The position numbers were made by a program, and so were the translations under genes. From an uncultured Candidatus Saccharibacteria bacterium (GTDB lineage Bacteria > Patescibacteriota > Doudnabacteria > UBA920): DNA of 64,000 nucleotides. Below the pieces are notes generated by a model. It saw only the letters and a list, made by a program, of their open reading frames with translations, was not told the origin of the DNA and did not search any database. How positions within the stretch are numbered: the stretch's first letter is position 1; each line of letters starts with the position of its first letter. Where the stretch lies: contig CAZFQP010000002.1 of NCBI GenBank assembly GCA_964520505.1, positions 26,804 to 90,803 of the forward strand. The letters run 5' to 3'. This document shows, in pieces, positions 1 to 64,000 of this stretch.

Positions 1-120
1 AACCATTGGTACTAGAGGCATAAAATTTTATCCTTAATCTTTAATCCTTTATCCTTACCAAACTGCGTTTTTACTGTTGTGAAATATAAATGATAAAGGA
101 TAATTATTGTTAAATTCTGA

Positions 121-1302
121 TTATTCCTCTTTTGCTTCGGCGGCTGCGGCGTCTAAACTTTCTTGTTCAACTGTTCCTTCCGGAGCCACTTCCACTTCTC
201 CAGGCTGTGGTTCTTCCGATTCTCCGACTCTCTGATTCTCTGATTCTCCGCTAAGCTTCTCGCCATTAATATCTATTTTCCATCCAGTCAGGCGGGCGGC
301 TAAGCGGACATTTTGTCCGGCTTTGCCAATGGCCAAAGACAACTGGTCTTCCAGCACGCCGACTTTGGCTTCTTTGACTTCTTCATTTAACTGAACATTC
401 AAAATTTTTGCCGGGGACAGGGAGTTGGCAATCAGTTTTACCGGATCTTCGCTGTATTCAATAATATCTATTTTTTCCCCGCCAAGTTCGGCCATAACAG
501 TTTGCACTCTGGCGCCGCGCTGACCTACACAGGAACCGATTGGGTCTATGCCATCCTGGTTGGAAAACACCGCTATTTTACTGCGACTGCCGGCTTCGCG
601 AGCCACGGCTTTTATTTCCACACTGCCGTTAAAAATTTCCGGCACTTCCAATTCAAATAATTTACGCACCATATCCGGATGGCTGCGGGACAGGGTAATT
701 TTAGGACCCTTGGTTGCCGGCTCAACGTGCAAAATTAAAACTTTCAAACGCTGGCCGATCGAATATTTTTCTCCGCGAATCTGCTCCGAAGGAAACAGCA
801 CGCCGGTGGCTTTGCCCATATCTACCAAAATGGTATCCCCTTCAATTCTTTGGATGACGCCGTTTTGCAAAGTTCTTTCCTTAGCCTTAAAGTCGGAAAA
901 TTGCACATTGCGTTCCGCTTCGCGCAACTTTTGGATAATTACCTGCTTGGCGGTTTGCGCGGCAATGCGGCCGTAAGACGTTCCGGTTTTCGGAGTAATT
1001 TCCGTGCGGATTTCATCACCAACCTTGGCCGACTTTTTTAATTTTTTCGCTTCGTCTATATCTATTAATTTTTGCGGATCTTCTTCAGCTTCGCTGGCGG
1101 TTTCCACTACGGTTTTTACGTCAAAAACTTTGGTGGCCATATTTTCCGGATTAAATTCCACCACGATATTCTGATTTTTTTCGCCGTAATCTTTTCTAAA
1201 AGCCGCGGCTAAAGACACCTCGATCATACTAATCAAGTCGGCTCTGCTTATGCCTTTTTCTTCGGCAATCTGGTCTAACGCTTGTTCTAATTGTTCATTC
1301 AT
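121..1302 (-). CDS. nusA: transcription termination/antitermination factor NusA
   Basis: 393-aa ORF; NusA N-terminal domain, S1 and tandem KH (GxxG) motifs recognisable in the translation; acidic C-terminal tail. Confidence 0.9.
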   Translation of the reverse strand: MNEQLEQALDQIAEEKGISRADLISMIEVSLAAAFRKDYGEKNQNIVVEFNPENMATKVFDVKTVVETASEAEEDPQKLIDIDEAKKLKKSAKVGDEIRTEITPKTGTSYGRIAAQTAKQVIIQKLREAERNVQFSDFKAKERTLQNGVIQRIEGDTILVDMGKATGVLFPSEQIRGEKYSIGQRLKVLILHVEPATKGPKITLSRSHPDMVRKLFELEVPEIFNGSVEIKAVAREAGSRSKIAVFSNQDGIDPIGSCVGQRGARVQTVMAELGGEKIDIIEYSEDPVKLIANSLSPAKILNVQLNEEVKEAKVGVLEDQLSLAIGKAGQNVRLAARLTGWKIDINGEKLSGESENQRVGESEEPQPGEVEVAPEGTVEQESLDAAAAEAKEE

Positions 1303-1308
1303 ATTTGT

Positions 1309-1384
1309 CCACTAATGCACTAATAGCACGAATGACACGAATTCAGTTTTAGTGATATTGGTGTGATTCGTGAATTAGTGGATA
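1309..1384. repeat. second intergenic repeat family (CACTAATGCACTAAT...ATTCGTSAATTAGTGG), copy 1, directly upstream of nusA
   Basis: inverted termini CACTAAT/ATTAGTG; second copy at 2971-3045 directly upstream of the methyltransferase gene. Confidence 0.55.
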
Positions 1385-1440
1385 TATTTAATTGTTATTT
1401 AATTGTAGTGTGAAGACAAAAAAAGATGAGACCGGCTCAT

Positions 1441-1869
1441 CTAGAAAGAATCTTCAACAACATTCATTAATATTTTAGCACACTTAAACGATTTGTCAAC
1501 CTCACTGTATTCCGCCACATAAACGTCTATTTGTGGCCTTAGGCCGGCCAGTTTCGGATTTCTCAACAAAAACAGCTTGGCCGCACTCAATAGTTTGGCT
1601 TGTTTCGACCAATTAACCGCTTCTTGTCCGCTACCAAATTTATTAAACCCCGGCTTTCTGGTTTTAACTTCCACAAAAGCCAAATGGTCTTTACCTTGGG
1701 CAATAAAATCTATCTCCCCTCTCCTCAGGCCCTTTTTATTAAATTCATTTTTGGCGATGATTTTATATCCTAACTTTTCATACTCTCTTTGTGCAAATTC
1801 CTCGCCCAGCTGGCCAAGAGATTTTGGTTTTGCCGGGATAGCCGGTTTGGGTTTAAAAAAATTGAACAT
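1441..1869 (-). CDS. YraN-family (UPF0102) endonuclease-like protein
   Basis: 142 aa; 'GEIDFIA...VEVKTRK' core typical of the YraN/UPF0102 family; N-terminal basic extension. Confidence 0.5.
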   Translation of the reverse strand: MFNFFKPKPAIPAKPKSLGQLGEEFAQREYEKLGYKIIAKNEFNKKGLRRGEIDFIAQGKDHLAFVEVKTRKPGFNKFGSGQEAVNWSKQAKLLSAAKLFLLRNPKLAGLRPQIDVYVAEYSEVDKSFKCAKILMNVVEDSF

Positions 1870-1877
1870 AAAAATTT

Positions 1878-1948
1878 CTACTAAATACTAAAAAACTAAA
1901 TTACTAAACCAGCTATTTTCGTACTTTCGTTATTTTAGTATTTAGTAG
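1878..1948. repeat. AT-rich intergenic element with 16-bp terminal inverted repeats (CTACTAAATACTAAAA...TTTTAGTATTTAGTAG), copy 1
   Basis: perfect 16-bp TIRs; copies at 2357-2428 and 11131-11229. Confidence 0.7.
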
Positions 1949-1951
1949 AGG

Positions 1952-2344
1952 CTACTTCGGTAAGTATTTTAATTTTTGTTGCTCCTTTACCCAAACAGTT
2001 TTTTCTTCACCGTAGTGTTTTATGGTTTTTACCGCCAGCCAGACCAGCCAGACCAACCCGACTAAAATAATTAACCAGTTGGCAAAATAACTGCCAAATA
2101 AAGTAATATTTTGCGCCCTAAACTCATACCACACCATTTCCAAAATACCAATGGTCAACAATGCGACATAAAATTTCCCGCGATATTTTTTGTCAGCCGG
2201 AGTTGGCGCCATAACGCTGGAAATTTTTAGCACAATGGCAATTAACACCAGCACTCCCCCGGCCATTAACGCCAGCTTGTCTTTGGCAACAACAGGATTA
2301 ATTTGAAACAAATATTGAGATGTTAATAAATTTTTTATTGTCAT
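1952..2344 (-). CDS. hypothetical membrane protein (3-4 TM)
   Basis: 130 aa, hydrophobic helices; no recognisable motif. Confidence 0.4.
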   Translation of the reverse strand: MTIKNLLTSQYLFQINPVVAKDKLALMAGGVLVLIAIVLKISSVMAPTPADKKYRGKFYVALLTIGILEMVWYEFRAQNITLFGSYFANWLIILVGLVWLVWLAVKTIKHYGEEKTVWVKEQQKLKYLPK

Positions 2345-2356
2345 AATAAATTATTA

Positions 2357-2428
2357 CTACTAAATACTAAAAAAACTAAACTACTAAACCTGCTTTTTTC
2401 GTACTTTCGTTATTTTAGTATTTAGTAG
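2357..2428. repeat. AT-rich TIR element, copy 2
   Basis: ~90% identical to copy 1. Confidence 0.7.
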
Positions 2429-2433
2429 AAGTT

Positions 2434-2973
2434 TTATTTCTCAAATAAAACAGCATAATGATACCCGTCGGTGTCCAAGTCTTTTATTTTACGCAAACCG
2501 GTCTGCATAAGCATTACCTCCACTTTCTGCTGGTCTATGCGCTTGTCTATTGCGGGACCAAACGGAGATGCGGTTTTTTTCCATTCCACAATTACCACAC
2601 GACCGGGAACTTTTAATATTCGATAAATATTTTTAACCAGCTGTTCTTTGTTGGAAATTTCGTGCATAATGTTTCCGACAATTACCATATCGCATGAGTT
2701 GGGAGCAATATCCAGAATGGGTTTAGCTAAATCTGCCTGCACCACTCGCACATTTTTATAACCAAACTGTCCGGCAATGGAAACCGTAGCGGCCAACTTT
2801 TCTTCCATTACATCTACCGCCAACACTTCTCCGGTGGAACCAACCATTTGCGCCGCCGGCAAAACGTAAAACCCGTTGCCGCAGCCCAAATCGGCCACCA
2901 CTTCGCCTTGCATCAAGCCGGTTTGCGCCACTATTTCACTTGGATTTAAAAATTTTGACATTTTGTTTTTCAC
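2434..2973 (-). CDS. class I SAM-dependent methyltransferase
   Basis: 179 aa; 'VADLGCGNG' glycine-rich SAM-binding motif I followed by an acidic motif II ('VLAVD'); the ORF-track start (GTG) is probably replaced by the ATG at M5. Confidence 0.6.
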   Translation of the reverse strand: MKNKMSKFLNPSEIVAQTGLMQGEVVADLGCGNGFYVLPAAQMVGSTGEVLAVDVMEEKLAATVSIAGQFGYKNVRVVQADLAKPILDIAPNSCDMVIVGNIMHEISNKEQLVKNIYRILKVPGRVVIVEWKKTASPFGPAIDKRIDQQKVEVMLMQTGLRKIKDLDTDGYHYAVLFEK

Positions 2974-3045
2974 TAATGCACTAATTTTACGAATTACACT
3001 AATGCTAGTATTGGTAATATTAGTAGAGATTCGTCAATTAGTGGA
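2971..3045. repeat. second intergenic repeat family, copy 2
   Basis: see copy 1. Confidence 0.55.
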
Positions 3046-3055
3046 TAATTAAATT

Positions 3056-3307
3056 TTAGGCTTCCAACTTTACGTTAACTTTCTCTGCCAACTTCTTAAA
3101 CCATTGGTCATGCCTGTCCAGTCTCGCCCTAACCATAACCATTTCTGTGTTCCAATCTTTGGTCTGCTTAACCACTTGATCTAAAGCGTTAGTTTGAGAA
3201 GCCAACACCTCTTTAATAGCAGCCGTTTCAGATTTAATTTCTTCAATATCCGCCCGTGTTGCTAAATTATTTATAGCCTTATCAAAATGTTCTTGTGTTA
3301 AGTCCAT
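3056..3307 (-). CDS. hypothetical coiled-coil protein
   Basis: 83 aa, helical/charged; no motif. Confidence 0.35.
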   Translation of the reverse strand: MDLTQEHFDKAINNLATRADIEEIKSETAAIKEVLASQTNALDQVVKQTKDWNTEMVMVRARLDRHDQWFKKLAEKVNVKLEA

Positions 3308-3370
3308 AAAATTGTCTTTAATGATACCTAAAAAATGTTTTGAATTATCTATCTAAACTCTTTATATAGA

Positions 3371-3721
3371 TTAACCAGCCCAATAGTTTGGCCCCGAACT
3401 CCAGACGTTGAATAAAAATACAAATAAAACGATACCTGCTAAATAAAATCCCCAATAATATATAAGCTTTAAAGTTCTTTCGCCATCATTTGAATTTAAA
3501 CCTAAGCGCCACTGGTAGAAAAGCCCGAAGGCAATAGATATAATCAATCCTGAAACTAAAAACCCAAACACTTTAAAATTTAATAATTCAGCCAAAGGAC
3601 TACTAATAGAAGAGAGAAACACTGCCAATATCATAGCAAATAAAATAGAGGCAACTCCGCCAAATAATCCAACAAAAAACCCATTTACGCTGGCACTGAT
3701 TTTAGAAACGCTTCCAGACAT
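3371..3721 (-). CDS. hypothetical membrane protein
   Basis: 116 aa, 3 predicted TM helices. Confidence 0.4.
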   Translation of the reverse strand: MSGSVSKISASVNGFFVGLFGGVASILFAMILAVFLSSISSPLAELLNFKVFGFLVSGLIISIAFGLFYQWRLGLNSNDGERTLKLIYYWGFYLAGIVLFVFLFNVWSSGPNYWAG

Positions 3722-3745
3722 ACTTTAAAAATTAAAATAATTAGG

Positions 3746-4549
3746 TCAATTAGAAATTTCTTGGTAGAGTTTTGTTATTGCCGTGGCTTTGCCACCGGTT
3801 GATGTTTCTACAAGTGTGCCGTTGATTTGCAAAACCCCTTCTTCTTCCAATTCATTTACAAACTTGCCTTGTTCCAAAAACTTTTTTAAAACATTTTCCG
3901 GTTTAACGCCGATTACTCCGTTTAAAGCGCCGGTCATACCCGTGTCGGTAATATAGGCAGTGGCCTTAGCTAAAATTCTGGCATCGGCTGTTGGGACATG
4001 GGTGTGAGTGCCGGTTAAAAAACTCACTCGGCCGTCCAAATAATAACCCATGGCAACTTTTTCGCTGGTCGCTTCCGCGTGGAAGTCCACAATTATTATA
4101 TCACCTTTTTGCGCTTCCTGCGCTAACAGTTTATCAATAGCCAAAAACGGGTTAGCAATTTCACCGTCAAACTGATTTTCCATAAAAACCTGGCCGTTGA
4201 GGTTAACAACCAAGAATTGATTACCCTGTTTGGCAAAACGATAGTAGCCAAACCCGGGAAATTGGCCAACAAAATTGGCCGGACGGATTAGTTTAGGATA
4301 TTTTTCAAAACATTCCGCTGAAAGATGATGTTTGTTGAATATATGATTGCCGGAAGTAAAACAGTCTATGCCTAAATTATCAATATCCGCCAAAGTAGAC
4401 GGCGTCACTCCTTTTCCGTGGGCTAAATTTTCCACATTCACGATTACCGCATCTGGCTGATACTCACTTTGCCATTGCGGCAAGACCTCACGCAATATTT
4501 TGCGCCCCGGTTTCCCTACTACATCGCCGATGAAAAGTATTTTTGCCAA
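3746..4549 (-). CDS. ymdB: YmdB-family metallophosphoesterase (2',3'-cyclic-nucleotide 2'-phosphodiesterase)
   Basis: 267 aa; N-terminal 'ILFIGDVVGKPGR...NVEN..HG' calcineurin-like motifs of the TIGR00282/YmdB family; TTG start; lies immediately downstream of rny as in Bacillus. Confidence 0.8.
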   Translation of the reverse strand: MAKILFIGDVVGKPGRKILREVLPQWQSEYQPDAVIVNVENLAHGKGVTPSTLADIDNLGIDCFTSGNHIFNKHHLSAECFEKYPKLIRPANFVGQFPGFGYYRFAKQGNQFLVVNLNGQVFMENQFDGEIANPFLAIDKLLAQEAQKGDIIIVDFHAEATSEKVAMGYYLDGRVSFLTGTHTHVPTADARILAKATAYITDTGMTGALNGVIGVKPENVLKKFLEQGKFVNELEEEGVLQINGTLVETSTGGKATAITKLYQEISN

Positions 4550-4643
4550 TTTATAATCCTAATGTTCCGAATTAATATCCTAATGTTCCGAATGGGCCCA
4601 TTTGGGGCATTTGGATTGCAGTTTTGGATTATTCGGATTATGT

Positions 4644-6182
4644 TTATCTCGCGTACTCGATTACCCTGGTTTCCCTAATGACATGCACTTTAATTTCACC
4701 CGGGAACTTTAATTCCGCTTCCAATTTGTTGGCAATATCCCTGGCTAACTTTTGACAGCCCAGGTCATCCAATTTGGAAGGGGTGACAAACACGCGAATT
4801 TCACGGCCGCCCTGAATGGCATAAGTTTTTTCCACGCCTTCAAAACCATTGGCCATATTTTCCAAATCGGTCAGGCGTTTAATATAATTTTCCAAAGTGT
4901 CCTTGCGGGCTCCCGGACGGGCGCCGGAAATGTTGTCGCAGGCGTCGACAATAATCGCTTCCACGCTCTGCGCGGCCACAGCTTTACCGGAGACGTCGGT
5001 ATCGGCGTGATGGCTGGCAATGGCTTCTACTACTCTTGGATCCAGGCCAAATTTTTCCGCTACTTTTTTACCCAATTCCACGTGACTGCCTTCCAAATCC
5101 TGGTCTAGCGCTTTGCCAATATCATGAAGCAGGGCGCCTTGTTTGGTAATTAAGACATCGGCACCTAATTCTTCAGCCATTAACGCGCCAAGCTTCGCCA
5201 TTTCTACCGAGTGGCGTAAAATATTCTGGCCATAAGAAGTTCTAAACATCATTCTGCCGATTAAATGCACCAATTTCGGCGGGAAATTGGTAATGCCCAA
5301 ATCGTAAACCGCCTGTTGGCCGGCTTCTTTAATTTGTTCATTAATTTCCGCTTTGCTCTTTTCGTAAGCTTCTTCAATTCTGGCCGGATGAATGCGTCCG
5401 TCCGCCAATAATTTTTCCAAAGTCATTTTGGCAATATGGCGGCGAATGGAATTAAACCCGGAAATCACCACGGTGTCCGGACTGTCGTCTATTAAAATTT
5501 CCACACCCATCATCTGCTCAAAAGCGCGAATGTTGCGGCCTTCTTTACCGATAATACGGCCTTTCATTTCTTCGCTGGGAATTTGCACGGTGGTGGTGGT
5601 AACTTCCGCGGTCACTTCCGAAGCCACGCGTTCAATGGCCTGAGCCACAATGTTTCGGGCGTCGCGCTCGGCGTCTTCGTGAGCCTGATTAAGTAATTTT
5701 TTATGCAAAGAGACCATTTCTTCTTTGACGGTCTTTTCTGCGTTATCTAATAACACCTTAGCAGCTTCTTCGCGGGTCATACCGGCAATTTTTTGCAAAT
5801 TGTCCAACTGCTTTTGGCGCAATTCCTTAATTTCTTCCTGAATTTGCTTAATTTGTTCGCCTTTAGTTTCCAAGTCGGCTTTCTGCTTTTCCACCACATT
5901 GGTTTTTTGATCCAATTCTTTTTCGCGGCGGTCAATGCGTTCTTCAAAACGCACAATTTGGGAACGGAACTCCTGTTCCTGCTTTTTGGCTTGGTCAATA
6001 ATTTCCAAAGACCTCGACTTGGCGTCGAGTAATAAATCTTTTTCCTTGCGATGAGCTTCTTCTAAAATCTTTTCAGCTCGCGCTTCTGCGCTGCCGATTT
6101 TCTTGCCGGCCATGGACTGGCGCACCAAAAAACCAACAGCCGCTCCTCCGACTGCTCCTAACAAAATATATAATACAATCAT
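4644..6182 (-). CDS. rny: ribonuclease Y
   Basis: 512 aa; N-terminal TM helix, long coiled coil, KH domain ('IIGKEGRNIR') and HD domain ('LLHDIGKA'). Confidence 0.9.
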   Translation of the reverse strand: MIVLYILLGAVGGAAVGFLVRQSMAGKKIGSAEARAEKILEEAHRKEKDLLLDAKSRSLEIIDQAKKQEQEFRSQIVRFEERIDRREKELDQKTNVVEKQKADLETKGEQIKQIQEEIKELRQKQLDNLQKIAGMTREEAAKVLLDNAEKTVKEEMVSLHKKLLNQAHEDAERDARNIVAQAIERVASEVTAEVTTTTVQIPSEEMKGRIIGKEGRNIRAFEQMMGVEILIDDSPDTVVISGFNSIRRHIAKMTLEKLLADGRIHPARIEEAYEKSKAEINEQIKEAGQQAVYDLGITNFPPKLVHLIGRMMFRTSYGQNILRHSVEMAKLGALMAEELGADVLITKQGALLHDIGKALDQDLEGSHVELGKKVAEKFGLDPRVVEAIASHHADTDVSGKAVAAQSVEAIIVDACDNISGARPGARKDTLENYIKRLTDLENMANGFEGVEKTYAIQGGREIRVFVTPSKLDDLGCQKLARDIANKLEAELKFPGEIKVHVIRETRVIEYAR

Positions 6183-6400
6183 AAAGACCTTACATTTCCG
6201 TTATTGTAAGGCGCACATAGGTATGCAACAAAACGGCTAACAATTAGCCGATAATCTTTTTTAGAGATTTGCTTCTAACGAAATTAAACACGTTTAGAAA
6301 AATCAGTAATAAAAAGACACTTTTGCTGGAATTACCCCTGTGCGACTTTTAGCGGAAGATTAAAAATTCAACTTAATTAACACCTATAGCCTACCACAAT

Positions 6401-6429
6401 TTGCGATTCCCGTCAATCACGTCTATAAT
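6401..6429 (+). promoter_or_regulatory. sigma70-like promoter TTGCGA-N17-TATAAT upstream of sodA
   Basis: hexamers read directly in the sequence; ~75 nt upstream of the sodA ATG. Confidence 0.5.
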
Positions 6430-6502
6430 CTAATAAATTACCATTTATAATTTAATAAGACGATCTTGATTAAACTTTCGGGTCGGATGGGAGAGTAAAA
6501 TT

Positions 6503-7084
6503 ATGATTTATCAACTGCCAAAATTATCTTATGACTATGGCGCTCTGGAACCATATATAGACGCCAAGACTATGGAAATCCACCACACCAAACACCATCA
6601 GGCTTATATAGATAAGCTTAATGGCGTATTGGAAAAATACCCGGAACTGGCGGAGCAGCCTTTAGAACAACTGCTGCAAAATATTAAAACCTTGCCGGTT
6701 GACGAGAAAGACCGGCTAATGATTCAAAACCACGGCGGCGGGCACTGGAACCATTCCTTCTTTTGGGAAATAATGGCTCCACAAAAAGCCGTTGACCAAA
6801 AGCTGGTTAATGATATTACCGAAGCGTTTGGCAGCGTGGAAGAATTTAAGAAAAAATTTAGTGATGCCGCTTCGTCCCGATTCGGATCGGGATGGGCCTG
6901 GCTGGTTCGTAAAGCCGACGGCAAGCTGGATGTTTACTCCACCGGCAACCAAGACTGTCCCCTAATGCAAAATGACACGCCATTAATCGGTCTGGATGTT
7001 TGGGAACACGCCTACTACTTAAAATATCAAAACAAGCGTCCCGATTACATTGCCGCCTGGTGGCAAGTGCTTAAGCTTATATAA
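6503..7084 (+). CDS. sodA: Fe/Mn superoxide dismutase
   Basis: 193 aa; '[14 protein letters not shown]' and 'DVWEHAYYL' signature motifs. Confidence 0.9.
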
Positions 7085-7217
7085 TCTAAAAAGGGCTGCC
7101 CTTGCCAAAAAGGCAGTCCTTTTTAACAATACTTTCTACACTTGTCTAATTTTTTCTGTAATTACATATAAATTTAGACAAGTGGATAAAGGGCTTAAAG
7201 TTAATATAAAAAGAGTT

Positions 7218-7249
7218 AGGCCGCCGTGATGTGAAAATCACGGCGGCCT
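7218..7249 (-). terminator. GC-rich hairpin (13-bp stem) terminator downstream of the 7270-7605 CDS
   Basis: AGGCCGCCGTGAT/ATCACGGCGGCCT stem followed by a T-rich tract on the minus strand. Confidence 0.55.
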
Positions 7250-7269
7250 TGTTGTTGATGGCGGCAAAT

Positions 7270-7605
7270 CTAGGCAAACTGGGAAGCCAAGTTGTTCCGT
7301 ATGGGCGCATTGCCACAAACATTGTCTTCCAGCTTGGAAATATCTGCCTTAACCTGATGCAGGCGACCCAAAATCGGGCCAAGAGAAGTGGGCGCAGCAG
7401 GCGCCGGCTGACCGACACAGACAGGTTCAGCACTTTTCACTTCGCCAATCAGCGTTTCCAACTCCTTGGCCGATCGCCAAAAAGTTTCTCTCAGGTCACT
7501 ATCAGATTTTCCGCCCTTTAGAGCGTCCTTGTAATTTTGCGCCGCCTGATTAAACGTTCTTAGCGGCGCAGATACCTTTGCCATTACAGCATCAAACTCT
7601 GACAT
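7270..7605 (-). CDS. hypothetical protein (GC-rich cassette A)
   Basis: 111 aa; AAGGAGG 4 nt upstream of the ATG; local GC well above the genome background; own terminator. Confidence 0.55.
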   Translation of the reverse strand: MSEFDAVMAKVSAPLRTFNQAAQNYKDALKGGKSDSDLRETFWRSAKELETLIGEVKSAEPVCVGQPAPAAPTSLGPILGRLHQVKADISKLEDNVCGNAPIRNNLASQFA

Positions 7606-7892
7606 ACTGCCTCCTTAAAACTATGTACTCACATTTTTGGCTATAAAACTTTACAGACAAAAATCTGCTTACAAAAAAACCTCCCAAATAGGAGGTTTAG
7701 AAAACGGAAAAATTAAAAAACAAGTTATTGGGAATGGATTGGCGGTGTTTGAATAGGGCTTTTTGGTTCATTGAAATTAATTAACTTTCTTGGTTATTTT
7801 ACTCCCGGGAAAAAACTTCGTCAAACGCGGTTGTCCACAAAAGAAAGCCGCCCCGAATCCGAAATCGGGGCGGCAAATGTTGAGCGTGGTTG

Positions 7893-8840
7893 TCAGCCTT
7901 TTATGACCCATTCTAAGAGCGCCATACGGACAAAGAGCCCGTTTTCCGCTTGGCGAAAATAAGCCGCGCGCGGGTCGTCGTCCACCTCAGTCTTGATTTC
8001 GCCAACCCGGGGGAACGGATGCATTAGAATGGCCCACTTGGGCAGCCATATCATTTGCTCGAGGCCTATGATGTATTGTGCCGCGACATCAGCCGGAACC
8101 GATTCCTCGCCCTCCACCTTCCGTTCATTTTGAACGCGTGTCCAATAAACGACATGTGCTCGCCGAAATGACCCTTCCACATCACCACTTTCCTCAAAGG
8201 TCGTACCCTTCTCACGCAAGTGTTCTTTGATGTCCTCACCCACGCGAAGCTGGGGAGGAGACAGAAAAATGATGTGGTTGCCGGGATACTTACTGAGCAA
8301 GTAAGCCAGCGACCGGACGGTTCGACCACGCTTAAGGTCACCGCCAATGACCACAGTAAGGCCATGCAGTTGGCCAAGTTCCATCTTGATAGTGTAAGTA
8401 TCCAGCACGGCTTGGGTTGGATGCTGGCCACGACCGTCGCCGCCGTTGATAATAGGAACGAGGCTAACCAAAGACGCCCGTTCAGCAGCGCCGTCCAACT
8501 TATGCCTCATCACAATTACGTCCGGAGCGTAGGAAGAAATGATGCGAATAGTGTCTTCCAGAGTTTCACCTTTGATGGTGGAAGAAAATTCGCCGGCATT
8601 TTCACTGCCCTCGACAGCCATTCCTAAAACCTGAGCGGCTTGTACAAAGGATATGCGGGTCCTGGTTGAAGGCTCCCAGAACATATAGATCATTCTGAGA
8701 CCCTTAAGAACATCCAGGAGATCAAGCCTGTTGCCGTTTTTGACAATTCCCCGAAACTCTTCGGCTCGCTTAAAAATGGTTGCGAGGAGATCCGGAGTGA
8801 ACATTTGAGACTTTACCACGTGTCTCATAAAATCCTCCAT
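7893..8840 (-). CDS. pyrB: aspartate carbamoyltransferase catalytic subunit
   Basis: 'STRTR', 'HPTQ' and C-terminal 'HPFPRVGEI..EVD' (the ATCase HPLPRVDEI motif); probable true start is the Met at ~8828 preceded by GGAGGA; GC-rich; own hairpin terminator at 7848-7875. Confidence 0.75.
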   Translation of the reverse strand: MEDFMRHVVKSQMFTPDLLATIFKRAEEFRGIVKNGNRLDLLDVLKGLRMIYMFWEPSTRTRISFVQAAQVLGMAVEGSENAGEFSSTIKGETLEDTIRIISSYAPDVIVMRHKLDGAAERASLVSLVPIINGGDGRGQHPTQAVLDTYTIKMELGQLHGLTVVIGGDLKRGRTVRSLAYLLSKYPGNHIIFLSPPQLRVGEDIKEHLREKGTTFEESGDVEGSFRRAHVVYWTRVQNERKVEGEESVPADVAAQYIIGLEQMIWLPKWAILMHPFPRVGEIKTEVDDDPRAAYFRQAENGLFVRMALLEWVIKG

Positions 8841-8943
8841 TAGGATTTAAGATGTGCGAATCTGCGGGCTACGGTAGCCGGCAGATATATACATCTCTTA
8901 CAAAAAACCCCTTGGCTTTTGGCCAAAGGGTTCAATGATAAAA

Positions 8944-9294
8944 TTATTTTTTTGCCTTGCTCTTTCTGAAACGGGGCTGGCTGTCTAAACGTTCTCTAAC
9001 GTAATAAAGCTTGGCTCGGCTAACGGCGCCGGGTTTGGTGACTTCCAATTTTACAATATTCGGAGAATGTAAGGGATAAATTCTTTCCACGCCCACGCCG
9101 TAAGAAATTTTGCGAACCATAAAAGTGGCGTTCGCACCCTTGCCGCCTTTGCGGGCAATGACCAAACCTTCAAAAATCTGAACGCGCTCTTTAGCGCCTT
9201 CTTTTATGCGCTGGTGGACTTTTACGGTATCGCCAACACGAAATTCCGGCAAAGTTTTTAATTGGGTGGCTGTAATATTTTTAACTAATTGCAT
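8944..9294 (-). CDS. rplS: 50S ribosomal protein L19
   Basis: 116 aa; full-length similarity to L19 ('[22 protein letters not shown]'). Confidence 0.9.
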
Positions 9295-9345
9295 ATTAAT
9301 TAACCTAATTGTTCTAATTGATCTAATTAGAAATTTTTAATAATT

Positions 9346-10380
9346 TTATAAGGCAGTTACGGCCTTACTTCCTAATTTTACTAACACCTCCCGCAAATCA
9401 GTTGCCAATTCGCTTTCCGCTTCTATCCAGGTTTTATCCGGCAGGCGGACTTCGATTTTTTTGGCGTGAAGGAATTGCCTGGTTAGGCCGGTTAACTTAA
9501 CCGTTTTGCCTCCGTAGAGCTCATCACCCATTAACGGGTGGCCTATGGAAGCCATATGAACGCGAATCTGGTGCGTTCTACCTGTGTGCAATTTTACCAG
9601 AATTAGGCTATATTTGTCAAGGCTAGAAGCATCGGCGTGTTGGGTTATCGGAGTGTCTGACTGACTAATTTCCGACTTCCGACCTCTGACCTCTGACTCT
9701 CCCCCGCCCAAATATTCCAAGACCCTGTATTCTGTAACAGCCTCTTTTGCTTCAACCGGATTAACCGTGGTTTGTTTGCGAAAATCAGTTTTACTTTTGC
9801 CGATTGGAGTTTCTATAAAACCTTGGGATTTTTCCATTCTGCCCCGCACTAAAGCAATATATTCTTTTTTTATCTTACGTTCGGCAAAGGCATCTTTTAA
9901 AAATTCATACATCTCTTGTGTCTTTGCCACCAAAATAATACCGCTGGTGTCTTTGTCCAGCCGGTGAACAATCCCCGGCCTGTGCTCCTCACCAACCACG
10001 GCAATATCGGAAAAATTATACAACAAAGCCGAGGCCAATGTTTCTCCTTTAAATCCTGCTCCTGGATGAACCACCATACCGGCCGGTTTGTCGATGATAA
10101 GCAAACCATGATTATTATACAAAACTTTTAACGGCGTGTTTGTCGCCTGAATTGCATTTCCTTGATTCTTAATTTCTGATTCTTGATAATGAATCACATC
10201 ACCCAGCCGGACAACAGACTTAGACTCTAAAACTTTTTTACCATTAACCAAAACCTTACCCGCTTCTATGTCGCGCTGAATCTGGCTGCGGGAAATATCT
10301 TTTAGCTCCTGCGCCAAATATTTATCTAAGCGTGTTTTTAATTCTGTTACTTTAAACTGCTTCTCCATAATTTTGGTCAA
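9346..10380 (-). CDS. RluA-family 23S rRNA pseudouridine synthase (RluD-like) with S4 domain
   Basis: 344 aa; 'HRLDKDTSGIILVAK' catalytic motif and 'GRTHQIRVH'; contains a ~28-aa in-frame insert built from heptamer repeats (TTCCGAC x2, CTCTGAC x2). Confidence 0.8.
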   Translation of the reverse strand: MTKIMEKQFKVTELKTRLDKYLAQELKDISRSQIQRDIEAGKVLVNGKKVLESKSVVRLGDVIHYQESEIKNQGNAIQATNTPLKVLYNNHGLLIIDKPAGMVVHPGAGFKGETLASALLYNFSDIAVVGEEHRPGIVHRLDKDTSGIILVAKTQEMYEFLKDAFAERKIKKEYIALVRGRMEKSQGFIETPIGKSKTDFRKQTTVNPVEAKEAVTEYRVLEYLGGGESEVRGRKSEISQSDTPITQHADASSLDKYSLILVKLHTGRTHQIRVHMASIGHPLMGDELYGGKTVKLTGLTRQFLHAKKIEVRLPDKTWIEAESELATDLREVLVKLGSKAVTAL

Positions 10381-10396
10381 TTCTGATCAATTTTAT

Positions 10397-11122
10397 TTAA
10401 TTCTGGTCAATTAGCAAATCCGGTCTTCTCTTCTTTGTCCGTTTAACAGCTTCTTCTTTTCTCCATTCTTCAATATTTTTATGGTGTCCGGTTAATAAAA
10501 CCTTTGGCACTTTGTATTTTTTGTTTCCCAATTTCTTATTTCTAATTTCTAATGTTTCTGGTTTAGTATACTGCGGGTACTCCAGCATTGCTTCTGAAAA
10601 AGATTCTTTGTCTACCGATTCATCTTTTCCCAAAATACCCGGCCTCAGCCGTATTACCGCCTCAGCTATCACCAAAGCCGGCAATTCCCCGCCCATAAGC
10701 ACATAATCGCCAATGCTAATTTCTTCGTCTACAAATTGCCTGACCCGTTCGTCAAAACCTTCATACCTGCCGCAGACAAAAATTAGATTATCATACTTGG
10801 AAAGCCTTTGAGCTTCTTTTTGAGTAAACGGCTTCCCTTGCGGAGTTAACAAGATTATCCTTAATCCTTTATCCTTTATCCTTGAGGAGGCTGTTTTTAT
10901 GGCTTTGCACAAGACGTCGGCTCTCAACACCATTCCCACTCCCCCGCCATAAGGCCGGCCGTCGACAATCTGCCGCTCGGTCAAACCAAAACTTCTTAAA
11001 TTAACAGCTTTAAGATCTAATAGTTTAAGTTTAATCGCACGTTTAACAATACCAAAACTGTCCACAAAATTTTCAATAAATTGCGGAAAGAGAGTGATAA
11101 TTTTTATATTTAACTTTTTCAT
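10397..11122 (-). CDS. trmD: tRNA (guanine37-N1)-methyltransferase
   Basis: 241 aa; SPOUT/TrmD motifs ('GRPYGGGVGMVL'); in-frame heptamer-repeat inserts (ATCCTTT x3; AATTTCT array). Confidence 0.85.
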   Translation of the reverse strand: MKKLNIKIITLFPQFIENFVDSFGIVKRAIKLKLLDLKAVNLRSFGLTERQIVDGRPYGGGVGMVLRADVLCKAIKTASSRIKDKGLRIILLTPQGKPFTQKEAQRLSKYDNLIFVCGRYEGFDERVRQFVDEEISIGDYVLMGGELPALVIAEAVIRLRPGILGKDESVDKESFSEAMLEYPQYTKPETLEIRNKKLGNKKYKVPKVLLTGHHKNIEEWRKEEAVKRTKKRRPDLLIDQN

Positions 11123-11130
11123 ATAATTTT

Positions 11131-11229
11131 CTACTAAATACTAAAAAAACTAAACTACTAAAACTTTCAATTCACGCTTTCGTACTTTCGCCTGCCTGCC
11201 GGTAGGCAAGTTCTTTTCGTATTTAGTAG
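11131..11229. repeat. AT-rich TIR element, copy 3, carrying an internal GC-rich palindromic insert (GCCTGCCGGTAGGC)
   Basis: same TIRs (one mismatch); ~28-bp extra GC-rich segment also seen inverted at 51379-51396. Confidence 0.65.
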
Positions 11230-11322
11230 AGACATTAGTATTCTAACAAAATAACCCCGAATCAGCCATCAGGTGACAGCGAACTTCGGGGTTATTTATC
11301 TAATTTCGCGTTTTCGCGCTAA

Positions 11323-11685
11323 TTAGAGTTTAAATTCGTCAATAGAAGAATCGTCTACGGACTGGCTTGGGGCCATGCCCATACCGCCCTGGTGACCCAT
11401 GCCGCCTTCGTGGCGGGGGGACGGACGGTGAGAACCTTCCGGTTCATAGATCTTCAAATTTACACGGGCTTTGCGCTTGGCACCAACAACTCTAAGCAGA
11501 GTGCGGATGGCCTTAGCGGTCTGACCCATACGGCCGATTACCTGACCCATGTCTTCGGGGTTCAAATGCAGAGTAATTAAAACTCCCATTTCGTCCACGA
11601 CGCGCTCGGTCTTTACATCTTCAGGATGGTCAACCAACGCTTTGACAATGTATTCTACGAATGACTGGTCTTGCTCCATTTCCAT
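11323..11685 (-). CDS. KH-domain RNA-binding protein (YlqC/UPF0109 family)
   Basis: 120 aa; KH GxxG ('IGRMGQTAKAIR'); Gly/Met-rich C-terminal tail; sits in the conserved rpsP-KH-trmD-rplS neighbourhood. Confidence 0.7.
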   Translation of the reverse strand: MEMEQDQSFVEYIVKALVDHPEDVKTERVVDEMGVLITLHLNPEDMGQVIGRMGQTAKAIRTLLRVVGAKRKARVNLKIYEPEGSHRPSPRHEGGMGHQGGMGMAPSQSVDDSSIDEFKL

Positions 11686-11965
11686 AATAATAGGATTTCC
11701 GGATAGCTACTGTTTAGCTTCGACCTTTTGTCTTTAATTAGCTGGCTATCTTGCCAATATTATACTTGAGGATAAGCGATAATGTCAATTAAAATTTGTT
11801 CGCGATGTAGGGGCCGGCCTTGGCCGCCCGTTGATACTGATGGCCAACGATTGCCCCTACAAAGCCCCTACACAAATATCCATCTATTAGCTACCCAAGG
11901 GATCCCTCGGTTGTCATAAAGATCTTTACGACACTCGGGATGATTGACAAAAAACTTAAGACAAC

Positions 11966-12002
11966 AAAAATCCCCAAACGTTTTTAGCGTTTGGGGATTT
12001 TT
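11966..12002. terminator. bidirectional rho-independent terminator downstream of rpsP
   Basis: CCCCAAACG/CGTTTGGGG stem flanked by an A-run and a T-run. Confidence 0.7.
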
Positions 12003-12018
12003 AAATTTATAAACGATA

Positions 12019-12411
12019 CTAAGCGGCCAGGGTCGCTTCCGGAGCGGCAGCGGCTTCGGGAGCAGGAGTTTCTGCCGGAGCTTCTACAGCGGCTGGGGTT
12101 TCAGCGGCGGCTGGAGCAGAAGCCGGAGCGGCTTCAACCGGTTTTTTCGGAATGGTAAAAGCTTTTACTTTTTTACCTTCCACCAAGCCTTTGGTCACAA
12201 ACAAATTGTGCACGGTTTCGCTAAGCTCAACTCTTTGGCCGAGCCAATACTTCACCCGCTCTTCTTTAACCTGAAAATTCTTTTTGCGCGGGTTGTAGCT
12301 GCCCAAAACTTCAGTAAACTTTTTTTGTACCGGAGCTTCTTTTTCGGCTAAGACAATGCGAAAATCAGCCTGATTTTTTTTGCCGGTTCTTTGTAAACGA
12401 ATAGTTAACAT
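12019..12411 (-). CDS. rpsP: 30S ribosomal protein S16 with Ala/Pro-rich C-terminal extension
   Basis: 130 aa; 'LTIRLQRTGKKNQADFRIVLAEK' canonical S16 N-terminus. Confidence 0.9.
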   Translation of the reverse strand: MLTIRLQRTGKKNQADFRIVLAEKEAPVQKKFTEVLGSYNPRKKNFQVKEERVKYWLGQRVELSETVHNLFVTKGLVEGKKVKAFTIPKKPVEAAPASAPAAAETPAAVEAPAETPAPEAAAAPEATLAA

Positions 12412-12690
12412 AGGAGATATTAGATTTAAAATATAAAATTTACGACTTTATAACTGCACTTACAAAATTTCATAGCAGCAAACTCTGAAATTTTGACAAT
12501 GCATATTTACTGAGCGTGGAAATATTCTAACATTTTTCGCGGATTTGGTCAATATGACCGTATGGCCACGGATACGCCGATAAAAACAGATGTCACGGAT
12601 AAAAAACCTAAGATGGTGCCCATCTAAATAAAATTAAATGCGCCGCCCTGTCTAAAAGACTGGGCGGCGCACGAGGCCGGCGATGGCCAG

Positions 12691-13077
12691 CTATTGCTTG
12701 AACACCACCGAGCGCTTGGGCTCGGCGCCAAACTGGTAGACCGCAACTTTGCCCGCGCAAGGAGTCTCCTTGCCGGCGGCAAGTGCCGCCAACCGATCAA
12801 GAACAACCGCGCCCTTCTTGCAACATTCCTCTGATGAATAACAGCATTTGTCCGGCTCATTCGAGCAGCCAGACGCGCAGCAGCATTCCCATGGCACCGG
12901 CCATGGGCGAGGCGGCATGGCCATCAGTTGCAGAGTCGGCGCAGTCGCCGGGACGGTCGCGGTCGCAGTGGCATTGGCCGGCGCAGACGCGGTCGCCGAG
13001 CCGGGGTCAGCAGCGAAAGCCGCAGCAGTGATCAAAAAAGCAAACATCAACGTCATCAAAAAAATCTTTTTCGTCAT
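12691..13077 (-). CDS. secreted Cys-rich small protein (GC-rich cassette B)
   Basis: The ~129-aa reading starts at the ATG at 13077 (GAGGAAAG RBS). It has a signal peptide (MTKKIFLMTLMFAFLITAAAFA) followed by an Ala/Thr/Pro-rich stretch. The C-terminal part is Cys-rich (CCCASGCSNEPDKCCYSSEECC). A 9-bp GC hairpin terminator lies at 12641-12671. The ORF-track start at 13158 is probably an upstream over-extension. Confidence 0.5.
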   Translation of the reverse strand: MTKKIFLMTLMFAFLITAAAFAADPGSATASAPANATATATVPATAPTLQLMAMPPRPWPVPWECCCASGCSNEPDKCCYSSEECCKKGAVVLDRLAALAAGKETPCAGKVAVYQFGAEPKRSVVFKQ

Positions 13078-13238
13078 TCTTTCCTCACTTCTGAAAATTT
13101 TGATTTGTTCTTGTTGATATTTCAAGCAGCATAAACATCCTCCTGCTCGATTGTCCAAACCTACGTTTAGGCTTAGAAAAAAGACTAACTTTAATTAAAA
13201 GGTTAGTCTTTTTCATAAACCTAAATAAAACTTAAAAA

Positions 13239-16100
13239 TTATTTTAGCACAGATTTCAAATATTGTCCAGTGTAGCTGGCTTTTACTTTAATTACATCTT
13301 CAGGCGTGCCCGCTACTACCAACTGTCCGCCCTTGTCCCCGCCTTCGGGACCTAAGTCTATAATCCAATCTGAGGTTTTAATCATATCCAAGTTGTGTTC
13401 TATTACCACTACTGTATTGCCTTTGTCGACCAGCTTGTTTAACACTTCAATTAGCCTCTTTACATCCGCGAAATGCAAACCCGTGGTCGGTTCGTCCAAC
13501 AAATATAAAGTCCTGCCCGTGGACGCGCGCGACAATTCGGTAGCCAGTTTGATGCGCTGGGCTTCCCCACCGGACAGCGTGGTGGCGTTTTGCCCGAGGC
13601 GCATATAGCCCAAACCCACCTGGCTTAAAGTTTCCAGTTTTTTGTAAATTTGCGGTAGGCTGGCAAAAAAAGTTTTGGCTTCGTCTACGGTCATTTCCAA
13701 AACGTCGGAAATAGTTTTGTCTTTAAAATGAATTTCCAATGCCTGAGCATTATAACGTTTGCCGCCGCACTCTTCGCAGGTAATATAAACGTCAGGCAAA
13801 AAATTCATTTCCACTTTTATAACGCCGTCGCCCGCGCACTTTTCACAGCGTCCGCCTTTAACGTTAAAACTAAACCTTCCGGCTTTATAACCGCGCATTT
13901 TGGCTTCCTTGGTTTCGGCAAAAATATCGCGGATCGGCGTAAACAAACCCGTGTAAGTGGCGGGGTTGCTGCGTGGGGTGCGGCCTATTGGGCTTTGGTC
14001 GATGTTAATAATTTTGTCGATGTGTTCGGTCCCTAAAATTTTCTTGTGCTTACCCGGTTCTTCCTTGCTGTTATAAAAATATTTGGAAAGAGCCCTGGCC
14101 AAAATATCGTGAAAGAGGGTAGATTTGCCGCTACCGGACACGCCGGTAACACAGACAAATTTGCCCAAAGGAATTTCCACGTCTATATTTTTTAAATTAA
14201 ATTCAGCCGCGCCCAAAATGGAAATTTTGCGGCCGTTGCCGGGACGGCGCTTTTTCGGCAGTTGAATAAATTCTTTACCCGCCAAATATTGCCCGGTAAT
14301 GCTCTTGGGGTTTTTTTGAATGTCTTTCGGCGTGCCTTCGGCCACTAATTCTCCGCCGTGCTTGCCGGCTCCGGGACCAATATCAACAACCCAATCCGCC
14401 TCACGAATGGTTTCTTCGTCGTGCTCCACTACAATTACCGTATTGCCCAGGTCCCGCAAATCTTTTAAGGTCTGAAGCAAACGGCTATTGTCGCGCTGGT
14501 GCAGCCCAATAGAAGGCTCGTCTAATATATAGAGCACACCGGTTAGGCCGCTTCCAATTTGCGTGGCCAAGCGAATGCGCTGGGCTTCCCCGCCGGACAA
14601 GGTGTCGGCTGCGCGGTCCAAAGACAAATAGACCAAACCGACATTTAACAAAAATGACAGTCGGGCGTTAATTTCTTTAAGCACCTGTTTGGCAATAGTT
14701 AGATCTTTTTGGTTTAAACCTTTATTCAAATTCTTAAAGAATTCGGATGCGGCTTCTATATTGGTTCCGGCTATATCAACTATCCCCTTGCCGCCCACGG
14801 TCACACCCAAAACTTCCGGGCGCAAACGTTTGCCGCCGCAAGAAGGACACTGGCGCACGCGCATATAGTTTTCTATTTCCCCGCGCATATATTCGGAATC
14901 GGTTTCCTTGTAGCGGCGTTCCAAATTCGGAATCACGCCTTCAAATACCGTCATCATTTCAAATTCGCCTTCACGGCTGGCAAACTCGCCGGAGACTTTA
15001 ACTTTTTTGTCGCCCGTGCCGTATAAAATCACGTCTAAATATTTTTTGGGTAAATCTTTTATTGGCGTGTTGGTGGAAAAACCGTATTCCTTGGCTACGG
15101 CCTGCAAAATGCGGCCATACCAAGACAAGCGCGAAGTTGTTTTACTCCACGGGCGAACCGCGCCTTCGGCCAGAGTTAAACGATGGTTCGGGATAACCAA
15201 ATCCGGCTCCACGGTAAGCTTATGACCCAAACCTTTACACTCCGGGCAAGCGCCGTGCGGACTGTTAAAAGAAAAATCCCGCGGGTCTAATTGTGAAAGC
15301 TGAATATGGCCGTCCGGACAGGCAAACTTTTGCGATAAAATTACGTCCGGACCACCGGCCAGGGTTTTGCCGTCGACTGACATTTTCGCGGCCATTGCCA
15401 AACCGTCTCCTAAGTCCAAAGCTTTTTCCAAACTTTCGGACAGGCGGCCTTTGTCCTCTGGTGAAATATTTAAGCGATCAACCACAACGTCAATGGTATG
15501 CTTTTTTTGTTTGTCCAGGTTCAGTCCTTGCGCTTCGTTTAAATCCATTACTGTGCCGTCCACGCGCACGCGGGCAAAACCGGCTTTTTTAATCTGTTCA
15601 AAAATTACCCGGTGTTCGCCTTTTTGGTCTTTAATAAATGGCGCGAGCAAAATTATTCTGGTGCCGGTTTTCAGCCCCAAAAGTTGCTCGACCATGGCGG
15701 CAATAGTTTGTCCTTGAATTTTTTTGCCGCAAACCGGGCAGTGCGGTACGCCAATGCGCGCCCAAAGCAAACGCATATAGTCGTAAATTTCCGTCACCGT
15801 GCCCACAGTGGAACGAGGATTATGCGAAGCGGATTTTTGGTCAATGGAAATAGCCGGTGACAGGCCTTCTATTTTGTCTACATCCGGCTTGTCCATAAGT
15901 CCGATAAATTGCCGGGCATAAGCGGACAAGCTTTCCACATAACGGCGCTGGCCCTCGGCGTATATGGTATCGAACGCCAAAGAAGATTTGCCGCTGCCGG
16001 ACAAACCGGTTAAAACCACCAGCTTATTGCGGGGCAAATCTACGTCTATATTTTTTAGGTTATGCATTCGCGCGCCGCGAATGGAAATTTTGTCAGTCAT
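13239..16100 (-). CDS. uvrA: excinuclease ABC subunit A
   Basis: 953 aa; two ABC ATPase modules (Walker A 'GLSGSGKSS' and 'GVSGSGKST'), zinc-finger Cys clusters, LSGGE signatures. Confidence 0.95.
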
Positions 16101-16357
16101 AATGTAATAAATTGGTTTGTATATACTTGTGTATATACAAAGGTATATACATCAACGGCTTGTTTAACTATCTATAAATTTGAATTAATACCCCCTGGCG
16201 AAAAAACGCCAAAAGCTAGTAATCAGTCTAGCATATATGTCAAGATTGGGCAATGGACTAAGACCCAAAATACCCCGCTCAAAAAAATAACGACATCAAA
16301 CAATGAAAATTCCGGCAGGCGTGAGGCGCCTGCCGGAATTGCGGTTGTTCATTTGGC

Positions 16358-16594
16358 TTACCCTCTGGCTCTTTCGGCCAAGGGCAGGGCGGGTTCTTCC
16401 ACATCGGGCAAGCCCTCGGCGAACCGGACAACAGCCGGCCAAACAATCACGCCGGCCGACCACCAAAGCGCCACTTTGCCGAACACAAAAGCTACTACTG
16501 TCCAGGCACCGACAAAAGCCAGCAACGCAACAGCCACAACGACCCAGTTAGGCACAACATACTGTTCCGGCCCAACCAAAATGATTATCTCCAT
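16358..16594 (-). CDS. small hydrophobic protein (GC-rich cassette C, gene 2)
   Basis: ~78 aa from the ATG at ~16594; AGGAGGA overlaps the upstream gene's TAG; 2 TM helices; hairpin terminator at 16308-16339. Confidence 0.45.
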   Translation of the reverse strand: MEIIILVGPEQYVVPNWVVVAVALLAFVGAWTVVAFVFGKVALWWSAGVIVWPAVVRFAEGLPDVEEPALPLAERARG

Positions 16595-16602
16595 TCTTCC
16601 TC

Positions 16603-16818
16603 CTACTTCTCTCCGGCCGCAACGGCAGCCGGAACCTCTTGCCCCTCCGGATTGACGCCGGACAGGTTTTGGAGAAACATGACACAAGCAAGAAGAATAA
16701 GCGCGACTAGCGTACAAACTCCGACGCAAACTGCGGTTGATTCTCCCTGCCAAAAACCTCTCGACCCATTATACTTTTCCAAAGTGCCTCCTACTTTGCC
16801 GAAGGGCTTCCCCACCAA
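16603..16818 (-). CDS. small hydrophobic protein (GC-rich cassette C, gene 1)
   Basis: 59-71 aa depending on the TTG start (a TTG at ~16782 has GGAGG 5 nt upstream); one TM helix; translationally coupled to the downstream gene. Confidence 0.4.
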   Translation of the reverse strand: MVGKPFGKVGGTLEKYNGSRGFWQGESTAVCVGVCTLVALILLACVMFLQNLSGVNPEGQEVPAAVAAGEK

Positions 16819-16960
16819 AGAACAAAACCAAGAACCAGCAAAGAAGCCCAGACAAAAACTATCTTTCCGAACAATAACCGGAAATCTTTATGGGAATTCA
16901 TAACCTAAATCCTAAGTAATAATAGACAAGCGGTCAAGGCATAGATATAATTTAACTATT

Positions 16961-18829
16961 ATGAATGCAATCAGTGAACAATTAAAAAATAAGGTTTCAA
17001 GCCTGCCCAAACGGCCGGGCATTTACCAATTCCTCAACGACAAAGGGAAAATTTTGTACGTAGGCAAAGCCAAAAATTTGCAGAGCCGGGTGAGGCAATA
17101 TTTTGGCCATGACGACACCAGAGCGCAAATCCCTTTTTTAATGGCCGAGGCCACGGACATAAATTACACTGTGGTAAATAGCGAATTGGAGAGCGCGTTT
17201 TTAGAAAACACGCTAATTAAACAATACAGTCCCAAATATAATATAGATTTAAAAGACGATAAAAATTACGCCTTTATAAAAATTGATTACTCCACCCAAA
17301 TCCCCCAAATCGGCTATGCAAGAAAAGTAGAGACGCCTACAAGCTACAAACTAAAAGCTAAAAGCTTATTTTTCGGCCCCTACTCCGCCGCTTACAAAAT
17401 CCGCAACACGCTAAACCTGGTACGGAAAATTTTTTCTTTTTGCGCCAACGACAAAGTAAGCAACCGTCCCTGCTTCTACTATTATATGCACCGCTGCCCG
17501 GGAGTATGCATTGGGAAAATCAGCCTGGAAGAATATAACCAACACCTAGAGAAAATAGCCAAATTTTTGCAGGGCGACACAGCAGGCGTCTACAAAGAAA
17601 TTAAAAACGAGATGCAAAAAGCAGCCGCGAAAAAGAGATTCGAAACAGCCGCGCGCCTGCGTGACCAGTTAAAGGCTTTGGAACTGCTCACGGAAAAACA
17701 AAATGTAATTTTAGCTAAAAAAGTTGACTGGGATATTATTTCCCTGGCTGCTGCTGAAAACCACGCCTGCATTAACTTGTTTAAAGTCCGCGGTGGCAAG
17801 CTATTCGACAAGGAAAATTTTATTTACCAGCTCCCTGCCCTCTGGCGGCAGGACGGCCACGAAGCAGCGGCATCGGAAATTATAAATACTTTCTTACAAA
17901 AATATTACTTGGAAACCAGCAGCCTACCCAAAGAAATTTTTCTGCAGTATCCGATTGACCGCGAAGACGATGTTGCCGGAATAATTTTTCAACATACCAA
18001 AAAAAGAATAAAAATTTCCGTCCCGCAAAAAGGCCAAGTAACAAAACTAATAACTCTCGGCACGGCCAATGCAGATGAATATTTAAAAAACTGGATGTCT
18101 GCCCAAGCCGGCCATTTGGACAAAATTAATGCCTCCTTAGCTCAGCTGCAGCAAGTCTTAAAACTAAAAAGCCTGCCCAAACGCATTGAATGCTATGACA
18201 TTTCCAACATTCAGGGCACTAACCCTGTTGGCAGCATGGTAGTTTTTAAAGACGGGCTGCCGGCCAAGTCTGAATACCGAAAATTCAAAATTTACGGCAA
18301 AACCACGCCGGATGATTTTGCCATGATGATTGAAATGCTAACCCGCCGCTTTGCCCGCCTGAAGAAAAAAGATAAAAAATTTCCCAAGCCAGACCTGATT
18401 GTTATAGACGGTGGCAAAGGACAGCTTAATGCCGCTCTGTCTGCCCTACAAGCCACTCCCTACCTGCCTGGCGGACAGGCAGGCAAACTACAACCTATGC
18501 CTATTATTGGTCTGGCAAAGAGGATTGAGGAAATATTTCTACCAAACCAAGATCAACCCATAATTTTGAATCACGACCAGCCGGGACTTCAACTGCTCCA
18601 GCGCCTGCGTGACGAGGCTCACCGTTTTGGCATTACCTTTCACCGTTCCCTGCGCAGTAAGCAAGCAGTCCATTCAGCTTTAGATGATATCCCGGGCATT
18701 GGACCAAAAACAAAAAAATTGCTTAAAACCAAAATTGGAACTGTGGAAGAGATAAAAAAAAGAACCGAAGGTGAGCTAGCTTCGCTGGTTGGAATTAAAT
18801 TAGCTCATTTGATAAAAGAAAGTTTATGA
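16961..18829 (+). CDS. uvrC: excinuclease ABC subunit C
   Basis: 622 aa; GIY-YIG ('GIYQFLNDKGKILYVGKAKNL'), UvrBC-interaction and C-terminal HhH regions. Confidence 0.9.
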   Translation: MNAISEQLKNKVSSLPKRPGIYQFLNDKGKILYVGKAKNLQSRVRQYFGHDDTRAQIPFLMAEATDINYTVVNSELESAFLENTLIKQYSPKYNIDLKDDKNYAFIKIDYSTQIPQIGYARKVETPTSYKLKAKSLFFGPYSAAYKIRNTLNLVRKIFSFCANDKVSNRPCFYYYMHRCPGVCIGKISLEEYNQHLEKIAKFLQGDTAGVYKEIKNEMQKAAAKKRFETAARLRDQLKALELLTEKQNVILAKKVDWDIISLAAAENHACINLFKVRGGKLFDKENFIYQLPALWRQDGHEAAASEIINTFLQKYYLETSSLPKEIFLQYPIDREDDVAGIIFQHTKKRIKISVPQKGQVTKLITLGTANADEYLKNWMSAQAGHLDKINASLAQLQQVLKLKSLPKRIECYDISNIQGTNPVGSMVVFKDGLPAKSEYRKFKIYGKTTPDDFAMMIEMLTRRFARLKKKDKKFPKPDLIVIDGGKGQLNAALSALQATPYLPGGQAGKLQPMPIIGLAKRIEEIFLPNQDQPIILNHDQPGLQLLQRLRDEAHRFGITFHRSLRSKQAVHSALDDIPGIGPKTKKLLKTKIGTVEEIKKRTEGELASLVGIKLAHLIKESL

Positions 18830-18966
18830 ATTTCTAATTATTCTCTGAAAGATCTTTACGATAAATCCTAAACAAGCACCAAAACCTAAATCCTAAATTA
18901 ATCCATTGGAATTTATTTAGAGTAATTAAAATAATTAGGTTAATTAGAAATTTAGCTACCCCCCAA

Positions 18967-18996
18967 TTGACACGACCCGCTATTTTCTTGTATAAT
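18967..18996 (+). promoter_or_regulatory. consensus sigma70 promoter TTGACA-N18-TATAAT upstream of secG
   Basis: perfect -35 and -10 hexamers read directly in the sequence. Confidence 0.6.
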
Positions 18997-19036
18997 GGGC
19001 AAGCAATTTACTTAACCATACAAATTAAAAAATCCT

Positions 19037-19264
19037 ATGTTTTCCAGCGTAATTCTCAAATTCGTCAACATTCTAGTAATGATCTTGCTAATTATTGTTA
19101 TTTCCCTGCAAAATAAGTCTTCCGGCTTATCCAATGTTTTTGGCGGAGCCGGCAACATTGTTCAAACCAGAAGAGGCTTTGAAAAATGGCTATTTTACGC
19201 TACTATCGTTTTAGGAATTCTTTTTGTCGTCATTAACGTCAGTTTCTTGTTTGTTAAATCATAA
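19037..19264 (+). CDS. secG: preprotein translocase subunit SecG
   Basis: 75 aa; two TM helices flanking 'GGAGNIVQTRRGFEK' as in SecG. Confidence 0.65.
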   Translation: MFSSVILKFVNILVMILLIIVISLQNKSSGLSNVFGGAGNIVQTRRGFEKWLFYATIVLGILFVVINVSFLFVKS

Positions 19265-19349
19265 TCCAAATCACGAATTTTATCCGAATGCCCCGAAAAC
19301 TTTTTGGGAACATTCGGATATTGATTTAAAGCATTAGGATTATACTGCA

Positions 19350-21098
19350 ATGAACGGTTTTCCCCAAAATTTAATCTCTTACACCAAAGCCGCGGCCTTG
19401 GGCGTTAAAGAACTCAAGCACATAAGCCTTTCCCGTTTGCGGAAAGTTTTTTCTTTAATGGATAAAAATGAAAAAATCGCCTTGAGCGTTTTATTCTTAG
19501 CGGCGCTTTTAAGCCTGGCTTGGTCCGGCCGAAATTTTTATTTGAGCCACACTACTCCAGCGCCGGCCATCGGTGGCAGCTATACTGAAGGCTTACTTGG
19601 GCAGCCGACTTACATAAATCCCTTACTCTCACGACAGGAACCGGATGTATCTTTAACTAAACTGATTTTTTCCGGGCTCTATAAATATGACAGCGGCGGC
19701 CAACTTACAGCCGATCTAGCCGACGGCTTGCCCATAATTTCAGCTGACCAAAAACAATACACTATAAATTTAAGACGGGATGTCCGCTGGCACAATGACA
19801 AAATATTTAACGCTGATGATGTAATTTTTACCATTGGCATGCTCAAAGATCCGGCCTATAAGAGTCCGCTCAGACCGCTCTGGCAAGCTACTACCGTAGA
19901 AAAAATTTCCGATTATTCGGTCAAGTTCACAACCAAAGACATTTCCGGACCATTTTTGGACAACCTGACCCTGCCGATTATGCCCAAAGCCGTATGGAGC
20001 AAGGTGGAAACTCAAAACTTCTTACTGTCTAAATTCAACCTCGAGGCCATTGGCAGCGGACCGTACGCGATTAAAGAAATAAAAAAACTTCCTAGCGGTA
20101 AAATTGAAGAAATTTTACTTCAAGCCAACCAAAATTATTTTTTAGGTCGTCCGAAAATAGACCAAGTAGGCATAAAATTTTATGACGCCGAACAAGATAT
20201 ATTAAATGCCTTTCACAGCCGAGAAATTAACGGGTTTGGCTTTATTCCCTTAGGTAGCAGCTTGTATTTAGACAAGGATCGTTCGGAAACCCAAGTCATG
20301 AATATCCCCCTGCCCCAATATCAAGTAGTATTTTTTAACCTGACCAATAAGATTTTGGCCGAACAACCGGTACGGCAGGCTTTAGCTCTGGCCACGGACA
20401 AAAAACAAATTATTGAGCAAGTATTTAAAAATAATGCTCTTATCCCCTCTTCCCCGCTACTGTTAACTGCTGCAGCTGAGACCAAATATCCCGAAACCCT
20501 AGACACGGAAAAGGCTAAAGCTTTGTTGGAAAATGCCGGTTGGAAAATTGACCCGCAAACCGGCAACCGAGTAAAGAAAAATGTTACCTTAGAATTTACC
20601 ATTGCCACTAATGATTCACTGGTTAATTCCAAAGCTGCCGAGTTGTTGGCCAACCAATGGCGATCTTTAAACATTAAAGTTAATTTGACCGTTCTGCCCA
20701 GCAAACAATTGTCCGATACCCTTATTAAGCCACGCACATTTGATGTATTGTTGTTCCCGCAAAAATTTGGCGCTGACCCCGACCCGTTCCTGTTTTGGCA
20801 CTCCAGCCAAGCTAAAGATCCGGGATTCAACCTAACCGGTTTCCAAGACGCGGCGGCGGATAAATTAATTACCGAAGCCCGCACTACCACCGACCGGAAA
20901 ACCAGAGAAGAAAAATATCAGCAATTTAACGACATAATTGTCGCCAGGATTCCGGTAATTTTCTTAGATCAGACAATGTTTGTTTATGCACTGGATAAAA
21001 AAATAAAAAATGTCGGGTATGAAAAACTTTACGACCCCTCAATGCGCTTTTACGATATTACCAACTGGTATATTTCGGAAAACCGAGTGTGGCAATGA
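19350..21098 (+). CDS. ABC transporter substrate-binding protein, family 5 (OppA/DppA-like), membrane-anchored
   Basis: 582 aa; N-terminal TM anchor; SBP_bac_5-like architecture. Confidence 0.7.
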   Translation: MNGFPQNLISYTKAAALGVKELKHISLSRLRKVFSLMDKNEKIALSVLFLAALLSLAWSGRNFYLSHTTPAPAIGGSYTEGLLGQPTYINPLLSRQEPDVSLTKLIFSGLYKYDSGGQLTADLADGLPIISADQKQYTINLRRDVRWHNDKIFNADDVIFTIGMLKDPAYKSPLRPLWQATTVEKISDYSVKFTTKDISGPFLDNLTLPIMPKAVWSKVETQNFLLSKFNLEAIGSGPYAIKEIKKLPSGKIEEILLQANQNYFLGRPKIDQVGIKFYDAEQDILNAFHSREINGFGFIPLGSSLYLDKDRSETQVMNIPLPQYQVVFFNLTNKILAEQPVRQALALATDKKQIIEQVFKNNALIPSSPLLLTAAAETKYPETLDTEKAKALLENAGWKIDPQTGNRVKKNVTLEFTIATNDSLVNSKAAELLANQWRSLNIKVNLTVLPSKQLSDTLIKPRTFDVLLFPQKFGADPDPFLFWHSSQAKDPGFNLTGFQDAAADKLITEARTTTDRKTREEKYQQFNDIIVARIPVIFLDQTMFVYALDKKIKNVGYEKLYDPSMRFYDITNWYISENRVWQ

Positions 21099-21155
21099 AA
21101 CTATTGAAGATTTTTGATATAAGATTTAAGATATAAGAACAAATCAACTTTATTT

Positions 21156-21242
21156 GCCCAGGTGGCGGAATTGGTATACGCGCACGTTTCAGGTACGTGT
21201 GGGAGTAATCCCGTGGAGGTTCGAGTCCTCTCCTGGGCACCA
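21156..21242 (+). tRNA. tRNA-Leu (anticodon CAG)
   Basis: cloverleaf read by hand: acceptor GCCCAGG/CCTGGGC, anticodon stem CACGT/ACGTG with loop TTCAGGT, long class-II variable arm, T-arm GGAGG-TTCGAGT-CCTCT, encoded CCA. Confidence 0.85.
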
Positions 21243-21366
21243 GCCTTCGCTAAAGCTACGGCTGGCCTTTGGCCAGAAATAGTTTTATCGACAAAGATAA
21301 TTAGAAAAAATGGATACTAATCGAGGCCGCGCGCCTAAACCAGACGAAGACGGGGATTAAAGATTT

Positions 21367-21395
21367 TTGACAAAAAAACCATTAGATGCTATAAT
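21367..21395 (+). promoter_or_regulatory. consensus sigma70 promoter TTGACA-N17-TATAAT, ~335 nt upstream of rnj
   Basis: perfect hexamers; would give a long structured leader or a separate small RNA ending at the 21660-21705 hairpin plus T-run. Confidence 0.5.
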
Positions 21396-21731
21396 TATAG
21401 AAATTGTTCGATTTCCTTCAGAAATTTACCCGGTTAGAAATAAAAAGGATAAATCTAAAGCCAAAACAAATCACTGCCTTAAAAGACTGGTTTATAAAAA
21501 ATTAGTCAAAATTTCTAACGGGGCAGAAAGCAAAATCAATTAGTAAATAACAGTTAAAAAACTTCTTTTTGTTTGTTATTTGTTAATTGCGTAATATTCG
21601 CAAGGCCCGTGCTAGGTCGGTATAGATTCCACTTACCCGGGAAACAAAATTCTAATAAGTAACATTCAAGCTTTCTTTGCTTGAATGAATTAACATAGTT
21701 TCTCCGATTTTTTCGGTTAAGCTACAAATAC

Positions 21732-23615
21732 ATGATAAAAAGACAAGATCACAGACATCACCGCCCGCCACAACATGGCCGGTCGGCTGGTTTTGGCAAA
21801 CACAATTTGCCAAACCAAAAAAATGACACGAGCAAAACCACCGGCGCCGAAAGCGGCGACCGGCTGGAAGCTTTAATTAACAAGGCCACCGGCTTGGACC
21901 AAAACCGCCGAACAGAACTAAATACCAGTCGCTATACCGCCTCCCGCCAAAACTTACGGATTATTCCGATGGGTGGAGTGGAAGAAGTCGGTGAAAATAT
22001 GACCGTACTGGAATACGGCGACGACCTCATTGTTATAGATATGGGATTAGCCTTCCCCGACGACACCATGCCGGGAATAGATTACATTATTCCCGACACC
22101 AAATGGCTGGAAGAAAACAAGCGCCGCATTCGCGGAGTCATTATTACTCACGGTCACTTGGACCACATTGGTGCCGTGCCTTATATTTTGCCAAAAATTG
22201 GCGATCCGCCGGTTTACACTATGGGTCTGACTGCTGCTTTTATTAAAAAGCGCCTTGAAGAATTTGGCCTGCTTGGCCGTTCGAAGATTAATGTTTTAAC
22301 CAAAGACGACGTTTTGGCTTTAGGCAACTTTAAAATTCGGTTTTTCCGCCTCAACCATAGCATCCCCGACTCCGTCGGTTTGTGTATTACCACTCCGGTT
22401 GGCCAAATAATTTACGCCACAGACTGGAAATTCGATCACACCCCGGCTGACGGTAAACCAACGGAATTTGATAAAATTGCCAAATTCGGTGCCGAAGGCG
22501 TCACTTTGCTGATGTCCGATTCTACCAATGCCACTAAACCGGGATACTGTGCTTCTGAGCGCGAAATTGGCCTGACCATAGACCGTACTTTTGCCGATAT
22601 TAAGGGAAGAATAATTTTTGCCAACTTCTCCACTAACATTTCCCGTATTCAGCAAGTTTTTGATTCCTCGGCCAAATATAACCGCAAAGTTATTGTCACC
22701 GGTCGCAGCTTGGTCAACAACATTGAAATTGCGCTGTCTTTGGGCTACCTAAAAATTCAGCCGAAAATAATTATTAAGTCCGAACAGGCAAAAAAATTCC
22801 CGGACAGCCAAATTTTAATTTTAACCACCGGCGCCCAAGGGGAAGAAGCGGCCGGACTGGCGCGCATTGCCCGTGGTGACCATAAAACCGTAAAAATTAA
22901 AAAGGGCGACACCACAATTGTCTCCGCCTCCCCTATTCCGGGAAATGAACGGGCTATTTCGGCAATGCTCTCCAACTTAACCCGCTTAGGAAGTCATGTA
23001 ATTTACAACAAAACTTTAGACATCCACACTTCCGGACACGCGCACCAGGAAGAATTAAAACTAATGATGGCTTTGGTCAAACCAAAATTCTTTATGCCGA
23101 TTCACGGTGAGCACCATATGATAGTAGCTCACGCGGATTTGGCCAGAACTATGGGCATTCCAGATTCCAATATTTTTGCGCTCGACAACGGACAAATTTT
23201 GGAAATTACTTCCGCCAAGGAAGCTAAAATTACCGAAGACTCCAAAATCTCCAGCGGCTACGTGTTTATAGACGGCCTGGGTATTGGCGATGTCGGTGAA
23301 GTAGTTATCCGCGACCGCCAGGTTATGGCACAAGACGGAATGTTCGTAATTATTATGACTTTAGACCGTCGCAGCGGCAAGCTTATTAGTCAACCCGACA
23401 TTATTTCCCGCGGATTCATTTATATGAAGGGTAATGATGATCTAATTAGAGAAGTAAAACACGAAGTAAGAAAATTAGTTGAAAGCAAAGGCAAAGAAAA
23501 ACTGGAACCTAACTATGCCTATTTGCGCAATGTTGTCCGTGATGAAATCGGCGAATATCTATATCAGAAAACAGAAAGACGCCCGATGGTTTTACCGGTC
23601 GTGATAGAAATCTAA
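21732..23615 (+). CDS. rnj: ribonuclease J (metallo-beta-lactamase/beta-CASP)
   Basis: 627 aa; 'HGHLDHIG' motif, beta-CASP and C-terminal domains; ~75-aa basic N-terminal extension. Confidence 0.9.
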   Translation: MIKRQDHRHHRPPQHGRSAGFGKHNLPNQKNDTSKTTGAESGDRLEALINKATGLDQNRRTELNTSRYTASRQNLRIIPMGGVEEVGENMTVLEYGDDLIVIDMGLAFPDDTMPGIDYIIPDTKWLEENKRRIRGVIITHGHLDHIGAVPYILPKIGDPPVYTMGLTAAFIKKRLEEFGLLGRSKINVLTKDDVLALGNFKIRFFRLNHSIPDSVGLCITTPVGQIIYATDWKFDHTPADGKPTEFDKIAKFGAEGVTLLMSDSTNATKPGYCASEREIGLTIDRTFADIKGRIIFANFSTNISRIQQVFDSSAKYNRKVIVTGRSLVNNIEIALSLGYLKIQPKIIIKSEQAKKFPDSQILILTTGAQGEEAAGLARIARGDHKTVKIKKGDTTIVSASPIPGNERAISAMLSNLTRLGSHVIYNKTLDIHTSGHAHQEELKLMMALVKPKFFMPIHGEHHMIVAHADLARTMGIPDSNIFALDNGQILEITSAKEAKITEDSKISSGYVFIDGLGIGDVGEVVIRDRQVMAQDGMFVIIMTLDRRSGKLISQPDIISRGFIYMKGNDDLIREVKHEVRKLVESKGKEKLEPNYAYLRNVVRDEIGEYLYQKTERRPMVLPVVIEI

Positions 23616-23672
23616 ATATAAAAAATCCCGCCTCCGATTGAATCGGGGCGGGATTTTTGTTATACTCTGAGT

Positions 23673-24785
23673 ATGGAAAAACAAACTATTGTTTCCGGAG
23701 TCAGGGCTTCGGGCAAACTACATATAGGCAATTACTTAGGCGCATTGCAGCAATGGGTAGAACTGCAAAATCAAGGCCATAATTGCTATTTTTTTATAGC
23801 CGACCTACACGGCATTACTACCCCGTTTAAGCCTGAGGAGCTTTCCCAAAACACTTTAGATGTTGCCGCCACTTATTTAGCCGCAGGTATTGACCCGGAA
23901 AAGTCTGTGTTCTTTTTGCAAAATCATATTTTAGAACACGCCACTCTGGCCTGGATTTTTAATTGCATTCTTCCTTTAGGCGAACTGGAACGAATGACTC
24001 AGTTTAAAGACAAGGCTGGAATACCACCTGTCCTGAAAGAGAATTTTGATGAAATTAAAAAAACTTTAGAAAACGCAAAGAAAAACAAAAGTGGTAAAAT
24101 TGATATTAAGGATATAACGCCACTTCTTAACATTTCCGAGGATCTCACTAAAGTTATTGTTGCTAGAGGACAATCAAATGCCGGACTGCTAACTTACCCC
24201 GCATTAATGGCTGCGGATATTTTAATGTATAAGCCGTCTGCTGTGCCGGTTGGCGAAGACCAAACCCAGCACGTGGAATTGTCCCGCGTGGTGGCCAGAA
24301 AATTCAACAACCGCTTTGGCAAAACCTTCCCCGAACCCCACACCTTTCTGCGCAAGCCTCTGAGAATTATGTCACTTTCTGACCCGACAAAGAAAATGAG
24401 CAAAACCGGAGACGAAGCAATTTTAATGGATGACTCCCCCGCGGAAATTTCTCGCAAACTAAAAAAAGCCGTAACCGCGTCCGAAGCCGGACATAAATCT
24501 CCGGGAGTTGAGAATTTATTTTCTTTGCTCGAACACTTTGGCAACAAAGAAGAAGTCGCGTTTTTCCAGGATCAGCAAAAACAAGGCAACTTAAAATTTA
24601 GCGAACTCAAGGAAACCTTAGCTAAGGACATTGCTACTTATTTTGAAAGCTTTAGAGAAAAGAAACAGGAACTGTTAGCCAAACCGGATTATTTGGCAAA
24701 AATTTTAGGACAAGGGGCAGACCGTGCCCGCGCGGTTGCAAGCGCGACCTTAATTGAAGTGAAACAAAAAATAGGACTGCTCTAA
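23673..24785 (+). CDS. trpS: tryptophan--tRNA ligase
   Basis: 370 aa; HIGH ('HIGNYLGA') and KMSKS ('KMSKT'); ~50-aa insertion relative to the Bacillus/E. coli enzyme. Confidence 0.9.
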   Translation: MEKQTIVSGVRASGKLHIGNYLGALQQWVELQNQGHNCYFFIADLHGITTPFKPEELSQNTLDVAATYLAAGIDPEKSVFFLQNHILEHATLAWIFNCILPLGELERMTQFKDKAGIPPVLKENFDEIKKTLENAKKNKSGKIDIKDITPLLNISEDLTKVIVARGQSNAGLLTYPALMAADILMYKPSAVPVGEDQTQHVELSRVVARKFNNRFGKTFPEPHTFLRKPLRIMSLSDPTKKMSKTGDEAILMDDSPAEISRKLKKAVTASEAGHKSPGVENLFSLLEHFGNKEEVAFFQDQQKQGNLKFSELKETLAKDIATYFESFREKKQELLAKPDYLAKILGQGADRARAVASATLIEVKQKIGLL

Positions 24786-24803
24786 ATTAGAGCAGTCTTT
24801 TTT
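24775..24803 (+). terminator. rho-independent terminator of trpS
   Basis: GACTGCTC/GAGCAGTC stem plus T6, overlapping the stop codon. Confidence 0.6.
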
Positions 24804-24892
24804 AATATAAGAAATTTATGATTTTTATTATAGCAATTAAAATAGGCAACTAATTTTTTGGTTGTCTTTTTCAATTTCTATAAGGAGGCATT

Positions 24893-25237
24893 ATGTCGGT
24901 AAACGCGGCAAGTATTCTTTTAGTTGTCTGCTCGCACGAAGCCGAAGCACGCTTCCTAGCCACAACCTGGAGCAAAACCGCATCCTGGTGCGGGATCATG
25001 TTGGCTCACTGGCCTGCGGAAATCCACTTCCAAAGAATGATTCTGGCACTAAGCTACGGCGGGAATATAAAACCTTCGGAAGTACCGGCCTGGGTCGAGG
25101 AAGTATCCTACTTTCCCGGCTGCGCGGATTTTTCAGCGGTGCGCAACAGATTATGGCCAAAAACCTTCCAAAATGGCAACGCCCACCCGGAGGTTAAATT
25201 TACGAATTTGTTTGTGAGAAAGGAGGCTGACAAATGA
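24893..25237 (+). CDS. hypothetical protein (GC-rich cassette D, gene 1)
   Basis: 114 aa; AAGGAGG 5 nt upstream; its stop overlaps the next start (ATGA). Confidence 0.5.
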   Translation: MSVNAASILLVVCSHEAEARFLATTWSKTASWCGIMLAHWPAEIHFQRMILALSYGGNIKPSEVPAWVEEVSYFPGCADFSAVRNRLWPKTFQNGNAHPEVKFTNLFVRKEADK

Positions 25238-25548
25238 CGGCTATACTGGTCTTCTCAAACGCGAAGGACATGTGGCTGGCATACCGCAGCCTGACAGGTC
25301 TTAAGCTCTATCGGATTGAGACAAATCTTCCGCTTTCGGACCGCGACGTCCGTTGGCAACTGCGCGACAAACGCTCCCTAATTTTTATTGGGATAGACGG
25401 CGCAATTCCGTCAATCATCAAACACAATCTTATGGGGGCAAAGGTGATGGTTGTTAACGGAACCGTAACCCAAAGTTTCGTCAAACTGCAAACCCCGCCC
25501 GCCAAACCGACATTGTTTCTGGTTCAAACGGCCGCCAAGGCCGCCTAA
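25234..25548 (+). CDS. hypothetical protein (GC-rich cassette D, gene 2)
   Basis: 104 aa; AAGGAGG upstream; followed by a GGCCGCC hairpin terminator at 25563-25600. Confidence 0.5.
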   Translation: MTAILVFSNAKDMWLAYRSLTGLKLYRIETNLPLSDRDVRWQLRDKRSLIFIGIDGAIPSIIKHNLMGAKVMVVNGTVTQSFVKLQTPPAKPTLFLVQTAAKAA

Positions 25549-25562
25549 GCCGGAAAACAAGC

Positions 25563-25600
25563 AAAAGGCCGCCCGACTCATTGTCCGGCGGCCTTTTCAT
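25563..25600 (+). terminator. rho-independent terminator of cassette D
   Basis: AAAAGGCCGCC...GGCGGCCTTTTC. Confidence 0.65.
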
Positions 25601-25624
25601 TTCACAAAATAGTATAATTTTAAC

Positions 25625-26980
25625 CTATTGTTTAAACCTATTTATTAACTCGGTTAACTCCTGGCTTTTTGCTTCCATTACTTCCTTGCTGGTAGCTTCT
25701 AAATTTAACCGGATAATCGGCTCGGTGTTAGAACCACGAACAGAAAAACGCCAAGTTTCAAATTCTACAGCCACGCCGTCTAGTTCCGAAAGCTTGCCGG
25801 AGGCGTATTGTTTTTTAACTTCCGCCACTACTTCCGGAACACTGGTGACTTTAAAATTAGTTTCTTCAATGGCAAAATATTTGTCAAAATACGGCTGATA
25901 AATTTCACTCAATTTTTTTCCGCTGGTAGAAAGCATTTCCAAAATCAGCAAAAACGGCATTAGCCCGTTGTCTAAATAATAAAAATCTTTAAAGTAATAG
26001 TGCGCGGAAACTTCACCGCCAAACAGCGCGCCTTCTTTAATCATCTTTTCTTTGTAAAAGCTATGTCCGGTTTTCGTGACGTCAAACTCGCCGCCCAAAC
26101 TTTTAACCAGCCCGGCTGTGGCCCAGTTAAGTTTGGAATCAACTAAAATTTTTCCCGGACCGTGTTTTTTTATTAAGTATTCGGCCAAAACCGCGGTGGT
26201 AAAATAGCCGGATAAAAACCGTCCGGTTTCGTCAAAAAAGAAACAACGGTCGGCGTCGGCGTCCCAAGCCACGCCCAAAGCCGCGCCGGAAGATTTAATT
26301 AAAGCAATTGTTTCGTCACGATTAGAAGGGATAAGCGGATCCGGACGGCCTTTAGGAAAGTTGCCGTTCGGCTCTTGGTTTAGCCAAACGACATCTAAAT
26401 TAAATTTTTTAACCGCGGCTTGCACATTTTGGCCAATCGCCCCAAAATTCAAATTTGCCACCACTTTAAGAGGTTTGATTTTAGCCGCGTCTACCACCGA
26501 AAAAACTTTTTCCAAATACGGCTCGCGCACATCCAAACTGGAAACACTCCCCTGCTGTTCCGCCAAAAAGCTAAAACCCGAGGCGGCAATGTCGCGAATT
26601 TCATAAATCCCATTGTCGCCGGAAATCGGGGCTGATTTAGCCCGAACCATTTTCACGCCATTATACTCTTTGGGATTATGCGAAGCAGTAACCATTAATC
26701 CGCCATCTGAGCCGGCATGAACCACGGCAAAATACATCATATCGGTAGTCACAGTGCCAATGTCTATCACATTCACGCCAAAATCCGTAAAGCCTTTTAT
26801 GACTTGCGCGTGCAAAGCCGGCCCCGAAAGCCTGACATCGCGACCAACCACCACGGTTTTAGGCTGGATAAATTTGCAATAAGCCTGGGCAATTTTATAG
26901 GCCAGGTCTTCGTTAATTTGCGTCGGGTAAACCCCGCGAATGTCGTATGCTTTAAAAATTGAGGTGTCGATGTTATTCAT
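25625..26980 (-). CDS. phosphoglucomutase/phosphomannomutase (alpha-D-phosphohexomutase family)
   Basis: 451 aa; active-site 'TASHNP' loop and Mg-binding 'DADADR' motif. Confidence 0.85.
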   Translation of the reverse strand: MNNIDTSIFKAYDIRGVYPTQINEDLAYKIAQAYCKFIQPKTVVVGRDVRLSGPALHAQVIKGFTDFGVNVIDIGTVTTDMMYFAVVHAGSDGGLMVTASHNPKEYNGVKMVRAKSAPISGDNGIYEIRDIAASGFSFLAEQQGSVSSLDVREPYLEKVFSVVDAAKIKPLKVVANLNFGAIGQNVQAAVKKFNLDVVWLNQEPNGNFPKGRPDPLIPSNRDETIALIKSSGAALGVAWDADADRCFFFDETGRFLSGYFTTAVLAEYLIKKHGPGKILVDSKLNWATAGLVKSLGGEFDVTKTGHSFYKEKMIKEGALFGGEVSAHYYFKDFYYLDNGLMPFLLILEMLSTSGKKLSEIYQPYFDKYFAIEETNFKVTSVPEVVAEVKKQYASGKLSELDGVAVEFETWRFSVRGSNTEPIIRLNLEATSKEVMEAKSQELTELINRFKQ

Positions 26981-27095
26981 AGTATTTTTAATTACCTTAC
27001 TAACTCATTTTACTTTTTTCAAACAGCTAAGTCAAAAAGAAGCGCGCCCACTAACCCGAAGGTTTGCGGACGCGCTATGCTCTGGAAAATTCCTC

Positions 27096-27497
27096 TTATT
27101 GGATTTTAGCCAAATCCGACAGTAGGCCATAGTAACCGCAGTACGACTTCTGACCGCTCGCCGTAATAACTTCGAACAAAACAGCCAGAACACCTACCCG
27201 CTCCTTGGGGCGGATGTCCACGAGCTTCCTGCAATCCCAAACACGAATCGTAAGAGAGCGGTGCCGGGAACAATACCGCCGGCCATAACGGCGCCAGTGG
27301 CTTGCCAGTTTGTCATATGGCATCTTTTTCAGCCTAGAACCTGCCGGTCGCAGTGCGCGGGTGGTAGAGTAAAAGTCACTCACCCCAGCATGCTTCAGCA
27401 GGGCGCACAGATACTCAACCTGTGCCGGCTCGTTGCAAGAATCAATGTGTTTTAACCACACCTTCCTGCCGCATGGATCTTTCAGAAATAGGGCCAT
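27096..27497 (-). CDS. hypothetical Cys/His-containing protein (GC-rich cassette E, gene 2)
   Basis: 133 aa; ATG with GGGGGTGG upstream. Confidence 0.45.
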   Translation of the reverse strand: MALFLKDPCGRKVWLKHIDSCNEPAQVEYLCALLKHAGVSDFYSTTRALRPAGSRLKKMPYDKLASHWRRYGRRYCSRHRSLTIRVWDCRKLVDIRPKERVGVLAVLFEVITASGQKSYCGYYGLLSDLAKIQ

Positions 27498-27674
27498 TGG
27501 CCCACCCCCTACTTGGATTTCGCAAAGTCAGCTTGCTGAATCTGCGATTGCCAGAGTATAGCAAAAATAAAAGAAAAAGAAAAGAGGCGGCCGAGCAGGA
27601 TGCTCGGCCGCCATGCACGCCAACAAATGGCGGCGCTTGCGGGAAAAACAAAAACTATCAAAGCAGAACCAGCT

Positions 27675-28004
27675 CTACTGCACGTCATTAAGAGCGTTTG
27701 TCGCAGCCTGCCAGGCTTTGTCCAAAGCAACCTGCTGTCGCCGGACGAAACTCGGAAGGCCGCCAACTGGCTTTGCGGCATAGGCCTGTGCATCGCGGAA
27801 CTGCTTAACAGTCCCACAATAAACAACACCGCGAAGTGCCACTTCGACGTAGCGGAAGGGCTTGGTGCTATCAAAGCCCTGCCGACCTTCCAGGACAGAA
27901 AGCAACTCAACTATCAAGCTCCTGTCCTTAATGGACGTAATCTGCTTGCGGCTTCCGAAAGCCACCATTGACCCTGGGGTCAATTCGCTTCTGATGTTTT
28001 TCAA
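27675..28004 (-). CDS. hypothetical protein (GC-rich cassette E, gene 1)
   Basis: 109 aa; TTG start with AGGAGG 5 nt upstream; 12-bp GC hairpin plus T-run terminator at ~27590-27640 (minus strand). Confidence 0.45.
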   Translation of the reverse strand: MKNIRSELTPGSMVAFGSRKQITSIKDRSLIVELLSVLEGRQGFDSTKPFRYVEVALRGVVYCGTVKQFRDAQAYAAKPVGGLPSFVRRQQVALDKAWQAATNALNDVQ

Positions 28005-28225
28005 AATGACCTCCTACAGGACATCTGCAACCAGAACGAGATTTGGTTGCCGAATTTAATATCTATATTATGCCTATTTAATTCTTTTGTCAAAACCCCT
28101 GCCCCCCTTGGCCAAACTTATGAGATACTGATATACTGATGCGTGCAGATGCTATATAAAATACTGATTGCAAATATCCGTATTATCAGTATCATCTGTA
28201 TTAATCCGTATATTAGTATCATATT

Positions 28226-29311
28226 ATGAGCTTTCAAATCGGCATCGTCGGCCTGCCTAATGTCGGCAAATCAACCCTATTTAATGCCATTACCAAAAGT
28301 AAGGTAGAAGCAGCCAACTACCCTTTTGCCACTATCGATCCTAATGTGGGAGTAGTCGCCGTGCCGGACGAACGCCTGGCCAAACTGGCAAAGTTAGAAA
28401 ATAGCGAAAAAATCGTCCCGACTACCATTGAATTTGTAGATATTGCCGGGTTGGTTAAAGGCGCCTCTACCGGCGAAGGTTTGGGTAATAAATTTTTAAG
28501 CCACATTCGCGAAGTGGACGCGATTTTGGAAGTGGTGCGCGTATTTGAAAATAAAGATATTATTCACGTAAACGGCTCGGTAGACCCGTCGCGCGATATG
28601 GAAACCATTGCCATAGAACTCCAACTGGCCGACCTGCAAAATGTGAATAATCGCCTAACAACCATAAACAAACAGGTAAAAAGCGGCGACCGAGACGCAA
28701 TTGTAAAAAAACAAGTTTTGGAAAAATATAAAGTGGCTTTGGAAAAAGGCGAAATGGCCGGCACTGTGCAGTTGACCGATGAAGAAAAAGAACACAGCAA
28801 AGAAATAATTTTGTTGACCAACAAACCGATGATGTATGTGGTAAACGACGAATTTAATTTGGAACAAAAAAAATTCGCGTCGGAAATTTCAAATTCTAAA
28901 TTTCAAATTTCAAATCCAATACCAATCGACGCAAAAATAGAAAGCGAACTGTCGGAACTGGACGACGCCGAAAGAGCGGATTATCTTAAAGAACTTGGAC
29001 TGCCCGAGTCAGGCTTAGACAAAATTATTAAACAAGCCTACAAAACTTTGGGACTAATTACCTTTATTACCGCCGGACCAAAAGAGTCCAAAGCCTGGAC
29101 CTGCCCGGCTGGTTTTAAGGCGCCTCAGGCCGCAGGAAAAATTCATACAGATTTTGAAAAAGGATTCATTCGCGCCGAAGTTATTCAATGGGATAAACTC
29201 CTGGAAGCCGGTGGTTACGGTGAAGCCAGAAATAAAGGCTGGCTTAGAACCGAAGGGAAAAATTACACCATCCAAGACGGCGACGTCGTCCACTTCCTGT
29301 TCAATGTGTAG
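28226..29311 (+). CDS. ychF: ribosome-binding ATPase YchF (Obg-family GTPase-like)
   Basis: 361 aa; 'GIVGLPNVGKSTLFNA' P-loop, TGS-like C-terminus 'KIHTDFEKGFIRAEV'; contains an in-frame AAATTTC heptamer array (encoding SEISNSKFQISN). Confidence 0.9.
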   Translation: MSFQIGIVGLPNVGKSTLFNAITKSKVEAANYPFATIDPNVGVVAVPDERLAKLAKLENSEKIVPTTIEFVDIAGLVKGASTGEGLGNKFLSHIREVDAILEVVRVFENKDIIHVNGSVDPSRDMETIAIELQLADLQNVNNRLTTINKQVKSGDRDAIVKKQVLEKYKVALEKGEMAGTVQLTDEEKEHSKEIILLTNKPMMYVVNDEFNLEQKKFASEISNSKFQISNPIPIDAKIESELSELDDAERADYLKELGLPESGLDKIIKQAYKTLGLITFITAGPKESKAWTCPAGFKAPQAAGKIHTDFEKGFIRAEVIQWDKLLEAGGYGEARNKGWLRTEGKNYTIQDGDVVHFLFNV

Positions 29312-29315
29312 TTTT

Positions 29316-29354
29316 CCCTCTCCCTGGACGGGAGAGGGATTAAGGGTGAGGGTG
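29316..29354. repeat. GC-rich hairpin repeat (left terminal inverted repeat of the DUF559 cassette; also the ychF terminator hairpin)
   Basis: CCCTCTCCC-TGGAC-GGGAGAGGG then ...GGGTGAGGGTG; reverse complement ~80% identical to 29696-29733. Confidence 0.6.
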
Positions 29355-29356
29355 AT

Positions 29357-29695
29357 ATGCAAAATAAAACACTCATTCCAATCGCTAGAAAACTTCGTAA
29401 ACAAAAAACCCCTGAAGAAGCTAATCTTTGGCAACTTTTGCGTTCCCGACGATTTCTAGGTTATAAATTTAGACGCCAATTTCCAGTTGATAAATATGTA
29501 GCAGATTTTGTCTGCCTCTCAAAAAGATTAATTATTGAATTGGATGGCGGACAACATAATAAAAACCCTAACGATGCAACTCGAGACGAATATCTACAAA
29601 AACAAGGATTTAGAATCCTGCGAATTTGGAATAATGATTTAAATATAAATAAAGAATCTGTCTTAGATAAAATTTTTTATACTTTGAACGAATAG
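29357..29695 (+). CDS. DUF559 (Vsr/MTES-like endonuclease fold) domain protein
   Basis: 112 aa; 'ANLWQLLRSRRFLGYKFRRQFPV..YVADFVC...IIELDGGQH' typical DUF559; AT-rich relative to its flanks. Confidence 0.75.
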   Translation: MQNKTLIPIARKLRKQKTPEEANLWQLLRSRRFLGYKFRRQFPVDKYVADFVCLSKRLIIELDGGQHNKNPNDATRDEYLQKQGFRILRIWNNDLNINKESVLDKIFYTLNE

Positions 29696-29733
29696 CACCC
29701 TCATCCCTGCCCTTCTCCCGTCCAGGGAGAAGG
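29696..29733. repeat. GC-rich hairpin repeat (right terminal inverted repeat of the DUF559 cassette)
   Basis: CACCCTCATCC-CTGC-CCTTCTCCC-GTCCA-GGGAGAAGG; shares the CACCCTCATCC 11-mer with 56720 upstream of tsaD. Confidence 0.6.
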
Positions 29734-29807
29734 ATGGGGCAAAAAACAAAAGACTCTTCCGAACATGGGAAGAGTCTCTTTTGAAAGCGCGCGAAACATT
29801 GCGCGGA

Positions 29808-30182
29808 TTATTGCGGGGTGCAGGGCACTGTTATGAATGTTGATACCACCGCGGGCCGGCCGCCAATTAAAGTTGGCCGATACCTCCAGGTGGTTAGCAC
29901 CAAGCGTTTGGCCTGAACAACCAACTGGCGAAACCGCGACTCGTTGTAGTTAGCATCCAAAGACCGCTGTTTAACTTCTTTAACAGCCACCACCTGGCCG
30001 TCTTCGCCAATATTAGCTCGCAAAATAACGCGAGCATTAGTGTCCGGACAAGCCGGAGAGCGAAGAATTCTCTGGTCTTTGGGAACCAGCAATCTCCCCT
30101 CTTCTTCCGGTCCGGAAACAAAACGCTGGCAAAAAGCCGCCGGCGCAAAAACCAACAGCAACAAAACAAACGCAACCTGCAT
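29808..30182 (-). CDS. secreted TonB C-terminal-domain-like protein (GC-rich cassette F)
   Basis: 124 aa; signal peptide; '..ARVILRANIGEDGQVVAVKEVK..SLD....WRYRPTLIGGRPAVVSTFITVP' resembles the TonB_C fold signature; GGAGG 6 nt upstream of the ATG. Confidence 0.45.
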   Translation of the reverse strand: MQVAFVLLLLVFAPAAFCQRFVSGPEEEGRLLVPKDQRILRSPACPDTNARVILRANIGEDGQVVAVKEVKQRSLDANYNESRFRQLVVQAKRLVLTTWRYRPTLIGGRPAVVSTFITVPCTPQ

Positions 30183-30463
30183 CTAATCCTCCACTCGAAA
30201 TTGGGGTATAAATTATTTTAGCATAAAAAAATGACCCCTCTTTTGAGGGGCATATAAAATTGATATTATTTAGTATATTATAGCACTTTTTAAGCTTTTT
30301 GTCAATCCTAGACAAAACCCCTTATAATTGCTATACTTTAACCACAATTTACACATTCATAGATTAATCAGCTTAATGCCAATCTGCGTTATCTGTGCCG
30401 TCTGTGCATTTGTAAACAATAATAATTCATATTCCCCTACGGGGGATAGAAAGGACACTTTCT

Positions 30464-30976
30464 ATGCCGCAATATGAGCTCATGTATTTGCTTGGCGCGC
30501 ATGTCGCCGACGACGAAGTGCCTAAAATTTCCGCGCAAATTGTAAAATTTGCCGAAGACTTTGGAGCCACTGACGTAAAAGAGACTCAATTAGGTAAGAA
30601 AAAATTAGCCTACCCTATTGGTAAAACCCGCAACGGACACTATGTTGTGGTCAATTTTGCTATGGATGGCAAAAACATTAACGCCTTCGATGCCAAAGTA
30701 CGCACTCAGGACACCAGCATTATTCGCTACCTGATTGTGAATTTGGACGAGCACTTGGCCAGATTGGAAAAGGACAAAGTTGCCCAATCCAAAATTGTGC
30801 GCAAGGGTCCTCCGGCCGAAACTCCAATCGGCAGTTCTCCGGTTGAAGCCGTAATGGAAAAAGCTCCTCGCGCTAAAGCTCCGGCTAAAAAAGCCGCTCC
30901 GGTCTTAACGGAAATCAACCAGGAAGAGCTGGACAAAAAGATCGAAGAAGCCTTGAGTGAAGATTTAACCAAATAA
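30464..30976 (+). CDS. rpsF: 30S ribosomal protein S6 with C-terminal extension
   Basis: 170 aa; 'YELMYLL...KLAYPI.K...GHYVVVNF' S6 core. Confidence 0.85.
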   Translation: MPQYELMYLLGAHVADDEVPKISAQIVKFAEDFGATDVKETQLGKKKLAYPIGKTRNGHYVVVNFAMDGKNINAFDAKVRTQDTSIIRYLIVNLDEHLARLEKDKVAQSKIVRKGPPAETPIGSSPVEAVMEKAPRAKAPAKKAAPVLTEINQEELDKKIEEALSEDLTK

Positions 30977-31094
30977 TTAAATATAATCCGAATACTGCGA
31001 ATACTGGAAATCCGAATTATCCGAAATCTGCAGCACTCTTTCGGGGCATTAGGATAGCTATTCGGGGCATTAGGATTATACAATTAGTAAATAT

Positions 31095-31604
31095 ATGGAC
31101 TTAAATAAAGTTATGATCATCGGGCGGCTGACTCGCGACCCGGAATTGCGCACCACGCCTTCCGGCGTCAATGTCTGCCAAGTAGGAATTGCCACTTCTT
31201 ATGTTTACACCAATCAGCAAACCGGCCAGAAGGTGGAACAAACCGAATTCCATAACGTCGTGCTCTGGAGAAAACTTGGCGAGATTGCCAACCAGTACCT
31301 AAAAAAAGGCACGCAAGTCTTTATTGAAGGCCGTTTACAAACCCGCAGCTGGGACGGTAAAGATGGCGCCAAACGCTATCGCACCGAAATTGTAGCCGAC
31401 AATATGATAATGCTCGGCAGGCCATCCGGCGCCACCGGATCGGCCCAGACAGGCTCTTACTCCCCTGCCTCAAACAACAGCCCCGCTCAAACTTCCCAGG
31501 CTGCCGCTCCGGTGCAGGATTATCCCGCCCCCGGCGCTCCAGCTGAAGAGCTCCCAACTATTGTCCAAGGTGAAGACATTAACGTAGAAGACATACCTTT
31601 TTAA
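31095..31604 (+). CDS. ssb: single-stranded DNA-binding protein
   Basis: 169 aa; OB fold 'NKVMIIGRLTRDPELR', Gln/Pro-rich linker and acidic C-terminal 'DIPF' tip. Confidence 0.9.
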   Translation: MDLNKVMIIGRLTRDPELRTTPSGVNVCQVGIATSYVYTNQQTGQKVEQTEFHNVVLWRKLGEIANQYLKKGTQVFIEGRLQTRSWDGKDGAKRYRTEIVADNMIMLGRPSGATGSAQTGSYSPASNNSPAQTSQAAAPVQDYPAPGAPAEELPTIVQGEDINVEDIPF

Positions 31605-31620
31605 ACCAAGTATAAAAAGG

Positions 31621-31716
31621 AAATTAAAATGCAAAAATCAAAGTGTAAAATTATTGAGTCCGCCTTCGGCGGACACCTACATTTTTAATTTTGATATTTA
31701 AACTTTAAAATATTTT
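31621..31716 (+). repeat. ~95-bp terminator-plus-promoter module, copy 1 (between ssb and rpsR)
   Basis: ~75% identical to 31953-32049; GC hairpin GTCCGCCTTCGGCGGAC plus T-run, then TTGATATTTAAACTTTA directly before the ATG. Confidence 0.6.
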
Positions 31717-31950
31717 ATGAGACCACAAAGAGACAGCCAACCACAAGTTAAGAAGCAGTGTTATTTCTGCTCCAACAAAATTTCCACGGTGGACTATAAA
31801 GACACGGTGACTTTACGCCGCTTTATGTCCCCGCACGCGAAAATTTTAAACCACAACCGCACAGGCACTTGCCCAAAGCACCAAAGATTAGTGACCAAGT
31901 CACTAAAGCAGGCCAGACACATGGCCTTGTTGCCTTTTGTAGCAGCCTAA
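31717..31950 (+). CDS. rpsR: 30S ribosomal protein S18
   Basis: 77 aa; 'DYKD...LRRFMS..AKIL.HNRTG.C.KHQR.L...LK.AR.MALLP'. Confidence 0.9.
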   Translation: MRPQRDSQPQVKKQCYFCSNKISTVDYKDTVTLRRFMSPHAKILNHNRTGTCPKHQRLVTKSLKQARHMALLPFVAA

Positions 31951-31952
31951 CA

Positions 31953-32049
31953 AAATTAAAATTGAAAAATCAAAATGTAAAATTACAGATTCCGCCTCCG
32001 GCGGAAACCTATATTTTGCACTTTGATATTTAAACTTTACAATTTCACT
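31953..32049 (+). repeat. ~95-bp terminator-plus-promoter module, copy 2 (between rpsR and efp)
   Basis: hairpin TTCCGCCTCCGGCGGAA plus T-run, then TTGATATTTAAACTTTA. Confidence 0.6.
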
Positions 32050-32610
32050 ATGGATTTAAACGATCTAAAAGTTGGAACAATTATCCTCTGGGAAAAACAA
32101 CCGGTACAGGTAATTTGGTCCAACCGTATGCGCACCGCGCAAAGAAAACCCGTTATGCAGACCAAACTGCGCAACGTCATTACCGGCAAAGTCTATGAAT
32201 ACTCCTTTAAGTTCGGCGAAAGCATAGACGAAGCCGATGTTGTCCGAGAAAAGGCTAACTTCCTTTACACCGACGATTCCGGCACCCACTTTATGAACCA
32301 GGAAACTTTTGAGACTACAGATATTCCTAAAGAAGTGACGCTAGAGCAGGAAAAGTTTTTGAAGGAAGGGATGGAAATTCAGATTTTAAAATTTAACGGC
32401 AACCCCGTCTCCATCGAACTGCCGATTAAAATTGAACTTAAAGTCACCGAGGCTCCGCCCGACACCAAAGGCAACAGCGGCGGCAACGTTACCAAGCCGG
32501 TCATTTTAGAAACCGGCCTGACGGTTAACGCTCCAATGTTTATAAAAGAAGGCGACATCCTACGCATAGACACCCGCAGCGGCGAATACGTAGAACGCGC
32601 TTCGCAGTAA
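32050..32610 (+). CDS. efp: elongation factor P
   Basis: ~186 aa from the ATG at 32050 (ORF-track start at 32023 is probably too far upstream); KOW/OB domains and conserved Lys loop 'MRTAQRKPVMQTKLRN'. Confidence 0.85.
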   Translation: MDLNDLKVGTIILWEKQPVQVIWSNRMRTAQRKPVMQTKLRNVITGKVYEYSFKFGESIDEADVVREKANFLYTDDSGTHFMNQETFETTDIPKEVTLEQEKFLKEGMEIQILKFNGNPVSIELPIKIELKVTEAPPDTKGNSGGNVTKPVILETGLTVNAPMFIKEGDILRIDTRSGEYVERASQ

Positions 32611-32632
32611 ATTACAGATATCAACCATTTTT

Positions 32633-32664
32633 AAACCCCGTTCCGCGAATTGCGGAACGGGGTT
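32633..32664. terminator. bidirectional terminator between efp and the surface-protein operon
   Basis: AAACCCCGTTCCGC-GAAT-TGCGGAACGGGGTTT. Confidence 0.7.
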
Positions 32665-32679
32665 TAAAAATATAACCAA

Positions 32680-33636
32680 TTACTGGCCTGATTTATTATA
32701 ATTATTTTTTAAAATTGCAAAATCAAAGGAGTTAATTATCCCGTCTTTATTTATATCCGCCTGACTAAAATTTTGATTGTAATGAGAATTTAAAATAGAA
32801 TAATCCAGCGAATTAATTGTATTGTCGTCATTAAAATCGCCGGCTTTAAAGTTTCCCACTGTTAGCGCAGTTCCGCTGTTAACTTGTGTGTCAATATTGG
32901 ACAATTTAGAAGCAAGATACCCAACCGGCTTTATTCTAATATTTACCAATTGAGGATCAGAACTTAAAAAAGATACTACATAATTACCCTGGGCATCTTG
33001 GGTTAGTCCGGTTTGAGTTTCTAAAACACTATTTGCGGTAGATAGGACTGTTGCGGTCATAGCCAACCCTGACGGAACCGCACTCAATCCCTCCACGGAA
33101 GTAATATTTATTTTTCTGGGAAATTTGGATGTTGGCGCCGGAATATTTACAGTAATGCTGGAATTAGCGGTGTTAGTTACAACCGGATATCCGTCCGCAT
33201 CTGAAGATATCGCGGCGGATAATTGAATCGGGATTGACGTATTGGTAACGGAATTACTTACAGTAAAAGTTAAAATTGACAGAACACCGCTGCTAATAAT
33301 ATTGGCGTTTGTTCCGTAAACTAAACAACGGAAGTCTCCGGCTGAAACCATATTACAAGACGTGGTCTTACCGGCCGCGGTGGCAACTGCTCCGTTAGCT
33401 GCAGTGACATTGGTAATATCGCCGCTGTTAAACAACAAGTCCCACTGGACGCCAGCCACATTGGTTGAAACTTGCGAAACGTCTATACTCAAATTCAAAT
33501 TAACCGACCCTCCGGGGTTAGTAGTCGCTGTATTTAAAGACAGCGAAGCGGCATCAGCCGCAAAAACGATGCTGGTGCGCTCGATGTTGACTAAAAAAAT
33601 ACTAACAATTAGCAAAAAGACTTTGATTTTTTTCAT
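32680..33636 (-). CDS. secreted protein: N-terminal cohesin-like domain + C-terminal dockerin
   Basis: 318 aa; signal peptide; N-terminal domain with a cohesin-like pattern (..NLNLSIDVSQ..VAGVQWDLLFNSG...SGVLSILTFTV..TSIPIQLSA..SDADGYPV); C-terminal two-repeat dockerin 'GDFNDDNTINSLDYSIL...ADINKDGIINSFDFAIL'. Confidence 0.6.
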   Translation of the reverse strand: MKKIKVFLLIVSIFLVNIERTSIVFAADAASLSLNTATTNPGGSVNLNLSIDVSQVSTNVAGVQWDLLFNSGDITNVTAANGAVATAAGKTTSCNMVSAGDFRCLVYGTNANIISSGVLSILTFTVSNSVTNTSIPIQLSAAISSDADGYPVVTNTANSSITVNIPAPTSKFPRKINITSVEGLSAVPSGLAMTATVLSTANSVLETQTGLTQDAQGNYVVSFLSSDPQLVNIRIKPVGYLASKLSNIDTQVNSGTALTVGNFKAGDFNDDNTINSLDYSILNSHYNQNFSQADINKDGIINSFDFAILKNNYNKSGQ

Positions 33637-33654
33637 ATTTATTTTAATTTTAAA

Positions 33655-36543
33655 CTAATTATTAAACGGGAACCAGGGCATTGGCGGAATAAAACCGCCT
33701 TTATTCTGGCTTAAAAAGCTAGTTAAATTATTTACCCAGTCACTATTTGGAATTGTTGGTTGAGACGGAAATAACACCGGCGGGTTATTTATTGTGGAAC
33801 CGGTATTGTTTACCGAATAATAATTATAATTGCATGAATAGTTTACGCATGAGTTAACGGTAATATTATTTACCTGTGGATTGTTATATACAGGGGGGAC
33901 CGGATTTGGATTAGGGTTAGGGTTGTTGTTGGATGGAGCCTGGGGGATAATTACTGTATTACTAGTTAATAACATACCACAAGCAAGGTCATACATATAG
34001 AAAGTATGACTGGAGCCGGGAACCAAATTGTCTACCCTAATAGTTCCGCCGGAAGTGCCTGAGCCAACTACACTCGCAGACCCATCTTGGGTGATTTTTA
34101 TTTGATTGCTATTTGTGGAAGTCCAAGATACGGTAACAGAAAAATTTGTACCATTCCAAACAGCGGGTAAAAAATTAATAGCAAAATTTCCGCTAATAAA
34201 ACACTGTCCGCTAGGCGATGAGTTCACCACTACTCCGCACTGGGCGGTTTGACCGTCACCGCTGGTCACCTGAACTGTTTTGTTCCCGGCTGAAGGATAA
34301 TAAGTAACAAATGAACCTCCACTACCTGCGGCAGGGATACCATTGCCATTCCAGGTATAACTTCCTAACCCTCCTGTGGCAGAAAAAACAACCGCCTGAT
34401 TAACATTTACATTGGCAGATGAAGCAGTGCAGGATAAATTTGGATTGGTTTCGGGCATGTTCACCACTACTCCGCACTGGGCGGTTTGACCGTCACCGCT
34501 GGTCACCTGAACTGTTTTGTTCCCGGCTGAAGGATAAACAGTGCTAAAATTATTCCCGTTGCCGCTTGTCGGAAATCCTCCGCCTGTCCAAGAATACGGA
34601 GCACTGCCACCATTCGCGGCAAAACTGACTGTGGTATTAACATTTACATTGGCAGATGAAGCAGTGCAGGATAAATTTGGGTTAGCTTCAGGTATATTAA
34701 CAGACACTGTGCTTAATAATTGGCCGCAGGAAACATCTGACATTTGAAACGTGTAAGAGTGCCCCGGTAATAAATTACCCACCTCTTGGCTACCGGAAGC
34801 GCTGCCGGCAATCACAACCGTGGCAGAAGATCCGCCAGACTGAATTATTTTTATTTGATGTTCCCCTGAGGAAGACCAAGAAAGATTAACAGTATAAAAT
34901 GAACCGTGTTTTACCGGAGCCGATGCTGTTATAGATGAATTAATATTAGGCTCGCAGACAGGAACATTCACCACTACTCCGCACTGGGCGGTTTGACCGT
35001 CACCGCTGGTCACCTGAACTGTTTTGTTCCCGGCTGAAGGATAAACAGTGCTAAAATTATTCCCGTTGCCGCTTGTCGGAAATCCTCCGCCTGTCCAAGA
35101 ATACGGAGCACTGCCACCATTCGCGGCAAAACTGACTGTGGTATTAACATTTACATTGGCAGATGAAGCAGTGCAGGATAAATTTGGATAACTTGGCTGT
35201 TGTACCACCAAACTGCAATTGGCTGTCTTGCCGCCACTTAGCACAGTCGCCGTATAGTTTCCTGGATTAGAAAAAATTGTATTAAATGTTTTTCCGTTAA
35301 AACTAGTAACAGAACCGCCGCTTACAGTCCAAACAAAATTTTGTCCATCGCCTCCACCAGCAGTAAAAACAACCGAACTGTTAATTTGCGCCGGGGAAGG
35401 AGAAACCGAGCAGGATAAATCCTGCGTCTGTGTTACAACTACTATTTGCGGACAAGCAACTGTTTGGCCACCGCTAATTAACTGCACTGCATAACTACCA
35501 GCTGCGCCAAAAGCCGTATAAAAAGAACTGCTCGAACTTTCAGCTTGAGAAGCTGGATTACCTCCTGCAGCTGCCCAGGCATATTGCCCATTTCCACCGC
35601 TGGCGACAAATCTTATTACCTGATTAATGTTAATTGTAGAATCACCGGAATATTGACAAACCGGCTGTGCCACAGCATTATTATTGACATTAAATGAGAT
35701 GGCAACAGAATGACTGATGTTGCCTTGGGAATCTACGGCTTGTGCCATTAAAATGTGAGCCCCGTTGGCAACTGATTTAGAATCCCAAGACAAAGCATAA
35801 GGCGACTCGGTAACGGTTCCTAATAAAATATTGGTATCTAAATAAAATTTAACATTGGAAATACTTCCGGAAGCAGCAGAAGCGGTTGCAGACAAAATTA
35901 CATTGGAACCTGAGGCCGTAACTCCGGCAGCTGGAGAAACAATGGCCACTGTCGGCGGAGTATTATTCACCACAGTTTGCAAAGTAATAGTTCCGTCACT
36001 GGCGCTCATTGGCAAAGCAGAACCATCGGGATCCGAAGCAGACAAACCAGAAAATTTTAAATCAATAACAGGACCGGTAGCGGCATTGCTTAATTTTACA
36101 GTAACTGTGCCTAATGTCCCCTTGGTAATCGTGTTTGTATTTAAACCGAACACCACACAACGAAAAACTCCGGCTGAAAGAGCAGAACAGCTGGCTGACT
36201 TACCTGCATCCTTAATTGCTTGACCATCCCCTTTCCAGGTAATAGAAGAAATTTGCCCGGAATTATAATTAATATCCCACTGTATGGAAGCCGGCTGCTT
36301 GGAAGAGCCGGAAGGATCAATAGACAAATTTAAATCTATGGAATCTCCCGGTTTTGCTGAAGTTGCGGAGTCAATCTTTATTAAAACTGCATTATCAGCT
36401 TGTGCTAAAGAAAAAAGAGCAAAACCGCGGTCAAATAAAAATGCCGCGCTTATCCCTAACAACAAAAAAAATAAAATGTTTCTCTTATTTGGCTCAAAAA
36501 AATATTTTAATACCCGGTTTAAATTCATAAAATTCTTTTTCAA
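33655..36543 (-). CDS. large secreted/anchored protein: cohesin-like domain + multiple PKD-like repeats + Asn/Pro-rich tail
   Basis: 962 aa. An N-terminal TM/signal is followed by a domain homologous to the 32680-33636 N-terminal domain. There are at least 5 PKD-like ~75-aa repeats ('PYSWTGGGFP...TVYPSAGNKTVQVTSGDGQTAQ'), three of them near-identical at the nucleotide level. Confidence 0.6.
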   Translation of the reverse strand: MKKNFMNLNRVLKYFFEPNKRNILFFLLLGISAAFLFDRGFALFSLAQADNAVLIKIDSATSAKPGDSIDLNLSIDPSGSSKQPASIQWDINYNSGQISSITWKGDGQAIKDAGKSASCSALSAGVFRCVVFGLNTNTITKGTLGTVTVKLSNAATGPVIDLKFSGLSASDPDGSALPMSASDGTITLQTVVNNTPPTVAIVSPAAGVTASGSNVILSATASAASGSISNVKFYLDTNILLGTVTESPYALSWDSKSVANGAHILMAQAVDSQGNISHSVAISFNVNNNAVAQPVCQYSGDSTININQVIRFVASGGNGQYAWAAAGGNPASQAESSSSSFYTAFGAAGSYAVQLISGGQTVACPQIVVVTQTQDLSCSVSPSPAQINSSVVFTAGGGDGQNFVWTVSGGSVTSFNGKTFNTIFSNPGNYTATVLSGGKTANCSLVVQQPSYPNLSCTASSANVNVNTTVSFAANGGSAPYSWTGGGFPTSGNGNNFSTVYPSAGNKTVQVTSGDGQTAQCGVVVNVPVCEPNINSSITASAPVKHGSFYTVNLSWSSSGEHQIKIIQSGGSSATVVIAGSASGSQEVGNLLPGHSYTFQMSDVSCGQLLSTVSVNIPEANPNLSCTASSANVNVNTTVSFAANGGSAPYSWTGGGFPTSGNGNNFSTVYPSAGNKTVQVTSGDGQTAQCGVVVNMPETNPNLSCTASSANVNVNQAVVFSATGGLGSYTWNGNGIPAAGSGGSFVTYYPSAGNKTVQVTSGDGQTAQCGVVVNSSPSGQCFISGNFAINFLPAVWNGTNFSVTVSWTSTNSNQIKITQDGSASVVGSGTSGGTIRVDNLVPGSSHTFYMYDLACGMLLTSNTVIIPQAPSNNNPNPNPNPVPPVYNNPQVNNITVNSCVNYSCNYNYYSVNNTGSTINNPPVLFPSQPTIPNSDWVNNLTSFLSQNKGGFIPPMPWFPFNN

Positions 36544-36595
36544 TTATAAAGACTCCTTGGCTTGGGAAGTTATTTGAAGATAATTTCCACTCGCT

Positions 36596-37219
36596 CTACG
36601 CGCAAATAAATTTTGGTGTTAGAATTTTATTTTTTGAATGGCGGGCCGGGGTTTTAGTCCGGCCCTTTTTGAGCTGTTGTTCCTGTGGCGGCTGAGGATC
36701 GGGATTATTTTCCGGAGGAATTGTAACGAGTATCGCCCCGGAAGTTCCTTCAACTAAGACAGGACCTCCATCTTCGTTGACACCGCAAACGTTTTCTACC
36801 CCGATGGCCAAAGCCTGGTTAAAGTCTGCCGGCAAGGCAATCTCTATCCTGGCCACCAGTCCGTCGTCCGGAACCCCGAAATATAGGCAAGTGATTGACG
36901 TCCCTTCCCCTTCAGCCTTGTTGCAAACAAAAGCCGGGGTTCCAATATTCTCAGGGTTTAAAATCAATTTCCACTCTTGCCCTTCGGCAAGCTCGGGAAG
37001 GTTTAACGTCCACTGAAGGCCAAAGACCTCTTCCTGTTCTTGCCCTTGCAATCGCAACTCAATACTGTTTACTTCGCCAGGAGTTCCGATTTTGGACTCA
37101 ACTACCAGTCTAGGCTGAGCGGAGGAAACCGCTGCAACAAAAACAAAAACTATCGAACAGAGTCTCATAAATCCCCCTTTAATTATGCCGGTTTCCCGCT
37201 TGTTTAAGCGGATAACCAC
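36596..37219 (-). CDS. secreted cohesin-like domain protein with basic Pro-rich tail
   Basis: 207 aa by ORF track; probable start at the internal Met (~37168, GGGGGA upstream) giving a signal peptide; '..VFGLQWTLNLP...ITCLYFG...SGAILVTI' pattern homologous to the other two cohesin-like domains. Confidence 0.5.
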   Translation of the reverse strand: MVIRLNKRETGIIKGGFMRLCSIVFVFVAAVSSAQPRLVVESKIGTPGEVNSIELRLQGQEQEEVFGLQWTLNLPELAEGQEWKLILNPENIGTPAFVCNKAEGEGTSITCLYFGVPDDGLVARIEIALPADFNQALAIGVENVCGVNEDGGPVLVEGTSGAILVTIPPENNPDPQPPQEQQLKKGRTKTPARHSKNKILTPKFICA

Positions 37220-37293
37220 GCTTGAACATAACCTATTATATCATAAAAATTGCCGCCGACGCTAGAACGCGCCGACGGCAAAACCGGGAAACT

Positions 37294-37785
37294 TTAAGGG
37301 CTGGGAATGGCAGCCGTGGCTTCGTTGCTGTAAACACTCTCCCCTGCCGGAGAAATTGCGGTTACCACGTAATAATACGTGGCCCCGGAAGTCACATTGC
37401 GGTCAATCCAACTCAAGGCCGGGTTGGTCGTTGAAGACTGGATAAGCGTGTATGGACCGCCTGCGGCTGTTCCCCGATACACCTTGTAGCCGGTCACACC
37501 CGAAGATGAACTCGCCACCCAGCTCAGTGTAACATAGTGATTGCCGGTTATGCAGCCTTTCCCAAGAACCGCATTCACAACCCTTTGGACCACGACAATG
37601 TTGCAAACATTGCCGTAAACCTGGGCGGTGCAAGCAGCTTTTCCCAACGCCATATTGACCGCGAGCTGAATATCAACCGCGTTAACGGTTCCGTCTGAAT
37701 TCAGATCACAGGCGTTTAGTTGCTGGCCACATACGACCGCGGGCAACAAAAAACAGAAAACAGTGATGAGGATTGTTTTTCTCAT
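37294..37785 (-). CDS. secreted dockerin + fibronectin type III domain protein
   Basis: 163 aa; signal peptide; 'CDLNSDGTVNAVDIQLAVNMAL' dockerin-type Ca-binding repeat; FN3-like 'VTLSWVASSSSGVTGYKVYRG...YYYVVTAISPAGESVYS'. Confidence 0.55.
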   Translation of the reverse strand: MRKTILITVFCFLLPAVVCGQQLNACDLNSDGTVNAVDIQLAVNMALGKAACTAQVYGNVCNIVVVQRVVNAVLGKGCITGNHYVTLSWVASSSSGVTGYKVYRGTAAGGPYTLIQSSTTNPALSWIDRNVTSGATYYYVVTAISPAGESVYSNEATAAIPSP

Positions 37786-37843
37786 CCCTTACCTTACCCC
37801 CTTTAACTTTTATTTAAACACAAATCCTAAATCAAAAAATTAT

Positions 37844-40231
37844 TTAGCGCAGCCGGAAATCATTGCTGGTCATTGGCGAGAGGCGCGGCAAGCGCAAGTC
37901 CGAAGAGTTAGCATTCACAATAAAGCTGGCTTGGCCGCCGTTGTTTAAAAAGGTATTCCAATCCGGTACCGGCATTAAACCTTGCTCGTGGACAAAATAC
38001 ACAGTTGAGCCACTCTTAACCCAGCTCCCCCATGGGTGGCTGGAATAAGCATTGGTCATAACATAACCTGAATCTGTTAAACCGGAAGAACCAACTTCCC
38101 AAACATTAGCAAACTTATAACCCAAAGCGGTAAAAACTTTAGCGCTCGCAAAACCGGTTTTGCTATTCTTGTAAACAATGTATACTGTACCGTTTTCGGA
38201 AATTAACTGGCCATTGGCATAAGTACTGGCACCAAGCACGGTGTTACCCGGATATTGCAAGCCGCCGCCATTGTAGCCGTAATAACCGCCTGAACCAACA
38301 GTAACATATAAGGTAGAGCAAAATCCTAAACTTGAATGGCAGATAGAAATGTTGGTGTTGCCATTTTGACTACCATATAAATTTAGCACTGTGCCGGAAA
38401 TACTGGCTGTGGCCACGTTCGGATTGCTGTTGGAAGAAACATAATAGACATTGCTATAACCATAAGCACTGGCCGCATACGCACCACTGTTTATGGAAAC
38501 AGCTAGGCTCTGTCCAACATACAAACTCGGAGACGAAGGGCTAAACCATAAATTTCCACTGCCGCCGCTCGAACCACCGTTAACGGTGACGTATAAAGTG
38601 GCGCAGGCACTAATATTGTTTTGACATACTGTTATTGTAGTAGATCCTCCGGTTATGGCATTTATATATAAACTATTGCCTGAGATGCTGGCCGAGGCTA
38701 CATTAGAATTAGTATTGGAAGATATATAATATGTGCCATAATAACCGCCGTTATTATATATTGTCACCGTGCTATTTTGGCCCGAATTTAAAGCCAAACT
38801 GGAGGGAGAAAAATAAATATTGCCGGTGCTCGAGCCGCCGTTGACAGTCACATAAATAGAAGCACATTGGGTGGAAGAACTAATTGCGCAAACATATACA
38901 GTGCTGCTTCCTTGGGCGCTACCGTATAAGTTGACTTTATTTACATCTAACGAGGGATTTACTACCAAAGGACTGCTGTTGCTGGAAACATAAATTGCCG
39001 GCGCATTGTAAGCAGTGACGGTGAGGGTTTGGCCAATATTTAAGGACACGCTAGTTTGAGACAAACTTAAACTTCCGGAAGAGCCTCCGGAAACAGTAAC
39101 GTAAATATAAGCGCACCCGGAATTATACGCGCAGACGGAAATAGTCGTACTTCCGGATTGGCTGCCATAAATATTAATCGTATTGCCGTTGACGCTCGCT
39201 GTAGCCACAGACGAATTGCTGTTGGAAGAAATGTATAAACCGGAGACGTTATAAGCTGTTACAGCTGCTGTTTGTCCGGAACTTAAAGACACGCTGGTTT
39301 GGGACAAATTTAAGCTGCCGGAAGAACCGCCGGAAACGGTGACATATAAAGTAGCACATCCGCTGCCCCCGCTTTGGCAAACGCTAATATTAGTGGTACC
39401 GGAAGTTAAAGCATAAACATACAAGCTGCTGCCGGACACACTGGCCGAGGCTACACTTGAATTAGAATTGCTGGAAATATAATAATTCCCATAATAGGAT
39501 CCGCCATTGTTATAAATTGTTACAGTCGAGCTTTGTCCGGAGGACAAGCTTAAGCTGGACGGAGAAAAATAAATATTGCCATAAGAAGAACCGCCGCCTA
39601 CTGTAACATACAAACTGACACAGCTGGAAGAAGCTCCGCTTTGGCAGATGGATATTGTGGTGCTGCCGGTTTGATAACCATAAACATTTACTGTGCTGCC
39701 GGAAATACTTGCGGAGGCAACATTGGAATTGCTGTTGGAAGAAATATAATAACCGCCGCTATAAATATAACTGCCCATGGAAACATTAGCGGAAGCACTT
39801 TGTCCAACATTTAAATTTAAGCTGCTCGGGTTTACAGTTAAACCGCCAACATTATTGCAACCATAATAACCACAACCGCTGCCCCCACCCGGATAAATAG
39901 AAATAGTAGATGTCTGTTGGCCGCCAACCGTAGCATACATTTGCACCTGGCTGGAACTGCCATCAGACGGCAAACTTATAACTTGGGTAAAATAACCGGA
40001 CTGGTCAGTCTGCCCAATATTATTAACCGTGGTCCACAAAGTGCTGGACTGACGGTAAGACAAATTGATCTGGCTATAAGTAGCCGCGCCGGATATATTA
40101 ATTTGGACGTTATTGTTTCCGCCTTGATAGTTAGCGGAAAGAGTTGGATAATAGGCGATGGCGCTTGTGGCAAAACCCAGAGAACTGGCCAAAAAGACCC
40201 CTAAAACCAAACTTTTGATAAATTTAGACAT
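37844..40231 (-). CDS. large secreted Ser/Gly-rich protein with ~7 Big_2-like (bacterial Ig-like) repeats and a distinct C-terminal domain
   Basis: 795 aa; signal peptide; ~90-aa repeats '..SLSSGQ..TVTIYNNGG.YY.YISSNSNS.VASASVSGS.L.VY....G.T.ISVCQSG...CA.LYVTV'. Confidence 0.55.
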   Translation of the reverse strand: MSKFIKSLVLGVFLASSLGFATSAIAYYPTLSANYQGGNNNVQINISGAATYSQINLSYRQSSTLWTTVNNIGQTDQSGYFTQVISLPSDGSSSQVQMYATVGGQQTSTISIYPGGGSGCGYYGCNNVGGLTVNPSSLNLNVGQSASANVSMGSYIYSGGYYISSNSNSNVASASISGSTVNVYGYQTGSTTISICQSGASSSCVSLYVTVGGGSSYGNIYFSPSSLSLSSGQSSTVTIYNNGGSYYGNYYISSNSNSSVASASVSGSSLYVYALTSGTTNISVCQSGGSGCATLYVTVSGGSSGSLNLSQTSVSLSSGQTAAVTAYNVSGLYISSNSNSSVATASVNGNTINIYGSQSGSTTISVCAYNSGCAYIYVTVSGGSSGSLSLSQTSVSLNIGQTLTVTAYNAPAIYVSSNSSPLVVNPSLDVNKVNLYGSAQGSSTVYVCAISSSTQCASIYVTVNGGSSTGNIYFSPSSLALNSGQNSTVTIYNNGGYYGTYYISSNTNSNVASASISGNSLYINAITGGSTTITVCQNNISACATLYVTVNGGSSGGSGNLWFSPSSPSLYVGQSLAVSINSGAYAASAYGYSNVYYVSSNSNPNVATASISGTVLNLYGSQNGNTNISICHSSLGFCSTLYVTVGSGGYYGYNGGGLQYPGNTVLGASTYANGQLISENGTVYIVYKNSKTGFASAKVFTALGYKFANVWEVGSSGLTDSGYVMTNAYSSHPWGSWVKSGSTVYFVHEQGLMPVPDWNTFLNNGGQASFIVNANSSDLRLPRLSPMTSNDFRLR

Positions 40232-40259
40232 ATATTTATTTGTTAATTCTTGACTTTAT

Positions 40260-40288
40260 ATTGTACTCTTTTTAGCTACTTTAGTCAA
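40260..40288 (-). promoter_or_regulatory. sigma70-like promoter TTGACT-N17-TACAAT driving the surface-protein operon (minus strand)
   Basis: read on the reverse complement ~25 nt upstream of the 40231 start. Confidence 0.5.
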
Positions 40289-40544
40289 CAATGACAGGCA
40301 AAAAATGAAAAGGGCTCCCGGAAACTTCTGACGAAGTCTGGGAGCCCTGCTAAGCTATTAAGCAGCCAAGAATTTGGCGCTCGGCTTAGTTCCGGATGAA
40401 CCGTTGCCCGGAGCCGGAGATTAGTTTACCACCCCCCTTTCTTTGGAATTATTTCTACTGAAAACCGAAATTCCTGGAGTCATAGTAAACCCTTTCTCTT
40501 CGGACATTGACGCGACCAACCCACGCGGGTCGGGAAAAAACCGA

Positions 40545-40775
40545 TTAAGACCGCATAATTTCATCGATAATGTCACGTGTTGGGACAGAGTACTTCCTGC
40601 CAAACCAGCCTGGTGCCCTGTCATCTTGTGCCGTCCCGTTCATACGGCTGACCAATGATGGCCTAACAGACTTTTTGGCAGGGTTGTGGCGCTCAGTAGA
40701 GACAGCCTGTTCTGGGGGAGGCGGCGACACATGAGTACGTGGCTCCCGCCCATTGTTGTTACGACGTGGTCCCAT
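40545..40775 (-). CDS. small basic Pro-rich hypothetical protein (GC-rich cassette G)
   Basis: 76 aa; AAGGAGG immediately upstream of the ATG; embedded in a ~450-bp GC-rich, hairpin-dense segment. Confidence 0.4.
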   Translation of the reverse strand: MGPRRNNNGREPRTHVSPPPPEQAVSTERHNPAKKSVRPSLVSRMNGTAQDDRAPGWFGRKYSVPTRDIIDEIMRS

Positions 40776-40944
40776 AAACCTCCTTAAGTCTGGGTATTAA
40801 AATACCCCTTATCTCACGCGAGACTTGGGGTATTTGTAAACAAATTAAAGGCAAAGCTCTCCCGATTTTCTACAATGCTTGAAGCGAACAATTCAGTCAT
40901 AAGAAGTCTTTAATACTTTGCGTCCCTATTATAGCACATTCAAA

Positions 40945-41478
40945 TTATTTTAAAAATTTGAGCCAGGCTATGGCATTTTGTGCAGCTTTGGCCCCTTCGC
41001 CCATAGCGGCCAATTGGCTGTCCGGAAAACCGGCAACAACACTGCCGGCCGCGTATAAGCCGCTAATATTTGTAACTGCTGCGGAGTCTGTTTTAATCAA
41101 ACCCTTACTGTCTTTATAAGCTAATAAATCAAATCCAGTATTCCCCTCCCCTGTTTTTTCATCTCGTCCACTGCAAATAATTACGCTTTGGGCATAACAG
41201 ATTTGCCCGCTCTTTAACTCCAAAGAAAAACTCACCACATTTTTTTCCAAAGACAAAACTTCCTGCGACGGCAAAAATTCCAAAAATTTAGCATTACGTT
41301 TTAGTTCCTGCAAAAAAAGTTTTTTTAAACTTTCATAATCAGACAATCCTAAATTATCGCTTTGGCCGGAAGTGGAAAAACCCTTAGCTACCACTAAAGT
41401 TTTGGTTTTGCTTTTTGCTGCGGACAGTCCTGCCGCCAATCCAGCCGCCCCTGCACCGATAATTGCAATATTATACAT
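40945..41478 (-). CDS. TrxB-like FAD-binding oxidoreductase lacking the NADPH/CxxC domain
   Basis: 177 aa; N-terminal 'IAIIGAGAAGLAAG' FAD motif and C-terminal 'GLYAAGSVVAG' segment align with the two halves of the FAD domain of the full trxB at 43430-44383; the central NADPH-binding domain is absent. Confidence 0.5.
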   Translation of the reverse strand: MYNIAIIGAGAAGLAAGLSAAKSKTKTLVVAKGFSTSGQSDNLGLSDYESLKKLFLQELKRNAKFLEFLPSQEVLSLEKNVVSFSLELKSGQICYAQSVIICSGRDEKTGEGNTGFDLLAYKDSKGLIKTDSAAVTNISGLYAAGSVVAGFPDSQLAAMGEGAKAAQNAIAWLKFLK

Positions 41479-41567
41479 TTTTCAGTTGGCAGTTATAAAT
41501 TTAAATATCCCTGTTATTACTGTCTATTTGTCTCCCTGTATCTCTAACTCTCCAGTATGGTATCTCA

Positions 41568-42521
41568 CTAGCTTTCTAATTCTCTAACTCTCTGTATATC
41601 TACTTTAATCTCTTTTGGATTTTGGTTTAATACCAAACCGGTAACGGCCAGTAGCAGCAAGCCCGCGCCTACCAGCTGCCAAAGGCTTAAACTAATGCCT
41701 AAAAATTTCCAGTTAACGGCAGTTAGCGCCAAAGGGTATCCCAACTCCATTAAAGTGGCCACGGAAGCCTTAGTATGCTTTAAACCATAATAATAGAGCA
41801 AGAGGGCGAAAAACCCGGTGAGCAGTGCAATTATTAAAACATTTCGCCAAAATAGAGGAGTCATTAAGCCGAATTGGAAACTACGGCTAGCCGTCACATA
41901 AATTGCTAAAAATAAAGCGCCAAAAATAAACCGCATACCGTTTACAAAATGTAAATTTAAATTTGTCATTAAACTTCTGCCAACCACTGTGCCTCCGGCC
42001 CATAACATGGCAGCCAACACCGCCAGCAGCGGGCCCTTAATGCTCACACTCCCCGCACTTTGCCATAATGCGGCCGGCGCCGTTATGCCAAAAGTGACCA
42101 AATACGCGCCAACCAAAGCGGGCAAAGCAAACACCCAAAACTTTGGGTGCAATTTTTCTTTTAAAAATATTACGGCCAAAGCCACGGCAAAAATCGGCTG
42201 CAATTTTTGTAGTAGCGCGGCTACGGTAAAATTATAATTCATGGCCACCGCACCCTGAACAAACAGCAACGCTCCCAAAGCCGAAGCGCCGGCGCCAATA
42301 TACAGCAAACCCGCCCATTGTTTTTTAGTGACGGTTTTAAACTGAGCGCGATTTTTAATTAACCCGGGTAAAGAAGCAGCCGAGTTAAATAAATGTTCCA
42401 GTAAAGAAATAAACCCCGCGCCTAAACCGCCAACTAAAAGCGGTTTTCTAAACGGACCATCCCCTGCCCAAAGAAGCGAAGCGAGAAAAACAATTAGAGG
42501 AGAGATTTTTTTTTGAGGCAT
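41568..42521 (-). CDS. EamA-like (DMT superfamily) membrane transporter
   Basis: 317 aa, ~10 TM helices in two homologous halves; last 10 codons (DIQRVRELES*) come from a repeat element. Confidence 0.55.
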   Translation of the reverse strand: MPQKKISPLIVFLASLLWAGDGPFRKPLLVGGLGAGFISLLEHLFNSAASLPGLIKNRAQFKTVTKKQWAGLLYIGAGASALGALLFVQGAVAMNYNFTVAALLQKLQPIFAVALAVIFLKEKLHPKFWVFALPALVGAYLVTFGITAPAALWQSAGSVSIKGPLLAVLAAMLWAGGTVVGRSLMTNLNLHFVNGMRFIFGALFLAIYVTASRSFQFGLMTPLFWRNVLIIALLTGFFALLLYYYGLKHTKASVATLMELGYPLALTAVNWKFLGISLSLWQLVGAGLLLLAVTGLVLNQNPKEIKVDIQRVRELES

Positions 42522-42568
42522 AAAGATAATAGAGAGTTAGCGATAAAGAGAATTAGAAAGACTGAGAA

Positions 42569-42937
42569 TTAGTACTTAGTCGGAGAAGTCTTCATTTTAG
42601 AAACTAAACTGGTCAACATTTTTTGAATTTCTGAATTTAAATTTTCCGCTGTTTTGTAATTAATTTTTGGATACTCATTTTTTGCAATTGTTAAATGCGT
42701 CTCCAACTCTGTAGAAGATCCGTAGGAAATATTCAAAAATCTTATAAACTCAACTTTATGATTTCTCCCCCAACCTTCGGCAATATTTGCCGGGATGGAA
42801 ATTGAAGCCCGAATCATTTGTGAAATCAAAATAAACTGTTCAGATTTTGGTAATTGCTTGGCGATTAAATAAATCTCTTTTACCAGCTCAATTGCCTTTT
42901 GCCAAACAACCAATTCTTTATAGGTATTTATCTTCAT
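42569..42937 (-). CDS. four-helix-bundle protein (23S rRNA intervening-sequence protein family, TIGR02436)
   Basis: 122 aa; 'YKELVVWQKAIELVKEIY...LPK.E...L..QM.RASISI.ANIAEG' hallmark of the family. Confidence 0.8.
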   Translation of the reverse strand: MKINTYKELVVWQKAIELVKEIYLIAKQLPKSEQFILISQMIRASISIPANIAEGWGRNHKVEFIRFLNISYGSSTELETHLTIAKNEYPKINYKTAENLNSEIQKMLTSLVSKMKTSPTKY

Positions 42938-42978
42938 ATTTTCGCTATCTACCTCTAATTCTCTAACAGACTATCTCA

Positions 42979-43392
42979 CTAACTTTCTAATTCTCTAACT
43001 CTCTGTATATCAAACTTAATCTGTTTTTTTAACTCTGCCTCATTTTTAAACTTCTTAAATGGCCGAAGGTATTTTATCAAATGCAAAGTAATTTTTTTGC
43101 CGTACAAATTTCCTTTAAAGCCAATTAGGTGTGCTTCTAGTTTTGGCAATCCTTCTTTATCTATAGGCCCTATAATTATCCCCGCGGGATAATTTCTGAT
43201 TTCCAATTTCTGATTTCCAATTTCTGCCATTCCTGCATAAATACCTAATTTTATATTCTGTTTCCTGCGGGAATAGCTTCTCCTGTCCAAATTAGCAGTC
43301 GGAAAACCTAAAAGTCTGCCATACTGCTGGCCTTTAACAACTAGCCCGCTGATGGTTACTGTTTTTCCCTTTTTAGAAGATTTTTGAATCAT
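42979..43392 (-). CDS. riboflavin kinase (monofunctional flavokinase domain)
   Basis: 137 aa; 'TISGLVVKGQQYGRLLGFPTANL' flavokinase motif; contains an in-frame heptamer array (ATTTCTG/ATTTCCA x5); C-terminal 10 aa from the same repeat as the EamA gene. Confidence 0.65.
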   Translation of the reverse strand: MIQKSSKKGKTVTISGLVVKGQQYGRLLGFPTANLDRRSYSRRKQNIKLGIYAGMAEIGNQKLEIRNYPAGIIIGPIDKEGLPKLEAHLIGFKGNLYGKKITLHLIKYLRPFKKFKNEAELKKQIKFDIQRVRELES

Positions 43393-43429
43393 GAATTAAG
43401 AATTATGAATTATGTTTTTCCCTTGATTC

Positions 43430-44383
43430 TTAATTCTTACTTCTTAATTCTGTTTCTTGCTCGGCTATAAACTTTTCCACGTCTAACGCGGCCATACAGC
43501 CCATACCCGCGGCGGAAATCGCCTGGCGGTAGCGAGGATCGTTTACGTCTCCTGCAACAAACACCCCTTCAATGTTTGTTTTTGTACTGTCTTTAACTTT
43601 TACATAACCTTTAGCGTCGGTCTGTATGCCGGCATCGGCAAAAATTTTTGTGGCCGGCGAATGGCCAATGGCCAAAAACATTCCTTGAACCGAAAGCGTA
43701 GATTCAGTGCCGGCAGCGTTATCTTTTATCTTTAATCCTTCCACGGAAGTCTCTCCCAAAACATCCGTCACTGTGACATTGGTAATAAAAGAAATTTTTG
43801 GATTATCCTGGCAGCGCTTTAGCATTATTTTGGAAGCTTTAAATTCGTCGCGGCGATGGACAATGTAAACTTTATTGGCAAACTTGGTTAAAAAGGATGC
43901 TTCTTCCATAGTGCTATCTCCCCCGCCGATTACCGCGACATCTTTGCCTTTAAAGAAAAACCCGTCGCAAGTGGCGCAAGCTGAAACGCCCTTGCCGCGC
44001 AAGCGTTGTTCGTTAGCCAAACCCAGCCAGTTGGCTGTGGCTCCGGTAGCGACAATAACGCTCTTAGCCAAATATTCCCCTTTTTCTGTTTTGACGCTAA
44101 ATGGTTGTTGTTTAAAATTAACTTCGCTGGCGCTTTCGGGTAAAATAACCGTGCCAAACCTTTCGGCCTGCTTGGTCATATTGTCCATAAGTTCCGGGCC
44201 CATAATGCCGTTTATAAATCCCGGGAAATTTTCCACTTCTGTGGTATCCATTAACTGCCCGCCGGGTTTTTGTCCGGCTAATACCAAGGGTTTTAATTCC
44301 GCTCGTGCCGCATAAATGGCCGCGGTTAGCCCGGCCGGACCGGAACCGATGATTATAACATTATATACTTTGGGGTTATTCAT
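43430..44383 (-). CDS. trxB: thioredoxin-disulfide reductase
   Basis: 317 aa; FAD and NADPH Rossmann motifs and redox-active 'CATCDG'. Confidence 0.9.
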   Translation of the reverse strand: MNNPKVYNVIIIGSGPAGLTAAIYAARAELKPLVLAGQKPGGQLMDTTEVENFPGFINGIMGPELMDNMTKQAERFGTVILPESASEVNFKQQPFSVKTEKGEYLAKSVIVATGATANWLGLANEQRLRGKGVSACATCDGFFFKGKDVAVIGGGDSTMEEASFLTKFANKVYIVHRRDEFKASKIMLKRCQDNPKISFITNVTVTDVLGETSVEGLKIKDNAAGTESTLSVQGMFLAIGHSPATKIFADAGIQTDAKGYVKVKDSTKTNIEGVFVAGDVNDPRYRQAISAAGMGCMAALDVEKFIAEQETELRSKN

Positions 44384-44526
44384 AACGCAGATTTTTAATT
44401 CTATTTAAATAAATATATTATCTCTAAATTTTTAATTATTATCACTTCCTCTGAATACCTTCAGGCTTACCGGGACAATTACAAATTCCCCTGCCGGTTT
44501 ATCTATTTTAACACCCATCCTAAGCC

Positions 44527-44555
44527 TTGACAAATTACACAAATAAGCCTATACT
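44527..44555 (+). promoter_or_regulatory. sigma70 promoter TTGACA-N17-TATACT with ~85-nt structured leader
   Basis: hexamers read directly; leader contains an 8-bp stem CCGATTGG/CCAATCGG. Confidence 0.55.
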
Positions 44556-44645
44556 GCCGGGTCCTGCCCGATTGGTCGCCAAGAGCGAAAAAACCAATCG
44601 GCCAGGAAAAGATCTTTAACATATAGGAGGGAAGAAAGGAACCTT

Positions 44646-44915
44646 ATGGATTCCTTGCTGTTCCTAGGCACCACGGTGGTGGTCCTGGTTTTATGGAGCC
44701 TGCAAAGCAGTTCTAAACTGCACCAGGCTTTAGGCAAACATGCCGACAAAACCAAACTGCTGCCTCATGCCTTTAGCATGCTAATAATTAGCGCTCAGAT
44801 TTCCGAGCTGCTAAAAGTCATAGAGCATGCTTCAGTGACCAATGTGGTCGGCGCGTTCTTCTTGCTCGCCATCATTGCGGCCACCAGACCGGGAACACAA
44901 GGAGAACTCCACTAA
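44646..44915 (+). CDS. small membrane protein (2 TM), hypothetical
   Basis: 89 aa; RBS-like AAAGGAA upstream; hairpin terminator at ~44945-44990. Confidence 0.45.
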   Translation: MDSLLFLGTTVVVLVLWSLQSSSKLHQALGKHADKTKLLPHAFSMLIISAQISELLKVIEHASVTNVVGAFFLLAIIAATRPGTQGELH

Positions 44916-44999
44916 AATAGGGTTCCCGGATGCAGTATTCGCAAAGAGCCCGTCCCGACAAAATCGGAACGGGCTCTTTCATTTGTTTTCCTGCTACGG

Positions 45000-46076
45000 C
45001 TACTTTAATTCCCCCAGCACCACCGGCAGATCCAATGTTTCTTTGCCGCGGACAATCTTTAACATAATTTGCGTGCCGGCTTGATATTTTTGAATTTCAG
45101 AATCCACTTCATTATTGGCATTTAAAGTTATGCCGTTAATCTCGACAATTATATCTCCGCCTTTAACTCCTGCTCGGCCAGCCGGAGAGCCGGCGGCCAC
45201 AGATTTAACATAAGCGCCGTTATCTTCCGGCAATTTATCTGTTGCCTGAGTTAGCGGAGTGATGCTCACAAAACTAATTCCCAAAAACGGCCGGGAAATT
45301 TTACCAAAAGTTTTTTGTTGAAACAACGCATCTTTTACAGTATTAATTGGCACCGCAAAACCCAAAGAAGTACCACCTTCGTCAAATAAGGTATTTATTC
45401 CCACTACCTGTCCTGCTAAATTAATTAACGGTCCGCCGCTGTTGCCTAAATTAATAGCCGCGTCGGTTTGAATTAAATTATTCAACCTTACTGCGCTGCC
45501 GTCCGGCTCGTCTATCATCCTTCCCAAGCCGGAGACTACGCCGCGACTGACGCTATTTTGATAGCGACCCAAAGAGTTGCCAATGGCCATAACAGTCTGG
45601 CCGGTTTCTAACGCATCGGAGTTGCCCAGTTCGGCGGCCGGCAAATTAGCGGCTTCTATTTTTAAAAAGGCAATGTCGCTAAATTTGTCTGTGCCAAAAA
45701 TCTTTGCCGGATATTTGCTGCCGTCTGGTAAAATTACCGTGTAATCTAAATTAGTCCCAGCCACAACATGATTGTTGGTGACAATTAAACCGTCTGCCTC
45801 AAGGATTAAACCTGTGCCAAGCACGGCCTGGGAGCCTGCAGTTAAAGACATTCCGGAGCTACTGGCAATTTTAGGCAAACCCAAAACATTAACCGTAGAT
45901 GCTTTAATTTTCCTAACCGCTAAAATCGCCTGTTGTTCGTCTGTAAGCGGTGCTGTGCTTTTAGCCGTCGGCTTAATTAAATTAAATTTAATATTTTCAC
46001 TCCCGGCTTGTTGAGTGAAAAAAATAATTCCTAAAACCCCAAATCCTGTTATTAAAAATTTATATAATTTGTTCAT
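45000..46076 (-). CDS. htrA: HtrA/DegP-family serine protease with PDZ domain
   Basis: 358 aa; N-terminal TM; catalytic His, Asp and 'GNSGGPLIN' Ser; C-terminal PDZ. Confidence 0.9.
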   Translation of the reverse strand: MNKLYKFLITGFGVLGIIFFTQQAGSENIKFNLIKPTAKSTAPLTDEQQAILAVRKIKASTVNVLGLPKIASSSGMSLTAGSQAVLGTGLILEADGLIVTNNHVVAGTNLDYTVILPDGSKYPAKIFGTDKFSDIAFLKIEAANLPAAELGNSDALETGQTVMAIGNSLGRYQNSVSRGVVSGLGRMIDEPDGSAVRLNNLIQTDAAINLGNSGGPLINLAGQVVGINTLFDEGGTSLGFAVPINTVKDALFQQKTFGKISRPFLGISFVSITPLTQATDKLPEDNGAYVKSVAAGSPAGRAGVKGGDIIVEINGITLNANNEVDSEIQKYQAGTQIMLKIVRGKETLDLPVVLGELK

Positions 46077-46166
46077 TTATGTCTTCTACTTAATGCTAAA
46101 TTTTGTTCCCTTGCCCCCTAATTTTGCTCAATTTTACTTAATCTTGGTCAATTTTGTTCAATTACA

Positions 46167-47132
46167 CTACTCAATCCCCTGTTCCTGCAGCTCCTCCAAT
46201 ATCTGTCTGGTGGCCGCCAGCCAGTTTGGATTTTTTGGTTGGACATAAACTCCGTTCATTTGTTCCAGTGACCAATTTTTATACCGTCGCTCCAAGAGCC
46301 GGTTAAAATCTATTACCCAGTCATTTAAAGTTTTGTACTTGCGCCAGTAGTCGTGGCCGGGCTTTACGCCGATATTGCTGCAATTATTGTCCACGCAATT
46401 TTTTCCAAAGGTGCTTTCGGCAAAAGAGATGGCTAAAATTAATTTCCAGTGCGGTTGCTCGGCTATGGTATCGGCCACGGAAGCAAACGGAGTTTTTTTG
46501 CCCTGTAAATACGCGCGTAGTTTTTCTTTACGCGTGGCCATGCGTTCGGCAGCCTTGGCCTGCCGCCCCTCTTCGGCCACGTTATTTAAATAATTTTCCA
46601 GCTGGCCAATAGTCATATTATAGAGGACTTCATTGGGCACGTTGTTTATTGGCCCCAAATTGCCCGTGGAGGGAATTGTTACACTAGCGGCCGGCGGTGG
46701 CATAATATCTTCTGCCGCGGTTTTCGTGGTTGTTAGGGCGGCCCAAGCTCCCCCGCCAAACGCCAGCATTACACCAAACACTGCAGCCAATACAGGCACC
46801 CTTTGCCGATTATAAACCTCCACAAATCTCCGCCACTCCCCTTGGGCTAATTCGTGCGAATTGGCCCATAAGGATTCTAGGGTGTTTTTGTTCAAATTTT
46901 TCGCCCAATTATTAAAACTGCCGGTTAACTTTTGCCAAAAACTTATTGGCGCAGGAATAATTGCCTGCGGCGGGACTGAAAAGTTTGTAAGAAAAACTTC
47001 CCGCTCGACAAAATTAGTTTTAACTTTAGACGCAGAAATACCATCCACCGGCAAAATATGTTTAATAGATAGCCGAGGCGCTAAAATTTTCTTTGGTATT
47101 TTTGTCTGTTTAATGCCGTCTAAATTTTTCAT
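46167..47132 (-). CDS. membrane-anchored protein with C-terminal glucosaminidase-like (FlgJ/Glucosaminidase) domain
   Basis: 321 aa; one TM; C-terminal 'ILAISFAESTFGKNC..NNCSNIGVKPG' resembles the PF01832 core. Confidence 0.4.
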   Translation of the reverse strand: MKNLDGIKQTKIPKKILAPRLSIKHILPVDGISASKVKTNFVEREVFLTNFSVPPQAIIPAPISFWQKLTGSFNNWAKNLNKNTLESLWANSHELAQGEWRRFVEVYNRQRVPVLAAVFGVMLAFGGGAWAALTTTKTAAEDIMPPPAASVTIPSTGNLGPINNVPNEVLYNMTIGQLENYLNNVAEEGRQAKAAERMATRKEKLRAYLQGKKTPFASVADTIAEQPHWKLILAISFAESTFGKNCVDNNCSNIGVKPGHDYWRKYKTLNDWVIDFNRLLERRYKNWSLEQMNGVYVQPKNPNWLAATRQILEELQEQGIE

Positions 47133-47159
47133 TTATATTTTAAAAACTTAATTGCTCAG

Positions 47160-47900
47160 CTACCGGGAACGGATGTCCGAATGTTTTTTATGAAAAGGGT
47201 GGCCAAAAAAGACCGTCCAAATATAATTTATACCATAACGCAAAGGCGTGAGCAAAAACCCTTCGGCTTTTACCCGGCGGCCGGAAGCGCCTATTGGCAA
47301 GCGCAGTGTAAAAACTACTTGCCCGACTTTATTTAAACGCTTAGCAATATTGGCATCTTCGCCATAAAAATTAAAGTCGGTATCAAACCCGCCAATGCCG
47401 GCTAAGGCCGAACGCTTAAGCACAAAATTTCCGCCCTGAACCATAGAACCCACGCGCAAAACAAACCGGTTAAATAAATACAGCGCGTAAACAATATAAT
47501 AATATCCCTTAACGCCCCAGTTAAACCACACCGGCATATCATAAAAAACGTGCGGGCCACTAAGGCACACTAAGTTTGGTGTGGTTTGATAATATTTTAT
47601 TACTTTATCCAGCCAGCCTTGGGGCATTATTGTATCTGCATCCACGTTGGCCACGAGTTCTCCGCTACTGGCAGCAAAGCCGGCCTGGCGGGCAAAGCTC
47701 AAACCCTTACGCGGCTCATCCACCACTTTAACTTGCGAATAAGTTTGGGCGATATTTTTGGTTTGATCTGTACTGGCATTATTTACCACAATAATTTCCC
47801 AAGCCAAAGATTTGCCGGAGAGCTCTTGGAAAATTGAATCCAAACAAGCTTTTAAATGATTCTCTTCGTTATAGGCGGGAATGACAAAACTTATTTTCAT
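47160..47900 (-). CDS. family 2 glycosyltransferase
   Basis: 246 aa; 'ISFVIPAYNEE', 'VVNNASTDQT', 'DADT' GT2 motifs. Confidence 0.8.
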   Translation of the reverse strand: MKISFVIPAYNEENHLKACLDSIFQELSGKSLAWEIIVVNNASTDQTKNIAQTYSQVKVVDEPRKGLSFARQAGFAASSGELVANVDADTIMPQGWLDKVIKYYQTTPNLVCLSGPHVFYDMPVWFNWGVKGYYYIVYALYLFNRFVLRVGSMVQGGNFVLKRSALAGIGGFDTDFNFYGEDANIAKRLNKVGQVVFTLRLPIGASGRRVKAEGFLLTPLRYGINYIWTVFFGHPFHKKHSDIRSR

Positions 47901-48075
47901 TGTATTTTTAGTAAACTTAATTCTTAATCATTATACCCTGCCTAGCCTCACCTTTACAACTGCAAACAGTCTGTTATGATTCCTAAACAACAATTAAAAT
48001 TTACCCCGTTAGAAGTTAAACTTATCTTAGAGATTGCTTCAAATAACGCGGTAATAATGAAAAGGACACAATAAT

Positions 48076-48522
48076 ATGGAAACTTCCAACGGGGTGAACA
48101 AAGGGCTAGTAGCAAAAATTGAAATAACCATTAAGAATACGCCTGAAAAAGTTTGGGAGGCTTTAACTAAGCCCGAAATAGTTAAGGAATATTTATTTGG
48201 CACCAATTTGGTGACAGACTGGACAGTGGGCGGGCCAATAGTTTACAAAGGCGAGTGGGAAGGAAAACCGTACGAAGACAAGGGCACGGTTTTGGAATTT
48301 ACTCCGACCACAAAAATAGTTTCCACTTATTGGTCTGCTATGAGCGGCCTGCCGGACGTACCGGAAAATTATAATACCATTACCTATGAACTGGAGGCCG
48401 TAGACGGAGGCACTAAACTCACCCTGCTCCAGGACAATAACGCCACGGAAGAAAAGCGCGACCACAGCCAAAAAAACTGGACAATGGTCTTAGAAAAAAT
48501 GAAAGAAATTCTGGAAAAATAG
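48076..48522 (+). CDS. SRPBCC-superfamily protein (AHSA1/polyketide-cyclase-like)
   Basis: 148 aa; sequence pattern similar to Activator-of-Hsp90-ATPase-homolog-like bacterial proteins. Confidence 0.5.
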   Translation: METSNGVNKGLVAKIEITIKNTPEKVWEALTKPEIVKEYLFGTNLVTDWTVGGPIVYKGEWEGKPYEDKGTVLEFTPTTKIVSTYWSAMSGLPDVPENYNTITYELEAVDGGTKLTLLQDNNATEEKRDHSQKNWTMVLEKMKEILEK

Positions 48523-48585
48523 TTTATTAAAATAGGCGGCTCTCCAAAAGGATGAGCCGCCTATGCCTTGCCTGGGTTGAACAGC

Positions 48586-48855
48586 CTACTGGGGTGACAG
48601 TTGTCTTTCCCAAAAATTAACAGTCGTAGAAAGCAATTCCACTGCTAACGGATCACCGCTATCCAGAATCCTCTCAACTCTTTTAACGAGCTGTGAGATT
48701 TCTTTCTTTGTAAGAGGCTCCAGTGCTTTTTCCCCAACCGACGCCACAGCCTCGCTAATTGCCTGGCCTGCAAAATCTTTTATCGACACACCTTGCTCTG
48801 CGCAGTGGGTCTTGAGTTTACGATGCAAGCCTTCACCCAACACTACTGATTTCAT
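48586..48855 (-). CDS. small hypothetical protein, possible DNA-binding
   Basis: ~89 aa from the internal Met preceded by AAGGAGAAAGAGG (the ORF-track start at 48876 lacks an SD); helical. Confidence 0.4.
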   Translation of the reverse strand: MKSVVLGEGLHRKLKTHCAEQGVSIKDFAGQAISEAVASVGEKALEPLTKKEISQLVKRVERILDSGDPLAVELLSTTVNFWERQLSPQ

Positions 48856-48962
48856 CCTCTTTCTCCTTAGCGACATAATACCCTAATCAAATAATTATTA
48901 CAAATAGAGCAAAAAATGACGCTGTCATTTTTTGCTCTATTTATTATCGAGGTGGTGTAAAA

Positions 48963-49274
48963 CTATTTAAAAATTATCAGGCACGAGAACACAACAAGAG
49001 TGGTTAGGAAAAATATTCCCAAAGTATAGCCCAAAAGCTGCAGCGATTCTTTTTTCTTTCCGTCCAAATACCAAAACACAGGCTGGCCAAACATTAACGA
49101 GGAAGTGAGGGCCGCAGATAAAACGAAAAGCATCAGCATAAATATTGGGGCTAAGACCGTGTCGTGCTCCCCGAAATTAATTTTTTCTATATTCCTAAAA
49201 AATATCCCAATTAAAACTATGTAAGCGAAGGTTGATAAGGAATTAATTAAAGCTCTTTTTATAATTGTTTTCAT
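48963..49274 (-). CDS. small membrane protein (3 TM)
   Basis: 103 aa hydrophobic. Confidence 0.4.
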   Translation of the reverse strand: MKTIIKRALINSLSTFAYIVLIGIFFRNIEKINFGEHDTVLAPIFMLMLFVLSAALTSSLMFGQPVFWYLDGKKKESLQLLGYTLGIFFLTTLVVFSCLIIFK

Positions 49275-49440
49275 AAATTTCGTTTAATTTTAAACCTTTA
49301 TGTAATTATAACACTTTATTAAAAATCTCTGTCTTTAATTTCAAAAGCACCCTCAACGGGTGCTTTTGAAATTTCTTTGTTGCATTATACAGGGTTTACA
49401 AGGAACCATAAAGGATAATCTATTCATCTACAATTCGCAA

Positions 49441-50028
49441 TTAGCTAAACTTCAATCCTAATTTAGGATTAATAGTTCCATTGTCGAGTCTTCTTATAAC
49501 TTCTTCGCAAGCTAGCTTAAAATCGTTAAAAAAATCCTCAGCCACCATAATTAGGTGACCATTTGAACCGATGGTTAAGTGTTTTGTGTTATGCAAGATT
49601 TCTGACAGAGCTACTCTTTGCGTAGGAAAAGTGGTGTGATTCACACCACATCTTAATTCGTTATATAAATCATAAGTTGCTGAGTCCTTGGTTAGTTTTC
49701 TACAATTGAATTGCATGTATTTTTTTGGGAACAATTCCTTAATCGCAAGTCGAAATCGCTCCTCGCTTACCCCACGACGAGTAGTAAACGGCGGTTCGCT
49801 ATCTAAACATATACCAAGGAATTCTATGCCTGCTGTTATCAAACCGAATGACAGCCATTTGTAGCCAGCTTTAAGTATCCCTCCTATTTCGTTGATTAAT
49901 ACTTGATTTATGTACTCTTTTTCTTCCAAAGTGTAAGCAACATTTATTTCACCGACACAAATAACTGCTGAACCAGTTACAGACACTGCCGACCCTGATA
50001 CAGCCTTAAATGTATATGACTCGCTCAT
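49441..50028 (-). CDS. hypothetical protein with a possible HEPN-like R-x4-H motif
   Basis: 195 aa; 'ELRCGVNHT' fits the Rx4-6H pattern in a helical context; adjacent to tRNA-Glu. Confidence 0.3.
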   Translation of the reverse strand: MSESYTFKAVSGSAVSVTGSAVICVGEINVAYTLEEKEYINQVLINEIGGILKAGYKWLSFGLITAGIEFLGICLDSEPPFTTRRGVSEERFRLAIKELFPKKYMQFNCRKLTKDSATYDLYNELRCGVNHTTFPTQRVALSEILHNTKHLTIGSNGHLIMVAEDFFNDFKLACEEVIRRLDNGTINPKLGLKFS

Positions 50029-50169
50029 AAAACTTAAATTTAATAATTAAACTTAACTAAAGTATAATCCTGGTAAGACAATATTAAAAGCCCTAACAGG
50101 ACTTTAGTTTACTCTAACTATGGATTGCGAGATAAAATAGAAAAATAATATGGAAATTAATCATTATTC

Positions 50170-50204
50170 ACATACAAAAAACTCATCCTTTTGGATGAGT
50201 TTTT
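50170..50204 (-). terminator. rho-independent terminator downstream of tRNA-Glu
   Basis: AAAAAACTCATCC-AAAA-GGATGAGTTTTTT read on the minus strand. Confidence 0.65.
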
Positions 50205-50206
50205 TG

Positions 50207-50281
50207 TGGTAGCGCTACGGAGAATCGAACTCCGATTTAGTGGATGAAAACCACTTGTCCTAACCATTAGACGATAGCGCC
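50207..50281 (-). tRNA. tRNA-Glu (anticodon UUC)
   Basis: hand-folded: acceptor GGCGCTA/TAGCGCT, anticodon stem AGTGG/CCACT with loop TTTTCAT (TTC), T-arm CGGAG-TTCGATT-CTCCG, encoded ACCA. Confidence 0.8.
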
Positions 50282-50491
50282 AAATAATTTGATGATTTAA
50301 AGATTGTAGATTTTAAAATTTAAAATACAACAAAATTGAATCAACTTTTGATATTTTACCATAAATGGTTGGTTTTATCAAGGGCGCGATTTAGCAGAAA
50401 CAATGGATTATAATAGATTATTTTTTACAAAAAAGATGGGGCCTAAGGCGCCCCATCTAAATGGCCATTTCGGCCAAGCCGGATTTTGTGC

Positions 50492-51154
50492 TCACAGGTT
50501 TTTCCTCCGCTCGCGAACCTTTTGCAAGTGTTCGGGCGGAAGTATGTCCTGCAACTCCTTCTGGAAGGTCTCAAGATCACTGTGACTGTCGACAAATGCT
50601 TTTTCCAACGCCATCCACCGCTGCCATTCTAAGGTGTTAGTGTGCTCGGCGTTTAACCAGCTTGGGTAAACGAGCGTTGTTTGCCCATTTATTGTAACTG
50701 GATTTTTACAATAGCACTTTTCAGGATATAATATCCCGGAAAGACTGAGGATTCGATCTGACTCCAGATACTCACCGTCCCGTAAAGATTGCAGGGTTTG
50801 GGGCATGCCAAAACCTAACCACTCGCGGCCAAACTCATCAATCACGCCTAATCGGTAGCCAGAAAGGGAGAAAGTTCTTGCAAGTCCTTCCGCCACTAAA
50901 TGTCGTATTGATTCGGGAGAATTTGGCACCATCATCAACCAGTGGGTGTCGAGCTTGGACAAAAGCGCGAGACGGGCATTTTCTTGAGACCTCAAGCGGT
51001 CTCTCTCCTTTTTAGCAGCGAGCTCGCGTCTCGATTTCGCACTATCACGCCTGAACATCTTGTACAAACCAAGGCATATTCCGATTACTACGATTCCGAA
51101 ATAGCCACAAAGTACAAAGAACACCGTTTTAAGACCGTCCAAAAACTGTTCCAT
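50492..51154 (-). CDS. membrane-anchored hypothetical protein (GC-rich cassette I)
   Basis: 220 aa; N-terminal TM then a basic coiled stretch; GGGGGA upstream of the ATG; GC-rich. Confidence 0.45.
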   Translation of the reverse strand: MEQFLDGLKTVFFVLCGYFGIVVIGICLGLYKMFRRDSAKSRRELAAKKERDRLRSQENARLALLSKLDTHWLMMVPNSPESIRHLVAEGLARTFSLSGYRLGVIDEFGREWLGFGMPQTLQSLRDGEYLESDRILSLSGILYPEKCYCKNPVTINGQTTLVYPSWLNAEHTNTLEWQRWMALEKAFVDSHSDLETFQKELQDILPPEHLQKVRERRKNL

Positions 51155-51424
51155 ATATCCCCCAAATTCGCGTTCTTTAAATATTCAAAGAACGGCCATG
51201 CTATCAGCTTGAGAGTTTAAGGCATTATTGCCGCTGAATAGCATAACGCTTATATATACCATGAAATTTGAGTAATGTCAACCTCGTCTCAAAACTAAAT
51301 ATCAATAGAAGACAAATAGTGAGATAAATTTCATTTATCAACTTCGCATAAGGCTTCGTCGGACAAGAATATGTTTTCTCTGCCTACCGGCAGGCAGGCA
51401 CCCGTACAGAGCGAGCCTTCCATT

Positions 51425-51458
51425 TAAAAATGCTCAACCGTTTGGTTGAGCATTTTTT
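51425..51458. terminator. bidirectional terminator
   Basis: AAAAATGCTCAACC-GTTT-GGTTGAGCATTTTTT. Confidence 0.65.
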
Positions 51459-51468
51459 ATTTAGTCTC

Positions 51469-51684
51469 TTACATTTCCGGGGCGGCGTCGAAGGTGTTTT
51501 TAAATTCGGCCATCCACTTTTCATTTTCTTCCGGGGTATTGCTTTGGATCTTTTGTCCCATTTCAGGGTGCGCTTGCATTACGTGGTCAAAACCGTTCTT
51601 AACCATTTCTTCGGCAGTGTTGCCGGAAACCGTAAAACTACAGTCCACTGGCCCACCCATTTGGGCGCAAGTCATTTGCTTCAT
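51469..51684 (-). CDS. DUF1059-like small metal-binding protein
   Basis: 71 aa; 'MK.M.C.QMGG.VDC.F.V.G.T.EE...........H..H' resembles DUF1059. Confidence 0.45.
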   Translation of the reverse strand: MKQMTCAQMGGPVDCSFTVSGNTAEEMVKNGFDHVMQAHPEMGQKIQSNTPEENEKWMAEFKNTFDAAPEM

Positions 51685-51761
51685 AAATTATTAGTCCTTT
51701 CACAGGATAATTATTAGTTTATATATTTTAGCACACCGCATAATATTTCTGCTAAAATCCA

Positions 51762-53522
51762 TTAGCTCTTTCTGTTTTGATGCAGCAGCATTTCTACCGC
51801 ATGATCTTTGGAACCTGCTTCTACCACTTGTCCGGCGTTTACGAAAAATATGTCATCCGCGTTTTCAATGGTGTTTAACCGGTGGGCAATAATTACCTTA
51901 GTGGTTTTGGCCGGAAGATTTTTTAAAATATCTTCCAAGAGTTGTTCGGTAACAGTGTCAATGTTGGCCGTGGCTTCGTCTAAAATCAACAAGTCGGGAT
52001 TTCTAAGCACCGCGCGCATAAAAGCAATTAATTGTTTCTGCCCCAAACTCACGGCTTCTCCGGTGGCGGTGAGCTTGGTTTCCAAACCGCTGTCAAACCG
52101 CTCTAAAATGGTTTGCAGGCCGGCCTGTTTAATTACCTCTTCCAGCTGCTGGTTATTATGCCCGGCATATTCTTCATTGCTATATAAAATGTTTTCCCTA
52201 ACCGTGCCGGTAAACAACACCGGCTCTTGCAAGATAAAACCAATTATTTTTGCGCGTTCTTTCGGGCTGTATGAACGCATGTCTTTGCCGTTTAATAAAA
52301 TAGTGCCTTTGGTCGGATCATAAAGTCTGGCCATTAACGAAGCTGTGGTCGTTTTGCCGCCGCCGGTTGGTCCGACAAGCGCGTAAGTTTTTCCGGCTTC
52401 CAAATTTAAATTAATTTTATGCAGAACTTCGGCGCCGTCGGGATAGCAAAAGCTCACGTCTTTAAAGACAAGCACCGCTTTATTGCCGTCCGCAGCTGCG
52501 CCGTCCGTTATTACAGGCAAATCATTCTTTAAAATTAATATTTCATAAACCCGGTCCCAGCTAGCTAAAGCCGCCTGCAAGTTCGCCCACAAGGCCGCTA
52601 ATTGCCTTAAGGGGTTATAAAAATTGTTGGCATAAGACAAAAAGCTAAGTAAAAGCCCAATGGTAAATTCCCCGTGGGTGATTAAAAATATACCATAAAG
52701 CAAAACTATTAACTGGCCCAAGTTGGCAGCCAGCCCGTAAATTGGAATAAAGGTGTTGTTGGCAATACCCGCCCCCACCGCCGCATTATAGTTTTCGTCA
52801 TTAACTTCCTGAAAACGTTTTTTAAAATAGTCGCGCCGATTAAAAGCAATAATCACTTTAAAATTATTCAAACTCTCCTGAATTTCCGAACTCATACTGC
52901 CTAAAGATTGGGAGCTGCTCAAATTCTTTTTCTTGACCCAGGGAGAAAGCAGCCTGGTGACTAAAAACAACAGCAATGCCGGCGAAAGCGATGCCAGACC
53001 CAAATGGAAATTAATGCTCAGCAAAAAAACCGCCGCCCCGGCCATTAAAAACAAGCTGCCAATAAACTGCACCAGAGCCTGCGAAAAAAATTGGTTAATT
53101 TTATCGGTGTCGTTGTTAATGCGGGAAATTAGATCCCCGGCTTTGTTTTGGTTAAAAAATGCTATAGGCAATTCCTGCAGCTTGTTAAAAATTTGCTTGC
53201 GCAAGCGGTACAACACGCGCTGACCAACCCCGCCCATTAAGCGCACCTGAGTGTAGCTGGTTAGCAAACCAAATAAATACATAACAAAAATTAATCCGGC
53301 AAAAACTAAAACGCCGTGATAATTTTTTTGCAAAATATATGTATCCACCGCGTGGGCAATTAATACCGGCACAAACAAATTCAACGCGGAATTAACAATC
53401 ACGGCAAACAAAGCCACCAGGACTATCTTTTTTTCTTCCACGATTAAAGGCCAGAGCTTTTTTATAGCCTGCCAGGTGGAGGTATTTTGCGTACCGGTTG
53501 AATTGTTTAGGGTGTAGTTCAT
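51762..53522 (-). CDS. ABC transporter permease/ATP-binding protein (type I exporter half)
   Basis: 586 aa; 6 TM then NBD with Walker A 'GPTGGGKTT', signature 'VSLGQKQ', Walker B 'LLILDEA'. Confidence 0.85.
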   Translation of the reverse strand: MNYTLNNSTGTQNTSTWQAIKKLWPLIVEEKKIVLVALFAVIVNSALNLFVPVLIAHAVDTYILQKNYHGVLVFAGLIFVMYLFGLLTSYTQVRLMGGVGQRVLYRLRKQIFNKLQELPIAFFNQNKAGDLISRINNDTDKINQFFSQALVQFIGSLFLMAGAAVFLLSINFHLGLASLSPALLLFLVTRLLSPWVKKKNLSSSQSLGSMSSEIQESLNNFKVIIAFNRRDYFKKRFQEVNDENYNAAVGAGIANNTFIPIYGLAANLGQLIVLLYGIFLITHGEFTIGLLLSFLSYANNFYNPLRQLAALWANLQAALASWDRVYEILILKNDLPVITDGAAADGNKAVLVFKDVSFCYPDGAEVLHKINLNLEAGKTYALVGPTGGGKTTTASLMARLYDPTKGTILLNGKDMRSYSPKERAKIIGFILQEPVLFTGTVRENILYSNEEYAGHNNQQLEEVIKQAGLQTILERFDSGLETKLTATGEAVSLGQKQLIAFMRAVLRNPDLLILDEATANIDTVTEQLLEDILKNLPAKTTKVIIAHRLNTIENADDIFFVNAGQVVEAGSKDHAVEMLLHQNRKS

Positions 53523-53638
53523 TTTAGGTTGTAGGTTGTAGGTTGTAGGTTTTTAGCAATCAATCATTAATGCCAAAATTGAACAAAAATATTTTTAAAA
53601 AATCATATCAATCATGTTCAATTTTTTAAATTTTGTCA

Positions 53639-55393
53639 TTACTCGTAATGGCTGGTGCTTTGTTGGGATTCAAAAATTTGCACATATTCCGGCGAACTGT
53701 TAAGCAATTCTTCGTGCTTGCCCGTGGCAATTACTTCGCCTTCCATTAAGACAATAATCTGGTCGTACATTTCCACGGAGGAAATTTTTTGCGTTACCGA
53801 AACCAATGTGAGGCCGGGATAATTTTTAGCCACGTTGTCCAAAATTTTCTTTTCCGTAACCGCGTCTACCCGAGCGGTAAAATCATCCAGCAGTAAAATT
53901 TTAGGGTTAATAGCCAAAGCGCGAGCCAGCATAATCCGTTGTTTTTGCCCGCCGGACAAACTGGTGCCGCGCTCGGACACTACCGTTTCCAGACCTTCAG
54001 GCAAGCTGCTAATAAAGTCGGACAACTCGGCGGTGGTAATGGCTTTTTGCAGGGACTCGGCAGTCACAGCCGTATTAAAAGCAATATTTTCCCGCAGGGA
54101 AATGTTAAAAATAATGCTGTCTTGGAAAACCAACCCCACCTGGCTGTAAAGCTTCTCTTTTTGGTACTCGTTAATATTCCGCCCGTCATATTTAATTTCT
54201 CCGCCGGTTGGCTGGATAAGGCCGATTATTAAATTGAGCAGCTGAGTTTTGCCGGCCGCGGTCGGACCAATTATAGCCACTCTGCTGCCCGAGGCAATTT
54301 GCGCGGACACATTCTTTAAGGCGTACTTGTCGCCATAAGCCAAGCTGATATTTTCAAGCTGGATGCTGCCCCCAAGCGGCTCCGCCACCCGGCCTTCGGC
54401 TTTGGCGTCCGGCAAATTTAATACCGCGTCTATCCGGTCATATGAAGCCTGGGCCTGGGCAATAATGCTGCTCATAAAACCAATTATGAGAATTGGGAAA
54501 ATTAAAATAACCAGATAACTGGTAAAAGCGGCAAAGTCCCCCAGCGACATCGTGCCGGAAATTATAAACTTTCCGCCAATTACTAAAATTGCCAACACGG
54601 CCATATTGGCGGCAAAATTAATAATCGGGATCATTGTGGAAAATAATTTGAGAATTTTTAAGCCCACATTGCGCGCGTTGCTGTTGGCATCTTCAAATTT
54701 TTTGTGCTCCAAATGCGTTGAATCCAGCACCCGGATTAAAGCCGCGCCAAGAATACTTTCGTTAATTACTTTATTAAGCCAGTCAATTATTTCGCGGGTT
54801 TTTAAAAACAGCACGCGAACCCGGGAAATAATTATAAAAAAAGTCCCGCCAATAATCGGCACAATACTCACCACCGCCAAGCCCAATTTCCAATTTATAG
54901 AAATTAACAAGAAGCTGGCGCCAACAATTATAAAGGCGGAAGAAATAATGTTTACGATGGCCTGGGCCACAAAATTTTTAACCGAGTCTATGTCGGAAGT
55001 TAAATTGGTGAGCAATTTGGCCGGGGTAATCTGCTGAACTTCGGCATAAGTATGGTTGGAAATTTTTTCCGTTAAATCTTTGCGCAAATCCCTGGCAACT
55101 TTTTCCGAAGCATAGGTCTGAATTATACTCTGGGCGTAAGTTAAAATAAAAATTAAAGCGGTGGCAATTCCGAACTCCCACAAAATTGTTGTCAGTCCCG
55201 CTCCTTTTAAATAACCGTCTATGCCCTTGGAGGTTAATTTTGGCAGCCACAAAGTGAGAGCATTACCAAACAAGGCAAAAATAATCAGCAAGCTGATTTG
55301 CCCAATATACGGCTTAAGCAAACCTAATAGATTCGCCTGTTTAGGTTTAATAGTTGTGTTATCCATAAAGGGAAAGTTAATATATCTTAACAT
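53639..55393 (-). CDS. ABC transporter permease/ATP-binding protein (type I exporter half; probable heterodimer partner)
   Basis: 584 aa; 6 TM then NBD 'GPTAAGKTQ', 'LSGGQKQR', 'LLLDD'. Confidence 0.85.
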   Translation of the reverse strand: MLRYINFPFMDNTTIKPKQANLLGLLKPYIGQISLLIIFALFGNALTLWLPKLTSKGIDGYLKGAGLTTILWEFGIATALIFILTYAQSIIQTYASEKVARDLRKDLTEKISNHTYAEVQQITPAKLLTNLTSDIDSVKNFVAQAIVNIISSAFIIVGASFLLISINWKLGLAVVSIVPIIGGTFFIIISRVRVLFLKTREIIDWLNKVINESILGAALIRVLDSTHLEHKKFEDANSNARNVGLKILKLFSTMIPIINFAANMAVLAILVIGGKFIISGTMSLGDFAAFTSYLVILIFPILIIGFMSSIIAQAQASYDRIDAVLNLPDAKAEGRVAEPLGGSIQLENISLAYGDKYALKNVSAQIASGSRVAIIGPTAAGKTQLLNLIIGLIQPTGGEIKYDGRNINEYQKEKLYSQVGLVFQDSIIFNISLRENIAFNTAVTAESLQKAITTAELSDFISSLPEGLETVVSERGTSLSGGQKQRIMLARALAINPKILLLDDFTARVDAVTEKKILDNVAKNYPGLTLVSVTQKISSVEMYDQIIVLMEGEVIATGKHEELLNSSPEYVQIFESQQSTSHYE

Positions 55394-55474
55394 TTTCCGG
55401 ACAAAATTGCGACCCCCTAAAGCTGCTTTGCGCCTTGTTTAGGCATAATTCCACAATTCTGGTATGCTTAAGTT

Positions 55475-56059
55475 ATGAATATAACTTCCGCAAAATTTAT
55501 TAAAGGTATTATTGGGCCGGATGATGCTTTATACGATGGTGTCCCCCAAATCGCTTTTATTGGACGCTCCAATGTGGGAAAATCCAGCGTGATTAACACT
55601 TTGGCCAATAAAAAAGACCTTGCGCGCACCAGCTCTCTGCCCGGTCGCACGCAGGAAATAAACTTATTTTTAATGTCAGCCGCCGGCGTGAAAAATTCTT
55701 TTTACCTGGTGGATTTACCCGGCTATGGCTTTGCCAAAGCCTCCAAAGACCTGCAGGAAAAAATCCAACAATTAATTTATTGGTATTTTTTTAACTCGGA
55801 AGTCCAGCAGAAAAAAGTAGTGCTAATTATAGACGCCAACATTGGCGCCACAAATACAGACATGGAAATGTTGTTTAGCTTAAAAGACCATCACAAAGAC
55901 GTAATTATAGTGGCCAATAAAATCGACAAACTAAAAAGCAACGCCTTAGCCAAGCAATTAAACGATATTCAAAACTCGGTTGGCGACTATAAAATTATCC
56001 CCTACTCCGCGGAAAAACGAATTGGCGTTACAGAATTGGCTAATGAGATGATGAAATAA
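55475..56059 (+). CDS. engB: ribosome biogenesis GTP-binding protein EngB/YsxC
   Basis: 194 aa; 'GRSNVGKSS' G1 and 'DLPGYG' G3 motifs. Confidence 0.85.
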   Translation: MNITSAKFIKGIIGPDDALYDGVPQIAFIGRSNVGKSSVINTLANKKDLARTSSLPGRTQEINLFLMSAAGVKNSFYLVDLPGYGFAKASKDLQEKIQQLIYWYFFNSEVQQKKVVLIIDANIGATNTDMEMLFSLKDHHKDVIIVANKIDKLKSNALAKQLNDIQNSVGDYKIIPYSAEKRIGVTELANEMMK

Positions 56060-56122
56060 TTTCTTGCTTCTAGGAAGAGGGTCGTCCTCTTTCCAGATAT
56101 TAAATTTGATTGTATAAAAACT

Positions 56123-56638
56123 ATGGGGAAGACAATTCGCCTTTCATTTTTTGTTATTTTTGCCGCATATTTTATTTCCTGCGCCGCCTCGCCGGCCGAA
56201 TGGCATTTTATAGACGGGGTTAATTTAATTTTTCACGAAGCCGGCCATTGGCTGTTTTGGCCTATGGGAGAATTTTTACATATTCTTGGAGGCAGTTTAA
56301 ATCAAGTTTTAATTCCCCTGCTTATTTCGTTTTACTTTTTTTGGAAAAAACAGCCTGTCTCCGCTTTCGCGGTTTTGCTCTGGGCAGGCCAAAGCCTAAT
56401 AAATATTTCTGTTTATGCAGCCGATGCCACAAAAATGCAATTACCTCTGTTAGGCGGCGATAGTTCCACTCACGACTGGAACTGGTTGTTAATTTACTTG
56501 GGGCAATTAAGGCATACCCCACAAATAGCACAAGTAATAACTGTCTGCGGCTGGCTGGTTCTATTGGCTGGACTTTTTGGGGGCATATATTTTATACTTA
56601 TTGAATCTAAAAAAGTAGACTATGGACAAACTAATTAA
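56123..56638 (+). CDS. membrane protein with HExxH motif (putative zincin-like membrane peptidase, DUF3267-like)
   Basis: 171 aa; 4-5 TM; 'IFHEAGHWLFWP' HExxH within the first TM region. Confidence 0.4.
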   Translation: MGKTIRLSFFVIFAAYFISCAASPAEWHFIDGVNLIFHEAGHWLFWPMGEFLHILGGSLNQVLIPLLISFYFFWKKQPVSAFAVLLWAGQSLINISVYAADATKMQLPLLGGDSSTHDWNWLLIYLGQLRHTPQIAQVITVCGWLVLLAGLFGGIYFILIESKKVDYGQTN

Positions 56639-56765
56639 TCATAAAAAAAATAAAGTAATTCTCGCCAAGCCCTCTCTTCCCCTCGCTCCTGCTCGGGGCA
56701 CTCTCTCCCGCAAAACACCCTCATCCGGCCTACGGCCACCTTCCCCCAAAGGGGGGAAGGAAAAA

Positions 56766-57923
56766 ATGAATGGTCTTTTGGGAGAGAGGAAAAAAGTGAT
56801 TCTCGCTATTGAGACTTCCTGCGACGAGACCGCGGCGGCGGTTTTGGAAATAATCCCTCACCCTACTCTCTCCCGCAAGGGGCGAGGAGGGAATGCGCAG
56901 TGGCCGGAAATTGCCACCTTGTCTTCTGTTGTCAGATCGCAAATTAAACTGCATAGCAAAATGGGCGGCGTAGTGCCGGAAGTTGCCGCCAGGGCGCACG
57001 TAAAAAATATCCGCCCCGTGGTGGAAGCCGCTCTCAAAGCTAGCAGCTATAAACTAGAAGCTATAAGCTATATCGCCGTTACCGCCGGCCCCGGACTAAT
57101 TCCGTCTTTAATTGTTGGCGTTGAATTTGCCAAAGCACTTTCTCTGGCCACCGGTATTCCGCTCTTACCCACTAACCATATGCTAGGACACCTATACTCG
57201 CCTTTTGGGCGAGTAAAATCCAAAATCCAAATTTCCAATGACGAATCACACCCAGAAGGCTGCCTTCTGGGGCAGCCCCAGAAGGCAGCCTTCTTTCCAA
57301 TGATTGCTTTAATCGTTAGTGGCGGACACACGATGATTGTGTTAATGGAAAACGAAAAAAACTATCGGGTGCTTGGACAAACCGTAGACGACGCGGCAGG
57401 TGAAGCATTTGATAAAGTTGCCAAGCTCCTTGGCCTCCCCTACCCCGGCGGGCCGGAAGTTTCAAGGCTGGCTTTGTCCGGCAACCCGGAAGCCATAAAA
57501 TTTCCCCGTCCAATGCTAAATAATAAAAATTATAACTTTTCCTTCTCCGGCCTAAAAACCGCCGTACTGTACTATGTAAAAGATAAGGGATTAGGGATAA
57601 AGGATAAAAATATTGTCAACGATATTTGCGCCTCTTTCCAAGCCGCTGCAGTAGACGTGCTGGTGCAAAAAACTATGCGCGCTGCCAAAGAATTTAAAGC
57701 TAAATCTGTTTCCCTGTCCGGCGGCGTTTCCGCCAATCGCCTCCTGAGAAGTGAACTAGAAGCTATGAGCTATAAACTAAAAGCTAATTTTTTCGTTCCC
57801 CCATTTAACCTTTGTACCGACAACGCGGAAATGATAGGCATAGCCGCGGCCTTTGCCCTGCATAACGGCAAAAAACCAGTGCCTTATAAAAAGGTTAAGG
57901 CGGACAGCAATATGGAATTGTAA
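56766..57923 (+). CDS. tsaD: tRNA N6-adenosine threonylcarbamoyltransferase TsaD (Kae1/Gcp family)
   Basis: ~385 aa from the ATG at 56766 preceded by GGGGGGAAGG. It has 'ILAIETSCDETAAAV', metal-binding 'HMLGH' and 'AGGV' motifs. There are two insertions relative to E. coli TsaD, one of which is a 41-nt perfect palindrome. The ORF-track start at 56622 overlaps the upstream gene and reads through GC-rich repeats, so it is probably not real. Confidence 0.85.
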   Translation: MNGLLGERKKVILAIETSCDETAAAVLEIIPHPTLSRKGRGGNAQWPEIATLSSVVRSQIKLHSKMGGVVPEVAARAHVKNIRPVVEAALKASSYKLEAISYIAVTAGPGLIPSLIVGVEFAKALSLATGIPLLPTNHMLGHLYSPFGRVKSKIQISNDESHPEGCLLGQPQKAAFFPMIALIVSGGHTMIVLMENEKNYRVLGQTVDDAAGEAFDKVAKLLGLPYPGGPEVSRLALSGNPEAIKFPRPMLNNKNYNFSFSGLKTAVLYYVKDKGLGIKDKNIVNDICASFQAAAVDVLVQKTMRAAKEFKAKSVSLSGGVSANRLLRSELEAMSYKLKANFFVPPFNLCTDNAEMIGIAAAFALHNGKKPVPYKKVKADSNMEL

Positions 57924-58276
57924 AATTTGCTAAAAAAATTGTTAGTGCTATAATTTAATTATGCCCAGTAGAGCTACTTTGAAAAATAATTTCAAGATAC
58001 CTCGAACAGTGGCATTAGCAATATTGTTAATATCTTTCTTAGATAATAATTCAAAGTGATTCTACTGGGTATGATTAAATCGGGCTTACAATTTATGATT
58101 TCTTTCTCCTCCTCTTCCTCCTCTAGCCGCAAGGCAGAGTGGGAATTTTAGGTTTATCTAAATTTCTCCCCCGCTCTGCATTTAGAGCGGGTTTTTTGTT
58201 TTCTGATATCTGCCGTAAATATTAAGGTAGGTATGAGGAAAGAAAAATCCTCAAATTCAGGCTTTAAGGAGGCCTT

Positions 58277-58570
58277 ATGACTGTATTGCGTTTTAATAGT
58301 TTGGCGCATGCTGATGCCTTCGCCACTAGATATCTGGTCGGCCATGATTGGATGACTTTCTATGGCGAAAGCCAGGTATGTATTGTCTGCGAAGATACAG
58401 ACATCGATCACGAACGCCACACCATTGCCGGCCTACTCGAGGAAACCCGAGTTCCGTGGACCAGAGAAAGAATCAGCCATGATCTGACCAATGACAGCTG
58501 GGACAACTTTTTTGCCCGAGCCATTGTGAACTCGGCCATGGGCGAGGTTGTCTTCTCGCATATCAGCTAG
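58277..58570 (+). CDS. hypothetical protein (GC-rich cassette J, gene 1)
   Basis: 97 aa; AAGGAGG 5 nt upstream of the ATG; N-terminus loosely resembles cassette D gene 2. Confidence 0.45.
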   Translation: MTVLRFNSLAHADAFATRYLVGHDWMTFYGESQVCIVCEDTDIDHERHTIAGLLEETRVPWTRERISHDLTNDSWDNFFARAIVNSAMGEVVFSHIS

Positions 58571-58579
58571 GGGCAACCC

Positions 58580-58864
58580 ATGGAAAGTTTTAACACTCTG
58601 GCTTTTATATTCGGCAGCTCGCCCCTACCGGCCACACCGGACGGGGCGACCTGCCTGGTCATTGGCAATGTTATTCTGGTTTGCGGATGGGACGAAGAGG
58701 TTGTCCCTCCTAGCTGGCCAGACCCTGTAAGAACCAAGCTCTGTCTGTCCGCCGTTGCCAACTTTCTCATACGCTTCGGCACAGATAAATGCTGGGACTG
58801 CATCGTGGACAATTACGGCAGCGATGCCGTGGTCTTACCGACCGCCCAGGCCGGGTGCTCCTAA
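58580..58864 (+). CDS. hypothetical Cys-containing protein (GC-rich cassette J, gene 2)
   Basis: 94 aa; AGGGG 7 nt upstream; 9 nt after gene 1. Confidence 0.45.
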   Translation: MESFNTLAFIFGSSPLPATPDGATCLVIGNVILVCGWDEEVVPPSWPDPVRTKLCLSAVANFLIRFGTDKCWDCIVDNYGSDAVVLPTAQAGCS

Positions 58865-59121
58865 CGGAGCCCCGGCCTTTCTTTATACTTGCTACTTGCT
58901 ACTTGCTGCTATATAATAAACCTAAGCTTATGTTTCGGCTGTCACCGAAGCGGCGCCAAAAGAACGTCAAATTATTGACTAAGTAGACTTGGCCGGAAGT
59001 TATCCGTAAATAACACAATTAAGTAAATTTGAGATGGCACCGCCCGCGAGGGTTCTCACACCGTATTTAACGGTGTTTTATTTTGCTTAATTCTTAATTC
59101 ATTATTCTTAATTCTAGTATT

Positions 59122-61353
59122 ATGGACTTACCAAAAGCCTACGACCACTCCCAAGTGGAAGATAATATTTACCAAACCTGGTTGGATAGCGGTTATTTTA
59201 ATCCGGACAAATTGCCGGAAAGCGAAAGCCGCGAACCTTTTACCATTTCCCTACCGCCTCCTAATGTAACCGGGGTGCTGCATCTTGGCCACGCATTTGA
59301 AGACACCATTCAAGACACTGTTATTAGATATCAAAGAATGAATGGCAAACGCGCGCTTTGGGTTCCGGGGACTGACCACGCGGCCATTGCGACTCAGGCT
59401 AAATTTGAAAAAGAACACTATAAAAAAGAGGGTAAATCTAGGCACGAATACTCCCGCGAAGATTTTTTCAAGATGATTCAAACTTTTGCCTTAGAAAACC
59501 AAAAAAATATTTTGTCGCAACTGCGCAAGCTTGGACTGTCTATGGACTGGAGCCGCCTGGCTTTTACCTTAGACCAAAACCGGGAACTGGCCGTGAGAAC
59601 GGCATTTAAAGAAATGTTTGACTCCGGGCTTATTTATAGAGGAGACCGGGTGGTTAATTGGGATCCAAAAGGCCAAACCACAGTTTCAGACGACGAAATT
59701 GAATATGAGGAAAATAAAACTAAGCTATACACTTTTCGCTATGCTAAAAATTTCCCCATAGCAATTTCCACAACCAGGCCGGAAACCAAAGTCGGCGACA
59801 CCGCCGTGGCAGTTCACCCCGAAGATGAAAGGTACAAAAAATTTATAGGACAAGAGTTTGACTTGGAATTTTGCGGCACCCCCTTGCATATAATAATCGT
59901 TGCAGACAAAGAAGTAGACCCGGCGTTTGGCACCGGCGCGCTTGGCGTCACCCCGGCCCATAGCGCGGTTGACTATGAAATCGCCCAAAGACATAATTTA
60001 CCGCTAAAAACAGTTATAAACGAATTCGCCAAAATGACTGTAAAAAGCGAGCTGTTGCAGGGCAAAAAAACCTCCGAGGCCAGGCTGATTGTGGCTGACT
60101 GGCTAAGACAACAAGGCTTGATGGAAAAAGAAGAAGACACCACACAAAACCTTTCCAAAGCACAACGCACAGGTGGAGTTATTGAGCCCCTGCCAAAACT
60201 GCAGTGGTTTATTAACGTAAATAAAAAATTTAAAGCCAAAGGAAATAAACTTACAGGCATAAAAGACGGCGAAGAAATAACCCTAAAAGAGTTGATGGTT
60301 CGCGTAGTCAAAAACAAACAGATAGAAATCATGCCGGAAAGGTTTGAAAAAATATACTACCACTGGATTGATAACCTGCGCGATTGGTGTATTTCCAGAC
60401 AAATAATTTATGGGCATCAAATTCCGGTTTGGTATCGCCCTGCCCCTTCCTCCCCTTCTGAGGGGAGGACACAGGAGAGGTCGAACGAAATTTATTGCAA
60501 TATTACTCCCCCAAAAGAAGAGGGGTGGACTCAAGACACCGACACACTGGATACCTGGTTTTCCAGTGGACTGTGGACTTTTTCTACTTTGGGCTGGCCA
60601 AACCAAACCGAAGATTTTAAAATGTTCCACCCGACTTCCGTTATGATGCCGGGCTATGAAATTTTATTTTTCTGGGTCGCGCGTATGATTCTAATGAGCG
60701 GCTTTTTGCTTGGCGATATACCTTTTCATAAAGTTTATTTGCATGGCATTGTTCGCGACAAACAAGGCAGAAAATTCAGCAAGTCCTTAAATAACGGCGT
60801 TGACCCTTTGGAAATGATATCCAAATACGGCACGGACGCGCTAAGGTTCGCATTAGTTTTTGGGGCAGCCCCGGGCAATGACGTTATGTTTGATGAACAA
60901 AAAATCAAAGGTATGAAGCATTTTGCCAACAAGCTTTGGAATATATCGCGTTATATTCTTATGAACATAACAATTTCAAATTCCCAATTTCAAATTTCAA
61001 ATTTGGAGCCACAAACTCAGGCAGATACGGAAATTTTGGCAAAGTTGGAAGCTACCATAAAATCTGTCACCAAAAATTTGGACAGCTATAATTTACACGA
61101 GGCAGCGCAGGAAATTTACCAATTCACCTGGCGCGAGTTTGCGGATATTTATTTGGAAGCTTCTAAAGCGCAGCTTAACAACGAAGAACAAAAAGCTAAC
61201 ACTCAGACCATCTTAACCCATTCGCTGATTCAAATTCTAAAATTGCTCCACCCCTTTATGCCGTTTATTACCGAACATATTTGGGGTCTAATGCAAGAGC
61301 AAGGGCTATTAGATAAAAATGATCTGCTAATAATTTCTAACTGGCCTAAATAA
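59122..61353 (+). CDS. valS: valine--tRNA ligase (short form lacking the long C-terminal coiled coil)
   Basis: 743 aa; 'PPPNVTGVLHLGHAF' HIGH and 'KFSKSLNN' KMSKS; ValRS-type editing-domain and anticodon-binding regions; contains an AAATTTC heptamer array and a GC hairpin in-frame. Confidence 0.85.
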   Translation: MDLPKAYDHSQVEDNIYQTWLDSGYFNPDKLPESESREPFTISLPPPNVTGVLHLGHAFEDTIQDTVIRYQRMNGKRALWVPGTDHAAIATQAKFEKEHYKKEGKSRHEYSREDFFKMIQTFALENQKNILSQLRKLGLSMDWSRLAFTLDQNRELAVRTAFKEMFDSGLIYRGDRVVNWDPKGQTTVSDDEIEYEENKTKLYTFRYAKNFPIAISTTRPETKVGDTAVAVHPEDERYKKFIGQEFDLEFCGTPLHIIIVADKEVDPAFGTGALGVTPAHSAVDYEIAQRHNLPLKTVINEFAKMTVKSELLQGKKTSEARLIVADWLRQQGLMEKEEDTTQNLSKAQRTGGVIEPLPKLQWFINVNKKFKAKGNKLTGIKDGEEITLKELMVRVVKNKQIEIMPERFEKIYYHWIDNLRDWCISRQIIYGHQIPVWYRPAPSSPSEGRTQERSNEIYCNITPPKEEGWTQDTDTLDTWFSSGLWTFSTLGWPNQTEDFKMFHPTSVMMPGYEILFFWVARMILMSGFLLGDIPFHKVYLHGIVRDKQGRKFSKSLNNGVDPLEMISKYGTDALRFALVFGAAPGNDVMFDEQKIKGMKHFANKLWNISRYILMNITISNSQFQISNLEPQTQADTEILAKLEATIKSVTKNLDSYNLHEAAQEIYQFTWREFADIYLEASKAQLNNEEQKANTQTILTHSLIQILKLLHPFMPFITEHIWGLMQEQGLLDKNDLLIISNWPK

Positions 61354-61420
61354 AATTATTTAGATTTATAAAAAGCAGCTTCTAAGGAAGGTGCTTTTTA
61401 GTTGAACTTATTATCTAAGC

Positions 61421-63463
61421 CTATTTAACTCTTATTTCTTGGCTTGTATCGCTATAGTTGCCCGCATTATCAAATGCACGAACAGTAATGGTATGTTTAC
61501 CGGATTCTATAAACGGCATAAACAAAGAAGATCCGGTAGGTAAAAAATAATTATTATCTACCGTCACATAATAATTTTTTTGCAGGCCGCTTAATTCATC
61601 ACGGGAAAAAAATTCCATTCTCAAAATTTCACCTTTGGTTAAATTGATATTACTGAGTTTCATAGTTGGCGCCTCGGGCGGCGTAGTGTCTACTTTAACC
61701 TTAACATAACTAGCGGGGTAAACCGGTTTTCCTGCTTTCCATAATAACGTATGAAAATAATAAATCCCGTCCTTTTCCACTTGCAGCTTAATAAATTTTT
61801 TATCCGATAACCAGCCTTGGTAATTTTTATCCGGCACGGATTCTTTGTCTTGGTCAAAAGAGTAGGAAATTTTTTGTCCAACTGGATTGTTCCAGTAAAA
61901 CATAATATTTTTATCCGCATACCACCTCTCACTGTCCGGATGGCTGGGAGAAATTACTAACGGATACGTTTGTAACTCATCTATCCCTTCGGTGATATTA
62001 TAACTGGCATTATCGGCGTGCCTTAAAACATCTGTACCCAAACCGTCATTAGCCAAAACCTGAGTATACGGACTAAAAGTAAATGAAACCGCTCCTTCTT
62101 TTAAGGGTTTAACAATTAACTCCGCCACTACCCCTTCGTCTCCGTTAAAACCAGGAGTAGGAACACCACAAACAATAGTCACCTCGCCTTTTTTATTGTC
62201 GATAGATTTTTCCACGAATAAGTCATCTTGGCAGAAAGAATGAGTGGTATTTATATCTCTCACTTCAACCATTGCTGGATCGTAATTTATTACAATATTT
62301 GCTGCATTAATATTCTCTCCCCCACTAATTAATTTAACAGCCAATTGTTGTTGATATTTTTTTTCAAAGACTCCAAATTCCGGTTCAAACCGTAATACTG
62401 AGTTATAAATCCGCGCTGTTGGCTGAGCCAATTTAATGGGTTTTTGTTTTTGAGGACGATTATTCCAAATGGTAAAGCTTAAACCTATTACCAAGCTCCC
62501 TGTAAGCATCCAAATAAAAACTTTTGTATACTTTCCTCGAAAATATTTATGGCGACGGTTAATACAAAAGGCAATAACCAACAAAATAAAGGTCCAAATA
62601 ACCAGCAAAATTCCTAATTCCGGCCAGTAACTAACGGGGATAAAAACCAAAACCCCACCCTCACTTTTTTCCGTGCCATTTAATACTATATTCTCAACAT
62701 ACAACTCATGGCCGTCAATAACTACCAAATCCCCACCCCTACCCTTTTTTATCCAATCAGACCCGGCGTTGAATAAATTATTCAATTTTGACGCAATATC
62801 CGGATTAGAAAAACTTTGCCCCACAATCCCTCTAGATTTTAAATAAAACGCCGTATCAGCCTGGAACTCGCTATGAATACCTTTTAGCCTTTCGGCTGTT
62901 TTATTATTTAACGAATACCCGCCAAACACCGTGCCAACCATTTTTCCATTGTCTAAAATCGGACTGCTGGCAATAAGGATAAAATCATTTTCATCAATGG
63001 AGCTTTTTTCAAAAGAAACAAGACTTTTGCCTTCAGCAGCAGCCCGGCCCAGCGGGCTGTTGTAAAACATATTATCCCCTCTTTTGGATACTGTTCTGGT
63101 TCTGGTTAAGGTCACCCCTTCCTGGTTGACGACCGAGGCAAAATCCAACCCGCGCTTTTCGCTTTCTTGGGATAAAATTGATAAACAACCTAAGACATCC
63201 TCACTCATTACGTATTTTTTTAAAATTTCCGACTTGGCAATTTCCGCTGCGTATATTTTCAACTGGGAGGTCTCTTTCTGTAAAATTTCCTTGGCTATAG
63301 AAGTTTTTAAACTAATTTCTTTTTTTTGTAATACGTCCTGAAAATAATTAGCCACAGGGAACATAGCCAGGAATATAAACATCCCCAACAAGATGCAGGC
63401 TATAACTACTTTGACTAAATTATAGAAATTGGCCAGCAGTTTTTTTATTTTTTCTTGAACCAT
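61421..63463 (-). CDS. large membrane-anchored extracellular protein, unknown function
   Basis: 680 aa; N-terminal TM, a second TM in the middle (~res 275-300), C-terminal Ig-like beta-rich region. Confidence 0.45.
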   Translation of the reverse strand: MVQEKIKKLLANFYNLVKVVIACILLGMFIFLAMFPVANYFQDVLQKKEISLKTSIAKEILQKETSQLKIYAAEIAKSEILKKYVMSEDVLGCLSILSQESEKRGLDFASVVNQEGVTLTRTRTVSKRGDNMFYNSPLGRAAAEGKSLVSFEKSSIDENDFILIASSPILDNGKMVGTVFGGYSLNNKTAERLKGIHSEFQADTAFYLKSRGIVGQSFSNPDIASKLNNLFNAGSDWIKKGRGGDLVVIDGHELYVENIVLNGTEKSEGGVLVFIPVSYWPELGILLVIWTFILLVIAFCINRRHKYFRGKYTKVFIWMLTGSLVIGLSFTIWNNRPQKQKPIKLAQPTARIYNSVLRFEPEFGVFEKKYQQQLAVKLISGGENINAANIVINYDPAMVEVRDINTTHSFCQDDLFVEKSIDNKKGEVTIVCGVPTPGFNGDEGVVAELIVKPLKEGAVSFTFSPYTQVLANDGLGTDVLRHADNASYNITEGIDELQTYPLVISPSHPDSERWYADKNIMFYWNNPVGQKISYSFDQDKESVPDKNYQGWLSDKKFIKLQVEKDGIYYFHTLLWKAGKPVYPASYVKVKVDTTPPEAPTMKLSNINLTKGEILRMEFFSRDELSGLQKNYYVTVDNNYFLPTGSSLFMPFIESGKHTITVRAFDNAGNYSDTSQEIRVK

Positions 63464-64000
63464 TTATTTTGACTGTTTTTCTATGTCGCTAATCTCTTCA
63501 ATCAAAAATTGTTCCATCCCTTTAAGATTCTTTTTCATTTCTTTAATCAGCAATTTTTCCTCAGCAGTCAAGTCACGTAACTGTTTTGCTCTTTCTAGCA
63601 AGGCCAACTGTTTGGACAAATTACCGCCTAATATCTGGAAAGCCTGATGCAGTGTAGCTTCGGTAATTTTTGCTTCTTTATGAATTTTACGCTTAAGTCT
63701 TTTAAATTTATGCCAAGAATACCATAGTAGTAATAGCATTAAAATAATCAACCCTGCTGCTGGTATTGCTATGGTCATCAGACTAATTATCCCACTACCT
63801 GCCTGAGTAAGTACCGATTTTTTCACCACTATCTTTACTTCATCTGAAGGACCGCTCTCAGCACCCCTACCATCGACGACAGTTGCCCATACAGCATAGA
63901 CCCCTTCTTTCAAACCTTTATCAACTACCAAAGTAAAATTACCGTCTTCGCCGCTCTTAGTTTCAAGCCTTTGTGGTTCGTCGTCAGTTTTACGGAAGTA
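63464..64000 (-). CDS. membrane protein with extracellular Ig-like segment, TM and cytoplasmic coiled coil (5' end beyond the window)
   Basis: ORF continues in frame to the window edge; its stop abuts the downstream start (TAAATG). Confidence 0.4.
   Translation of the reverse strand, partial: YFRKTDDEPQRLETKSGEDGNFTLVVDKGLKEGVYAVWATVVDGRGAESGPSDEVKIVVKKSVLTQAGSGIISLMTIAIPAAGLIILMLLLLWYSWHKFKRLKRKIHKEAKITEATLHQAFQILGGNLSKQLALLERAKQLRDLTAEEKLLIKEMKKNLKGMEQFLIEEISDIEKQSK

Follow-up and report, generated by a model that had tools for sequence, protein, structure and literature searches.

SD-led, individually terminated small genes as a candidate flexible gene pool in a Patescibacteria chromosome with a mostly SD-less core

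Introduction

Along the chromosome of an uncultured Patescibacteria (CPR) bacterium, short GC-rich segments such as the one at 7270..7605 carry small genes behind canonical Shine-Dalgarno (SD) sequences, whereas most of the genes around them lack a strong SD. What are these segments, how did they come to lie among conserved operons, and why do they keep an initiation signal that their neighbours do without? We addressed these questions in a window of 64,000 nucleotides, the whole stretch of DNA analysed here. The original prediction had regarded the segments as self-contained modules, either acquired from a high-GC, SD-using donor, possibly a host, or forming a distinct class of mobile cassettes. 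To our knowledge, hardly any work has addressed translation initiation in CPR/Patescibacteria. The single survey known to us on the subject reported that the anti-SD motif is absent in some Parcubacteria (PMC9297842).

Two classes of genes in the window

The SD of each gene was scored as the duplex energy of the 20 nt upstream of the start against CACCUCCUUU, with -8 kcal/mol or lower taken as a strong SD. A strong SD was found at 17 of the 66 window genes, or 19 after two start corrections, with the motifs AAGGAGG, AGGAGG, GGAGG or G-rich variants such as GGGGG in the 17 genes. The majority, 49 of 66 (47 after the corrections), are SD-less, and most of the 49 scored above -4 kcal/mol. Of 65 upstream regions, 8 contain the motif GGAGG, where 0.98 would be expected (p = 6e-6). 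Every island named in the original prediction contains an SD-led ORF, in the cases of pyrB and 36596 after start shifts, and SDs are indeed rarer upstream of the other genes, the exception among core genes being tsaD, which has one at its true start. Several start positions were found to be misplaced, public calls included. A low SD fraction was also seen in related and other CPR loci. The TTG starts described as several are used by just 2 SD genes.

The GC content of the window is 43.2%, with a standard deviation of 5.1% and 95th and 99th percentiles of 51.5% and 54.6% over 400-nt windows, and the twelve listed islands range from 47.5 to 59.7%, in agreement with the predicted contrast to the background. 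However, GC per gene varies continuously from 32% to 60%, and therefore the islands are moderately GC-rich rather than high-GC. Comparison of the SD class with the remaining genes revealed a higher GC (.509 vs.433, p = 1.4e-6) and GC3 (.539 vs.446, p = 1e-5), shorter proteins (125 vs 323 aa) and a far greater share of genes without a Pfam match (15/17 vs 10/49, Fisher p = 1e-6). The start regions of core genes are AT-rich, unstructured and devoid of an SD; the start-region folding energy is -10.9 kcal/mol in the SD class and -4.9 kcal/mol in the rest, though some of this difference is inherent in the classification, since an SD adds G to the region. Statistical differences between the two classes were found in SD, GC1-3, length, Pfam status, folding energy of the start region and terminators. 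Exceptions occur on both sides, as SD-led genes such as DUF559 (32% GC) can lack the GC excess, and ssb and khpA are among the GC-rich genes without an SD. In five related contigs with independent database gene calls, SD genes lie +0.091 in GC above their locus and the rest -0.004 (p = 4.6e-6), the pyrB entries in this comparison not being phylogenetically independent.

The codon usage of the SD class, with G-ending codons in excess, differs from that of both the bulk genes and the ribosomal-protein genes, so that the codon-usage and GC3 check proposed with the original prediction gives the expected contrast. Proteins of the SD class contain more Gly/Ala/Arg/Pro, Cys and Trp than core proteins. 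High-expression codon bias was considered as the source of the high GC3 and rejected, because ribosomal-protein genes favour C-ending codons and the SD class G-ending ones.

A terminator was defined as a hairpin with dG of -12 or lower followed by a T-run within 110 nt downstream of the gene. By such pattern matches, a strong terminator follows 15 of the 17 SD genes and 11 of the 49 others, with mean dG values of -19.6 and -6.2, respectively (p = 3e-6), which supports the description of the units as self-contained. The hairpins differ in sequence in every unit. Several units also have a predicted sigma-70-like promoter and a 5' leader hairpin, both recognised as patterns. The units are scattered over 50 kb in the gaps between conserved core operons (Table 1), and three of them are coupled pairs (24893/25234, 16603/16358 and 58277/58580), one more than originally counted. 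A search for non-coding RNA in the GC-rich islands with Rfam at gathering thresholds and ARAGORN found none, the only hits being tRNA-Leu and tRNA-Glu.

Table 1. Features of the focal unit, pyrB and the other SD-led units (window coordinates; all promoters, leader hairpins and terminators are predicted)
Feature	Position	Strand	Description
Focal gene	7270..7605	(-)	ORF, 111-aa predicted helical protein, 50.9% GC
Focal SD	7610..7616	(-)	AAGGAGG, 4 nt before ATG; duplex -11.1 kcal/mol
Focal intrinsic terminator (predicted)	7218..7249	(-)	13-bp stem, 9 G-C pairs, dG -25.6
Focal promoter (predicted)	7796..7824	(-)	TTGACG-17-TAAAAT, sigma-70-like; directly downstream of pyrB terminator; leader begins here
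Candidate leader peptide uORF	7697..7771	(-)	24 codons (MNQKALFKHRQSIPNNLFFNFSVF); stop codon adjoins leader hairpin
Leader hairpin and T7 run	7677..7698	(-)	AAACCTCC-TATT-TGGGAGGTTT; 55 nt upstream of SD
pyrB (aspartate carbamoyltransferase)	7893..8828	(-)	Pfam match; 51.8% GC
pyrB SD	8834-8838	(-)	GGAGG, 5-nt spacer
pyrB own terminator (predicted)	7847-7874	(-)	hairpin pattern
128-aa secreted Cys-rich protein	12691..13077	(-)	59.7% GC; SD GTGAGGAAAGA; terminator 12638-12672
Coupled pair, small membrane proteins	16358..16782	(-)	AGGAGG before each; terminator 16308-16340
First gene of this pair	16603-16782	(-)	59 aa, TTG start
Second gene of this pair	16358-16594	(-)	78 aa
Overlapping pair (ATGA)	24893..25548	(+)	114 aa + 104 aa; AAGGAGG each; terminator 25565-25595
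133-aa protein	27096..27497	(-)	G-rich SD (GGGGGTGGG); 53% GC; terminator 27041-27076
109-aa protein	27675..28004	(-)	TTG start; AGGAGG; promoter 28065-28093 and terminator 27586-27612 (predicted)
124-aa secreted protein	29808..30182	(-)	GGAGG; consensus promoter 30277-30305; leader hairpin 30234-30251; terminator 29748-29780
190-aa secreted protein	36596..37168	(-)	start moved to signal-peptide Met behind AAAGGGGG
163-aa secreted protein	37294..37785	(-)	weak dockerin/fn3 matches; G-rich SD; 52% GC; terminator 37250-37281
76-aa basic protein	40545..40775	(-)	behind TAAGGAGG; 54% GC; weak terminator
89-aa membrane protein	44646..44915	(+)	GGAGGG; promoter 44527-44555; terminator 44943-44979
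89-aa protein, candidate ribbon-helix-helix (by eye)	48586..48855	(-)	AAGGAG; terminator 48533-48563
220-aa protein, N-terminal membrane helix	50492..51154	(-)	GGGGGA SD; terminator 50434-50458
Pair	58277..58864	(+)	97 aa (AAGGAGG) + 94 aa; SD-led unit

The units are real genes. Nine of ten unit ORFs were called independently in public assemblies, and four units could be compared usefully between strains. Three of these have a dN/dS of 0.14-0.27, including 0.27 for each gene of the 24893/25234 pair against L176; the value for 58580 is 0.69, on 8 changes only. A mis-registered comparison of trpS with L176 was left out of the analysis. Searches of the unit proteins against Pfam, PHROGs and PADLOC revealed no function, and the 24893..25548 pair in particular matched none of the three. 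No toxin-antitoxin or defence domain was found in the two-gene units by Pfam and PADLOC, remote homology being possible. The structural model of the 29808 protein (pLDDT ~66) gave weak but consistent matches to the TonB C-terminal domain (E >= 0.03).

The focal unit and pyrB

The focal gene is under purifying selection, with a dN/dS of 0.14 against the strain variant L167 and a dS equal to that of the neighbouring pyrB. Its protein has no Pfam, PHROG or PADLOC match, and AlphaFold modelled it as a helical bundle (pLDDT 66) whose structural matches are non-specific helical bundles. Divergent orthologues occupy the same slot between pyrB and sodA in L169 and L174 (Smith-Waterman shuffle z = 12 and 10, respectively). 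BLASTP reported no alignment between the focal and L169 proteins; the latter is assigned as the orthologue because of the z of 12 together with the conserved leader DNA. The focal SD is kept in L167, L169 and L174, and the orthologues in L169 and L174 also retain the GC excess and the leader.

The leader itself is conserved in its layout. The predicted promoter is found in L174 and L167, with a TTGACA-type equivalent in L169, and the 24-codon length and stop position of the uORF are the same in L167, L174 and L169 though its sequence diverges. From the sequence we infer that the uORF is translated. The adjoining hairpin, conserved in L169 and L174, is a candidate attenuator or 5' stabiliser. 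MFE and centroid folds of the leader contained the terminator and a second downstream hairpin only, with no alternative antiterminator pairing; a ribosome-occlusion mechanism would not need an antiterminator. It is just as likely that the uORF and hairpin represent a tiny gene of their own or a stabiliser of the 5' end.

The start of pyrB was corrected to 8828, giving a protein of 311 aa in agreement with the public gene call. Upstream of six pyrB orthologues, GGAGG is the only invariant block. This invariance across species amid diverging surroundings argues that the ribosome of the lineage very probably still carries a working anti-SD, the 3' end of the 16S rRNA lying outside the window. The GC excess of pyrB is about +0.10 in four tabulated orthologues (L169, L172, L173 and L174) and similar in L175, and it stays roughly constant across genome GC values of 0.42-0.50 at 78-84% amino acid identity, a divergence at which synonymous sites are expected to be saturated. 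The SD and GC excess retained in the pyrB and focal orthologues point to a persistent property and not to a fading donor signature.

Variation among relatives

Differences were found between relatives in the gaps between core operons. The pyrB-sodA slot holds 0, 1 or 4 genes, and the trpS-glmM, glmM-ychF and ychF-rpsF slots contain non-homologous units or none in relatives of 68-89% YchF identity. Slots are empty or otherwise filled in L087, L089, L090, L172, L173 and L175; for example, the 29808 unit is absent from the ychF-rpsF slot in L087, L089 and L090. Most units have no detectable orthologue in the relatives. Tests of positional orthology at trpS-glmM and glmM-ychF and of paralogy among units yielded no pair with z > 6 except the focal gene with its L169/L174 counterparts and one AT-rich gene common to L087 and L089.

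Even between near-identical strains a unit can be exchanged. The first gene of the 58277 pair is replaced in such a strain by a 54%-identical allele, and its dS of 1.45 compared with 0.04-0.20 in the flanks shows, as judged from these values, a cassette-sized recombinational allele replacement. At the level of sequence comparison, long residence is evident for pyrB and the focal gene only, and the other units compared between strains are resident across close strains.

Origin of the units

The metagenomic source of the contig and the abrupt shifts in composition might suggest that chimeric joining or contaminant DNA produced the GC-rich segments. However, several independent samples yielded contigs with the focal protein and its pyrB junction, the junctions of other units likewise recur in independent assemblies, and related species have the orthologous arrangement. 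The same junctions in independent assemblies refute an artefact, the chance of which is negligible. The mobile cassette class of the original prediction is not supported. The uniform layout of SD, small ORF and GC-rich hairpin, the placement between core operons and the variable occupancy of the slots would suit one integron-like, MITE-like or similar family with shared ends or a dedicated recombinase, but no direct or inverted repeats or ends are common to the units, their proteins are not paralogous, their hairpins all differ, and no integrase or transposase is present among the Pfam-annotated window genes. The repeats in the window lie in the AT-rich leaders of core genes and within surface-protein genes. 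Unlike integron cassettes, moreover, most of the units have their own promoter-like sites, and the units lack attC-type shared repeats and are dispersed instead of forming tandem arrays. In the absence of shared repeats, ends or protein homology, the units are not a mobile cassette family, and we regard such an origin as very unlikely.

More weight is due to a recent horizontal transfer in which the donor, for instance a host bacterium, was GC-rich and SD-using and its composition and ribosome-binding sites were retained. As in a horizontally acquired islet, the GC content and codon usage of the units are atypical, with G-ending codons in excess and proteins enriched in Gly/Ala/Arg/Pro, Cys and Trp; their presence varies among relatives; and SD-like sites are found at genes of often-mobile kinds, namely the DUF559 gene, the 23S-IVS protein gene and the RHH-like protein gene recognised by eye. 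The codon usage of the units also fits a foreign gene pool. This part of the original prediction, the atypical GC, codons and SD and the variable presence, stands, whereas the origin from a high-GC donor or host is not supported. The units reach just ~51% GC, and no distant-taxon homologues were found for the two ORFan units searched: the focal and 29808 proteins matched only near-identical close-strain copies among 5.8 billion clusters, and when the focal protein was searched exhaustively against 1.8 billion representatives, nothing further emerged but weak matches to giant-protein repeats. Among homologues of pyrB, all those with a name come from CPR bacteria, the SD and constant GC excess persist across species in pyrB and the focal orthologues, and the focal gene shares its dS with pyrB. 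As for a phage source, four cassette proteins had no relatives in IMG/VR, and there were no matches in PHROGs. Recent transfer from such a donor is thus improbable.

The units may instead be set apart by regulation. If the anti-SD were normally unavailable, as in Bacteroidia, the SD-led genes could form a regulon whose translation is confined to ribosomes, as a subpopulation or in a particular state, that expose the anti-SD. The sharp divide between the SD-less core and strongly SD-led genes, the conservation of the SD under selection, and the Bacteroidia precedent of sequestration by bS21/bS18/bS6 with an SD on rpsU (PMC7797042, PMC9976891) point in this direction. However, the SD is found at about 1/4 of the genes here compared with one or few in Flavobacterium, the window genes carry nothing on ribosome structure, and the simpler reading that the ribosome uses any SD present fits the same data, which leaves this partition rather unlikely. 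Equally unlikely is its extension to the CPR clade, with SD-independent translation of the core and a flexible, SD-led, hairpin-protected regulon, mostly for surface or host-interaction proteins, that is read only when the anti-SD is available, such as in a ribosome subpopulation resembling the bS21-lacking ribosomes of Bacteroidia. In that case, the initiation signal would partition core from accessory functions.

Proposed model

With slightly better than even confidence, we propose that the units constitute a flexible, lineage-specific pool of self-sufficient, SD-dependent transcription units within a genome whose core initiates SD-independently. The Patescibacteria (CPR) chromosome would contain two gene classes with different expression signals. 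The core class, about 3/4 of the genes, has AT-rich, weakly structured starts without an SD, which suggests SD-independent initiation. The second class would consist mostly of small, fast-evolving secreted, membrane or unknown proteins together with a small number of enzymes, pyrB among them. Each member would be a self-sufficient unit, with a canonical SD placed 4-9 nt before the start and coding GC about 8 points higher, and most units would probably terminate at a strong GC-rich intrinsic hairpin. Via homologous recombination between related genomes, units would be gained, lost and swapped in the inter-operon gaps. The slot variation documents gains and losses, and one allele swap shows recombination, from which we infer the general route. 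Some units appear to be long-term residents that have kept their SD and GC excess. The SD and hairpins would make a unit expressible wherever it is inserted and would plausibly offset its structured, GC-richer start. The weakest step concerns the stable GC excess, mainly in G-ending codons, for which a persistent force is more likely than a donor relic. A GC bias associated with recombination could be such a force, and so could selection acting on the structure and stability of the mRNA.

Within this single genome, nearly all core genes do without an SD, yet selection maintains it on a defined minority of genes, and these are also richer in GC, evolve fast, have terminators of their own and vary in presence. 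Should the pattern extend to the whole genome and clade, the SD would serve as an inexpensive marker, readable from sequence, of the flexible gene pool of these episymbionts, which is probably devoted to the surface or host interaction, and gene callers would need two start models. It would also offer a natural system for asking why an SD is required by only part of the genes, and whether the accessory genes of reduced genomes are shaped by a GC bias linked to recombination.

Comparison with known systems

E. coli pyrBI and pheA are leader-peptide transcription attenuators. Similar to these, a predicted promoter, a short ORF of conserved length with a Phe-rich codon end, and a predicted terminator that starts at the ORF stop codon all precede the SD of the focal gene, whereas in the focal leader no antiterminator was found and the candidate peptide is poorly conserved in sequence. 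Phage morons, described by Hendrix and colleagues, are genes with their own promoter and terminator, odd composition and variable presence. The units resemble them as single genes or pairs with a predicted promoter and terminator of their own and a composition unlike their neighbours, located between conserved genes and present or absent among relatives. Unlike morons, they lie in a CPR core chromosome between housekeeping operons (L19, pyrB, sodA, trpS, glmM, ychF, rpsF), with no flanking phage genes and no PHROG matches, and their translation-initiation signal also differs from the surroundings.

In most bacteria, atypical genes have a higher AT content than the core, and they are commonly interpreted as recently transferred. 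The units, in contrast, are GC-richer and have a different ribosome-binding signal, and at least two keep these traits through speciation. GeneMarkS-2 models native and 'atypical' gene classes as well as non-SD genome classes (PMC6028130), and the present genome likewise combines native with compositionally atypical genes under a dominant start signal that is not the SD.

In Bacteroidia, ribosomes are SD-blind, because bS21, bS18 and bS6 sequester the anti-SD, and the SD of rpsU is read by bS21-lacking ribosomes (PMC7797042, PMC9976891). As in Bacteroidia, the SD is absent here from most genes and strong and conserved in a minority; however, about 25% of the genes are SD-led, and these are mostly accessory ORFans and not a ribosomal autoregulatory gene. 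A subgroup of Parcubacteria has lost the anti-SD motif (Tsurumaki et al. 2022, PMC9297842), and the present genome shares with it the CPR lineage and an SD-anti-SD pairing apparently unused by most genes. In a GTDB scan, the phosphoglucomutase of the window matched Patescibacteria MAGs at no more than about 51% identity. In contrast to that subgroup, the conserved GGAGG of pyrB and the many well-spaced SDs would argue that the SD is read by the ribosome of this lineage.

Two classes of initiation signal

The genes of the window fall into two signal classes, the second of which consists of autonomous units, that is, small GC-richer genes led by a Shine-Dalgarno (SD) site. The original prediction had described such genes in a genome mostly lacking SDs, each with its own hairpin terminator. 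The islands it named have a GC content of 47.5-59.7%, against a mean of 43.2% (sd 5.1%) for 400-nt windows; gene GC is continuous, and the two groups emerge from the SD signal instead. For 17 of the 66 genes, pairing with the presumed 16S tail is ≤ -8 kcal/mol, whereas most others are above -4 kcal/mol. These genes carry AAGGAGG, AGGAGG, GGAGG or G-rich variants (e.g. GGGGG) 4-9 nt from the start, and GGAGG is enriched eight-fold upstream of starts. After three start corrections (see the table), every named island contains an SD-led ORF. Compared with the others, the SD-led genes are shorter, GC-richer at codon positions 1, 2 and 3, mostly without a Pfam match (15/17 versus 10/49) and more structured in the start region (-10.9 versus -4.9 kcal/mol). 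A strong hairpin with a T-run lies downstream of 15 of the 17, versus 11 of the 49 others. Exceptions are the DUF559 endonuclease-like gene, very AT-rich (32% GC) despite an SD-like site; ssb and khpA, GC-rich without an SD; and the core gene tsaD, whose likely true start is preceded by an SD. The original observation is thus confirmed, and the pattern is also present in relatives.

Some public calls have apparently misplaced starts (pyrB in the relative L175, 58277 in the close strain variant L178). The longest tsaD ORF has a GC-rich N-terminal extension of 48 codons; the likely true start, behind a G-rich SD, matches a 385-aa public call in contig L086, and the call in L178 retains the 433-aa long form.

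The window (43.2% GC over 64 kb) encodes nusA, rny, ymdB, sodA, pyrB, rplS, rluD, trmD, khpA, rpsP, uvrA, uvrC, secG, rnj, trpS, phosphoglucomutase, ychF, rpsF, ssb, rpsR, efp, trxB, htrA, tsaD, valS, ABC exporters and large dockerin/Ig-domain surface proteins. By phosphoglucomutase, the closest species representatives are Patescibacteria MAGs, at only ~51% identity, and the named pyrB homologues belong to Saccharimonadia and Parcubacteria. Therefore, the window is part of the chromosome of a bacterium of the candidate phyla radiation (CPR) without a close representative. Several metagenome assemblies made independently, among them an NCBI contig of 98.7 kb, encode proteins identical to those of the window, and public gene calls include 9 of 10 unit ORFs, again independently. 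The assembly is sound with respect to chimeric joins, as the unit junctions recur in assemblies of other samples. Rfam revealed no RNA gene in the GC-rich islands.

Conservation of the SD and the GC excess

Two sets of orthologues retain both the SD and the GC excess. Among the units, only pyrB has rich homology. Five relatives (78-84% aa identity) keep its context S16-khpA-trmD-rluD-L19-pyrB-sodA; in all of them pyrB GC is ~0.10 above its own locus (0.42-0.50), and GGAGG is the sole invariant block in the alignment of six pyrB upstream regions (mean identity 55%). The focal gene (7270-7605) has orthologues between pyrB and sodA in the relatives L169 and L174, both SD-led and GC-rich with a well conserved leader of ~290 nt, although the proteins are only ~25% identical (Smith-Waterman z = 12 and 10). 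This conservation of the SD upstream of orthologues argues that the ribosome of the lineage probably still reads SDs, which matters given that the anti-SD motif is missing in part of Parcubacteria (PMC9297842).

Against a strain variant (93% nt identity), the focal ORF has a dN/dS of 0.14 and a dS of 0.275, similar to the 0.313 of adjacent pyrB. The overlapping ORFs 24893 and 25234 each have a dN/dS of 0.27. These values, like the independent ORF calls, mark the units as real genes.

Upstream elements

The focal leader contains a short Phe-rich ORF and a terminator hairpin. The length and stop position of this ORF are the same in the window, the strain variant L167, L174 and L169, while its sequence drifts; no antiterminator fold was found in the leader. 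We hypothesize that the leader is an attenuator of the leader-peptide type, with the terminator being blocked by a ribosome that translates the short ORF.

Features of the window, with start corrections
Feature	Position	Strand	Remark
Promoter-like site	7824-7796	-	downstream of pyrB terminator
24-codon ORF, Phe-rich	7771-7697	-	ends exactly at hairpin stem
Terminator hairpin + T7 run	7698-7677	-	leader of focal gene
Focal SD	7616-7610	-	55 nt after leader hairpin
pyrB start	8828		corrected
36596 unit start			corrected to signal-peptide Met
Island, two coupled ORFs	16358-16818		corrected
tsaD extension	56622-56765
tsaD likely start	56766
TTCGGRRCATTAGGAT tandem units	4552-4592, 19304-19344, 31040-31080		before ymdB, solute-binding protein gene, ssb
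TTTTAGTATTTAGTAG	1867-1895, 2346-2374, 11120-11148		before three other genes
91-nt direct repeat, 86% identity	31621-31711, 31953-32043		before rpsR and efp; small GC hairpin inside
CCTACAA, three in tandem	53523-53550		directly before ABC exporter ATG
DUF559 gene	29357-29695
24-nt GC-rich inverted repeats	29315-29338, 29711-29734		bracket DUF559 gene
89-nt direct repeat, 80% identity	41528-41616, 42939-43027		3' ends of ribF and EamA transporter gene

AT-rich repeated elements (TTCGGRRCATTAGGAT, TTTTAGTATTTAGTAG) lie directly upstream of core-gene starts, and ATTAG precedes 12 of 65 starts versus 2.3 expected. These may be a shared promoter/operator or a non-SD ribosome-binding signal. In addition, valS and trxB are preceded by short tandem heptamers (TTCTTAA-like) similar to the CCTACAA array.

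Variable slots and an allele swap

Slot occupancy varies among relatives, and one allele swap was observed. Between pyrB and sodA there are four genes in L169, a single gene in the window and in L174, and no gene in L172, L173 or L175. The ychF-rpsF gap is 100-173 nt in the relatives L087 and L089; that of the window spans 1.15 kb and accommodates the DUF559 gene and the 29808 unit. Small ORFs in the trpS-glmM and glmM-ychF slots of relatives are non-homologous; they are SD-led and GC-richer in L090 and, for one, in L089, but not in L087. Between 58277-58570 and L178 5711-5992 the identity is only 54% (dS 1.45), whereas the neighbours valS, tsaD and engB have dS of 0.11-0.20 and 58580 has 0.04. 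The similarity breaks off immediately before the 58277 SD. Such a pattern identifies 58277 as a cassette-sized allele replacement by recombination.

Other small elements were also found. In L169 (11300-13000), the pyrB-sodA slot also has three small AT-rich ORFs (88, 127 and 69 aa), and nearly the same hairpin, ATGCCCATTGC...GCAATGGGCAT, recurs downstream of all three; small units of this repeat-bearing kind differ from those described above. The inverted repeats around the DUF559 gene share the core TCTCCCTGGACGGGAGA (2 copies versus 0.03 expected), and a homologue occupies the ychF-rpsF slot of L090, whereas L087 and L089 have none there; the gene with its repeats is probably a small mobile element. 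The 89-nt repeat, through which both proteins end in DIQRVRELES, brackets the EamA gene and a 23S-rRNA-IVS protein gene, suggesting that this block was inserted, duplicating the ribF 3' end.

Origin of the units

The units had been proposed to form a mobile cassette class or to derive from a high-GC, SD-using donor. The former is not supported, as we found no direct or inverted repeats common to the units, no paralogy among their proteins, and no integrase or transposase among the annotated window genes; the units are alike in architecture, not in sequence, and are not a family. As to a donor, the focal protein and 29808 matched only near-identical close-strain copies among 5.8 billion clusters. 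With the focal protein, HMMER run exhaustively over 1.8 billion representatives contributed no more than weak hits to repeats of giant proteins. The unit proteins had no matches in PHROGs or PADLOC, nor did the four that were scanned against IMG/VR. Moreover, a donor signature would fade, so the steady GC offset and SD over the divergence of the pyrB and focal orthologues indicate maintained traits. The evidence is against recent import from a high-GC donor, where testable.

G-ending codons account for most of the excess in GC3 that the SD class has. The G fraction in two-fold NNR codons is 0.50 in this class and 0.315 in other genes; in ribosomal and other highly expressed genes, which are enriched in C-ending codons instead, it is 0.287, ruling out high-expression codon bias as the source. 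The excess could come from a distinct gene pool, from selection acting on mRNA structure, or from a GC bias linked to recombination.

Proposed model and comparison with known systems

We propose, with slightly better than even confidence, a flexible set of self-sufficient units, specific to the lineage, that depend on the SD and lie within a core that does not. Core genes would initiate via unstructured AT-rich leaders, and the units would depend on SD pairing, which may also offset the stronger folding of their start regions, in line with the established dependence of SD-less genes on low structure at the start. Short mRNAs may be stabilised by the leader hairpins, the SD and the terminator hairpins in this organism, whose RNase J and RNase Y are both encoded in the window. 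The units would move among related genomes by recombination in flanking core genes. The finding points to a dual initiation regime among CPR bacteria, open to direct test.

The units resemble phage morons in architecture and distribution, but are chromosomal and without a phage link. Bacteroidia genomes, too, have few SDs and a minority of genes in which the SD is conserved (PMC7797042, PMC9976891), whereas the SD-led genes here form a large minority and are for the most part accessory. The units also fit the notion of 'atypical genes' in gene finding (PMC6028130), but are GC-richer, have a different ribosome-binding signal and are in some cases stable. They match neither integron cassettes nor recognisable toxin-antitoxin or defence pairs.

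Follow-up and report, generated by a model that had tools for sequence, protein, structure and literature searches.

Long simple sequence repeats with heptanucleotide units are reportedly over-represented in prokaryotic genomes, as described by Mrazek and colleagues in 2007, and reports of heptamers in Cyanobacteria are older, from about 1990. The favour of bacteria for 7-base tandem repeats has been known since at least 2007 and its cause is still obscure (PMC4692102). In many prokaryotes, heptamers are the most over-represented of the long simple repeats, and polymerase slippage has been proposed to explain them (PMC4692102, PMC4679880). Repeats of the heptamer TAACTGA are found in marine Beggiatoaceae, some Cyanobacteria, and Bacteroidetes, for which translation in three phases and the limit set by stop codons on orientation have been discussed (PMC4679880). 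The STRR sequences of Calothrix and Nostoc and the GGGAATC and GGGGA(T/C)T repeats use few, G/C-rich units with G-quadruplex potential, in up to 26 copies (PMC4692102). Rickettsia palindromic elements (RPEs) are mobile sequences of ~150 bp, forming conserved families, that lie in frame in genes (PMC10969869), and the tandem repeats of Borg extrachromosomal elements create amino-acid repeats (PMC9879509).

Here, we describe tandem arrays of 7-nt units in a 64,000-nt stretch of DNA, hereafter the window, from Candidatus Doudnabacteria (Patescibacteria/CPR), and in relatives of this organism. Like the known heptamer repeats, these arrays consist of 7-nt units placed head to tail, exceed the number expected from composition, represent the dominant unit length among 5-11 nt, are mostly but not only intergenic, and have slippage as their proposed origin. 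They differ by their CPR host, by in-frame sites conserved in essential proteins, by a limit of ~30 nt, and by a density ~12 times that of control bacteria. Our literature search found no paper tying CPR or Patescibacteria to heptamer repeats. As with the TAACTGA repeats of Beggiatoaceae, the arrays form sets of 2-6 copies, many of them just upstream of start codons, and occasional sets are inverted; however, one unit is favoured in Beggiatoaceae, whereas dozens are used here and arrays are common inside conserved genes. With the cyanobacterial STRRs and the Xanthomonas and Nostoc repeats they share a lineage-specific excess, an intergenic location, inverted copies forming potential stem-loops, and positions that stay put as sequence and length change from one related strain to another. 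As in STRRs, Xanthomonas, and Beggiatoaceae, the sets are short (median 3.9 copies, 95th percentile 5.1, among 136 arrays), intergenic, and in part arranged as inverted pairs, but the units are AT-rich and diverse, unlike those of the STRRs and of the GGGAATC type. Tandem dimers of CCCCAGT, TTGGTCA, and CAACAGT, which we take to be the STRR1-3 units of Cyanobacteria, and of TAACTGA, GGGAATC, and GGGGATT, were absent from the window and from 389 kb of clade loci.

Like RPEs, the arrays place repetitive DNA in frame inside unrelated housekeeping genes, but they are ~30-nt tandem heptamers without conserved ends or evidence of transposition. In the arrays and alignments at hand, inspection of ends and flanks revealed no conserved sequence, terminal repeats, or target duplications as expected of an RPE-like MITE, and the period is all that the arrays share. 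Like Borg repeats, they are genome-specific, pervasive, and A-rich, occur in genes and spacers, and encode low-complexity protein segments. Unlike Borg repeats, which evolve rapidly and whose in-gene unit is divisible by three, they have a 7-nt unit, which is not, and are stable between strains. The arrays of this clade are a strong clade-specific case of the known bacterial heptamer-repeat excess and not evidence for a new copying machine.

Reduced gene sets are the rule among CPR bacteria; the largest related contig that we saw is 1.2 Mb, and the genomes appear small. The clade is an unusually clean case, combining small-looking genomes, a 12-15 fold excess that is limited to period 7, and hundreds of metagenomic relatives in which the essential proteins that carry arrays, and the sites within them, are the same. 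Comparing lineages that show the excess with those that lack it could reveal the replication or repair factor responsible. Moreover, repeat dynamics at the DNA level write variable segments of conserved enzymes, which is relevant to the alignment, phylogeny, and annotation of CPR proteins.

Period-7 arrays in the window and in the clade

An earlier note on this sequence had pointed to heptamer arrays in spacers and in frame within housekeeping genes, and had made its reading depend on an excess of period 7 over shuffled sequence and had proposed a comparison with periods 6 or 8. The arrays are real and the excess is there, with 13-30 observed against 0.04-4 in shuffles, depending on the measure. 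The window contains 30 exact tandem heptamers of at least 2 copies (4.3 +/- 2.1 in dinucleotide shuffles) and 7 of at least 2.5 copies (0.13). Tandem Repeats Finder (TRF) returned 22 period-7 rows against 1.7 +/- 1.4 in shuffles. Segments of lag identity, which do not depend on TRF, number 13 at period 7 and 0.04 in shuffles; every other period yields at most 2, save for a harmonic at lag 14. The fold excess in the window is ~13 by TRF and above 100 by other measures, and periods 5, 6, 8, and 10 are not enriched. All the other arrays listed in the earlier note are present, each within a few bases of where it had placed them. To these we add period-7 arrays in uvrC and trxB, three more in tsaD, and two upstream of tRNA genes. 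Gene identities are backed by Pfam or PDB matches.

The excess extends to the relatives. Four of them (L082-L085) carry 4-11 TRF period-7 arrays each, where 0.2-0.7 are expected, and 39 independent metagenome loci (222 kb) hold 74 arrays for 5.0 expected. Over 414 kb of clade sequence, 65 lag segments have period 7, compared with 4, 2, 10, 2, and 7 at periods 6, 8, 9, 10, and 11, respectively, and shuffles produced none, except one at period 11. As negative controls we reused the loci from a contig scan with a YchF peptide pattern, which were mostly from Firmicutes and included only one close relative. The density of period-7 arrays is 0.20 per kb in the window and 0.016 per kb in 1.34 Mb of control bacteria, in which, too, period 7 is the commonest period not divisible by three. 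The excess is therefore specific to period 7 and limited to the clade, which supports the view that something acts specifically at this period. That we are seeing chance, or plain AT-rich low complexity with period 7 as a reading artefact, has next to no probability. The arrays are indeed AT-rich, their units averaging a GC of 0.28 where the window has 0.43, and among the shortest TRF rows (15-19 nt) many are close to the detection threshold. However, the shuffles preserve dinucleotides, neighbouring periods are unenriched, independent assemblies (JGI, ENA, NCBI, and Logan) reproduce the excess, and 1.3 Mb from other bacteria lacks it; this explanation is already refuted by the shuffles and controls.

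The 136 arrays fall into more than 40 unit classes once rotations and strands are merged, units with an AATTT core being the commonest type (32 arrays). Their lengths peak at 27-32 nt and fall steeply above 33 nt, equally in coding and non-coding DNA, so that arrays seldom exceed ~4.5 units (~30 nt); the distribution also shows a dip at 21-23 nt. An intergenic array in L082 has 17 copies. A TRF-independent method gave the same ~30-nt limit. We rejected a TRF artefact as the cause of the 30-nt peak, as simulation yielded a mild bump only, at 18% divergence, and long arrays were not truncated.

Arrays in genes and in spacers

In-frame arrays are present in unrelated housekeeping genes, those of YchF, ValRS, TsaD, TrmD, RluD, UvrC, and RibF, and the claim of the earlier note that they are tolerated in essential genes was borne out. 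On the plus strand, ychF carries AAATTTC x4.6 by TRF (28884-28915), in which the tract ATTTCAAATTCTAAATTTCAAATTTCAAAT (28886-28915) encodes EISNSKFQISN. The valS array, also found by TRF on the plus strand, is AATTTCA x4.7 (60972-61004) and lies in a variable loop; its tract ATTTCAAATTCCCAATTTCAAATTTCAAAT encodes ISNSQFQISN. This tract is real, although its coordinates are 60973-61002 and not, 7 nt away, 60966-60995 as first reported. Re-reading of both tracts showed mismatches at 2 of 30 positions, in agreement with the 28/30 identity described before. The tsaD gene (plus strand) has four sites: an AGCTATA-type array (57037-57072; peptide SSYKLEAISY), AAAATCC x2 followed by AAATTTC (57215-57244; KSKIQISN), a GATAAGG-type array (57577-57608; KDKGLGIKDK), and a weaker heptamer-periodic tract of AGCTA type (57756-57791; AMSYKLKAN) with 19/29 lag-7 matches. 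A perfect 41-nt palindrome follows the second. On the same strand, uvrC contains CTACAAG/CTAAAAG x4.3 (17337-17366; TSYKLKAKS). The minus-strand genes are trmD, with arrays of sense unit AGAAATT (10530-10553; LEIRNKKL) and AGGATAA (10855-10883; RIKDKGLRI), rluD, with TTCCGAC x2 and CTCTGAC x2 (9670-9698), trxB, with a short TTATCTT x2.7 (43719-43737; LKIKD), and the riboflavin kinase gene ribF. In the latter, a perfect 14-nt period repeated 2.6 times (43191-43226; EIGNQKLEIRN) is made of two alternating heptamers, GGAAATC and AGAAATT in the sense strand.

The earlier note had proposed the alignment of orthologues as a way to recognize insertions. Compared with orthologues and solved structures, the in-gene arrays of YchF, ValRS, TsaD, TrmD, and RluD occupy lineage-specific insertions or variable segments. 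The ychF array forms a variable segment equal in length to 'LDRVREIAAKEGAVV' of Haemophilus influenzae YchF; here, PDB sequence alignments were used instead of the AlphaFold model, which was too poor (mean pLDDT 57.5). The valS loop extends 7 aa beyond the shortest orthologues. In TrmD, the array at 10530-10553 matches a 9-aa insertion and that at 10855-10883 a loop 3 aa longer, both relative to the solved TrmD, and the rluD array lies inside an insertion of ~30 aa relative to Escherichia coli RluD. The encoded peptides have a super-period of 7 aa (21 nt), the 7-nt unit being read in each of the three phases. Palindromes are also present, a further parallel to RPEs: tsaD has its 41-nt palindrome here, and this segment of YchF holds in-frame GC-rich palindromes in other Patescibacteria.

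Arrays are 3-7 times denser outside genes than within them. In the window, 2.36% of non-coding bases and 0.79% of coding ones lie in TRF arrays of period 7 or 14 (~3-fold), and lag-7 segments over the clade loci are ~6.7-fold denser outside genes. Among 26 neighbouring array pairs, 14 are inverted copies that fold into hairpins. One such pair of 30-nt arrays, TGAATTA x4.3 and CTTAATT x4.3 (43385-43451), fills the whole trxB-ribF spacer and enters both coding ends; the predicted hairpin (43378-43458) has a folding energy of -17 kcal/mol (z -5.2), and that predicted for an inverted array pair in L084 reaches -34 kcal/mol (z -6.5). At 30-103, ATCCTTA x4 (30-57) has a partial inverted partner (83-103). 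Other intergenic arrays precede tRNA genes, ATTTAAG x5 (21103-21138) lying 17 nt upstream of tRNA-Leu and ATTTAAA x4.3 (50295-50326) 13 nt upstream of tRNA-Glu on the minus strand. Several adjoin start codons, and a Shine-Dalgarno-like motif is present in only 18 of 57 genes: a perfect TAGGTTG x3.9 (53525-53551) abuts the initiation codon of a gene for an ABC transporter, and CTTAATT x4.3 (59086-59115) ends 6 nt upstream of that of valS. A perfect TACTTGC x3.1 (58886-58907) follows a terminator-like hairpin and overlaps a promoter-like -35 hexamer. A 21-mer repeat is found in the spacer at 4548-4593. In the S6-SSB-S18-EF-P cluster, the same spacers hold arrays in several genomes, with differing units. 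The arrays matched no Rfam family. A T-box leader upstream of valS (58918-59080) was considered and discarded, as there was no Rfam match up to E 1.

Inheritance and concerted change of the arrays

Orthologous arrays occupy identical sites in relatives. Those of ychF and valS are vertically inherited and older than the split from relatives whose proteins are 81-88% identical. In a comparison to a strain of ~95% DNA identity, none of 7 arrays has changed in unit number. This is unlike phase-variable contingency loci, in which a gene is turned on or off by differences in unit number between close strains; here, arrays are found in frame in essential genes. Coding arrays differ from this strain at 2 of 171 positions, whereas all coding sites diverge by 5.1% and four-fold sites by 13%. 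Intergenic arrays diverge by ~9% (7/79, counted by hand), near the value for four-fold sites.

Over longer times, the units themselves change. In ychF, the unit is ATTTCAA in the window, ATTGCCA/ATTACCA in L082, and ATTTCCA x2 in L083, with parallel changes in several units. The array at 53525, perfect in the window, reads TAGATAC TAGATTG TAGGTTG in the strain of ~95% identity, with a difference in length of 1 nt only, at the border. Parallel change of units without change of length is concerted evolution. At two TsaD sites, unrelated units of equal length are found in two lineages, which looks like replacement rather than drift. The L088 array orthologous to site 1 is (CTACAAG)n, and that at site 3 is an unrelated (CTACCAN)n of equal length. 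The earlier note had spoken of an active repeat-generating process. Homogenization that is period-7-specific, clade-limited, and concerted agrees with it; activity on the timescale of strains is not supported, unit number being constant in 7 arrays and coding arrays more conserved than the genes around them.

Possible origins of the arrays

We consider it probable that the arrays result from clade-specific slippage and homogenization in a 7-nt register, filtered by selection. We infer slippage as the molecular mechanism, for which the concerted change is indirect evidence, and likewise the reason for the number 7. A process acting on DNA in this clade would make tandem arrays of 7-nt units and homogenize them, the likeliest step being misalignment of nascent and template strands in a 7-nt register during replication or repair. 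Selection would then set where arrays persist, that is, in spacers, often as inverted hairpin-forming pairs, and in permissive protein segments, insertions, and termini. Within genes, the survivors would be those with a net length that keeps the frame and with no stop codon in any of the three phases. As the comparisons above show, arrays are inherited vertically and stay stable between close strains; over longer times, unit variants spread or vanish at constant length, leaving different units at one protein site in different lineages.

Slippage meets several difficulties. Steps of 7 nt imply frameshifted intermediates, lethal in essential genes, so that in-gene arrays would need steps of 21 nt, compensated events, or a putative length-neutral templated conversion. 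The ~30-nt limit and the dip at 21-23 nt are unlike the monotonic decay of a simple slippage equilibrium. As copy-number polymorphism is zero in the 7 arrays compared, ongoing slippage is unproven. Slippage in place also sits uneasily with sites within one TsaD that share unit families above chance, with the roughly two-fold clustering of unit families over the composition-matched null, and with the unrelated units at two TsaD sites. We rejected hairpin-prone units, such as those with self-complementary AAATTT, as its driver: idealized arrays fold at -2.11 kcal/mol and arrays of permuted units at -2.32 kcal/mol, and since the array units show no greater tendency to form hairpins than permuted ones, stabilization of slipped hairpins does not explain unit preference. 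A dedicated, sequence-independent writer of ~30-nt heptamer-periodic tracts would cover the fixed period and length, the unrelated families at one site, and the close match between tracts of different genes. Such a polymerase, reverse-transcriptase, or recombination activity might reiterate a 7-nt template about four times and overwrite permissive DNA at unchanged length, sometimes with another array as donor, but we hold its existence to be very doubtful.

Alternatively, the arrays might be functional, as periodic binding sites for protein or RNA or as structural elements (hairpin terminators, transcript stabilizers, or unstructured translation leaders), in which case the period of 7 nt and an array length of about four units would reflect the geometry of a binding partner. 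A narrow length regardless of sequence, the frequent inverted pairs with stable hairpins, the recurrence of arrays with different units in the same S6-SSB-S18-EF-P spacers, and arrays abutting start codons where Shine-Dalgarno-like motifs are scarce all fit such a role, as does the conservation of coding arrays relative to neutral sites. The latter can be accounted for by constraint on the protein, however, and intergenic arrays diverge nearly as much as four-fold sites. The number of unit classes speaks against a partner that recognizes one sequence, a cis-function is difficult to picture for like arrays within coding loops of unrelated enzymes, and Rfam gave zero matches. We therefore regard function as an unlikely origin. 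We are slightly more sceptical of a spread of arrays between loci, in which a ~30-nt module or consensus would travel by ectopic gene conversion, template switching, or a tiny mobile element, ychF and valS being true copies.

The case for such copying begins with these two genes, whose near-identical tracts share a T>C deviation in unit 2 that has a chance of ~0.04 by our hand estimate. The earlier note had seen a copying process behind them. Both tracts, though, are of the commonest unit type in the clade, and we infer that their identity stems mainly from this shared, favoured AATTT core, to which ectopic conversion may have been an occasional contributor. In the window, 2 pairs of arrays share exact units, against 0.5-0.7 under a composition-matched null (P ~0.1), and one pair with a common unit is thus unremarkable; 21 share a unit family, against 11.1 (~2x; P 0.003-0.04). 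What speaks for copying is the modest concordance within TsaD, 1.5-2.6 fold (P 0.004-0.02), which leaves room for occasional local conversion. TsaD sites 2 and 3 within one protein share peptide 3-mers in 23 of 120 cases (13.7 +/- 3.2 expected; P 0.004) and 4-mers in 8 (3.1 expected; P 0.01), and identical units make up 3.5% of pairs within a locus and 1.7% between loci. In L146, two tsaD sites have 33/38 nt in common, and in L148 the CTACAAA family occupies three. The characteristic ~30-nt length and the equal-length unrelated families at one TsaD site are also as expected of a travelling module. Against it, the enrichment is small, similar tracts mostly lack shared imperfections, and in every unit of L146 the variants are at different positions. 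A non-systematic inspection of the sequences revealed no common flanks, terminal repeats, or target duplications. In L147 and L148, the family seen in TsaD is missing from the ValRS loops; in the one relative compared, the ychF array (L082) is unlike the valS array (L088; different assemblies, assumed to be one organism); and the ychF and valS arrays predate the divergence of the relatives. Together, these data hint weakly at copying between loci, and clade-specific slippage with homogenization remains the reading that we prefer.

Two further candidates for the unit sharing of ychF and valS were rejected. The stop-codon filter cannot be its sole reason: of 2340 heptamer classes (rotations grouped), 1608 are stop-free, and the probability that two given arrays fall into one class is just 0.003. 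Perfect (AAATTTC)n, read in the phase A_AAT_TTC, matches the slippery pattern X_XXY_YYZ, and the same unit is mutated in ychF and valS; selection against a -1 frameshift site is nevertheless unsupported, since L139 keeps A_AAT_TTC intact and valS keeps A_AAT_TTG.

Period-7 arrays in the window and its clade

The nearest relatives of the YchF, ValRS and TsaD proteins of the window belong to metagenome-assembled Candidatus Doudnabacteria and Patescibacteria genomes. A 98,660-nt NCBI contig encodes a ValRS identical to that of the window. The window has a GC content of ~0.43 and a GC skew that is negative over its whole length. Pfam or PDB matches bear out the gene names ychF, valS, tsaD, rluD, trmD and riboflavin kinase. 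All the heptamer arrays listed in the earlier note are present; uvrC, trxB and tsaD hold additional ones, as do the upstream regions of two tRNA genes. The ychF tract, at 28886–28915, matches the valS tract at 28/30 positions, as had been claimed; the latter exists but maps to 60973–61002, 7 nt away from its first placement. In only 18 of the 57 window genes is there a Shine–Dalgarno-like motif no more than 18 nt from the start codon. Leaders are mostly A/U-rich, and several are made up of heptamer arrays.

The proposed excess of period 7 over shuffled sequence was recovered by three measures: exact tandems, TRF and lag identity. Compared with dinucleotide shuffles, the window carries 30 exact tandem heptamers of at least 2 copies (4.3 ± 2.1 in shuffles) and seven of at least 2.5 copies (0.13). 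TRF returned 22 rows of period 7, against 1.7 ± 1.4 in shuffles. Independently of TRF, maximal segments of identity at lag p number 13 at period 7 (0.04 in shuffles) and at most two at every other period, the lag-14 harmonic excepted. By TRF, the period-8 excess (11 vs. 2.0) is far below that of period 7, and period 10 shows none in the window (4 vs. 2.6). Tandem arrays of period 8 and 10 are found at 215–250, 42953–43004, 46120–46163 and 10369–10412. Among arrays of these periods, TCCGATTC ×4.5 is within a gene, CTCTAACT ×6.5 and AATTTTGCTC ×4.4 are in spacers, and a 10/20-nt array spans the trmD–rluD junction.

The period-7 excess is restricted to the clade. The four syntenic relatives (L082–L085) each contain 4–11 TRF period-7 arrays, for 0.2–0.7 expected. 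A metagenome scan with a back-translated motif adjoining the YchF loop yielded 55 independent loci; 39 of these, with a GC content of 0.40–0.47, harbor 74 period-7 arrays (5.0 expected), and the GC-rich loci harbor zero. In 414 kb of clade DNA, we counted 65 lag segments at period 7 and 4, 2, 10, 2 and 7 at periods 6, 8, 9, 10 and 11, respectively; shuffles gave 0 except for one at period 11. Control bacteria, mostly Firmicutes (1.34 Mb), contain 22 period-7 segments, a density of 0.016 per kb versus 0.20 per kb in the window.

Array anatomy and accommodation in proteins

The units are diverse and AT-rich (mean GC 0.28), with an AATTT core in 32 of 136 arrays. Copy number has a median of 3.9 and a 95th percentile of 5.1. 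Lengths peak at 27–32 nt and drop steeply beyond 33 nt, both within and outside coding DNA, and simulation showed that TRF does not truncate longer arrays. The sole long heptamer array in the ~414 kb of clade DNA is TGCTACA ×17 at a gene boundary of L082 (20299–20418). Period-7/14 arrays detected by TRF cover 2.36% of non-coding versus 0.79% of coding bases of the window, and lag-7 segment counts in clade loci imply that sequence outside long open reading frames is enriched ~6.7-fold. Inverted copies account for 14 of 26 neighboring array pairs and direct copies for two; the inverted pairs fold to stable hairpins (e.g., 43378–43458, −17 kcal/mol, z −5.2).

Compared with solved TrmD, the trmD array at 10530 coincides with a 9-aa insertion and that at 10855 lies in a loop 3 aa longer. 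The rluD array is within a ~30-aa insertion, and the valS array occupies a variable loop of ValRS, 7 aa longer than in the shortest orthologues. TsaD shows heptamer-type sequence at four sites (57037–57072, 57215–57244, 57577–57608 and 57756–57791), in the window protein and across 120 orthologues. The ychF array takes the place of an equal-length segment of Haemophilus influenzae YchF. In other Patescibacteria, this segment holds heptamer arrays of other units, 8- or 9-nt arrays, or in-frame GC-rich perfect palindromes, and thus accepts whichever repeat type the genome makes. In-frame GC-rich palindromes occur there at the metagenome loci L096, L100, L104, L113, L124, L135 and L138; two are perfect, TCTCCCCCTTATAAAGGGGGAGA (L096) and GTAGGGGAGGGTTTAAAACCCTCCCCTAC (L135).

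Immediately 3' of a heptamer array, tsaD also carries a perfect 41-nt palindrome (57254–57294; 20-nt arms, 1-nt centre) that occurs once in the window and encodes, in frame, about 'PEGCLLGQPQKAAF'. It is kept in the close strain L086, and the TsaD of the relative L088 is without the enclosing 16-aa segment. TsaD is 433 aa long in the window versus 353 aa in L088. Included in the additional length (56622–56900, tsaD 5' part) are a 45-aa N-terminal extension and a GC-rich insert, 'IIPHPTLSRKGRG', that looks like translated hairpin repeats.

Evolution and origin of the arrays

A strain with ~95% DNA identity to the window was found in L086 and L089. Copy-number change was not observed: 0/7 arrays differ from this strain in unit number. 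Its coding arrays differ at 2/171 sites, compared with 5.1% of all coding sites (P = 0.007) and 13% of four-fold sites (P = 2e-8). The arrays are not hypervariable contingency loci. At longer distances, the units of ychF change in parallel (ATTTCAA in the window, ATTGCCA/ATTACCA in L082, ATTTCCA ×2 in L083). In the close strain, the array at 53525, perfect in the window, reads TAGATAC TAGATTG TAGGTTG; the two differ in length by 1 nt only, at the border. These parallel changes and array differences represent concerted evolution. Between the window and L088, two TsaD sites have related units and the other two unrelated units of equal length.

The earlier note suggested an active repeat-generating or repeat-copying process behind the ychF/valS likeness. 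This reading stands in part: direct ychF–valS copying is unproven, and local homogenisation is possible but modest. Both arrays are old: YchF orthologues down to ~79% identity have ISN-type peptides and an 81%-identical ValRS retains the array ends, with a 14-aa insertion between them. Unit preference is clade-wide. Against a composition-matched null, unit pairs with at most one mismatch are in excess (21 vs. 11.1, P = 0.003–0.04) and exact pairs number 2 versus 0.5–0.7 (P about 0.1). A stop-codon filter, considered as sole cause of the convergence, does not force it by itself. TsaD peptide 3-mers are common to different sites within one protein more often than between proteins: sites 2 and 3 share them in 23/120 cases versus 13.7 (P = 0.004), for two other site pairs P is about 0.02, and the remaining three show no significant sharing. 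In locus L146, two tsaD sites are alike at 33/38 nt, yet their imperfections differ. In L147 and L148, ValRS loops and TsaD differ in unit family.

Misalignment in a 7-nt register at replication or repair is the most economical account. It would both generate and homogenise arrays, which selection would next sort by reading frame, stop-codon absence and structural tolerance. The ~30-nt limit on the length L might come from L − 7 reaching the minimum for efficient homologous pairing, which is about 23–27 bp in Escherichia coli. According to a published hypothesis, the 7-nt unit is tied to the DNA segment at the polymerase active site (PMC4692102; PMC4679880). The misalignment account has three weak points: intermediates would be frameshifted in essential genes, the length distribution is non-monotonic, and arrays are replaced at the same site. 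They give some scope to a process of block-writing or copying, which we consider an improbable source of the arrays.

The arrays fit the general heptanucleotide simple-repeat phenomenon. They resemble cyanobacterial STRR, Xanthomonas GGGAATC and Beggiatoaceae TAACTGA repeats in period, copy number, intergenic place and inverted pairs. None of the unit sequences of these families is common to the arrays described here, which, unlike them, have diverse AT-rich units and are systematically in frame in essential proteins. They also differ from Borg repeats, which have only multiples of three as in-gene unit lengths (PMC9879509), and from the palindromic elements of Rickettsia, mobile families of about 150 bp (PMC10969869). 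In our literature search, no paper connected Patescibacteria or CPR bacteria with heptamer repeats.

Other repeats and elements

In L089 (JGI 3300045378 contig Ga0490020_003989), ychF and its neighbors are present twice, inverted, probably an assembly artefact (palindromic contig). The valS leader (58918–59080) contains a terminator-like hairpin at 59058–59076 and a T-box-reminiscent sequence; a T-box was rejected, as no Rfam family matched with E up to 1. A ~110-nt insertion at 57966–58072, missing from L086, has terminal inverted repeats CCCAGTAGA...TCTACTGGG and TATG at both flanks, and resembles a miniature mobile element. A ~90-nt element is found on either side of the small S18 gene (31615–31720 and 31950–32040); it is terminator-like, combining a GC-rich stem-loop (TCCGCC..GGCGGA) with one A-rich and one T-rich arm. 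Finally, an intergenic palindromic element is present at 1878–1948, 2357–2428 and 11131–11229, with near-identical 15-nt arms CTACTAAATACTAAA / TTTAGTATTTAGTAG, each corresponding to two TACTAAA units; the third copy has one mismatch in one arm. The same arms occur in L093, another locus, and in a non-orthologous spacer of L084 (13147–13250).

Follow-up and report, generated by a model that had tools for sequence, protein, structure and literature searches.

A DUF559 nuclease gene set between inverted BoxC/PIT/TM repeats downstream of ychF in Doudnabacteria: a possible repeat-nuclease partnership

The locus described here is a compact three-part unit, in which a gene for a small DUF559 nuclease (29357-29695) is set between a TM repeat and an inverted TM repeat. 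It was found in a 64-kb stretch of DNA, referred to below as the window. The flanks are two non-identical copies of the already described BoxC/PIT/TM intrastrand-triplex repeat, and nucleases of the same YcjD-type subfamily almost always have such repeats directly at their start and stop codons, the G-box turned towards the gene. The repeat family itself is known, and its link to the DUF559 gene is what looks new. By analogy with known systems, the locus may represent a repeat-plus-nuclease partnership similar to REPIN-RAYT, and not a recently mobile cassette; our judgement of this reading is evenly poised. The wider proposal, that YcjD-type DUF559 nucleases are the missing partner enzymes of BoxC/PIT/TM repeats from E. 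coli to CPR in a REPIN-RAYT-like arrangement, with gene-less doublets as the non-autonomous offspring, falls in our estimate slightly short of that balance.

The features of the locus are as follows (coordinates, strand, description):

28226..29311, plus strand: ychF, the context gene (Pfam YchF-GTPase_C and MMR_HSR1)
29316..29354, plus strand: left repeat unit, TM "type A" (pyrimidine arm, loop, purine arm, spacer, mirror G-box)
29316-29324, plus strand: pyrimidine arm of the left unit, CCCTCTCCC
29325-29329, plus strand: loop of the left unit, TGGAC
29330-29338, plus strand: purine arm of the left unit, GGGAGAGGG
29339-29343, plus strand: spacer of the left unit, ATTAA
29344-29352, plus strand: mirror G-box of the left unit, GGGTGAGGG, then TG
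29357..29695, plus strand: DUF559 gene, 112 aa (Pfam PF04480), putative YcjD-type Vsr-like PD-(D/E)XK nuclease
29696..29734, minus strand: right repeat unit, TM "type B", inverted (arms, loop, spacer and G-box read on the minus strand)
29748..29780, no strand assigned: terminator-like hairpin between convergent genes, outside the repeat, with a 13-bp stem and A- and T-runs on either side

The left repeat begins after a gap of 4 nt from the ychF stop codon. A scan of the interval between ychF and the DUF559 gene found no promoter-like site, and the two genes are probably co-transcribed; the order ychF-DUF559 is common to loci L001, L092-L096 and L221. The left flank (29316-29354) reads CCCTCTCCC-TGGAC-GGGAGAGGG-ATTAA-GGGTGAGGG-TG, and its G-box is at the position of a ribosome-binding site (GAGGG, 4 nt, then the ATG of the DUF559 gene), as which it probably serves. 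The right flank (29696-29733) reads CACCCTCATCC-CTGC-CCTTCTCCC-GTCCA-GGGAGAAGG on the plus strand, where the box complement CACCCTCATCC abuts the TAG stop codon of the gene, and CCTTCTCCC-TGGAC-GGGAGAAGG-GCAG-GGATGAGGG-TG on the minus strand.

The earlier note on this DNA described the flanks as inverted copies at about 80% identity, each with a hairpin inside, around an AT-rich gene, and all of this holds. Hand alignment of the left flank with the reverse complement of the right one gives 32/39 identical positions (82%), and a repeat search finds inverted arms of 24 nt at 92% and of 15 nt at 87%. The loops TGGAC and GTCCA are reverse-complementary, so that the flanks are true inverted copies and not merely two palindromes. 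The hairpins are perfect in both flanks, with 9-10 bp; folded as single-stranded DNA, the left flank has -11.2 kcal/mol (z = -4.0). The GC content of the DUF559 ORF is 0.32, against 0.43 for the window. The hairpin-core pattern CCYTCTCCC-N5-GGGAGARGG, searched with up to 2 mismatches, occurs in just the two flanks in 64 kb and in none of 100 shuffles. No Rfam family covers the flanks: scanned in full at gathering thresholds, the window yielded two tRNAs only.

GC-rich hairpins between convergent genes might also be ordinary intrinsic terminators unique to this locus, the case that the earlier note had set against its own reading. We give this explanation practically no credence: no T-run follows either hairpin, the left unit precedes the gene, and other copies exist in the window and on at least 120 metagenome contigs. 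The terminator scan, on which the terminator reading of the flanks was rejected, lists neither of them and does list the separate hairpin at 29748-29780, the equivalent of which is kept in L091, a locus without the cassette. The downstream neighbour, which had been labelled TonB_C, is a 124-aa ORF without a Pfam match, and the label is unsupported.

Knowledge of BoxC/PIT/TM repeats goes back to the 1990s; thousands of them are found in bacterial genomes, and they have been linked to local genome instability. We know of no function, origin or enzyme for these repeats. PIT repeats of E. coli and other bacteria are reportedly treated also by Hoyne et al. in 2000. The earlier note overlooked that the repeat had already been described (as BoxC, PIT and TM_ECO) and that it has a third, mirror-repeat element. 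The three names, of which PIT stands for potential intrastrand triplex, denote one repeat that E. coli shares with other bacteria (Holder et al. 2015, PMC4666352), and the same elements have also been described as a G-quadruplex-hairpin-duplex switch, HPG1/HPG2 (bioRxiv 10.1101/032615). The published class II triplex layout consists of a C-rich arm, a loop of 3-6 nt, a G arm, another loop and another G arm, and the TM_ECO consensus is CCCTCNCCC-N3-6-GGGNGAGGG-N3-GGGNGAGGG (PMC4666352).

The flanks share this layout of C-rich arm, short loop, G-rich arm, short spacer and second G-rich arm, with near-identical core words CCCTCTCCC, GGGAGAGGG and GGGTGAGGG; like the known elements, they are intergenic, form an inverted pair of two differing subtypes and have four G3 runs. 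Both have a perfect 9-bp stem of C-rich and purine arms with a 5-nt loop. The second G arm follows in mirror orientation: GGGAGAGGG is followed by GGGTGAGGG in the left unit, and GGGAGAAGG by GGATGAGGG in the right one, where GGATGAGGG is the mirror of GGGAGAAGG save for one A -> T. Both units differ from the strict consensus in the second loop, or spacer, which has 5 nt (ATTAA) on the left and 4 nt on the right instead of 3 nt, and the right-unit arm GGGAGAAGG departs from GGGNGAGGG; both fall under the broader ITxF definition (loops of 1-6, stems of 6-15). Two further differences are the host, a Patescibacteria (CPR) bacterium, where TM_ECO has been tallied in proteobacteria only (PMC4666352), and the gene enclosed by the pair. 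The BoxC/PIT/TM papers that are freely available describe no consistent function of flanking genes and do not mention DUF559, YcjD or an endonuclease; within the same scope, literature searches on DUF559 or ycjD turned up no paper linking them to repeats or triplexes.

Judging from the order of arms and G-box, the units would satisfy the requirement for an intramolecular purine-motif DNA triplex on one strand, and the mirror register is what antiparallel G*GC, A*AT and T*AT triads require. Such a triplex has been observed with isolated E. coli single strands in vitro, and not in duplex DNA or in vivo (Holder et al., PMC4666352). For 193 distinct asymmetric purine arms, the box is better described by the mirror model in 126 cases and by the direct-repeat model in 14, with 53 ties; mirror mismatches total 56, as compared to 245 +/- 9 when arms are permuted against boxes. 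This test rules out the G-box as a direct repeat or as an alternative Watson-Crick partner of the pyrimidine arm. A mirror box is present in 159 of the 176 hairpins close to DUF559 genes, and a canonical G-quadruplex motif in just 98; a G-quadruplex was rejected as the main constraint, being less conserved than the mirror symmetry (62 units have the mirror only, and one the quadruplex only). Both flank units at the locus are canonical quadruplex motifs as well, and a quadruplex may constrain these two.

Three further repeat-related features were seen elsewhere in the window:

56716..56760, minus strand: solo repeat unit without a gene, upstream of tsaD, its spacer containing a small hairpin
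56855..56891, minus strand: degenerate repeat relic, in frame within the tsaD coding sequence, CCCTCACCC-TA-CTCTCTCCC-GCAA-GGGGCGAGGAGGG
60448..60481, plus strand: repeat-like unit, in frame in a 743-aa ORF, TCCTCCCCT-TCTG-AGGGGAGGA-CAC-AGGAGAGGT

The earlier note had spotted a word of the right flank near tsaD, together with a hairpin, and had proposed a dispersed repeat family on this basis. The word CACCCTCATCC indeed recurs at 56716-56726, followed by CCTTCCCCC-AAAG-GGGGGAAGG at 56739-56760, and it belongs to a complete unit, which reads CCTTCCCCC-CTTT-GGGGGAAGG-T-GGCCGTAGGCC-G-GATGAGGGTG on the minus strand and folds with z = -3.7; its spacer-hairpin architecture is also found in loci L024, L080 and L221. 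The family is dispersed, with further copies both elsewhere in the window and in a great many genomes. In comparison with 8IEY, a solved TsaD structure, the protein has an insertion of 18 aa, part of which is encoded by the tsaD relic, and the 743-aa ORF is presumably class I aminoacyl-tRNA-synthetase-like, a reading made without a family search. The DUF559 gene has one copy in the window.

E. coli YcjD belongs to DUF559, a very large nuclease family of "unknown function". The ORF matches the Pfam family DUF559 (PF04480) with E = 5.6e-39 and 132.8 bits, versus a cut-off of 20.6; besides DUF559, the Pfam matches with E <= 0.01 comprise REase_MTES_1575 and NOMO_6th, the latter weak and below threshold. 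NCBIfam PRK09767 is matched with 108.8 bits, which is below its 218-bit cut-off, and the protein is therefore a family member and not an equivalog of E. coli YcjD. Profile searches matched the PDB structure 3HRL at E = 1.6e-35 and, weakly (E = 0.096), 3R3P, the homing endonuclease I-Bth0305I. The AF2 model of the protein (pLDDT 90.6) is most similar in fold to 3HRL (TM-score 0.71/0.84), to the domain of the homing endonuclease I-Bth0305I and to the Vsr nickase; the Foldseek E-values are 4e-5 for 3R3P and 5e-3 for 1VSR. Residues D50, E61, D63, Q66 and H67 are invariant in 15 sequences. By these profile matches and the predicted model, the gene codes for a small Vsr-like/homing-endonuclease-like nuclease, in which the putative catalytic residues are intact and which is under purifying selection (see below). 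A PADLOC search for defence systems gave weak matches only, to nuclease domains of large proteins, and the YcjD-type subfamily is rare on plasmids and phages. Many DUF559 proteins in databases carry false N- or C-terminal extensions ("PSPLAGEG...", "...NPSPARGEG"), which are translated repeats.

The earlier note had raised the question of whether other DUF559 genes are framed alike. In a survey of 83 DUF559 loci from many phyla, which are phylogenetically non-independent, some repeat unit is found within 200 nt of the gene in 75. A sense-oriented unit, ending at a median of 10 nt before codon 1, is present in 60/83 loci, and an inverted unit, mostly starting no more than about 15 nt past the domain end, in 43/83. 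Repeat density is 3.86/kb near the DUF559 gene versus 0.077/kb in the far flanks, a roughly 50-fold enrichment. Upstream of the gene, 68 units are in sense and 24 in antisense orientation, while downstream 46 are inverted and 19 direct, so that the G-box usually faces the gene on both sides. The two ends are non-identical in 33 of 34 cassettes; E. coli repeats are likewise paired as differing A+B subtypes (PMC4666352). Cassettes occur in unrelated gene neighbourhoods across phyla, and no other gene family was seen in the framed position in the 83 loci.

Gene-less doublets, with units 24-43 nt apart, are found in the flanks of these loci, and the one at L057 is built of the same two subtypes as the cassette ends. 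Dispersed copies match the purine-arm type of the gene-flanking copies at the same locus in 37 of 78 cases, versus 17 +/- 4.6 after permutation. A metagenome scan centred on the repeat (82 copies) found DUF559 within 700 nt of five copies and absent from around 65, with 12 too near a contig end to call; by this count about 6% of repeat copies adjoin a DUF559 gene and about 94% are gene-less.

The flanking copies could also be nothing else than cis-acting expression elements, the left one a 5' leader with ribosome-binding site and the right hairpin a 3' stabiliser or insulator of the mRNA, while the nuclease does an unrelated job in repair or restriction-like defence. REP-type hairpins are known to stabilise upstream mRNA, and the hairpins here are stable. 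Likewise in keeping with such a role are the Shine-Dalgarno-like G-box, ending at a median of 10 nt before codon 1 in the survey, and the probable co-transcription with ychF without an own promoter; the doubling of the left G-box as a ribosome-binding site makes a purely cis-regulatory role of the flanking copies possible. The explanation as a whole appears rather improbable. Mirror covariation is a signature of a DNA triplex, and RNA does not form triplexes of the purine motif (PMC4666352, its ref. 43); since the downstream unit is inverted, the mRNA bears its C-rich complement and not the same structure; PIT elements have neither promoter nor terminator activity (PMC4666352, its ref. 41); and the gene-less majority of copies, which are of the same subtypes as the flanking ones, would be left unexplained.

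In E. coli, ycjD is present in 3376 of 5426 genomes. A query made of ycjD and TM#9, for which the places matched are mostly repeat copies, matches a median of 21 places per chromosome where ycjD is present (n=37) versus 7 where it is absent (n=22; Mann-Whitney p = 5e-10). Lineages without ycjD still keep repeats, with 1-17 matched places. The gene is found in phylogroups A/B1/C, and eefRABCD takes its place in B2/D/E/F (PMC12817139). Because presence of ycjD tracks phylogroups, the correlation with repeat number rests on few independent events; it is real but phylogeny-confounded, and we regard it as suggestive. Just downstream of ycjD there is a repeat copy and a duplicated gene 3' end. A doublet seen in E. 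coli has the layout of a cassette without the gene. The doublet between hrpB and mrcB is present or absent as a unit: 3536 E. coli genomes have it, and in the others the site is about 102 nt shorter, with no target-site duplication seen at this site.

Hypervariability of the repeat loci in E. coli (PMC4666352), and the ycjD locus as a replacement hotspot where the gene alternates with eefRABCD, might suggest that unstable, recombination-prone repeats accumulate or capture DNA and that DUF559 is just a frequent passenger. Such passive association is very improbable in our view, given the 50-fold enrichment, the orientation and spacing that are fixed in many phyla, the lack of any other framed family among the 83 loci, and the strong purifying selection on both repeats and gene at the locus under study.

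The history of this locus can be followed in related genomes. Five other related lineages of Doudnabacteria have the gene with both flanks downstream of ychF; the gene is intact in four of them and interrupted in one, and the YchF proteins of these lineages are 77-89% identical to that of the window. Among the orthologous loci, dN/dS of DUF559 is 0.06-0.14. The left repeat is 95-100% identical among them, with synonymous sites near saturation, and the right one is 97-100% conserved; taken together, the repeats are 95-100% identical at dS 0.86-1.14, as compared to 42-57% for the downstream intergenic DNA. The unit downstream of ychF is older than the split of the sampled Doudnabacteria lineages and is vertically inherited, with synteny to ychF in six lineages. 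The earlier note expected that empty sites might be found in relatives, and no clean one was. L091, the one close relative without the gene, carries a degenerate single-hairpin repeat scar at the site; it is nested inside the gene-bearing clade of the YchF tree, which indicates gene loss, and scar and placement rule it out as a clean empty site. The L220 site has an unrelated palindrome and was counted as a loss. No direct repeat, i.e. no target-site duplication, was seen in the outer flanks, which read GTAGTTTT|...|ATGGGGCA in the window and AGAAATCT|...|GGATTTTA in L001.

These observations bear on the idea of a mobile cassette, the term used in the earlier note, and we see no support for current mobility, given the ychF synteny, the low dN/dS, the lack of a target-site duplication and the scar in the nested L091. 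One form of the idea is that TM-DUF559-TM is an autonomous selfish element, moving as a unit in the manner of a homing endonuclease or minimal transposon, so that the repeats would be terminal inverted repeats or homology arms, and the doublets MITE-like derivatives or homing targets. The compact layout, in which inverted ends abut start and stop codons, is what one would expect of such an element, as are the doublets resembling a cassette minus the gene, the hrpB-mrcB doublet that comes and goes as a unit, the unrelated neighbourhoods across phyla and the GC of the gene (0.32 in surroundings of 0.43); the nearest functionally characterised fold, moreover, is the catalytic domain of a homing endonuclease. 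We nevertheless consider a selfish element unlikely. The unit is ancient and syntenic here, with a divergence about that of ychF; target-site duplication and clean empty site are both lacking, and so is a second gene copy in the window; doublets stay unfilled in genomes that do have a copy of the gene; no transposase chemistry is known for a Vsr-like nuclease of 112 aa; and the subfamily is rare on plasmids and phages.

In the partnership that we favour, the nuclease would be the cognate enzyme of the repeat, as RAYT transposase is for REP/REPIN. It might recognise and nick the folded repeat, a hairpin or triplex on transiently single-stranded DNA, and nicking might then lead to copying, conversion or maintenance of repeat doublets, with the gene itself persisting mostly in single copy, vertically inherited and flanked by its own substrate. 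Speaking against the partnership are the persistence of repeats in E. coli lineages without ycjD, the phylogroup pattern behind the E. coli correlation, the small share (about 6%) of copies that adjoin the gene, a triplex observed in isolated single strands only, the possible cis-regulatory role of the left G-box, the lack of a target-site duplication and of a clean empty site, and the phylogenetic non-independence of the 83 loci. If the partnership is real, it would be a second kind of repeat-nuclease partnership beside REPIN-RAYT, with other chemistry and with a natural DNA triplex as the recognition element, and the puzzles of BoxC/PIT/TM and of DUF559 would both become directly testable in E. 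coli.

Among known systems, insertion sequences and MITEs with terminal inverted repeats resemble the unit in having inverted ends (about 39 nt, 82% identical) tightly around one small gene, and short gene-less derivatives composed of two ends. The DUF559 unit differs from them in the absence of a target-site duplication, of a recognised transposase family and of multiple identical copies, and in its long-term synteny at one locus. I-Bth0305I (EDxHD, 3R3P) and Vsr (1VSR/1CW0) share the predicted catalytic fold and the conserved acidic and histidine residues, but their sequence relationship to the DUF559 protein is weak; the latter has no extra DNA-binding domain, its gene is outside any intron, intein or conserved host gene, and relatives have no clean empty target site of the kind that a homing endonuclease would cleave. 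The likeness to REPIN-RAYT extends to the layout and the mode of inheritance: in both, a mostly single-copy, vertically inherited chromosomal nuclease gene lies between inverted dispersed hairpin repeats, most repeats are gene-less singles or inverted doublets found elsewhere, lineages without the gene have fewer repeats, and plasmids and phages rarely carry the system. The enzymes are different, a Vsr-like PD-(D/E)XK nuclease here versus a HUH/Y1 transposase there, and the DUF559 protein has no Y1_Tnp match of the IS200/IS605-like kind, which makes the locus a candidate analogue of REPIN-RAYT and not a member; it is set apart further by the third, mirror-repeat (triplex) element, and by an action on the repeat that is putative.

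The DUF559 gene downstream of ychF stands between two copies of one repeat unit, of subtype A on the left and subtype B on the right:

Within 29316-29733, left side, unit on the forward strand: ychF stop, TTTT, then CCCTCTCCC-TGGAC-GGGAGAGGG-ATTAA-GGGTGAGGG-TGAT
Between the two flanks of 29316-29733, forward strand: DUF559 ORF, ATG, 112 codons, TAG
Within 29316-29733, right side, unit on the reverse strand: after TAG, CACCCTCATCC-CTGC-CCTTCTCCC-GTCCA-GGGAGAAGG
29748-29780, downstream of the gene: separate terminator-like hairpin

The earlier note described the flanks as reverse complements at about 80% identity, each with an internal hairpin, and this holds: by hand alignment the left flank matches the reverse complement of the right at 32 of 39 positions (82%), and a repeat search paired the flanks through inverted arms, one of 24 nt (92%) and one of 15 nt (87%), and found a perfect hairpin within each flank. 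Since the loops, TGGAC and GTCCA, are reverse-complementary, the flanks are true inverted copies. Within 64 kb, the hairpin-core pattern (up to 2 mismatches) occurs only at the two flank sites, and never in 100 shuffles. The enclosed ORF belongs to Pfam DUF559 (E = 5.6e-39) and is AT-rich as claimed (GC 0.32, vs. 0.43 for the window); the 11-mer of the right flank does reappear with a similar hairpin at 56716-56760. A reading of the flanks as terminators is excluded, the terminator-like hairpin being a separate one.

The DUF559 protein matches, at the profile level, PDB structure 3HRL, the N. gonorrhoeae NGO0050 'endonuclease-like protein' (E = 1.6e-35), and, weakly, the homing endonuclease I-Bth0305I. 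The nearest folds to its AlphaFold model (pLDDT 90.6) are, in this order, 3HRL, the catalytic domain of I-Bth0305I (E = 4e-5) and Vsr; the invariant residues are D50, E61, D63, Q66 and H67. PADLOC gave weak matches only, to nuclease domains. The subfamily is rare on plasmids and phages: it occurs in 46 of 72,556 plasmid records, mostly megaplasmids and including some chromosome-sized entries, and in 2 of 50,697 phage records. Foldseek also matched several proteins of the mitoribosomal large subunit, from Toxoplasma and Tetrahymena, with a DUF559-fold domain (9i05, 9g6k, 6z1p; TM-score of ~0.65 on the query).

The three-part repeat, recognised by a literature search on its core words, is an already published unit, called BoxC in the 1990s, PIT elements (Hoyne et al. 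2000), TM_ECO (Holder et al. 2015, PMC4666352) and G-quadruplex-hairpin-duplex switch (bioRxiv 10.1101/032615). The dispersed family suspected in the earlier note is this one, with copies in the window and on at least 120 metagenome contigs. TM_ECO has 23 copies in MG1655, five inverted pairs among them, each of subtype A with subtype B, and 3610 copies in 262 proteobacterial genomes, always intergenic; its isolated strand forms a triplex in vitro, none having been detected in duplex DNA or in vivo; Holder et al. found no consistent function among the flanking genes, and the function of the repeat is given as unknown (PMC4666352). Among the openly readable papers that we searched, none connects this repeat with DUF559, with YcjD or with an endonuclease of any kind.

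We compared 80 loci that encode related proteins, taking a single genome for each GTDB species; they come from Alpha-, Beta- and Gammaproteobacteria, Melainabacteria, Bacteroidota, Firmicutes, Omnitrophota, Helicobacter, Legionella, Chloroflexota, Deinococcus, Elusimicrobia and Binatia. In nearly all, the DNA printed at both gene ends carries a common unit, ahead of the start codon and behind the stop codon. In order, it consists of a pyrimidine arm, a short loop, a purine arm complementary to the first arm, a spacer and a G-rich box; the spacer measures 2-3 nt, or else 10-28 nt, in which case it often has a small hairpin of its own. The box mirrors the purine arm, A being faced by A or T:

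Purine arm GGGAGAAGG, G-box GGATGAGGG
Purine arm GGGGGAGGG, G-box GGGTGGGGG
Purine arm GGGGGAAGG, G-box GGATGGGGG
Purine arm GGAGGGGG, G-box GGGGGTGG
Purine arm AGGGAGAGAG, G-box GAGAGAGGGT

Box and arm covary as mirror images. The mirror is the better fit for 126 of 193 distinct asymmetric arms that have a box and the direct repeat for 14, with 53 ties; mirror mismatches sum to 56, where permutation of arms against boxes gives 245 +/- 9. A pyrimidine/purine hairpin with a mirror purine repeat is what an intramolecular antiparallel purine-motif triplex requires. Both units in the window also fit the quadruplex pattern; near DUF559 genes, however, mirror symmetry is the more constant property, 159 of 176 hairpins having a mirror box and 98 a canonical quadruplex motif (62 mirror-only, 1 quadruplex-only).

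A unit finder (8-nt pyrimidine arm, loop, 8-nt purine arm, spacer and 8-nt mirror box, with at most 1 mismatch in total) was run on 83 distinct DUF559 loci (1.21 Mb), which are not phylogenetically independent. Other DUF559 genes are flanked likewise: 75 of the 83 loci have some unit within 200 nt of the gene, 60 a sense unit within 200 nt upstream, 43 an inverted unit within 200 nt downstream, and 34 both of the latter. The density is 3.86/kb near the gene vs. 0.077/kb in far flanks; sense outnumber antisense units upstream 68 to 24, and inverted outnumber direct units downstream 46 to 19. The association is strong, oriented, tight and cross-phylum, and apparently previously unreported; that repeats and gene are associated passively, the reading ranked fourth, is very improbable. 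The upstream box ends a median of 10 nt from codon 1, and in most of the 43 loci the downstream unit starts ~15 nt or less from the domain end. A purely cis-regulatory role of the flanking copies, ranked third, would suit such positions and is nevertheless improbable: neither promoter nor terminator activity is found in PIT elements (PMC4666352). The ychF-DUF559 gap contains no promoter-like site. The two ends differ from each other in 33 of the 34 cassettes, like the A+B pairs of E. coli. Many database DUF559 proteins carry extensions such as 'PSPSPLAGEG...', '...PPLPNPSPARGEGL' and '...NPSPARGEGL', which are translated repeats; in P0016-P0039, P0109 and others (145-196 aa), the extra N- and C-terminal residues come from gene calls through flanking repeats, a systematic annotation artefact.

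By its YchF matches, the window belongs to Candidatus Doudnabacteria, within Patescibacteria, where the site downstream of ychF could be compared:

L091, YchF 90% to the window: DUF559 absent
L095/96, 89%: DUF559 present, with a ~200-nt insertion (read in L095); 92-aa gene call in both
L092/93, 88%: DUF559 present
L094, 86%: DUF559 present
L001, 83-84%: DUF559 present
L220, 82%: DUF559 absent
L221, 77%: DUF559 present

In neither gene-less relative was a clean empty site found. L091 is sister to the window in the YchF tree, nested in the gene-bearing clade, and therefore lost the gene; its remnant, TTTCCCTCCCCC-TGCCTGCCCACCGAAGTTAGATAAG-GAAGAAGGGG, resembles a single long-loop repeat hairpin, as in the left unit of L221. 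The spacer of L220 (3585-3665) holds an unrelated palindrome of ~80 nt, TCGTCATTGCGAG...CTCGCAATGACGA, which may belong to another repeat family. In L095 (~4420-4640) the DUF559 ortholog is broken by the ~200-nt insertion, which has inverted ends (GTGTGTCATTCCCGA... / ...GGGATGACACAC) and looks like an unrelated MITE; the right repeat has a 29-nt insertion in its loop, with arms intact.

Among the window, L001, L092 and L094, the repeats are 95-100% identical. In the more distant pairs, identity is 80-86% for the DUF559 gene (L092 against L094: 93%), 74-79% for the ychF 3' end and 42-57% for downstream intergenic DNA; dS is 0.86-1.14 in those pairs and 0.31 for L092/L094, and DUF559 dN/dS is 0.06-0.14. 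These values argue that selection maintains both protein and repeats, or that conversion against other copies does so for the latter; the locus has been inherited vertically over the long term under purifying selection. The mobile-cassette reading of the earlier note was not supported by this comparison: the unit is old, syntenic downstream of ychF, under selection and not recently mobile. An autonomous homing or transposon-like element, ranked second, is accordingly a doubtful reading, even with a homing endonuclease among the nearest folds. The end subtypes are reversed relative to the window (B left, A right) in L221 (3670-3745 and 4075-4140) and L002 (2940-3000 and 3325-3370), which suggests that ends were exchanged or inverted, or that the cassettes reached the same ychF site independently.

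Repeat-like units also lie within coding genes of the window:

56855-56891, in frame in tsaD (ORF start at about 56766-56796): degenerate inverted repeat unit, CCCTCACCC-TA-CTCTCTCCC-GCAA-GGGGCGAGGAGGG
60448-60481, in frame in ORF 59122-61353 (743 aa): repeat-like unit, TCCTCCCCT-TCTG-AGGGGAGGA-CAC-AGGAGAGGT

An 18-aa insertion, 'IIPHPTLSRKGRGGNAQWPE', that the solved TsaD structure 8IEY does not have is encoded in part by the former, which recalls the palindromic elements found inserted in coding genes of Rickettsia. The latter may be a second in-frame insertion, in an ORF ('...IPVWYRPAPSSPSEGRTQERS...') that we read as putatively class I aminoacyl-tRNA-synthetase-like. Beside the solo repeat of 56716-56760, 56660-56715 contains a pyrimidine mirror repeat without a matching hairpin arm, CCCTCTCTTCCCC...CACTCTCTCCC; it may be a unit in decay or simply an H-DNA-type mirror repeat.

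In E. coli the subfamily is represented by ycjD. It has a degenerate hairpin at its stop codon, and in K-12 (NC_000913.3, 1351140-1351410) its last ~50 nt are duplicated just downstream, followed by a decayed repeat and, ~170 nt downstream, by intact TM_ECO copy no. 9, a footprint of past recombination at the ycjD 3' end. It is carried by 3376 of 5426 complete genomes; the others have eefRABCD at the sapF-fabI site, an alternation already described (PMC12817139). In 59 evenly spaced chromosomes, a query of ycjD with TM#9 matched a median of 21 places (range 14-32, n = 37), mostly repeat copies, with ycjD and 7 (1-17, n = 22) without it (Mann-Whitney p = 5e-10); as the split follows phylogroups, few independent events lie behind this comparison, and the tie between ycjD and repeat number is suggestive and confounded by phylogeny.

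Most copies have no gene. Convergent gene-less doublets, 24-43 nt apart, occur in far flanks of DUF559 loci, the L057 doublet having the same two subtypes as its cassette ends. This form, with a 16-nt centre, is also that of the hrpB-mrcB doublet of E. coli, which 3536 of 5426 complete genomes carry (L097 240-335, compared with L219); elsewhere the site is ~102 nt shorter, and the junctions show no clean target-site duplication. Dispersed and gene-flanking copies in one locus have an arm type in common in 37 of 78 cases, vs. 17 +/- 4.6 by chance. In a repeat-centred scan with the exact 23-mer GGGAGAGGGATTAAGGGTGAGGG, 82 instances had a DUF559 gene within 700 nt in 5 cases, none in 65, and a contig end too near in 12. 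Few repeats thus have the gene (5 of 82), whereas nearly all subfamily genes have repeats (75 of 83).

From the sequences, we infer that the DUF559 nuclease may act on the repeat. Since purine-motif triplexes form with DNA and not with RNA (Holder et al. ref. 43; PMC4666352), and the G-rich strand of the downstream unit is on the opposite strand, any recognition of structure would most likely take place on transiently single-stranded DNA at both ends, and not on mRNA. The local feature belongs to known repeat and gene families, neither discussed before in its phylum; their association looks unreported, and it allows two long-standing unknowns, BoxC/PIT/TM and DUF559/YcjD, to be tested together. 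The reading that we rank first, with our belief in it evenly balanced, is a partnership of repeat and nuclease like that of REPINs and RAYTs: RAYT genes and REP/REPIN repeats are likewise known to combine few genes with many repeats.
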